Below are positions 1 to 24,378 of a stretch of DNA of 24,378 nt, piece after piece. The translations under genes were made by a program, and so were the position numbers. The stretch is from a virus (taxonomy: Duplodnaviria > Caudoviricetes), in the IMG/VR virus record IMGVR_UViG_3300020045_003708, positions 1 to 24,378 of that record; one strand, written 5' to 3'. Within the stretch, counting starts at the first letter, position 1; the number at the start of each line of letters is the position of its first letter. Below the pieces are notes generated by a model. That model searched no databases. It was not told where the DNA came from and was given only the letters and a program-made list of their open reading frames with translations.

Positions 1-2
1 GT

Positions 3-89
3 ATCTTTAGGCTTCACGCCTTTAATATCTTTATTGAATTTGTTTTCTAAATCGGCATTAAAGCCTCCTATTACATTTACTTCAACCAT
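3..89 (-). CDS. 5' end of an ORF running off the window (MVEVNVIGGFNADLENKFNKDIKGVKPKD...), possibly a Clp-type prohead protease
   Basis: Hand-translated: ATG at 89 overlaps the end of the 79-aa ORF and the frame stays open to the window edge. The product guess rests only on a loose resemblance to ClpP N-termini and on position. Confidence 0.4.
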   Translation of the reverse strand, partial: MVEVNVIGGFNADLENKFNKDIKGVKPKD

Positions 90-316
90 TTAGCGCATAT
101 ATTTTCGGGTTCTGTTGCAAAAACTTTAGTTGCAATCGGGCAGCTGCATAAGGTGCATACAAACCCTTGGACTTCAATTATCTCTGCTTTGACAAAATCA
201 GCATAAAACTTGTGTTCTTTGAGAGGACAAGTGGCGCAAATCTCTGCTCTGCGCTTACTCTCTGGAGTATGTTTGCTTTTTAAGCTCTTTGTCAAAGCAT
301 TGATAAAATCTATCAT
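77..316 (-). CDS. Small Cys-rich, putative Zn-binding phage protein
   Basis: 79 aa with RRAEICATCP, CTLCSCP and CAKW motifs; -7 promoter box 4 nt upstream of the ATG. Confidence 0.75.
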   Translation of the reverse strand: MIDFINALTKSLKSKHTPESKRRAEICATCPLKEHKFYADFVKAEIIEVQGFVCTLCSCPIATKVFATEPENICAKWLK

Positions 317-320
317 GCTT

Positions 321-354
321 CAAAGATATATAAATTAATTATATAATAGACAAA
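321..354 (-). promoter_or_regulatory. Bacteroidota primary-sigma promoter
   Basis: TATCTTTG at 328-321 matches TAnnTTTG; TTTG at 354-351 with a 22-nt spacer. Confidence 0.6.
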
Positions 355-378
355 AACTATTAAAATTATTTTAAATAT

Positions 379-412
379 AAAAAAACCCACTAAAATTAAT
401 TAGTGGGTTTTT
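379..412 (-). terminator. Intrinsic, potentially bidirectional terminator closing the tRNA operon
   Basis: AAAAACCCACTAA-loop-TTAGTGGGTTTTT inverted repeat flanked by A and T tracts. Confidence 0.85.
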
Positions 413-421
413 CTTTATTAG

Positions 422-503
422 TACCGAAGATGGGACTCGAACCCATAAAACCCCAGTTTCTAAGACTGGATACTCTGCCAATTCGCTTTTATGTCACTTC
501 GGT
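422..503 (-). tRNA. tRNA-Leu(UAG), atypical: short variable region, enlarged D region, A37
   Basis: Acceptor ACCGAAG/CTTCGGT with A73; anticodon arm CCAGT-CTTAGAA-ACTGG; T arm ATGGG-TTCGAGT-CCCAT. Confidence 0.85.
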
Positions 504-508
504 AAGTG

Positions 509-580
509 CTTCAGTAAAGAGACTCGAACTCCTATTTATCGGGTCGTAACCGATGGGTTTATCCATTAACCTATACTGAA
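509..580 (-). tRNA. tRNA-Arg(ACG)
   Basis: Acceptor TTCAGTA/TACTGAA with G73; D arm GGTT-AATGGATA-AACC with A20; anticodon arm ATCGG-TTACGAC-CCGAT; T loop TTCGAGT. Confidence 0.92.
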
Positions 581-585
581 AATTG

Positions 586-659
586 GGTGTTAATTGAGAA
601 TCGAACTCAAACTTTAGGATTCACAGTCCTACGCACTAACCGTTTATACTAAAAACACC
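586..659 (-). tRNA. tRNA-His(GUG)
   Basis: Encoded G-1 opposite C73; anticodon arm TAGGA-CTGTGAA-TCCTA; T arm TTGAG-TTCGATT-CTCAA; two U-U mismatches at the base of the acceptor stem. Confidence 0.88.
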
Positions 660-664
660 ATTTG

Positions 665-737
665 TTACAAAATAAGGACTCGAACCTTAACGAGTAGAGT
701 CAAAGTCTACTATGCTATCCAATTACATCATTTTGTA
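665..737 (-). tRNA. tRNA-Gln(UUG)
   Basis: Acceptor TACAAAA/TTTTGTA (U1-A72); D arm ATGT-AATTGGATA-GCAT; anticodon arm GTAGA-CTTTGAC-TCTAC; T arm TAAGG-TTCGAGT-CCTTA. Confidence 0.93.
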
Positions 738-749
738 TTTTGTATTTTG

Positions 750-819
750 TCTAAAAGACAGGATTCGAACCTGCGTACTCCCGAGTCCAAGTCGGGCATG
801 AAACCACCTTCGCTTCTAG
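750..819 (-). tRNA. tRNA-Pro(UGG), atypical: reduced D arm, A37
   Basis: Acceptor CTAGAAG/CTTTTAG (C1-G72, A73); anticodon arm CCCGA-CTTGGAC-TCGGG; T arm GCAGG-TTCGAAT-CCTGT. Confidence 0.85.
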
Positions 820-823
820 AAAT

Positions 824-856
824 AAAAAAAACCCTCTCGATTTGAGAAGGCTTTTT
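824..856 (-). terminator. Intrinsic terminator (attenuator 3:4 helix) between the leader ORF and the tRNA array
   Basis: GCCTTCTC-AAATC-GAGAGGGT running into a T tract that ends 4 nt before tRNA-Pro. Confidence 0.85.
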
Positions 857-878
857 ATGTTTTTATATTTTTTAAATA

Positions 879-953
879 CTATCCATACCAAGTGCTTCCC
901 AAAATAAGTTTAGGTTGCGGAAGACGGTGAGTATTATTTTTAATAGTTTTCAT
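879..953 (-). CDS. Putative attenuator leader peptide MKTIKNNTHRLPQPKLILGSTWYG
   Basis: Hand-translated 24-codon ORF between a promoter and a terminator; six consecutive CNN codons at 929-912 encode the amino acids of the five downstream tRNAs. Confidence 0.8.
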   Translation of the reverse strand: MKTIKNNTHRLPQPKLILGSTWYG

Positions 954-957
954 AGTG

Positions 958-988
958 CAAATATACACCTTTATTTTATATAGGCAAA
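958..988 (-). promoter_or_regulatory. Bacteroidota primary-sigma promoter of the leader/tRNA operon
   Basis: TTTG (988-985), 19-nt spacer, TATATTTG (965-958): exact match to TTTG-N19-21-TAnnTTTG. Confidence 0.85.
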
Positions 989-998
989 CTTTTTAAAT

Positions 999-1036
999 AA
1001 AAAAAACCCTCTCGCCCGAGAAGCTTGAGAGGGTTT
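999..1036 (-). terminator. Intrinsic terminator insulating the tRNA operon from upstream transcription
   Basis: AAACCCTCTC...GAGAGGGTTT hairpin running into a T8 tract. Confidence 0.8.
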
Positions 1037-1093
1037 AAAAATCCAAAACAATGAAATGAGAAAAAGACTTCGTAAATATAGTAATTAATTTAA

Positions 1094-1333
1094 TTATACG
1101 CTATCTTTTAATATAAATTCTATTTTAGCGTAGAACTGTAGCATTTCCGATAAGGTGTTAAAAGTAGCTTTTCCTTTGATGTTGCTGCAGCTCATAAAAG
1201 CAGAATGCTCCTCTTGTGTAATTATAAATTCACAATAGTACTGCGTTTGTAATACTCTTAACGCCGCTATAGCCTTTTCGGATAAGCTTTCCGTAGAGAT
1301 TTCGATTTTTTCTTTTATTTTTAAAATAGCCAT
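1094..1333 (-). CDS. Hypothetical protein; start reassigned to MAILKIK
   Basis: The ORF-track start overlaps the tape measure gene, and a TATATTTG box at 1357-1350 precedes the ATG at 1333. Confidence 0.6.
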   Translation of the reverse strand: MAILKIKEKIEISTESLSEKAIAALRVLQTQYYCEFIITQEEHSAFMSCSNIKGKATFNTLSEMLQFYAKIEFILKDSV

Positions 1334-1370
1334 AATTAAAATATTTTTTACAAATATACATAAATTATTT

Positions 1371-4043
1371 TTAATTACTCGCAACTTTTATAGCTAAATT
1401 GTTTGTTGCCTCCTGCAAAGTTTCTAAAATAAGAACTGGAGGCGTAACAACTACATTACTTTGTTGGGGCGTATCGCTTACCCTTGCAACCGTTTCCGTT
1501 TGTGCCGTGTTCACAAAAGAGCCTGTACCCGAAGTAGTAACTGGTTTAGCTGTAGAGGTATCACCCACTGAGCTATCACCTTTATTTGTTTTCAGTATGT
1601 TCTTAACTGCGGCGAAACCCGCTGCAGCCACAAAGGCAACGTTTGCCACTTTTAAACCAATCTCGTAAGGCGTAACCGCTTTAGTCGATAGCTCGGCAGT
1701 TATACCTTGGTAGGTATTAAATAAGGCACTGGCAACCGCTATCGCTTTGCTTCCCTCAAACAAACTACCTAAAGCATTTAAGCCATTAGCCACGGTGCGC
1801 TCTGTCTCGTCTCGTTTTTGTTTGTTTAATATTTTATCGTTCTTAGAAGTCTCAGAATTAAACTTCTTTTGAGCAAGAGCTAATTTTTGATCGTAAACCC
1901 CTTGGCTCAAAGCTTTATCTGCTAAACTCTGTTCTAATAAAACAAGCTCTTGGGCGTACTGCTCCGCAAGTAAAGCCTGTTTTACTTCTTGCTCTGCTGC
2001 GTCTCTGTCTGCAATATCCTGTAAGCGTATTTGAAAAGCTACGTCTTGCAGGGCTTTAGCCTCAACTATTGCGGCTTCGTCTGCTAACTTCTTAGCTGCT
2101 GCAGCATTAGTATCAATTAATAAAATAGCCTCGTTTTTAGCCTCTTCTATTTTTACCGTTTCATCGGCAAAGGCTTTCTCACTTAAAAGCTTACCGTTTA
2201 AAAGCATTAATTGCGCTTTGGCTAAGTCCTCAGCACTTTGTCTCTGCGCATCGAATTGCTCCTGGGTGGTTGCTTTGCTTTTCTCGTTCGCTACCTTTTG
2301 CGCCTCGAGTTCTTTATTTATTTGCTCTTCTGTGATTGATAGAATAGTGCTCGATAGCGTTTGCCTATTCTCGATTAATTTTTTGGTTTGTTCGCTTCCC
2401 GACAAAGAACGCTGCGCCAAATCATTTTCAAGGTTAAAAACCTTTTGGGCATTAGCAATTCGTTCCTCTATTGAAAGGTTTCTTTGCTGCGCCTCAAGTT
2501 TAAGAATCTCAATTCTATTTTGGGCATCTTTAAGCTCTTTGGCTAAAGCTTTCTCGCTTGCCGCTTTTGCATCTGCTTGACGTTTATCGTTTTTAGCTGC
2601 TGCGTCATCGGCTAATTTATCTTGAGCATTTTGGTTTTTCTCCAAACGTTTCGTTGACTCATTTTGAATAGCTATTTTGCCAAGCTCCGCCGCTTTAATC
2701 CCGTCGTATTCTTTTTGGGTTATCTTACCAGCGTTTAAAAGGTAATTTGCGTAAGCAATCGTATTTTTATTTAGGTTGGCTAACTCTTGTTTTGAAAGTT
2801 CCCCTTTTATCCTCGCTGCCTCGATTGCATTCCTTAGCTCCGCATTAGACAAAGCCTCACGCTGTTTGAAGTTTTGCTCTTCTATTTTTTGGGCTTGCTG
2901 TAAAAAAGCCGAGCGTTGCTTTTCTGTCAACGTTCTATTTTTTGATTTAAGTATAAGCTCGTCATATTGTTGGCTCTCTCGAGCATTGGCTACCTCTTGA
3001 CTACTTTGAAGGTCTGCGAGGTCTTGGCGTGCTTTGGTTAAAGCTACTGCCGCCGTTGCTGCGTCTTCCATTCCACCAATAAGATTACTAAAGTCTAAGT
3101 TTGCCAAGGCTTTACCTAATGAGCTAAAAGCTGCAGCAACCCCCGAGGTTATTTGTTCTATCTTATCCATTACCGGATCTAAAGCACTTAAGTAGCTAAC
3201 CAGTGCCGCAATCGCTAAAACCACAACCCCAATCCCCGTAGCTGCCAAAGCGACTGCAAAGCCTCTTAAGGATAACGTACCCACGTTTGTAGCGACTGCC
3301 GCTCGAGTGGTTGCTACGGCTTGAGCCTCACTCGCTACCGCTTGAGCCTCTGTGGCTATCGTCTGCGATGCCTGTTGCTCGGTGGCTAATTGGGAGCTTG
3401 TTTTAAACCCAAGCTGCGCTCTTGCTCCAGCGGTTGCTTTCGCTGTAAAATCGGTAAATCCTTGCGCTGCGCCTGTGATACCGTCGCCAAAGCCTTTCAC
3501 CACGTTACGAGCTTGCTCTCCATTAATGCCAAATTGAGACAAGGCTGCATCGACTCCGAAAAGAGCCTGTCTATAGTTTCCGCTTATCGTAGCGGCTTTC
3601 TCTTGCGCACTACCATTGTCTCGGATAAGTTTATTATTCGAATCTATTTTTGTGTTAATCTCTGCAATAGCTTTCGCACCGTCAAGCGTAGTAGAGTCAA
3701 TTAATCGCCTCGCTGCTGTTAGCTCTTGAGTGTTTTTCTTGGCTTGCTCTTGCGTGGTTATATTCGCTTTTAGCGCATTATCTAAACCCGTTTGCGCTTT
3801 GGTTAAATCCAATACGCTTTTTTGGTTCGCTGCGTATTCGGCTTTAAGCTTTTTAAGCTCCAATTCATTAGCAACAAAAGAATTAAGCTGGTCCTCATTT
3901 GCTGAGGTTAGCCCTTCGGTATCTTTTTTAAGCTTCTTTTGCTCGTTCTCTAAATCGATAATAGCCTTTTTGCTGTCTGCCATTGAGGCGTTGAGGTCGG
4001 AGGTATCAACTATTAATTTACCGATAATTATCTCTTCTGCCAT
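1371..4043 (-). CDS. Tail tape measure protein
   Basis: 890 aa, Ala/Lys/Glu/Gln-rich coiled-coil character, hydrophobic ALAATGIGVVVLAIAALV segment, next to putative tail genes. Confidence 0.85.
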   Translation of the reverse strand: MAEEIIIGKLIVDTSDLNASMADSKKAIIDLENEQKKLKKDTEGLTSANEDQLNSFVANELELKKLKAEYAANQKSVLDLTKAQTGLDNALKANITTQEQAKKNTQELTAARRLIDSTTLDGAKAIAEINTKIDSNNKLIRDNGSAQEKAATISGNYRQALFGVDAALSQFGINGEQARNVVKGFGDGITGAAQGFTDFTAKATAGARAQLGFKTSSQLATEQQASQTIATEAQAVASEAQAVATTRAAVATNVGTLSLRGFAVALAATGIGVVVLAIAALVSYLSALDPVMDKIEQITSGVAAAFSSLGKALANLDFSNLIGGMEDAATAAVALTKARQDLADLQSSQEVANARESQQYDELILKSKNRTLTEKQRSAFLQQAQKIEEQNFKQREALSNAELRNAIEAARIKGELSKQELANLNKNTIAYANYLLNAGKITQKEYDGIKAAELGKIAIQNESTKRLEKNQNAQDKLADDAAAKNDKRQADAKAASEKALAKELKDAQNRIEILKLEAQQRNLSIEERIANAQKVFNLENDLAQRSLSGSEQTKKLIENRQTLSSTILSITEEQINKELEAQKVANEKSKATTQEQFDAQRQSAEDLAKAQLMLLNGKLLSEKAFADETVKIEEAKNEAILLIDTNAAAAKKLADEAAIVEAKALQDVAFQIRLQDIADRDAAEQEVKQALLAEQYAQELVLLEQSLADKALSQGVYDQKLALAQKKFNSETSKNDKILNKQKRDETERTVANGLNALGSLFEGSKAIAVASALFNTYQGITAELSTKAVTPYEIGLKVANVAFVAAAGFAAVKNILKTNKGDSSVGDTSTAKPVTTSGTGSFVNTAQTETVARVSDTPQQSNVVVTPPVLILETLQEATNNLAIKVASN

Positions 4044-4047
4044 TGCG

Positions 4048-6309
4048 CTATAGTGTTTTAATTGTTGAAATGATTACATACATATCTGAAATATCGGTTT
4101 CGACGTCCATACTTCCTGAGTTAGAGCCTCTGCGGTTATCAAAGAAATAATGCACATAAACTCTTATTTTTCTTGATACGGGCAAAGAAGCTATCGTACT
4201 TGTAAGCGTTGGGGTAACAACTGTTTTCTCTTGGTTGTCTGCCGTTCCAACTTCATAGAGTTGAATAGTATTAATCCCATCAAAGAGCATTACTCTAGCC
4301 GTTGCTCTTGCTTTACCTATGCCGTTGTTAGCCGTTCTTAAATGGATAGTGAAAGGCAGTACCTCGACTTTAACTTGCACATAAGCGTCTGCCGATACTA
4401 CCAAATTAAAAGTGTCGTCTGGTCCTGTTCCGTTTGAAACTAAATCGGCACTCGTTATAGTGTTATTTAAGTTTGGTCGTAAGCCTAAAATATACTTTGC
4501 CGGGCTTACGTATAAGTTCCCAATATCGAAATTGTTTCTTGAATAATTGAAGTCTACGACTTGCTGGAAATTACTCTCAAGGCTTGCAATACCTGTGTGC
4601 TTAATATTTATATACGCTTCGTTCGATACTCCTCCGTTAGTGTCAATCGCTTGCAAGTACAAAGAAGCGCTGTTAAAGTCTGCGATGGTATCGCTTGGCT
4701 TATTGGCTTCTATTTTCATAGTTACGATGTCAGCAAGTGTAAAGGCTTGAGGCAAAGAAGCTGCAGGGATTAAAATATCATTTATGTAAAGGCTGTTTAA
4801 GTCCTGGTCGTAGCTTTTAAAAATAACAATATCCCAAGGGTACTCGTTTGGAGGCATTGGGTACATTGAATTTAAATACTCGAGAGGGAATAAAGCTTTC
4901 TCTTTGAAATCCAAAAGTATAGAATTGAAATCGTTTAGGATTGGGCTTAATACTTTTTTCTTTTTAACGAGCATAGCCTTAATAGTAATTAAATCCTTTT
5001 TAGTAGAAAAGTTAATTTCTAACGGGATCCAGTAGCTCGAAAGTTGTTCTATAAAAAATACTTTGGTTAACGAGAAAGTTGCAGCTAAAATGTCGTCGTA
5101 TCTGAATTGAATATTTGTTACTAGAGGCGTTAAAATAAAATCCGTGTAGTCTTTGTGGAAGTCCGTGTAAACGGTCTGCATACTAACCGGAATGGCTTTC
5201 CTGTTGGTAACTGGATAAGCTATACCGGAAGCGTACACGTTAGCTGTAATCGTTTCAGTTGATAACTTGAATATTCGAACCGCTGAGGTTTCACCTACTT
5301 CACCATTAGTTCGCAATTCAATTGTGCCTCCTTCCAATATCTCGGAGTCGTCAAATAAGTTAAGAGACCCACTGCCGAAAGCCGAATCTAAATAAGTGGC
5401 TTTGTCCTGAGAGCTTATGAAGTTTGCAAAGAATGAATTAAAAGTAGTTCCACTATCAGAGTAAGTCATTTCATTACGTTTTGCGAGCTTACTCTGAAAA
5501 GTATAGTCTTGATAATTTACAAAGTATTTCGAATAATCTACATAAGTACTTTTGTAGTTAGCTAAATTAGTCCATTTGTTAATCAAAACTGTTTTATACG
5601 TGTCGTCTACTTCTGCATAGCAGTTGAAAAATGCTAGAACTTGACTAAGAAAAGCGAAAGAATCTAAAGCAGGGTCAAACGTAGGTGCAAAGCCGTCACC
5701 TACTCCGCTATAAACCTGATACGTTCCTTTGTTCGGAGCAATATAATAATCTTTAAAAGAGTCTGTTGTACTAAAGAAGTCACCAAATACCGTGTAATTG
5801 TTATCAGTAAATATCTTTTTAACTAAATCTTGTAAATTAATAACTATCGGCATCTCCTCAATCACAAAAAGCCCGCTCTTAGGTTGGCTTTCCATAAATG
5901 CGGACTTATCTATGAAATCAGCCAAAGTCTTTTTATAAAAATACCCGCTTGCTACGGCATTTATAAAGGTTTCTTTTAGCTTAATAACTAAAGCATTATC
6001 GCTATAAAGCAAATAGGTATCAATCTTGTCAAGCCCTTCCTTTTGAATTTTTAGCGTTTGGTTTCTCAAATGAATTGAGCCATTTAAAACAACATCTACC
6101 TCATAACCATTCATTAAAGAACTTACTTTGTTAGTAGGCAAATCAAATAATTCAAGTAGCTTCTTATTATTTGCCGTTTTCTCCATAGAGATTGTATTCG
6201 AGTATGCATATCTATCCTGTATGCCGTTCAAGTTCTGCGACTTTTTGAAGGTCACAACCTGAGAGGGGCTTATATCAAACCGAAAACCTTTTCTATAAAT
6301 TTCTATCAT
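4048..6309 (-). CDS. Putative tail/baseplate structural protein
   Basis: 753 aa, beta-rich composition, next to the tape measure gene; no catalytic motif recognised. Confidence 0.6.
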   Translation of the reverse strand: MIEIYRKGFRFDISPSQVVTFKKSQNLNGIQDRYAYSNTISMEKTANNKKLLELFDLPTNKVSSLMNGYEVDVVLNGSIHLRNQTLKIQKEGLDKIDTYLLYSDNALVIKLKETFINAVASGYFYKKTLADFIDKSAFMESQPKSGLFVIEEMPIVINLQDLVKKIFTDNNYTVFGDFFSTTDSFKDYYIAPNKGTYQVYSGVGDGFAPTFDPALDSFAFLSQVLAFFNCYAEVDDTYKTVLINKWTNLANYKSTYVDYSKYFVNYQDYTFQSKLAKRNEMTYSDSGTTFNSFFANFISSQDKATYLDSAFGSGSLNLFDDSEILEGGTIELRTNGEVGETSAVRIFKLSTETITANVYASGIAYPVTNRKAIPVSMQTVYTDFHKDYTDFILTPLVTNIQFRYDDILAATFSLTKVFFIEQLSSYWIPLEINFSTKKDLITIKAMLVKKKKVLSPILNDFNSILLDFKEKALFPLEYLNSMYPMPPNEYPWDIVIFKSYDQDLNSLYINDILIPAASLPQAFTLADIVTMKIEANKPSDTIADFNSASLYLQAIDTNGGVSNEAYINIKHTGIASLESNFQQVVDFNYSRNNFDIGNLYVSPAKYILGLRPNLNNTITSADLVSNGTGPDDTFNLVVSADAYVQVKVEVLPFTIHLRTANNGIGKARATARVMLFDGINTIQLYEVGTADNQEKTVVTPTLTSTIASLPVSRKIRVYVHYFFDNRRGSNSGSMDVETDISDMYVIISTIKTL

Positions 6310-6313
6310 AACT

Positions 6314-6478
6314 CTACCAGCTTATACAAGTTTGATGTGAGCCAAAAGGGGCTACGTAGTCTACGCATTTGTGCCCTTTGTTTTCTAGGTTAGCTTTCTT
6401 TTTTAAGGTAAGCCTTAAAACGTGCGTTTTAGAAAGTCCGTAACTCTTAGCCTCTTTGATGCTTTCTTTAGTATTCAT
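6314..6478 (-). CDS. Small hypothetical protein (54 aa, MNTKESIKEAK...)
   Basis: Hand-translated ORF filling the gap between the two large structural genes. Confidence 0.5.
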   Translation of the reverse strand: MNTKESIKEAKSYGLSKTHVLRLTLKKKANLENKGHKCVDYVAPFGSHQTCISW

Positions 6479-6482
6479 ATTT

Positions 6483-7616
6483 TTATAAAGTTATCCCGTT
6501 TTCATTTGATACGATTACCGTTAAAGTGTACTCGAAATCAAACTTTTTAAGGTTAAAATTTCCTGTTACTTCACACTCAATAAAGCCTCTTGGTAAAAGT
6601 ACCTCTACTTTAGGAGAATTCAAAAGTTCAATAAAAGTCTCGGTAAGTTCTATTTGCTTCACGCCTGATAAGCTCATTTGCTTTTTGCTTTCTCCTGCTC
6701 TTTGCACACGAGAGCTTTTACCGTCTTGGACGTTGTAGAAGTTATTGTTTATAAACTCCGTCTTTGATCGGTTGGCAGTCATATCCTCTTTGGCTGTGTA
6801 GAAATAAGCCCACCCACCATAAGAAGTAAAATAGCGAAATTGCAAAGTGTCCTCGCACTCTTCGCCTTTGTACTTAATGCCGTAACAAGGGATTAAAGGG
6901 TTGTTTAACGAGGTTGTTATCAATGCCGGTAAATACATTTTGTCTATCTGAGCATCGGTAAGAGCCACATTTGCAACACCTATTATCGGAGTGATTGCTG
7001 AGGAAATTCCACCAACTGTAACAACTGAACCCGGAGCACTGACAAGCTCGCCAACAAACACACTCAAGGTATTGGCAAAGCCTGTAGCAAACTCCAAATA
7101 TTTAGGTGTAATTATATTTAATTTGGTTAAATCCTTTTGAGGCTTCAAGGCTTCTGATAATTCGCTGATCCCCACAATAGGATAAAAAGCGTCGTCTGTC
7201 TCGCTATCGTTTGGCGTTTGCTCGGCAAAAATGAAAGTAGTATCAAAGATATACCCGCTATCAAACACGTACTCGTCTGCAAATATGTCCGCACCATTTT
7301 CGGCATGGACAGCAACGCCTATACTAAAACGCTCAATAGTGTATTGCTTGTTCGGGTTGTCGTACTCAAAGTTAAAGTTATCCATTAACAAGCTTTTCAA
7401 GTACCCTGAGACGTCAACTCTAAATACCCCCGTACCGAACTTAGGTAAAATGTTTTTAATCGTGTAGCGTCTTGTAGTGTACTGAGAAACCATTTCTAAG
7501 TCCGCCACTAAGTCGTTAGGGTTTACACCTAAATCAGCGTCCGAAGTAAATTCGAATATAGCAGGCTCGTTAACGTTGAAGAATTTTAACGGTTGTTTTG
7601 AAAAAGTAATTGCCAT
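6483..7616 (-). CDS. Putative structural (distal tail/baseplate-like) protein
   Basis: 377 aa in the tail module; C-terminal YFTSYGGWAYFY and ELLNSPKVEV motifs resemble Bacteroidota phage tail proteins (from recollection). Confidence 0.55.
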   Translation of the reverse strand: MAITFSKQPLKFFNVNEPAIFEFTSDADLGVNPNDLVADLEMVSQYTTRRYTIKNILPKFGTGVFRVDVSGYLKSLLMDNFNFEYDNPNKQYTIERFSIGVAVHAENGADIFADEYVFDSGYIFDTTFIFAEQTPNDSETDDAFYPIVGISELSEALKPQKDLTKLNIITPKYLEFATGFANTLSVFVGELVSAPGSVVTVGGISSAITPIIGVANVALTDAQIDKMYLPALITTSLNNPLIPCYGIKYKGEECEDTLQFRYFTSYGGWAYFYTAKEDMTANRSKTEFINNNFYNVQDGKSSRVQRAGESKKQMSLSGVKQIELTETFIELLNSPKVEVLLPRGFIECEVTGNFNLKKFDFEYTLTVIVSNENGITL

Positions 7617-8029
7617 TGCTCTTTTATTTTAATTTGTAAGTCTGGCTTTGATAGCTCAATAACTTGGTTAAATGCTTCGCTGTTAATCGAGTCCGTGACT
7701 ATGTGAGAGCCTCCTTGCTGATACCAGCTTGTACCATTTTTAATTATATTTGCCTTGACGGCATAGGGATTTAAATCTAAGCCTTTAGCGTCAAGCCATA
7801 TCTGAATATTTTCAATTGTCGGAAAAGGTTGCTCTCCCGGTGCAACTCCTAAATCTAAACCAACTATGTAATAGAGTGCGTAAATATCGATAGTTATTTG
7901 TTGCAATAAATCTTTTTTCTCAAAGCGTACCGAGTTTAAAAGCGCACGTGTCGCCACCATGTCGTTATCGATTATCGAGCGTTTAAGCTTATCGATTATT
8001 ACGCTTTGTACGGCTTCGTCAATTATCAT
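7586..8029 (-). CDS. Putative neck/tail-completion protein
   Basis: 147 aa; ATRALLNSVRF, LDLGVAPG, IQIWLDAKG and IIKNGT pattern plus position. Confidence 0.5.
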   Translation of the reverse strand: MIIDEAVQSVIIDKLKRSIIDNDMVATRALLNSVRFEKKDLLQQITIDIYALYYIVGLDLGVAPGEQPFPTIENIQIWLDAKGLDLNPYAVKANIIKNGTSWYQQGGSHIVTDSINSEAFNQVIELSKPDLQIKIKEQWQLLFQNNR

Positions 8030-8169
8030 TATATCGAGGCTAAGGCTTCTTGTTCTTCGTTAGCCTCGCATATAGCGCACTTGGCGTGCCCGTATATATC
8101 CCCGTAAGGAGTTTCTACAAAGCCGTCAACACAGTGAGGGTTATCGCAAAGTTCTTTTATGCTTTCCAT
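8029..8169 (-). CDS. Small 4-Cys protein (46 aa, MESIKELCDNPHCVDG...CAIC)
   Basis: Hand-translated; TAATG overlap with the next gene; CxxxxC and CxxC motifs. Confidence 0.6.
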   Translation of the reverse strand: MESIKELCDNPHCVDGFVETPYGDIYGHAKCAICEANEEQEALASI

Positions 8170-8172
8170 GGC

Positions 8173-8655
8173 TTAAATTGTTACTGAAAAAGTTATCTCT
8201 ACGCCTGTGTGGTTAACTGCGGGAGTGGCAACATTCGAGTTGAATATAGGGCGAAGCCTTATTGCTTCAATCAAATAATCGCAACACGTGAAATAGCTTT
8301 TAAAGGTGTTTATAAATTCGAGCGTTAAAAGCTCTTTTGTGATCGTATCAAATTGCCCCGGAACGTTTACCGTTTCCACTTCTAAGTCTGCGTTAATAGG
8401 CTTTGCAATAGTTAGCAAACAATCATATCTCATTTGAGCGTATTTGTTTCGTGAGTTATTAACTACGGGCCCAAAAGTCAGAACCCTATTAACGGCAAAG
8501 AAGCTGTAAGGGTCTAAGTTTTGGAGCTGTGAGCCTGCAATATCTGTCTCAATGTACAAAAGTTCGTTGAAGTTAAAAATATTAGCTAATACGTTGTCAG
8601 GCGTTGTGGCTACAACACAAGTAAAATCTCCGTCTATTGGTTTTAAGATTGGCAT
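8173..8655 (-). CDS. Putative structural protein (tail terminator-like)
   Basis: 160 aa ending in GVEITFSVTI; position in the morphogenesis module. Confidence 0.45.
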   Translation of the reverse strand: MPILKPIDGDFTCVVATTPDNVLANIFNFNELLYIETDIAGSQLQNLDPYSFFAVNRVLTFGPVVNNSRNKYAQMRYDCLLTIAKPINADLEVETVNVPGQFDTITKELLTLEFINTFKSYFTCCDYLIEAIRLRPIFNSNVATPAVNHTGVEITFSVTI

Positions 8656-8659
8656 ATCT

Positions 8660-8803
8660 TTAGTAAGAGTATCTTTGTCTAATGTTTCGCTCTTTAGCTT
8701 GCGCGTAAAAAGTAAGCTTTGTAAGTTCAGGCAAGCCTACAACATTAACGCCTATGTAAAAGTACATTTTTGCTATCATGAATATTACTTTTCTTTTTAC
8801 CAT
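8660..8803 (-). CDS. Small hypothetical protein (47 aa)
   Basis: Hand-translated ORF with 4-nt gaps to both neighbours. Confidence 0.4.
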   Translation of the reverse strand: MVKRKVIFMIAKMYFYIGVNVVGLPELTKLTFYAQAKERNIRQRYSY

Positions 8804-8807
8804 TCTG

Positions 8808-9299
8808 CTACTTTTTAATATTATTATGACTATTAAAGTTTTCTAACTTTACAGCAAATATATCAAATAAAATAGTATAAAAGTTAAATAGTTTTCGATT
8901 ATTATAATTTTGTTCGTTATAATCAACGGCTATCAGCTTTTTATCCGCCCAATATTTGATATAATAGTATTTTTGCATATAGTCATTAGAGACTCCTCCT
9001 TTACTGGGTATGTTGTAAGAGCTGTTCACCTCTTCAACTAAGGCGCTTAAATTGATGATAGCCCTCTCAAACTTATAAGCAAAAGCTTTTTCGGTTATCG
9101 AGAAGTATTTGCCTTTTGGGTTTTTAAACTTTAATCGTTTTTTGAAGCCCTCAAATATTTCGTTTAGGTTTTTTGTCTTTAGTTCCAACCAATCGAAGGC
9201 GTTAACCTCTGCCATGATGTCGTCAACACTTACCCCGATATTAAGCGTTTTGCAATAAAGCTCTTCGTTGTTTAATATTATGCTTTCTTGGTTACTCAT
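8808..9299 (-). CDS. Hypothetical protein, possibly a tail assembly chaperone
   Basis: 163-aa ORF coupled by ATGA to the upstream small ORF; function guessed from position only. Confidence 0.55.
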   Translation of the reverse strand: MSNQESIILNNEELYCKTLNIGVSVDDIMAEVNAFDWLELKTKNLNEIFEGFKKRLKFKNPKGKYFSITEKAFAYKFERAIINLSALVEEVNSSYNIPSKGGVSNDYMQKYYYIKYWADKKLIAVDYNEQNYNNRKLFNFYTILFDIFAVKLENFNSHNNIKK

Positions 9300-9454
9300 T
9301 TTACCTCTATACTGCTAAGTAAATGCCCCCAATTATTAAAACCTTTTTGCTCTGCGACTATGTCTAACGCCTGTGTATGGGTTATACCCGCCATTTTTTT
9401 AATTGTTTTAGCTTGTCGTTTTAGATATTCTAGCGTATTTTTTTTCTTTTCCAT
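9296..9454 (-). CDS. Small helical protein (52 aa) with LKRQAKTIKK..GITHTQALDIVAEQKGFNNW motif (Glyoxalase_8/DUF5623-like N-terminal domain)
   Basis: Hand-translated; ATGA overlap with the next gene; has its own promoter and structured leader. Confidence 0.65.
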   Translation of the reverse strand: MEKKKNTLEYLKRQAKTIKKMAGITHTQALDIVAEQKGFNNWGHLLSSIEVK

Positions 9455-9457
9455 AAT

Positions 9458-9531
9458 ATAAAAAAGTTAGCCCCAACACTCGCTACAAATGAAGGGGCTT
9501 TAAAAGTTAGTTGTAGCGAATTACAAATATA
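9458..9531 (-). promoter_or_regulatory. -7 promoter box plus structured 5' leader
   Basis: TATATTTG at 9531-9524; TCGCTACAA/TTGTAGCGA and AGCCCC/GGGGCT complementary pairs are interleaved. Confidence 0.6.
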
Positions 9532-9546
9532 GTAATTAATTTGTTA

Positions 9547-9837
9547 CTATTTATAAGTTAGGTTAGAAAAAGTTTGCCCGCTTTCAGTCATAACGTAATT
9601 AGGCTGCTCTTTATAAAGCGGGATAGGCTTAAAGCCTTGTGTTATTATAAAGGCGTAGCAGGCTTTTGTATAGTTGTCCGCTAATACGTCCCCGTCCGCC
9701 ATATGGTGGTAGCCGAAGGACTCTCTGAAAAAATCGCAAAAAGCGTCGTACTCTACTTCTCTTTCGATTACTTGGTACTCGTGGCCTAATACTTTGTTGT
9801 ATTGGCGGTTGTCAATAATTGTTCTAAGTGCAAACAT
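9547..9837 (-). CDS. Hypothetical protein
   Basis: 96-aa ORF on the coding strand ending in YVMTESGQTFSNL. Confidence 0.7.
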   Translation of the reverse strand: MFALRTIIDNRQYNKVLGHEYQVIEREVEYDAFCDFFRESFGYHHMADGDVLADNYTKACYAFIITQGFKPIPLYKEQPNYVMTESGQTFSNLTYK

Positions 9838-9886
9838 TGTGTGTATATTTATGTGTTTATATTTTGTAAAAGTAGTATTTAATTTG

Positions 9887-11209
9887 TTACGCCCAACCTC
9901 CAGAGGCTTTTAATTCGAAAACCATCCTCATAATTAAACTGTCAAAGAAATCGGGAGAGCGTCCTGTGCGCAATTTGTGCGCGCTCTTTTTCTCTAATTT
10001 TATTTTTCCTTCGTCGTCCAAAGGCTCTCGGCAAATGTTCTCTAAATCGGCTATTATTTGCTTTCTAAATTCCTGATCTTGGCAGTAGATTAAGTTAGCT
10101 TCGATTAATTCTTTTAGCTTAAAAGCGCACTCGGTTTTTAAGTTCCCATAGTTTTTGCCTTTGATCGGCTGCGCGTTGTTGGTAAATGGTCGAGAGGCTG
10201 TTAGCTTTTTAAGGCTGTTAGCTGTAAACTTTCGTAAGCCGTCAGCATCGTAAACAATATGCGAATAAGGGATTTTATACTGCTCAGCTAATAGTATTAA
10301 CTTATTACCAATTGCGGTTTCATCAATTTTATCTATCGCTATCACCTTTTCAATTACGAAGCCGTCCCAGATTGTCACCACGAAAACGTCTGCACCTAGA
10401 TAGGCAATATCTCCACTCATGTATCTTTGTCCTGTCTTTTGAACAAAAGAGTTAGTAAAGAAGTTGCAAATGTCGTTAAAGTCATACATCGATAGTGGGC
10501 TATCGTCATACTCCCAGTCCCCCTCTAAAAGTCTTTTCTTTTCGTTCGGTGTTAATATCTCGTTAAGGTGTTCAAGATATCCGCTCGATAGCTTTTTGTT
10601 ATCGGTTGGCAAAGCTTGGATAAAAGCTTTATAGGCTTGTAGCGTTCCATCTAAGAAACGTTTGTAGTATTCAGCATAGAGATAGTTCTTTTTAGGGTTA
10701 CACGTCTGTAATAGCTTTCTGTGCAATCCGTAGTCGTCATTTTTCCACCTTCCCACAGATGCAAAGAGGTTATTCTTTGCCGCCTCTTCAAACTCTCCCG
10801 CCTCTTCAATCCAGCCTCTTGTCATTTGCATAGAACCGAAGCGCTCGAAAAGTGGATCGCTTGGAAGGTAGGCAGCTTCTAACAAGAAAAGCTTTGAGCC
10901 ATTGTGGAATTCATAAAAATTATCTTGCCCGTTGTGCTTGTAGTAGCGTTCGGTTATACCCCAAGAGTTAAAAACCTCATGGATAGAAGGGATTGTAAAT
11001 TTTCGAAGGTCGTTTAGTTTCTTTCGCGCGATAAAGGTATGTATTCCGGGGTACATAAGGCAGTCGCCTATGATAAGCGAGCAACCCAAAAAACTTTTTC
11101 CTGATCCCTTAGAGCCCCCATAAACGATGTCCGTTGTCGTGGAATTAGCCCAAAGGCGATAAACTTCTTTTTGCTTAGTGTTGCCGTTAGAGTTGAAAGT
11201 TAATTGCAT
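9887..11209 (-). CDS. terL: Terminase large subunit (PBSX/Terminase_3-like)
   Basis: Walker A YGGSKGSGKS, Walker B GWIEEAGE, coupling motif TCNP, nuclease acidic motifs GDIA and SPDFFDS. Confidence 0.95.
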   Translation of the reverse strand: MQLTFNSNGNTKQKEVYRLWANSTTTDIVYGGSKGSGKSFLGCSLIIGDCLMYPGIHTFIARKKLNDLRKFTIPSIHEVFNSWGITERYYKHNGQDNFYEFHNGSKLFLLEAAYLPSDPLFERFGSMQMTRGWIEEAGEFEEAAKNNLFASVGRWKNDDYGLHRKLLQTCNPKKNYLYAEYYKRFLDGTLQAYKAFIQALPTDNKKLSSGYLEHLNEILTPNEKKRLLEGDWEYDDSPLSMYDFNDICNFFTNSFVQKTGQRYMSGDIAYLGADVFVVTIWDGFVIEKVIAIDKIDETAIGNKLILLAEQYKIPYSHIVYDADGLRKFTANSLKKLTASRPFTNNAQPIKGKNYGNLKTECAFKLKELIEANLIYCQDQEFRKQIIADLENICREPLDDEGKIKLEKKSAHKLRTGRSPDFFDSLIMRMVFELKASGGWA

Positions 11210-11683
11210 CTATTCAACTATTATCCCGGTTATTTGTTTTATAGGCTCTCCCCCTGTAGTAATATCTTTCCGGATTGGCGCGTATTCACCATCCATCTTG
11301 TTGAGTTCTGCGATTGCTGCTTTAACCTCCGCCCCGGAGTAGTATTCGACTTTTTGGATTCCTGCATCTGTGATAACTTCCCTCCAAGCTTTTATTTCAC
11401 CCGTGGCAATTTTGCTTAAAAGCTCCATCCGTTTGTACTTATTCAAAATAGCCTTTTTAGCGGCTTTTTTTTCTTCTTTGATGATAAAGGCAGTCTTTGC
11501 GGATTTGATTGCTTCTGAGGCGGCGTTAAACCTTCTCTGAGCTTCATACCAGTAGTTGTCGAAAGTGCTATCAGATATATCCCAAATTTTCTTAAATTTT
11601 CCTAAAGCATCTGTATAGCGAATACCCCAATCCATTTCGGAGAGGATTTCGTTAACTGCAAATTCTTTGTGTGGCTTAATCAT
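11210..11683 (-). CDS. terS: Terminase small subunit
   Basis: 157 aa abutting terL; helical N-terminus and KAAIAELNKMDG...DITTGGEPI C-terminus. Confidence 0.75.
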   Translation of the reverse strand: MIKPHKEFAVNEILSEMDWGIRYTDALGKFKKIWDISDSTFDNYWYEAQRRFNAASEAIKSAKTAFIIKEEKKAAKKAILNKYKRMELLSKIATGEIKAWREVITDAGIQKVEYYSGAEVKAAIAELNKMDGEYAPIRKDITTGGEPIKQITGIIVE

Positions 11684-11687
11684 GCGT

Positions 11688-11720
11688 CAAAGATATAAAT
11701 TTATTTTAGTTAAAAGCAAA
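11688..11720 (-). promoter_or_regulatory. Promoter of the terminase operon
   Basis: TTTG (11720-11717), 21-nt spacer, TATCTTTG (11695-11688). Confidence 0.7.
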
Positions 11721-12150
11721 ATAAACAAAGGAAAAAACATTGTTTACGTGCAAATACTCTGATTAATAAGCACTTAGCTTTTTAGGGAAACAAAGATAAA
11801 ACCTATTGTTTACGCTCTCAGCCCAATAACGACGGGGCTTAAGCTCAAAACGTAAACAAAGAAACAATAAACACGTTAACTTTGTTGGCGCTGTGGGGAC
11901 TCTCACGTGCGTATACGTGTATGTATGCGTTATATATACGTGTTATATATGTTATTATATAATATAATTATATACTTATATTAATATTATTGTTTACTTT
12001 GTTTACATTAGCCCTTAGCCCTTGTAAAATAAGGGCTTAACACGTAAACAATGATTGTTTATTATTGTTTACTTTGTTGCCTTTTTAGGCTAAAAAAGCA
12101 AAAAGCCTATCTGAAAGTTAGGCTTTTTATTGTTTCTTTGTTTACGTTTT
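11721..12150. repeat. Non-coding region with eight TTGTTTAC/GTAAACAA copies around an AT-rich core; candidate origin or packaging/terminus region
   Basis: Copies start at 11740, 11806, 11852 (rc), 11990, 11999, 12044 (rc), 12065 and 12138; about 11943-11991 is almost pure A/T. Confidence 0.65.
12100..12128 (-). terminator. Intrinsic terminator ending the replication operon
   Basis: AAAAAGCCTA-loop-TAGGCTTTTT inverted repeat just downstream of the exonuclease stop. Confidence 0.65.
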
Positions 12151-12154
12151 ACTT

Positions 12155-12739
12155 TTATAACTCGAATTGAATTCCCGAAACTATCCTGTAAACTTCTCGA
12201 GTTAATAATACATCATAGTTTGCATCGTGCAATTTCGAATCGTCAACTACAATACCCACCTCCTTTGCTACTGTCATAAGTTTAAAGTTTTGCATTTTAG
12301 TCCTTCTTTCAATCAAATATTGACTTGCTAAAACCATAGCGTCTAAACTCCCTGCATGAAACCAAGAGCCAAAAAAGGTGTCCCCGTTTTGGGTAAACCA
12401 AGCCCTAAGAAAGTTATCGTCAAAGTGAGAGTTATTGTACCCAACCAAGTAAATCTTATCTTTAGTGTTGTAGGGGTCGCAATGGCGAGTTAAGAGGGCT
12501 TTAAGCTTTCTGAATATAATCCCCATTTCTGGATAACCTTTTATTTGCTCCTCAGTCACGTTTCCGACTTCTAAGGCTTTGGCTTCAATCTTTGCTTTTG
12601 GGTTAGGTGCTACGTTCCAGTTAAACGTCTCTACTATTTTCCCGTCTATTTCCAAGCATCCCGCTATTTGATGTATTCCGTTTTGTCTGTGGTCTACGCC
12701 TGTAGTCTCAAGGTCGTAAAAGAATTTCTTTACTTGCAT
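12155..12739 (-). CDS. DEDDh 3'-5' exonuclease (DnaQ-like)
   Basis: ExoI DLETTG, ExoII GYNNSHFD, ExoIII HDANYD. Confidence 0.92.
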   Translation of the reverse strand: MQVKKFFYDLETTGVDHRQNGIHQIAGCLEIDGKIVETFNWNVAPNPKAKIEAKALEVGNVTEEQIKGYPEMGIIFRKLKALLTRHCDPYNTKDKIYLVGYNNSHFDDNFLRAWFTQNGDTFFGSWFHAGSLDAMVLASQYLIERRTKMQNFKLMTVAKEVGIVVDDSKLHDANYDVLLTREVYRIVSGIQFEL

Positions 12740-12741
12740 AA

Positions 12742-12984
12742 CTATCTCGGCTTAAAACTATTTTCAAATTGCTTATTTATTAACTGGCTTTGTTCTAATT
12801 CTGCCTCAAGTTTTCTTTTTTCTATCGATAAGCGATACATTTTTAAAACCATCCTCGCGTTATTATCTAAAATTTCACCGTTTTCTGCACGAAGAAATCT
12901 ATTGTTTTGCCTACTCAAAGCCAAATTAATAGCTAAAATACAAACAACTATTACCAGCCCTAAAATTAATAAAGTGTCTATCAT
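12742..12984 (-). CDS. Small membrane-anchored coiled-coil protein
   Basis: N-terminal hydrophobic helix LLILGLVIVVCILAINLAL. Confidence 0.65.
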   Translation of the reverse strand: MIDTLLILGLVIVVCILAINLALSRQNNRFLRAENGEILDNNARMVLKMYRLSIEKRKLEAELEQSQLINKQFENSFKPR

Positions 12985-13100
12985 TTGGTTGCTATTTTAT
13001 GGAAGGCGTTAGTAACTTGTGTATTGTCGTGCAAATAGATATTGTTGCACTTCTGTAGCCCCGCATAAAAGCGTTCTACGTTTGATTGTTGTTTTTTCAT
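12981..13100 (-). CDS. Small hypothetical protein (39 aa)
   Basis: Hand-translated; ATGA overlaps at both ends. Confidence 0.5.
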   Translation of the reverse strand: MKKQQSNVERFYAGLQKCNNIYLHDNTQVTNAFHKIATK

Positions 13101-13252
13101 ATCTCTTCTATTTTTGTTACCCGTTTATAAACTTTTATTCTGTACTCAAAGAACTGCAAAGCCCCTTGTACCGTTCCGGCCTCGATTGTTGTCTCGCAAT
13201 CCACGCACTCGTCATTTTGTTCAGCTAAGTAGCTAATTAAGTATTTACGCAT
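13097..13252 (-). CDS. Small hypothetical protein (51 aa, MRKYLISYLAEQ...)
   Basis: Hand-translated; overlaps both neighbours in a coupled chain. Confidence 0.55.
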   Translation of the reverse strand: MRKYLISYLAEQNDECVDCETTIEAGTVQGALQFFEYRIKVYKRVTKIEEI

Positions 13253-13436
13253 TCTTTTTGTATTTAATTTTCCATCTACCTATTAAGGGGTTATATCCTT
13301 CTTTTGATAGAAAGCTACTCACAACATGCGCAGATAAATCTGGTTTACTTCCTCGGTCTGCGTAATCAAAACAAAGAATATTTGAGGGCTTATCTATTGC
13401 GAGATAGTGGTACTTTATGTTTAATATCCTACTCAT
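13245..13436 (-). CDS. Hypothetical protein
   Basis: 63-aa ORF with TAATG coupling to the upstream ORF. Confidence 0.55.
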   Translation of the reverse strand: MSRILNIKYHYLAIDKPSNILCFDYADRGSKPDLSAHVVSSFLSKEGYNPLIGRWKIKYKKNA

Positions 13437-13573
13437 TATTTAAAAGGTTTAGTTTCGTTAGGTGCGAAAGACTTTCCTTCGCTTAATGCTTCTGTGATTG
13501 TGTCGCTTAATAAGTAAAGGATCACGAACGGGATTAAAAAAGCGATTACGCTTAAAATATAGGTTGTTGTCAT
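13436..13573 (-). CDS. Small membrane protein (45 aa)
   Basis: Hand-translated MTTTYILSVIAFLIPFVILYLLSD..., one hydrophobic helix. Confidence 0.55.
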   Translation of the reverse strand: MTTTYILSVIAFLIPFVILYLLSDTITEALSEGKSFAPNETKPFK

Positions 13574-13591
13574 TTTATTTGAGTTTTTATA

Positions 13592-13942
13592 TTATCTTAT
13601 TAAAATAAATTCTGCCTCTGCTTTTTCTATCCCTGTTATCTTCTTAAATTCTTTCAAAGTAATTGTTTTTCTGTCTCCATCAACTAAGTCGAACTCGTTT
13701 ATTTCTCTATCAGCGTTCCAAAAAGAACCGTGGGTAATATTTAACATCTTTATTTGACCCTCAAATTTTAATAACGCATAATTATTGTCTTCGTGGTTTT
13801 TCCTTGTCAATACGCTTCCTATTTTTAGGTAAGGCTTTTTATCCTCAAAAGCAGCAGGGAATAGAACCTCTAAAACTTTTTTTGTCTTAGGGCATAATTT
13901 TGAAGCCTCTAAAATAGCTTCTTGGGTGATTTCGTATATCAT
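13592..13942 (-). CDS. Hypothetical protein
   Basis: 116-aa ORF downstream of a conserved promoter repeat. Confidence 0.7.
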   Translation of the reverse strand: MIYEITQEAILEASKLCPKTKKVLEVLFPAAFEDKKPYLKIGSVLTRKNHEDNNYALLKFEGQIKMLNITHGSFWNADREINEFDLVDGDRKTITLKEFKKITGIEKAEAEFILIR

Positions 13943-13964
13943 AATTGTAGTGCTTAATTTTTAC

Positions 13965-14026
13965 CAAAGATAACACATAATTAGAGATATAAAAATAATT
14001 TTACATAAAAATTAAAAATTATTTTT
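13965..14026 (-). promoter_or_regulatory. Conserved ~62-bp promoter repeat, copy 1
   Basis: TATCTTTG -7 box plus the GAGATATAAAAATAA core shared with 19630 and 23319. Confidence 0.75.
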
Positions 14027-15388
14027 ATACTTATCAATTTTTGCCCTAACGGCTTGCATCAAAATCTCCTGCGTGTCTCGCTTTCCGTCTAATGAAAGTA
14101 CTACGCTCTCGTCCTCTGTGCCTCTTGCTATAAGGTGTCCGATGTTTACCGGGTACTTTCTCCCCTGCCTGTGTAGCCTTTTATTAAATTGCATATAAAG
14201 TTCTAAACTCCAATTAAGACTAAACCAAAGAGCAGAGCTGTAACCCTCTTGTAAGTTCAATCCGTGTCCTCCTGAGGCTGGATGCATTAACATAACTTGT
14301 ATTTTGCCTGCGTTCCAATCTTTAATATCTTGATCGGTTTTTAACCTTACGGGTTTATACTTTGCTAACTTAACCAAAAGCCTTTCGAGTTCATGCTTAT
14401 AGGTGTAGGCGATTAATACGGGCTTGCCGTTGGCAGCTTCGATAAATTCCTCAGTAGCTTCCAGCTTCAAGTCGTGAATAACATGTACGCCTCTGTCTTC
14501 GTCGTAGATTGCGCCACCTGCAAACTGTAAAAGTTTATTTGATAAAGCTGCGGCGTTCATTGCTGTAATCTCTGTTTCATCCTCGTTAAACATTTCAAGA
14601 ACTTTCTCACGTTCGAAGTCGTTGTACTTTTTCATAAGAGCTGGAGGAAACTCGATATTAATAAAAGAGTCGATACGTTCAGGGAGTTCCAAATAATCCT
14701 CTGACTTCATCGAAATACAAATATCTGTAAGTTTATTATGTATGCGCTCGTCGCTATCGTTTAAAGCATCGTAGCTAAAGCCGTTGTAACTTTTACGAAA
14801 GTAGTTATCTCTAAACCAGCTTATAGTCTTGCCAAGTCGTTCGCCTCTGTCTAAAAGCCATATTTGCGCCCATAAGTCGATTAATCCGTTTGGTGCTGGT
14901 GTGCCTGTGAGGATCACAACTCTTTTAAAACAAGCCTGCACTTGCTTCAAGGCTTTGAACCTAAGCGAAGCATGGTTTTTAAACGAGCTACTTTCATCAA
15001 TCACCAAAACATCAAACGGTAGCATAGAACCTCCGAACAAGCCACATAACCAAGCCACGTTATCCCGACTGATTAAATATATGTGCGCTTTTTCACTTAG
15101 AGCTGCTTTTCGTTGTTTTTCAGTGCCGATGATCTTACTTGTCGTTAATCCTTTTAAATGTTCCCAGTTATTTATTTCGGCATCCCACACGCTTTCTGCC
15201 ACCCGTTTTGGGGCTATAACTAAAACGCTATCAATTTCCAACTCCTCAAAAATTAGTTTCTTAATTGCGGTTAAAGTTGTCGCCGTTTTGCCTAAGCCCA
15301 TATCTACGAATAATCCTACAAAATTATTATGCATTATGTGTTTAACCATTTGTTTTTGATACCCGTGTAATTGACTTTCTTTTAACAT
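14012..15388 (-). CDS. SNF2-family (SF2) helicase
   Basis: DMGLGKT, IDESS, LTGTP, GHGLNLQ and QFNKRLHRQG motifs. Confidence 0.95.
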   Translation of the reverse strand: MLKESQLHGYQKQMVKHIMHNNFVGLFVDMGLGKTATTLTAIKKLIFEELEIDSVLVIAPKRVAESVWDAEINNWEHLKGLTTSKIIGTEKQRKAALSEKAHIYLISRDNVAWLCGLFGGSMLPFDVLVIDESSSFKNHASLRFKALKQVQACFKRVVILTGTPAPNGLIDLWAQIWLLDRGERLGKTISWFRDNYFRKSYNGFSYDALNDSDERIHNKLTDICISMKSEDYLELPERIDSFINIEFPPALMKKYNDFEREKVLEMFNEDETEITAMNAAALSNKLLQFAGGAIYDEDRGVHVIHDLKLEATEEFIEAANGKPVLIAYTYKHELERLLVKLAKYKPVRLKTDQDIKDWNAGKIQVMLMHPASGGHGLNLQEGYSSALWFSLNWSLELYMQFNKRLHRQGRKYPVNIGHLIARGTEDESVVLSLDGKRDTQEILMQAVRAKIDKYKNNF

Positions 15389-15900
15389 TTTTCTATTTGT
15401 TTTAAGCGTTCTTGGTAGGCTTCATGTGCGTCTATTTCATTTAGGTAAGATCCTAAATGTATCTGTTTTCCGTTAAGTACAATTACTGAAATCCAGCGTT
15501 TATCTCGGCTTTTCCAATAAACTCCAGTATATTCGCTCGTACTCGGTAAATGTTTTTGGTTAGCATTTTTACGCTGTGAAGTTATTTCTAAATTGTCTTT
15601 TCTGTTATTGCTTCGGTCAAAATCTTTATGGTTAATTACGGCTTTAAATCCGTTTATAGTATGTCCTAAAAAGGCAACCGCTACTAATTGATGAATCCTA
15701 AACATTTTATACTTTTGTTTATCGCACAAAAGTATATAAGAATAGCCTTTATTATCTACGCTTATTTTTAATGCTTTGCCCTTGATTATTCGAAAGCCAA
15801 AACGACTTTTTACTCTTTTGTTTAAACTCCTCAAATTCCCTAAACTACTAATCTCGTAGCTACTTTCGTAACCCGCTACGTTTTTCCAATCTTCTTGCAT
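15382..15900 (-). CDS. NUMOD4-HNH-AP2 free-standing homing endonuclease
   Basis: NUMOD4 WKNVAGYESSYEISSLGNLRS; HNH HQLVAVAFL..INHKDFDRSNNRKDNL; AP2-like TSEYTGVYW...HLGSYLNEIDAHEAY. Confidence 0.9.
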   Translation of the reverse strand: MQEDWKNVAGYESSYEISSLGNLRSLNKRVKSRFGFRIIKGKALKISVDNKGYSYILLCDKQKYKMFRIHQLVAVAFLGHTINGFKAVINHKDFDRSNNRKDNLEITSQRKNANQKHLPSTSEYTGVYWKSRDKRWISVIVLNGKQIHLGSYLNEIDAHEAYQERLKQIEKC

Positions 15901-15904
15901 AAAA

Positions 15905-15999
15905 AGTAAAAGCCCACAAATTAAGAGGTGGAAGGCTCTCGCATTGCAGGCAATTATAAAAGTTTATATTACGGCTTCCACTCCGTTACGCCAAAGATA
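15905..15999 (-). promoter_or_regulatory. -7 promoter box plus structured leader of the HNH gene
   Basis: TATCTTTG at 15999-15992; hairpin ACGG-AGTGGAAG-CCGT whose loop is complementary to CTTCCAC in the loop of a second hairpin. Confidence 0.6.
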
Positions 16000-16004
16000 C
16001 AAAA

Positions 16005-16292
16005 TTAATTTGCTATTTCTTTTATAAAATTATTAATCTTTTCGGTTGTATCGAGTATCCAAACTTTAAAGCCTAACGCCTCTAATCGTTTGTGGATTAC
16101 TCTTTGTATTGTATTTGGCTTTTGGCCTTCGCTTTTCATTTCAACAAAATAAGCTTTTCCTCTGGGAAGCAGACAAAGCCTATCCGGTAAGCCCGTAACT
16201 TGAAAGGGTAAGAGCTTAATAGCCCACCCTTTCAAAGCTTTAACCTCAGCAACTAATTTGCGCTCGAGGTTCTTTTCGGACTCCTTTAACAT
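16005..16292 (-). CDS. VRR-NUC domain nuclease
   Basis: ESEKNLE, GLPDRLCL, FVEMK and IQRVIHKRLEALGFKVWILD PD-(D/E)XK pattern. Confidence 0.92.
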   Translation of the reverse strand: MLKESEKNLERKLVAEVKALKGWAIKLLPFQVTGLPDRLCLLPRGKAYFVEMKSEGQKPNTIQRVIHKRLEALGFKVWILDTTEKINNFIKEIAN

Positions 16293-16717
16293 TGGCTTAT
16301 TTTTAGTTCAAAATTTAATCCTGCGTTATTTAAAATAGCTAAGTACTCCTCAGAGTCTCGCTTATAAGCGTCTTTTTCATTTTGAGAATACCCTCTTTGA
16401 ATTGGTACGTATAAAGATTCTTTTCTACAAAACAAATCTATCTTTTTGGCTCTTTCTTTTTGCTTTAATTTCAAATACGCCTCCGCTTTTTTCTCTTCAA
16501 GTTGTAGCGTTGTGGTTCGTCCTGCTTCGGTAATTTCCAAAATTAGAATTACTTCTTTGGCTTTTGGTTTCGAAACAATTTTCTTTTTAACTGCTGGTTT
16601 TTGTTCCAGCTTATAAGCTTCTGTGATTTTATCAACTTGAGCGGTTAAAAGGTCGAAGCCTAATAAATCCAAATCGTCTCTAAGGTCTTGCAATAGTAGG
16701 GGTATGGTTGGTGTCAT
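16286..16717 (-). CDS. Hypothetical protein
   Basis: 143-aa ORF overlapping both neighbours. Confidence 0.65.
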   Translation of the reverse strand: MTPTIPLLLQDLRDDLDLLGFDLLTAQVDKITEAYKLEQKPAVKKKIVSKPKAKEVILILEITEAGRTTTLQLEEKKAEAYLKLKQKERAKKIDLFCRKESLYVPIQRGYSQNEKDAYKRDSEEYLAILNNAGLNFELKISQC

Positions 16718-16914
16718 AGTCTGTTAGTATAATTCATTTTACTTGGTATGATTAAAAAGCTATCTTTTTCTATATGGGTGTCAGTCTGAATAAGTATTAA
16801 AGCTACTGCTGTACGGCTTAAATTAGTCTCCCGCATTATATCCTCAAGTCCTTGCTTTCCGTGACTATATAAACTTACAACTATTTGTTCTTTACTTATT
16901 AGTCTTTCGGGCAT
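16714..16914 (-). CDS. Small putative HTH protein; start reassigned to MPERLISK
   Basis: GLEDIMRETNLSRTAVALIL resembles an HTH; the shorter start reduces overlap with the primase gene. Confidence 0.5.
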   Translation of the reverse strand: MPERLISKEQIVVSLYSHGKQGLEDIMRETNLSRTAVALILIQTDTHIEKDSFLIIPSKMNYTNRL

Positions 16915-19282
16915 AGTATTTTTGCTTTCCATACATTTTAAAGTTTTTAGTCGTGGCGCAATACTCCCACGCGTCAAGGGTTTTCATTATGTCGTTAATA
17001 TCTCTCGTGTTGTATCGGCTCATGTCCTCTTTGTTCTTACCCAAACACTCGCACCAAATCTCTGCCATGCAAACGTATTGCCTTTGCGCGCCTTTGTCTT
17101 TTGGCCCATCAAGATAAATCCTACGCTCAAATACGTCTAACTTATCCCAGTTATCAGGTAGTAAAGCATTGAGGTAAGAATCCACTAAACCGCTGCGCTC
17201 GTCTGTCTCGGAGTGTTTCGCTTGTTCGTTCTTGGCGATTGCTTCGGCTTCTTGGCTCAGAAATAAAGGCTCTTTGGCTTTGAACATAGTAACTGCCTCC
17301 GCCCAAATCTGATCTACTTCACCTGGTAAATCATTAACAACATGTTTGATTAATCTATCCTGATTGACTGAGATAGGCATAAAACGCCTGTTACCTGAGG
17401 GATCAGTCAAGAAGTCCTTTTTGTTAGTTGTTCCCCAAAATGTCGTTTGTCTTTTGTGCGTCTCAGTCACTCTCCCATAAGCAGCACGAAAGCTGTCCTC
17501 TTGTTTGGTAATGAAGTGCTTAACCGCTTCTACGTCTGACTTTCTAAGCCCTGCAAGTTCTGCCATTTCCATAAGCCAAACTCCCTGTATTTGCTCAAGA
17601 GCTTCTTTGCCGTGTACCGTCATGAACGTATCACTATACCAGCTCTTACCCAAGGTGTTAATGAAAGTTGATTTGTAAGCCCCCTGATCGCTCACAAGTA
17701 CTAAAACTAAATCGAATTTGCAACCGGGGTTAAATACTCTAGCAACCGAGGCAACAAGCATTTTTCTGATTGCTTCACGGTGGTAAATAGTGTCATTAGC
17801 TCCGAAGTAATCAATTAGCATGGTATCGACTCTTTCTACCCCGTCCCATTTCAACTCCCTGAGATAATCTTTAATAGGATGGTAGGATTGTTTTTGAAAC
17901 TCAAGAGCCACACTGTCATCAATTTTCATTACTCCGGTAATGCTGTAAATACTTTCTATATAATTTCGGATTCCCGCATAGTCAACATCCTTAATAGGCT
18001 CGGGCTTTGTGATCTTGCGCCAAGGCAAAGAGCGACAAGCGTATCGTTTACCGTCGAACTCGTTATATTTGAAAGTGCCTTTTAGCCTGCTATCGTTTGC
18101 CAAAATAATATTTATGTTTGTCGAGCTACTAAGGTACTTTCCTTTAGCGTCTGCCTCTAGCTCCGCCATCCAGTCAATATTGTCGTGGTCACCTTCCACG
18201 TTGTCAACTTCTTCGTAGCTTTCTGAGTCTTCGGCAAAGTCGTACTTAGAATTCCCCAATACCTCGGTGGCTAAGGTCTTGCGCACTTCTGCGTCAGCAA
18301 GAGCGAACTCCTCCATAGCTGCGTAGCTCTTAGGCTTTCGACCTTGTGCGCTTCCTTCGTCCAAATGTCCGTATAGGTGCAAGCGCACAAGGTCGAAAGC
18401 GTTGGAGAGTTTACCGCTACAAGGGTCTGTGCCGTGGTGGCTATAAGCGAAAGTGTCCTCATAAACCATAAGTCCTGCAGCAGTACTCCCTTTGGTATAA
18501 GTATAACGCTTGTCGTCTGCTGTCGGTATGTAATGCTCTGATAAAAACTTTTCAATTACTACGCTTATATCATAAGTTCGGCACCAAGCCCCAACAATTC
18601 CTTTTTTGCTTCTTGGGTCTTCTTGCTTTTTAGTAGCTTCGCCAATCTCTCTGATTTTCTTATCGGCTGTGGGCCAAAGGCTTGTATCTTTCCAATCAAT
18701 GTATAAAGCCAGCATTTCGTCAACGTCAATCCAATTCCCTTTTTGCTCCTCGAAATAATACTCAACGTCTTTTGGACTACTAGGCCAAAACATTAGCCTG
18801 TTAGTTTCGAAGGTAGTGTTATCAAATAAATCGATTCCGAGCTGTCCGGCTATTTGCCTTGTGACTGCGACGTACTCGTCTGGTGAGCATTCACGGGACA
18901 AAGGTATAATCAAACGGTAACGAGGCATTGTTGCTGAGTGCTTGTGTGTACCATGCATTACTGCTGCACAATCAAATTGAAACGTAAAGTCTTCCCAAAA
19001 TTCCAAATGTGCGAAGTCTATGTCAAGCGTTGCCACTTGCCTGTGCATTACGTTTTCGGGGTTTCTTTTACCTCCTCGCAAATATCCTCCTACATAACCT
19101 CCTACGTCTTTAATGTGGCTTTGTTCCTCTTTGGTAGAGGCTAAGAACTCCTTATATGTTTCGTTCGTGTGGTGAGGCTCTTTTAGCTTCTTTACAAATT
19201 CGCTGTAAAGCATTGTCGTATTTTTCCAAACTTTGCTCTTGGCACTTCGTCCCGTAGCTACGTTAATTTTTCCGTCTTGCAT
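16892..19282 (-). CDS. Primase/helicase with VirE (virulence-associated protein E) P-loop domain
   Basis: N-terminal primase-like TLDID, HGTHKH and PRYRLIIPL; C-terminal DQGAYKST, WLMEMAEL, GTTN and SGNRRF. Confidence 0.9.
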   Translation of the reverse strand: MQDGKINVATGRSAKSKVWKNTTMLYSEFVKKLKEPHHTNETYKEFLASTKEEQSHIKDVGGYVGGYLRGGKRNPENVMHRQVATLDIDFAHLEFWEDFTFQFDCAAVMHGTHKHSATMPRYRLIIPLSRECSPDEYVAVTRQIAGQLGIDLFDNTTFETNRLMFWPSSPKDVEYYFEEQKGNWIDVDEMLALYIDWKDTSLWPTADKKIREIGEATKKQEDPRSKKGIVGAWCRTYDISVVIEKFLSEHYIPTADDKRYTYTKGSTAAGLMVYEDTFAYSHHGTDPCSGKLSNAFDLVRLHLYGHLDEGSAQGRKPKSYAAMEEFALADAEVRKTLATEVLGNSKYDFAEDSESYEEVDNVEGDHDNIDWMAELEADAKGKYLSSSTNINIILANDSRLKGTFKYNEFDGKRYACRSLPWRKITKPEPIKDVDYAGIRNYIESIYSITGVMKIDDSVALEFQKQSYHPIKDYLRELKWDGVERVDTMLIDYFGANDTIYHREAIRKMLVASVARVFNPGCKFDLVLVLVSDQGAYKSTFINTLGKSWYSDTFMTVHGKEALEQIQGVWLMEMAELAGLRKSDVEAVKHFITKQEDSFRAAYGRVTETHKRQTTFWGTTNKKDFLTDPSGNRRFMPISVNQDRLIKHVVNDLPGEVDQIWAEAVTMFKAKEPLFLSQEAEAIAKNEQAKHSETDERSGLVDSYLNALLPDNWDKLDVFERRIYLDGPKDKGAQRQYVCMAEIWCECLGKNKEDMSRYNTRDINDIMKTLDAWEYCATTKNFKMYGKQKYYARKTNK

Positions 19283-19284
19283 TT

Positions 19285-19605
19285 TTATAAAGATAAGTCG
19301 TTATTACATTCTATTAATGTGCCTGCAACGTAGCTACCAAAAGAGGTATCAAAAGTTAAAACCTCCTCTTTTAAAGCTAAGTTTTTTATTTCAGTTAAAT
19401 TGAAATCTAAGCATTCTAATATAGCATTTAATTGAAAACTGTAATATTTTTTACCATTCGATAAAATAAGAACATGGTATTTTTTTGCATCGCTAAAAAT
19501 TATATTGACTTTTTTAGGGGCTTCAAAAAAAGGGTGTCTACTATTCATATATTTTATTACCCGTCTTGTAGATATAGAAAGGGGTTTTATTTTTAAAAGT
19601 TCCAT
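19285..19605 (-). CDS. Hypothetical protein (very AT-rich)
   Basis: 106-aa ORF downstream of promoter repeat copy 2. Confidence 0.6.
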   Translation of the reverse strand: MELLKIKPLSISTRRVIKYMNSRHPFFEAPKKVNIIFSDAKKYHVLILSNGKKYYSFQLNAILECLDFNLTEIKNLALKEEVLTFDTSFGSYVAGTLIECNNDLSL

Positions 19606-19629
19606 AATTTATAGATTTATTTTGATGAG

Positions 19630-19691
19630 CAAATATAGTTATTAATTCGAGATATAAAAATAATTTTAATAAAAAAGTAAAAAATATTTTT
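19630..19691 (-). promoter_or_regulatory. Conserved ~62-bp promoter repeat, copy 2
   Basis: TATATTTG -7 box plus TAATTCGAGATATAAAAATAA core. Confidence 0.75.
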
Positions 19692-21666
19692 AATCCTTTT
19701 TATAAAATGGTGTCACGTAGCCGTCAGCGGTCAACGGCAAGCCTTTAGCCCAGCTAACCTCTTCGCCTAAAATAGCGCAAAGACTTTCTAATATTTCTTC
19801 CACGTCCATATCTGCGTCATTATCTTCAGGTATTTCGCAAACAACCTCATCATGCACGTGCAAGACAATCTCAAAACCTGCCTCATCGGCTCTTAGCATT
19901 GCTTCCGCGAGTAAATCTCTTGCTATCGCTTGTATAATGTTTTCAGTTAATTTACCCCCGTAGGTGTCTACATAAGTCCACTGTTTAGTCGTTTGGTCCA
20001 TACCCTTATAACGAATACTTTTTTTATCCCATTTGTTCACCGTGAAAGAGGGTTCTCTATAAAATAGGCTTCGTCCCGAAGGTAGTTTAATAGTCATTAC
20101 CTCCTCGTTACAATCAAACTCAATATTTTTGTATTGCGAAATAACTTTCTTTTTTGTCTGGATTGCACGCATTGCGCAGCTTTCCAAGTCTGCCCAAAGT
20201 GCCACAATAGCGGGATTAGCTTTGCGCCACTTCTTAACAATCGTGTCCATTTCAATGTCAGAAAGCCCCATCTTCTCCCCGCCCATAGTTTTTAAAGCCC
20301 CGACTGCTCCTTGATAACCTAAAGCCAATTCCGCCACTTTACCTTTTGCTCTATAGTCTGAGCCTTTGGTAACTTGCTCAATCGGAATATTAAACATTTT
20401 TGATGCTGAGGCTTCGTATATTTTACCGTGTGAGTTAAATACTTTCATACGCCAAGCCTCACCAGACAACCAGGCTATTACCCTCGCTTCGATAGCGCTA
20501 AAATCCGCTACTGCAAAAGTATGTCCAGGCTTTGCTATAAATGCCGTACGGATCAACTGAGATAGTACTGAGGGAACGTCGTCATAAAGCATAGTCGCAA
20601 GGTCGTAATTGCCTCCTGCAATTGTGGCCCGTGCCTCTTCCAAGTCTTCAAGGTGGTTTTGTGGTAAGTTCTGCATTTGGATTAATCGCCCCGCCCAGCG
20701 TCCCGTTCTGTTGGCGCCATAGAACTGAAACAAGCCGTGCGCTCTGCTGTCCTCGCAAGCGCAATTCAACATCGAAAGGTATTTCTTTGTCGAAGTCTTT
20801 GACATCATTTGACGTAAACCCATAACCTCTGTCACTCTTGAGTCGTTGGCATCTTGGATAATTTCCTCAATGCCTCCTTTAGCCAAAGAGGTTATTGTCG
20901 TGCCGGTAATGTCACCAACCCACTTTTTAAGTTGTGCGGGGCTGTTTGGGTTGTCAAGACCTGTCAGTTCCTTTACTTTGTCGTAAAGCTCTGCGCTAAA
21001 TCGGTTGTCAATATCAAAAGCATTTTGCGCCATTACTAAATCAACTAAAATACCTTTGTCATTTATCTTTTGATCTAAGAAGTAAATTTGTCTTTCACTC
21101 TCGGGGATCTCGTAACGCTCCAAGCGTCTGCCGATTTCTCGCTCTGCCTCAACGTCTTGTATACAATATTCCTTAAAGCTTTCCCACTTCTCTGGGTTAT
21201 CACTTGGAAACATACGAACCTTAAAACCGTTCGACTTGGTAGGCTTTACCGGGCAAGAAAAAAAGCGAATCAGGTTTTTTCCCTCTGCGGACTTCCCTTT
21301 CTCACCAAGCCTAAGGGCCTTACTAGCTCCGTCCAAAGAAAGAGGTAAACCACAATACCCCGCCTTAACTGCGGAGCAATGCCACTGGCTTGCTTTGGTG
21401 TAAATGCCGTACGTTTTAAAAGCGTTTCTCTCGAAGTTGGCGTTATGGGCGTGGAGGTTAATTGTCTCGTCTTCCAAAGATTTTTTTAACCAAAGCGGGA
21501 AAGTCTCCCTCTGCGATAAATCAATAATACGCACGGGGTCATTATCAAAGGCGTAAGCGATCATTAAGATTTCAAAGTCAAGGCTCTCGAAGTATTTGTA
21601 AGAGCCACACGTGGTAATGTCGACGCTCGAATAAGTCTCGATGTCAAGGTGTAAATTTCGTTTCAT
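19690..21666 (-). CDS. Family A DNA polymerase with 3'-5' exonuclease domain; start reassigned to MKRNLHLDIET
   Basis: ExoI DIET, ExoII HNANFE, motif A DFSAIEARV, motif B RAKGKVAELALGY, motif C HVHDE; the longer start would overlap a tRNA-like element. Confidence 0.95.
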   Translation of the reverse strand: MKRNLHLDIETYSSVDITTCGSYKYFESLDFEILMIAYAFDNDPVRIIDLSQRETFPLWLKKSLEDETINLHAHNANFERNAFKTYGIYTKASQWHCSAVKAGYCGLPLSLDGASKALRLGEKGKSAEGKNLIRFFSCPVKPTKSNGFKVRMFPSDNPEKWESFKEYCIQDVEAEREIGRRLERYEIPESERQIYFLDQKINDKGILVDLVMAQNAFDIDNRFSAELYDKVKELTGLDNPNSPAQLKKWVGDITGTTITSLAKGGIEEIIQDANDSRVTEVMGLRQMMSKTSTKKYLSMLNCACEDSRAHGLFQFYGANRTGRWAGRLIQMQNLPQNHLEDLEEARATIAGGNYDLATMLYDDVPSVLSQLIRTAFIAKPGHTFAVADFSAIEARVIAWLSGEAWRMKVFNSHGKIYEASASKMFNIPIEQVTKGSDYRAKGKVAELALGYQGAVGALKTMGGEKMGLSDIEMDTIVKKWRKANPAIVALWADLESCAMRAIQTKKKVISQYKNIEFDCNEEVMTIKLPSGRSLFYREPSFTVNKWDKKSIRYKGMDQTTKQWTYVDTYGGKLTENIIQAIARDLLAEAMLRADEAGFEIVLHVHDEVVCEIPEDNDADMDVEEILESLCAILGEEVSWAKGLPLTADGYVTPFYKKD

Positions 21667-21681
21667 TATGTAGATAGATTT

Positions 21682-21755
21682 GGTCTGTAGTAGGGACTCG
21701 AACCCTACTCTCTCCACCATTCCGGTGGCGCCCTAACCGGATACGCTATACAGAC
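21682..21755 (-). ncRNA. tRNA-like element with aberrant anticodon loop
   Basis: Acceptor GTCTGTA/TACAGAC; T arm GTAGGG-TTCGAGT-CCCTAC (6 bp); anticodon arm CCACC-GGAAT-GGTGG has a 5-nt loop. Confidence 0.7.
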
Positions 21756-21764
21756 TTTTAATTT

Positions 21765-21891
21765 AGTAAGATACAACTCTTAATAAGTGCGTTTTAGTAG
21801 CTGTCGACCGCTAACTTTCGCAATAGTATCAATACCCCCGTGCTACACTTCATCGAGCCGTAGACTTAATAGAGTTGCAAATTATCTTACT
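21765..21891 (-). ncRNA. Putative structured ncRNA (~127 nt) between tRNA-like elements
   Basis: Closing helix AGTAAGATA..CAACTCT..AAGT / ACTT..AGAGTTG.TATCTTACT enclosing three hairpins. Confidence 0.55.
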
Positions 21892-21894
21892 TTG

Positions 21895-21965
21895 AAGAGT
21901 AGGCAGGGATCGAACCCGCCTTTGTGCCGTAAAGAGACTTGCTTTACCAACTAAGCTACTACTCT
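21895..21965 (-). ncRNA. tRNA-like element with degenerate anticodon arm
   Basis: Acceptor AGAGTAG/CTACTCT; canonical D arm GCTT-AGTTGGTA-AAGC; T arm GCGGG-TTCGATC-CCTGC; anticodon stem poorly paired. Confidence 0.7.
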
Positions 21966-22118
21966 GCCTATTTTTGACGTAAAATAAAACGGATATAAGA
22001 TTAACTTTTTTATATCAAAAAATTGTTTATTTGATTGCTCCTATTTCGTGCGTCAATCAGTATGCACTAGCCCCTAAAGTGATAAATCAAAGTAGTGGTC
22101 AATTAGGTCTTTCGACTT
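21966..22118 (-). ncRNA. Putative structured ncRNA (~150 nt) between tRNA-like elements
   Basis: GTC-GAAA-GAC hairpin; long-range CCTA.TTGAC/GTCAA..TAGG helix; internal helices TTTGATT/AATCAAA, GTGC/GCAC and GATATAA/TTATATC. Confidence 0.45.
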
Positions 22119-22194
22119 TGGAGGGCTTACGGGGATCGAACCCGTATCGCAAGTTAACCGCTTGCCGCTAGTCCACATTTAGCAGTAAAGCCCT
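22119..22194 (-). tRNA. tRNA-Asn(GUU)-like, non-canonical (G33, 4-nt acceptor-D linker)
   Basis: Acceptor AGGGCTT/AAGCCCT; D arm GCTA-AATGTGGAC-TAGC; anticodon arm GCAAG-CGGTTAA-CTTGC; T arm ACGGG-TTCGATC-CCCGT. Confidence 0.6.
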
Positions 22195-22206
22195 CTTTTA
22201 TTTTAA

Positions 22207-22734
22207 TTACAATAAATCATTGTCTCCGAAGTCGTCCTCTGCTGAGCTTGCGCCACCACCTAAGTTGTCGCCATCCTCAAGCTTTTGAACGTTGTTAAGC
22301 CCTGCCGCAATACCTTTGTTCCCGCTTACTGCGAAAGCATAAAAGTTAATTGACGCTCTACCATAACACCCTGAGTAAAACTCTTCTTTGTCTAAGATAG
22401 GGTTTGTATCTTGATCCACAACTCCTGGTCGTCTTACGCTTGAAGCGTTTAGGAAATAATGCCCTGCATACACTTCGTCGTCTGGTCTTTCCTCGTCACC
22501 GTCTCTTAAAGGAGTTTTTAAGTTAGCTGGCTTTTTGCCTCCAAACTTTGATTTTAAACCCTCTGTGGTAGCTGCCACTATCGCTGCTTCGATTGCTGCG
22601 ATGGTCTTTTTATCCTTTTTAGGGATTAATATCGCAGTACTGAACTTTTTTGTTCCCCCCTCTTCGATGCTCGTAGCCTCGAAGACGTGAACATAACTAA
22701 ATCTAACTTTTCCCGTAATAACTTTTGTACTCAT
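22207..22734 (-). CDS. ssDNA-binding protein, DUF2815 family (T7 gp2.5-like)
   Basis: VRFSYVHVF, PLRDGD, FYSGCYGRASINFYAF, GNKGIAAGLNNVQK and acidic tail AEDDFGDNDLL. Confidence 0.92.
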   Translation of the reverse strand: MSTKVITGKVRFSYVHVFEATSIEEGGTKKFSTAILIPKKDKKTIAAIEAAIVAATTEGLKSKFGGKKPANLKTPLRDGDEERPDDEVYAGHYFLNASSVRRPGVVDQDTNPILDKEEFYSGCYGRASINFYAFAVSGNKGIAAGLNNVQKLEDGDNLGGGASSAEDDFGDNDLL

Positions 22735-22802
22735 TTTGCGTAATTTAAATATTTGCGTGATTTGTTTTAAGCCTTTTAAAATCGCTGCTTAGGATTTTTG
22801 TT

Positions 22803-23294
22803 TTACTTAATTTTATTTCTTAATTCTGAAAGATTAATAGTTAATCTATTTTCAGTTACGCTCGGCAGTAGCGTGAAAGCCTCAGGGAAATTGTCCTGTA
22901 TTCGCTTATAGGTTTTTAAATTGGATAAAGAGGTCTCAATTTCTGCGAGTAATTCTCTTTTTTCTTTTACTAAAGCCTCAAAAGTATTAATAAGAACCAA
23001 TAAGCTTTTTGCCTCTTCCTCATTTGGTTGGAAAGCATTTTTTGTTTTAGGTAATTCTTTTGAAGTTTGTACCCAGTTCCAATCAAAGCCGTTTCCCTGT
23101 AATTGAAAATCTTTTCCTGACTTTATAAATTCTTTGTGCTTTTCAAAAACATTTAAAACCTCTTTCGGTATTCTCGATAAATAGATTTTATCGAAAGCCG
23201 CTGAAACTTTATCTTTTGCTTCTTTCATAGCTAAAGTTTTATTCTCTAATAATTTATTAGCTACCTCTGTAGCTATTGTCTTTGTGATATTCAT
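22803..23294 (-). CDS. Nmad5-like (nucleotide modification associated domain 5) protein
   Basis: MNITKTIATEV start and LKTYKRIQDNFPEAFTLLP..LTINLSELR C-terminus resemble Nmad5 (recalled, not searched). Confidence 0.55.
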   Translation of the reverse strand: MNITKTIATEVANKLLENKTLAMKEAKDKVSAAFDKIYLSRIPKEVLNVFEKHKEFIKSGKDFQLQGNGFDWNWVQTSKELPKTKNAFQPNEEEAKSLLVLINTFEALVKEKRELLAEIETSLSNLKTYKRIQDNFPEAFTLLPSVTENRLTINLSELRNKIK

Positions 23295-23318
23295 TTTTTA
23301 TAGATTTTAAATTCTTTT

Positions 23319-23380
23319 CAAAGATAATACTTAATTCGAGATATAAAAATAAATTTATGTAAAAATTAAAAATTATTTTT
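23319..23380 (-). promoter_or_regulatory. Conserved ~62-bp promoter repeat, copy 3
   Basis: TATCTTTG -7 box plus TAATTCGAGATATAAAAATAA core. Confidence 0.75.
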
Positions 23381-24377
23381 ATAAGTCTTCTGCAAAGTCG
23401 CTTTTTGCCTCTTCGTTACCCATTGCAGGGCGTTTGTCGCTCTCATGTACTAAGCTCGGGGCTGTCTTCTTAAAAGCCACAACCTCGCCTAAAAAGGTCG
23501 GAAATTCTTTTTTACCTACTAACTTCTCAATGTCTCCGATTCCTTTAAGTTTAGTAGTTATATAAGCCTCTTCGTCAAAGCCTTTATCATTTAGTCTGAA
23601 AATTGCTTTCTCTTCATCAATCCATCCTCTACGACTTTGTCCGTCTACAAGTTTATGCTCTGGCCATGCTTTGCCCGCCATTGCTTCGTCGTACATATAT
23701 TGCTCTATGGTTTTGAACCATTTTGAGACATTAGGAATGTTTTTGTAAATTTCCACAAGCTCTGCGTCTGTTAAGAGTTTAGCGTCTGTAAAGTCAGCTT
23801 TTGCCGTCTCTGCTGCAAGGTCTGCTTGTGCTTTGCATCTTGCCGAAGCCTTACAGAATTGGCAATGATCACCTGTTACTTGTTCACCTTTGCCAGCGTA
23901 TGCCTCTAAGGCTTTCGGCTTTACAACCTCTTCGCCCCATTGGCGCAAATCCTCTGCGGATATTTCCCACGAGCTTATTGCGTCTAAACGTGGCTGTGTA
24001 ACGGTTAATCTAATGGTGTGAATGTCGTACAACATATCATAAGCTTCTAAAGCTCCAGAGCCGTACAACTTCAATTGTGAGTTGTTCTCAGCTGATACCC
24101 TTAAACCCATACCGTACTTAAGATCAATAACCTCAAGCGTACCGTCTGCAATAATTATTACGTCACAAGTTCCGAAGCCCTCTTCGATTAAGTGCGTTAT
24201 ATCGACTTTTTGCTCGATCAATAAAACTGCATCGGGCGTAAGGCGTTTAGCCCCCGTGAACTGCTGTATCACATAATCAACATGCTTTTGTACATACTCA
24301 CCCATATCTGAAGAATAGTATTTATTAGCTGTAATTTTATCAACCTCTAAATTGTATTTTTCTTCGTCAATTAAGTC
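23379..24377 (-). CDS. DUF2800 family PD-(D/E)XK (Cas4/RecB-like) nuclease, 5'-truncated by the window
   Basis: IEQKV, FGTCD, VIDLKYG, QLKLY and HCQFCKASARC motifs; the frame is open upstream of 24305 to the window end. Confidence 0.9.
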   Translation of the reverse strand, partial: DLIDEEKYNLEVDKITANKYYSSDMGEYVQKHVDYVIQQFTGAKRLTPDAVLLIEQKVDITHLIEEGFGTCDVIIIADGTLEVIDLKYGMGLRVSAENNSQLKLYGSGALEAYDMLYDIHTIRLTVTQPRLDAISSWEISAEDLRQWGEEVVKPKALEAYAGKGEQVTGDHCQFCKASARCKAQADLAAETAKADFTDAKLLTDAELVEIYKNIPNVSKWFKTIEQYMYDEAMAGKAWPEHKLVDGQSRRGWIDEEKAIFRLNDKGFDEEAYITTKLKGIGDIEKLVGKKEFPTFLGEVVAFKKTAPSLVHESDKRPAMGNEEAKSDFAEDL

Positions 24378-24378
24378 C

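Follow-up and report, generated by a model that had tools for sequence, protein, structure and literature searches.

The trp attenuator has a four-segment design, and the thr and ilv leaders are multivalent attenuators. The leaders trpL, hisL, leuL and ilvL share with the tRNA cassette described here a short leader, a run of regulatory codons, an intrinsic terminator and, as predicted for our locus, mutually exclusive 1:2, 2:3 and 3:4 pairings. Phage tRNAs with changes in the anticodon loop counter host anticodon nucleases (van den Berg et al., 2023, PMC10264068); a tRNA of phage T5 acts against PARIS (PMC11464382) and phage tRNAs act against retrons (PMC11555353), according to the accessible parts of these papers. 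Like the genes of the cassette, such anti-nuclease tRNAs are copies of host anticodons in altered loops, proposed to survive cleavage or to replenish the pool after it. The accessible portion of the main text of PMC10264068 mentions neither G37 nor A37.

The cassette lies on a phage contig of 24,378 bases (Duplodnaviria, Caudoviricetes; IMG/VR record IMGVR_UViG_3300020045_003708), and the whole contig is referred to as the window. We assign a probability of roughly 0.5 to the reading that the cassette is a backup, under attenuator control, for G36-G37 tRNAs that some host agent disables, most likely an anticodon nuclease. The cassette would then be a self-contained mobile sensor-plus-backup, in which a leader of C-starting codons serves as a trp-type attenuator ahead of five tRNAs with A37.

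The window and its five tRNA genes

The window encodes a terminase, DNA polymerase A and helicases, and contains a weak tape-measure match. The terminase is closest to those of phages of Flavobacterium, Bacteroides, Polaribacter and Cellulophaga (31–36%), from which we infer a Bacteroidota host. Flavobacteriaceae are the likely host group and were used for the host comparison.

The tRNA genes occupy positions 422–819 of the minus strand in the order Pro, Gln, His, Arg, Leu, and all have G36 and A37. There is one tRNA for each amino acid with C-starting codons (the C row of the code). The anticodon loops are CT-TGG-AC (Pro), CT-TTG-AC (Gln), CT-GTG-AA (His), TT-ACG-AC (Arg) and CT-TAG-AA (Leu). 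Four genes (Pro, Gln, His and Arg) pass the RF00005 gathering threshold; Rfam gave no match for the tRNA-Leu gene (422–503), which is called by ARAGORN alone. With default settings ARAGORN calls Leu, Arg, His and Gln, and with a relaxed threshold Pro. The coordinates of all features are collected in Table 1.

Table 1. Features of the cassette and its control region in the window.
Feature	Position	Strand	Remarks
Intrinsic-terminator-like hairpin	1008–1023	−	Would insulate the cassette from upstream phage genes
Bacteroidota-type promoter	958–988	−	−33 TTTG at 988–985, 19-nt spacer, −7 TAnnTTTG at 965–958
Predicted start site	about 953	−	On the leader AUG
Leader ORF, 24 codons	879–953	−	Predicted attenuator peptide
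Sensor run CAC CGT CTT CCG CAA CCT	912–929	−	Codons 9–14; predicted segment 1
Predicted antiterminator arm (segment 2)	895–904	−	Alternative partners: sensor run, terminator 5′ arm (849–841)
Attenuator terminator	820–856	−	13-pair hairpin (856–826) and U-tract, directly before tRNA-Pro
tRNA-Pro(UGG)	750–819	−	Rfam RF00005; ARAGORN at relaxed threshold; A37, shortened D arm
tRNA-Gln(UUG)	665–737	−	Rfam RF00005 and ARAGORN; A37
tRNA-His(GUG)	586–659	−	Rfam RF00005 (586–658) and ARAGORN; G-1, A37
tRNA-Arg(ACG)	509–580	−	Rfam RF00005 and ARAGORN; A37
tRNA-Leu(UAG)	422–503	−	ARAGORN; A37, short variable region, enlarged D loop
Terminator-like hairpin closing the cassette	381–412		Flanked by an A-tract and a T-tract

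The identity bases are present: G-1/C73 in His, C1-G72/A73 in Pro, G73 in Arg, A73 in Leu and U1-A72 in Gln. None of the five genes encodes CCA. The D arm of tRNA-Pro is reduced to a 4-bp stem and a 4-nt loop, and tRNA-His has two T-T mismatches at the base of the acceptor stem. Since the Pro, Leu and His genes are structurally unusual, charging of their products is not guaranteed. By cloverleaf and identity elements, the five are canonical tRNA genes, with predicted processing and charging. An earlier reading of the window from its letters alone (the sequence-only reading) had listed the same loops, G36 and A37 throughout, as those found by Rfam and ARAGORN; it had also called the identity elements intact, which holds for the bases that it named, and left the oddities of Pro, Leu and His unmentioned. 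In the arrays L173, L209 and L267 (also L331 and L376), a tRNA-Leu(UAG, A37) with a strongly enlarged D region is miscalled by ARAGORN as Pro.

Two further observations concern the surroundings of the cassette. An ORF of 96 aa (1094–1384) in the variable slot adjoining it gave no match in Pfam, in PHROG or in tblastn against relatives. Three odd tRNA-like elements lie on the minus strand (21682–21754, 21894–21965 and 22119–22195) between the genes for an ssDNA-binding protein and DNA polymerase. Two of them show a G33, with what look like GAA and GTT anticodons and fold z-scores of −2.7 and −2.1; the remaining one has a degenerate anticodon arm and scores 40.6 bits in Rfam. Short T-arm-like matches to these elements occur in two relatives, and they are possibly processing signals or decoys.

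Base 37 in the host group and in related arrays

Host genes were compared by pattern searches of genomes from the family of Aquimarina sediminis, which we take to be Flavobacteriaceae. Housekeeping tRNA-Arg(ACG) has G37 in 59 of 61 genomes, and the other two show only an A37 gene. Among the matches listed (150 of 210 rows, 22 of 31 genomes), G37 is present in Pro(TGG) of 21 of 22 genomes, in Gln of 22 of 22 and in His of 14 of 22, the remainder being without a housekeeping-type His row; tRNA-like rows with A37 are extra copies only, in three genomes. Leu(TAG) has G37 in 12 of 13 genomes among the matches listed (150 of 426 rows, with much noise). The trmD gene is present in 41 of 41 genomes. 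Of 401 Bacteroidota genomes, 6 match a strict A37-Pro pattern, one of them being the centre genome, picked because it has such a gene.

Thus the host-group counterparts carry G37, and the window tRNAs differ from them at base 37 and often also at 32 and 38. Without G37, and facing host counterparts with G36-G37 together with trmD, the window tRNAs are by sequence of the TrmD-independent type. The sequence-only reading had put forward G37 for Gln, His and Arg(ACG) of Bacteroidota as a point to be checked, and it is G37 that is seen in the Flavobacteriaceae genes; the host tabulation that it proposed gave G37, not A37, for Pro and Leu as well, the point on which its argument chiefly depended. 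Copying of the cassette from host housekeeping genes was considered and rejected, because both loops and stems differ. In the two genomes with only an A37 Arg(ACG) gene (G046:C6:637865–637895 and G092:C18:52969–52999), the sole match is housekeeping-like with C32, A37 and A38; this may represent a possible host-side escape.

A BLAST search of GenBank phages with the window array gave Cellulophaga phage phi19:1 as the best match, with the same five tRNA genes, all A37. As the five-gene, all-A37 set recurs in phi19:1 and in many other phages, it is not due to chance. In phi19:1, the tRNA-Pro(UGG, A37) gene is unannotated (L022, 23058–23132, equal to about 31057–31131 of NC_021799.1), and so is the leader ORF upstream of it.

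IMG/VR was scanned for adjacent Gln-His genes with either purine at position 37 (119 loci of about 170) and for a three-gene pattern (78 loci). The array census pooled the three-gene-pattern loci with a tRNA cluster, the window and 20 Gln-His loci hand-picked to include A37 and G37 cases; it is a non-random sample, with duplicates removed. Viral arrays with at most one non-G36 tRNA are referred to as C-only. A37 was found in 160 of the 172 genes of 38 viral C-only arrays versus 127 of the 198 C-row genes of 47 mixed viral arrays. The A37:G37 ratio was 33:4 in C-only versus 19:20 in mixed arrays for Pro (P = 2 × 10−4) and 26:0 versus 19:9 for Leu (P = 2 × 10−3), P-values that overstate independence, since the arrays share ancestry and were picked for adjacent Gln and His genes. 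We gauged independence by clustering: mean tRNA-body identity among arrays is 0.61–0.63, and there are 25–34 sequence clusters. Among the 38, at least one G-rich array (L256) counts against our reading, being a short locus on a 23-tRNA contig.

Pro, Gln and His agree in base 37 within 55 of 70 arrays, compared with 31 expected. A37 is coupled with C32 in 201 of 277 genes, and G37 genes usually carry U32. Simple AT drift was rejected as the cause of A37, given a GC-content of 0.45 in A37 genes and 0.49 in G37 genes and the usual C32 beside A37. By these counts, A37 has been kept in the face of drift.

Several near-complete phage genomes have hardly any tRNA genes outside the C-row set. Within longer arrays there is a Pro-Glu-Gln-His-Leu-(Leu UAA)-Arg block, in some cases running antisense to the remaining tRNAs. 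Certain blocks are entirely G37, others entirely A37, and the cassette is probably a pruned form of such a block. The presence of the same block in larger arrays, and the fact that A37 by itself is not rare in phage tRNAs (127/198 in the mixed arrays above), would fit a general top-up, with an attenuator answering tRNA shortage late in infection, the C-row block being a remnant and A37 an inherited phage style. This explanation appears improbable. The non-G36 genes of the block (Glu and Leu-UAA) were lost along with their leader codons, and A37 is near-fixed in the C-only arrays alone. C-row codons are not used more often in the window (fraction 0.133) than in cassette-less relatives (0.139), and all five anticodons are already present in the host group; codon compensation was rejected on the same grounds.

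The cassette also appears to be mobile, to judge from its genomic contexts. Among 13 cassette-bearing records, a terminase is common to nine and little else is shared. No conserved protein partner was found within 10 kb of 32 viral cassettes, and the array is absent from all 21 relatives of the window found through the tape-measure-like protein, eight of which cover the same variable slot. These results bear on a takeover strategy, in which the phage itself would destroy or demethylate host G36-G37 tRNAs and monopolise translation with its A37 set. The sequence-only reading had raised such a strategy, and the set is indeed complete for one class and unlike the host at the class-defining base. 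However, neither the vicinity of the 32 cassettes nor the 13 records yielded a partner protein, terminase being the sole family common to most cassette phages. A default-off attenuator fits a response to outside stress, and the cassette occurs in bacterial chromosomal contexts too. We consider a takeover very unlikely.

The predicted leader-peptide attenuator

On the minus strand, a promoter, a leader, a terminator and the tRNA genes follow one another, and the control region of phi19:1 has the same layout. The sequence-only reading described the array but overlooked the leader-peptide attenuator ahead of it, which tells most about how the cassette works. The consensus of Bacteroidetes promoters is TTTG/TAnnTTTG with 4–5 nt spacing, according to the part of PMC6847099 that was available, and the −7 motif lies near 37 of 50 leaders versus 281 of 5000 random windows. 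The sensor run encodes His Arg Leu Pro Gln Pro in six consecutive C-row codons. The hairpin that closes the cassette is probably bidirectional, given the tracts on its two flanks.

Leaders were identified by a positional rule: an ATG ORF of 14–35 codons that ends 45–80 nt before the first tRNA and has at least five C-row codons in eight. By this rule a leader precedes 43 of 56 C-row-led arrays, compared with 7 of 63 mixed arrays and 477 of 30,000 random positions. In 12 of the 13 leaderless C-row-led arrays, a similar run was found post hoc at another distance or without an ATG.

The codon usage of the sensor zones, which were delimited by His, Gln and Pro residues alone, is distinctive. For Arg, the CGN:AGR ratio is 36:0 (background 1211:2463), and for Leu, CUN:UUR is 59:22 (background 3204:5257). 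CCG makes up 47 of the 70 Pro codons, compared with 432 of 3203 in the background, and the zones are rich in both CCG and CUA. A Glu codon is found in the zone of 9 of 11 leaders of arrays with tRNA-Glu versus 2 of 39 without. The CGN and CUN bias and the match of Glu codons indicate, on statistical grounds, that the leader samples the tRNA species supplied by the array, that is, tRNA classes and not amino acids. Leaders before the mixed viral arrays L350/L213, L187, L373 and L376 appear to include Thr, Trp, Phe, Cys and Asp codons; with such array-matched codons, codon-matched leaders would reach beyond the C row.

The leader and terminator of the window fold with a z-score of −3.8. A terminator hairpin below −6 kcal/mol is present in all 50 leaders, and the sensor run pairs with segment 2 in 45 of them. 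For 45 of 50 leaders, pairing of the distal part is better with the cognate terminator arm than with non-cognate arms, and 30 of the 50 beat shuffles (p ≤ 0.05), the value for the window itself being 0.16; the five leaders with no preference for their own arm in this fixed-window test include that of phi19:1. In six of six folded examples, a ribosome at the stop codon leaves the terminator, and a ribosome stalled in the run leaves the antiterminator in the nascent RNA. The full-length RNA still favours the terminator in several examples, so the switch would be kinetic. As folding and covariation predict, a stall within the run would free segment 2, which would pair with the 5′ arm of the terminator and allow read-through into the tRNA genes. 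Clustered cognate codons, an intrinsic terminator and a predicted, mutually exclusive antiterminator are the features of a leader-peptide attenuator, and the cassette is very probably under the control of one.

Candidate triggers and known systems

The trigger of the attenuator would be ribosomes stalled for want of working G36 tRNAs, assuming that transcription and translation are coupled in the host. Behind this shortage there would likely be an anticodon nuclease or toxin of the host, cleaving loops with G36-G37, from which A37 would escape. The tRNAs of the cassette would then be processed and charged and would resist the agent; that the agent is a nuclease would be the least certain step.

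The same attenuated cassette might respond instead to loss of m1G37: during infection TrmD might be inhibited or saturated, or run short of SAM or Mg2+, and A37 would bypass the enzyme. The set matches the host G36-G37 class, trmD is present in every host-group genome that was searched for it (41/41), and the sensor zones are rich in the CCG and CUA codons. In E. coli cells deprived of m1G37, ribosomes stall at CGG, CUA and CCN codons (of the latter, chiefly CCG/CCA in one strain), and the leuL and ilvL attenuators are tripped (PMC8384417, accessible part). The available sections of two further papers report that mgtL senses Mg2+ via TrmD-dependent codons (PMC6335274) and that unmethylated G37 tRNA-Pro is charged poorly (PMC8643618).

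Other observations make this trigger the weaker candidate. Some leader-bearing arrays carry G37, in all five genes of L392, in four of five in L360 and L377 and, in a relaxed search, in the bacterial L295; they would be useless under TrmD loss. Extra G37 tRNAs help against depletion and not against loss of TrmD, so that these arrays favour cleavage. Longer arrays also contain tRNA-Glu, a non-G36 tRNA, together with Glu codons in the leader. In addition, phi19:1 and G015 have DNA methylase genes of their own, a point against SAM depletion caused by the phage. A Pfam search of 131 ORFs (70–450 aa) from two complete cassette genomes, most of them without a match, revealed no SAM lyase, TrmD, ligase or RNase. 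We regard loss of m1G37 as a rather unlikely trigger. The two benefits are nevertheless compatible, as new tRNAs with A37, made in a burst, would also have no need to wait for TrmD.

Related arrays in bacteria were found in a genome scan that gave 49 matches, mostly accessory arrays in Bacteroidota. A37 is present in 141 of 153 of their C-row genes, and rtcB adjoins 16 of the 42 arrays with a tRNA cluster but only 2 of the 9 C-row ones. Accessory arrays alter base 37 of Asp too, T replacing the host A; Asp was the only one of their other tRNAs compared with the host. In five Bacteroidota chromosomal arrays (L283, L293, L305, L308 and L310), base 37 is altered in Glu, Asp, Phe and Leu(UAA), and their islands contain genes for RtcB, a WYL regulator, an RF-1-domain (PrfH-like) protein, Band-7, RNase-H-like and AAA proteins. 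Bacterial Pro-Gln-His cassettes with Gln-rich leaders (L294, L298 and L320) are inserted convergently beside a gene for an ABC-F-like ATPase.

Taken together, the leader-bearing G37 arrays, the rtcB neighbours and the retention of SAM-dependent DNA methylases by the phages lean to nuclease escape or replenishment. The sequence-only reading had proposed either TrmD bypass or nuclease escape and could not choose between them; the class match and the conservation of A37 on which it built were borne out. A precedent for the specificity is the toxin VapC-mt11, which in vitro cuts Arg, Pro, Leu and Gln tRNAs 3′ of G36-G37, and in vivo cuts two tRNAs only; in the single case tested, G37A on tRNA-Pro(GGG) moved the cut by one base only (PMC6459853, accessible part). 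Since this change merely shifted the cut, Pro(UGG), with its G35-G36 retained, may remain vulnerable in spite of A37. We identified no G36-G37 nuclease in Bacteroidota; Schlafen was considered as the agent and rejected, its targets in the available parts of the published work being other tRNAs. The stronger proposal, that an undescribed antiviral effector of Bacteroidota destroys the whole class of G36-G37 tRNAs in one stroke, silencing the entire C row, and that many unrelated phages acquired a protein-free alarm-and-rescue module, which senses this damage with a leader peptide and supplies A37 tRNAs immune to it, is put forward tentatively, at slightly less than even odds.

If this is true, the leader sequence would be a readable label for the target set of an undescribed defence. 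The long-standing question of why phages carry given tRNAs becomes open to a direct test: the cultured phage phi19:1 has the complete cassette, and the leader predicts the codons that must fail for the switch to turn on. The cassette points to an attack on the G36-G37 tRNAs as a class, whether through a nuclease or via TrmD, and there is a substantial chance that it reveals a defence hitherto undescribed. The natural A37 variants of tRNA-Pro and tRNA-Leu could probe the dispensability of m1G37, with a bearing on TrmD biology, and the leader could serve as a ready-made reporter of m1G37 or C-row tRNA status in Bacteroidota. In the literature searched, which mostly excludes subscription journals, we found neither a C-row A37 cassette nor the control of tRNA genes by a leader peptide described in print, and no description of a class-wide attack on G36-G37 tRNAs as a phage defence.

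Each known system differs from the cassette in its own way. Unlike the anti-nuclease phage tRNAs, the cassette applies one base change across a whole codon row, stands alone as a mobile unit and has its own predicted translational sensor. Unlike trpL-type attenuators, it would regulate tRNA genes and not biosynthetic enzymes, and its leader samples a tRNA class (CGN not AGR, CUN over UUR) across five amino acids. The mgtL leader of Salmonella (Gall et al., 2016, reviewed in PMC6335274), as described in the accessible part of the review, is likewise rich in m1G37-dependent codons, and slow decoding turns the downstream gene on; however, it acts through Rho-dependent termination, CCY codons and a Mg2+ transporter, whereas the cassette has an intrinsic terminator, mostly CCG and A37 tRNAs. 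The in vitro target class of VapC-mt11 (Cintron et al., 2019, PMC6459853, part available) is the class that the cassette replaces, but this toxin of a mycobacterial toxin-antitoxin system is narrow in vivo and proves that such specificity exists, nothing more.

The L-arrays, such as the cyanobacterial trn operon, are silent accessory tRNA operons that are induced by translational stress and linked to rtcB (PMC8421152, accessible part, whose main text is without mention of position 37). The Bacteroidota arrays related to the cassette also adjoin rtcB, WYL and Band-7 genes, as L-arrays do rtcB. L-arrays, as described there, are long, mixed and controlled by promoter repeats, whereas the window cassette, with five genes of one class and a leader attenuator, is not a long mixed array. 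The parts of the cassette are of known kinds, and what is new is that they are joined in one protein-free module for sensing and rescue that serves a single codon row.
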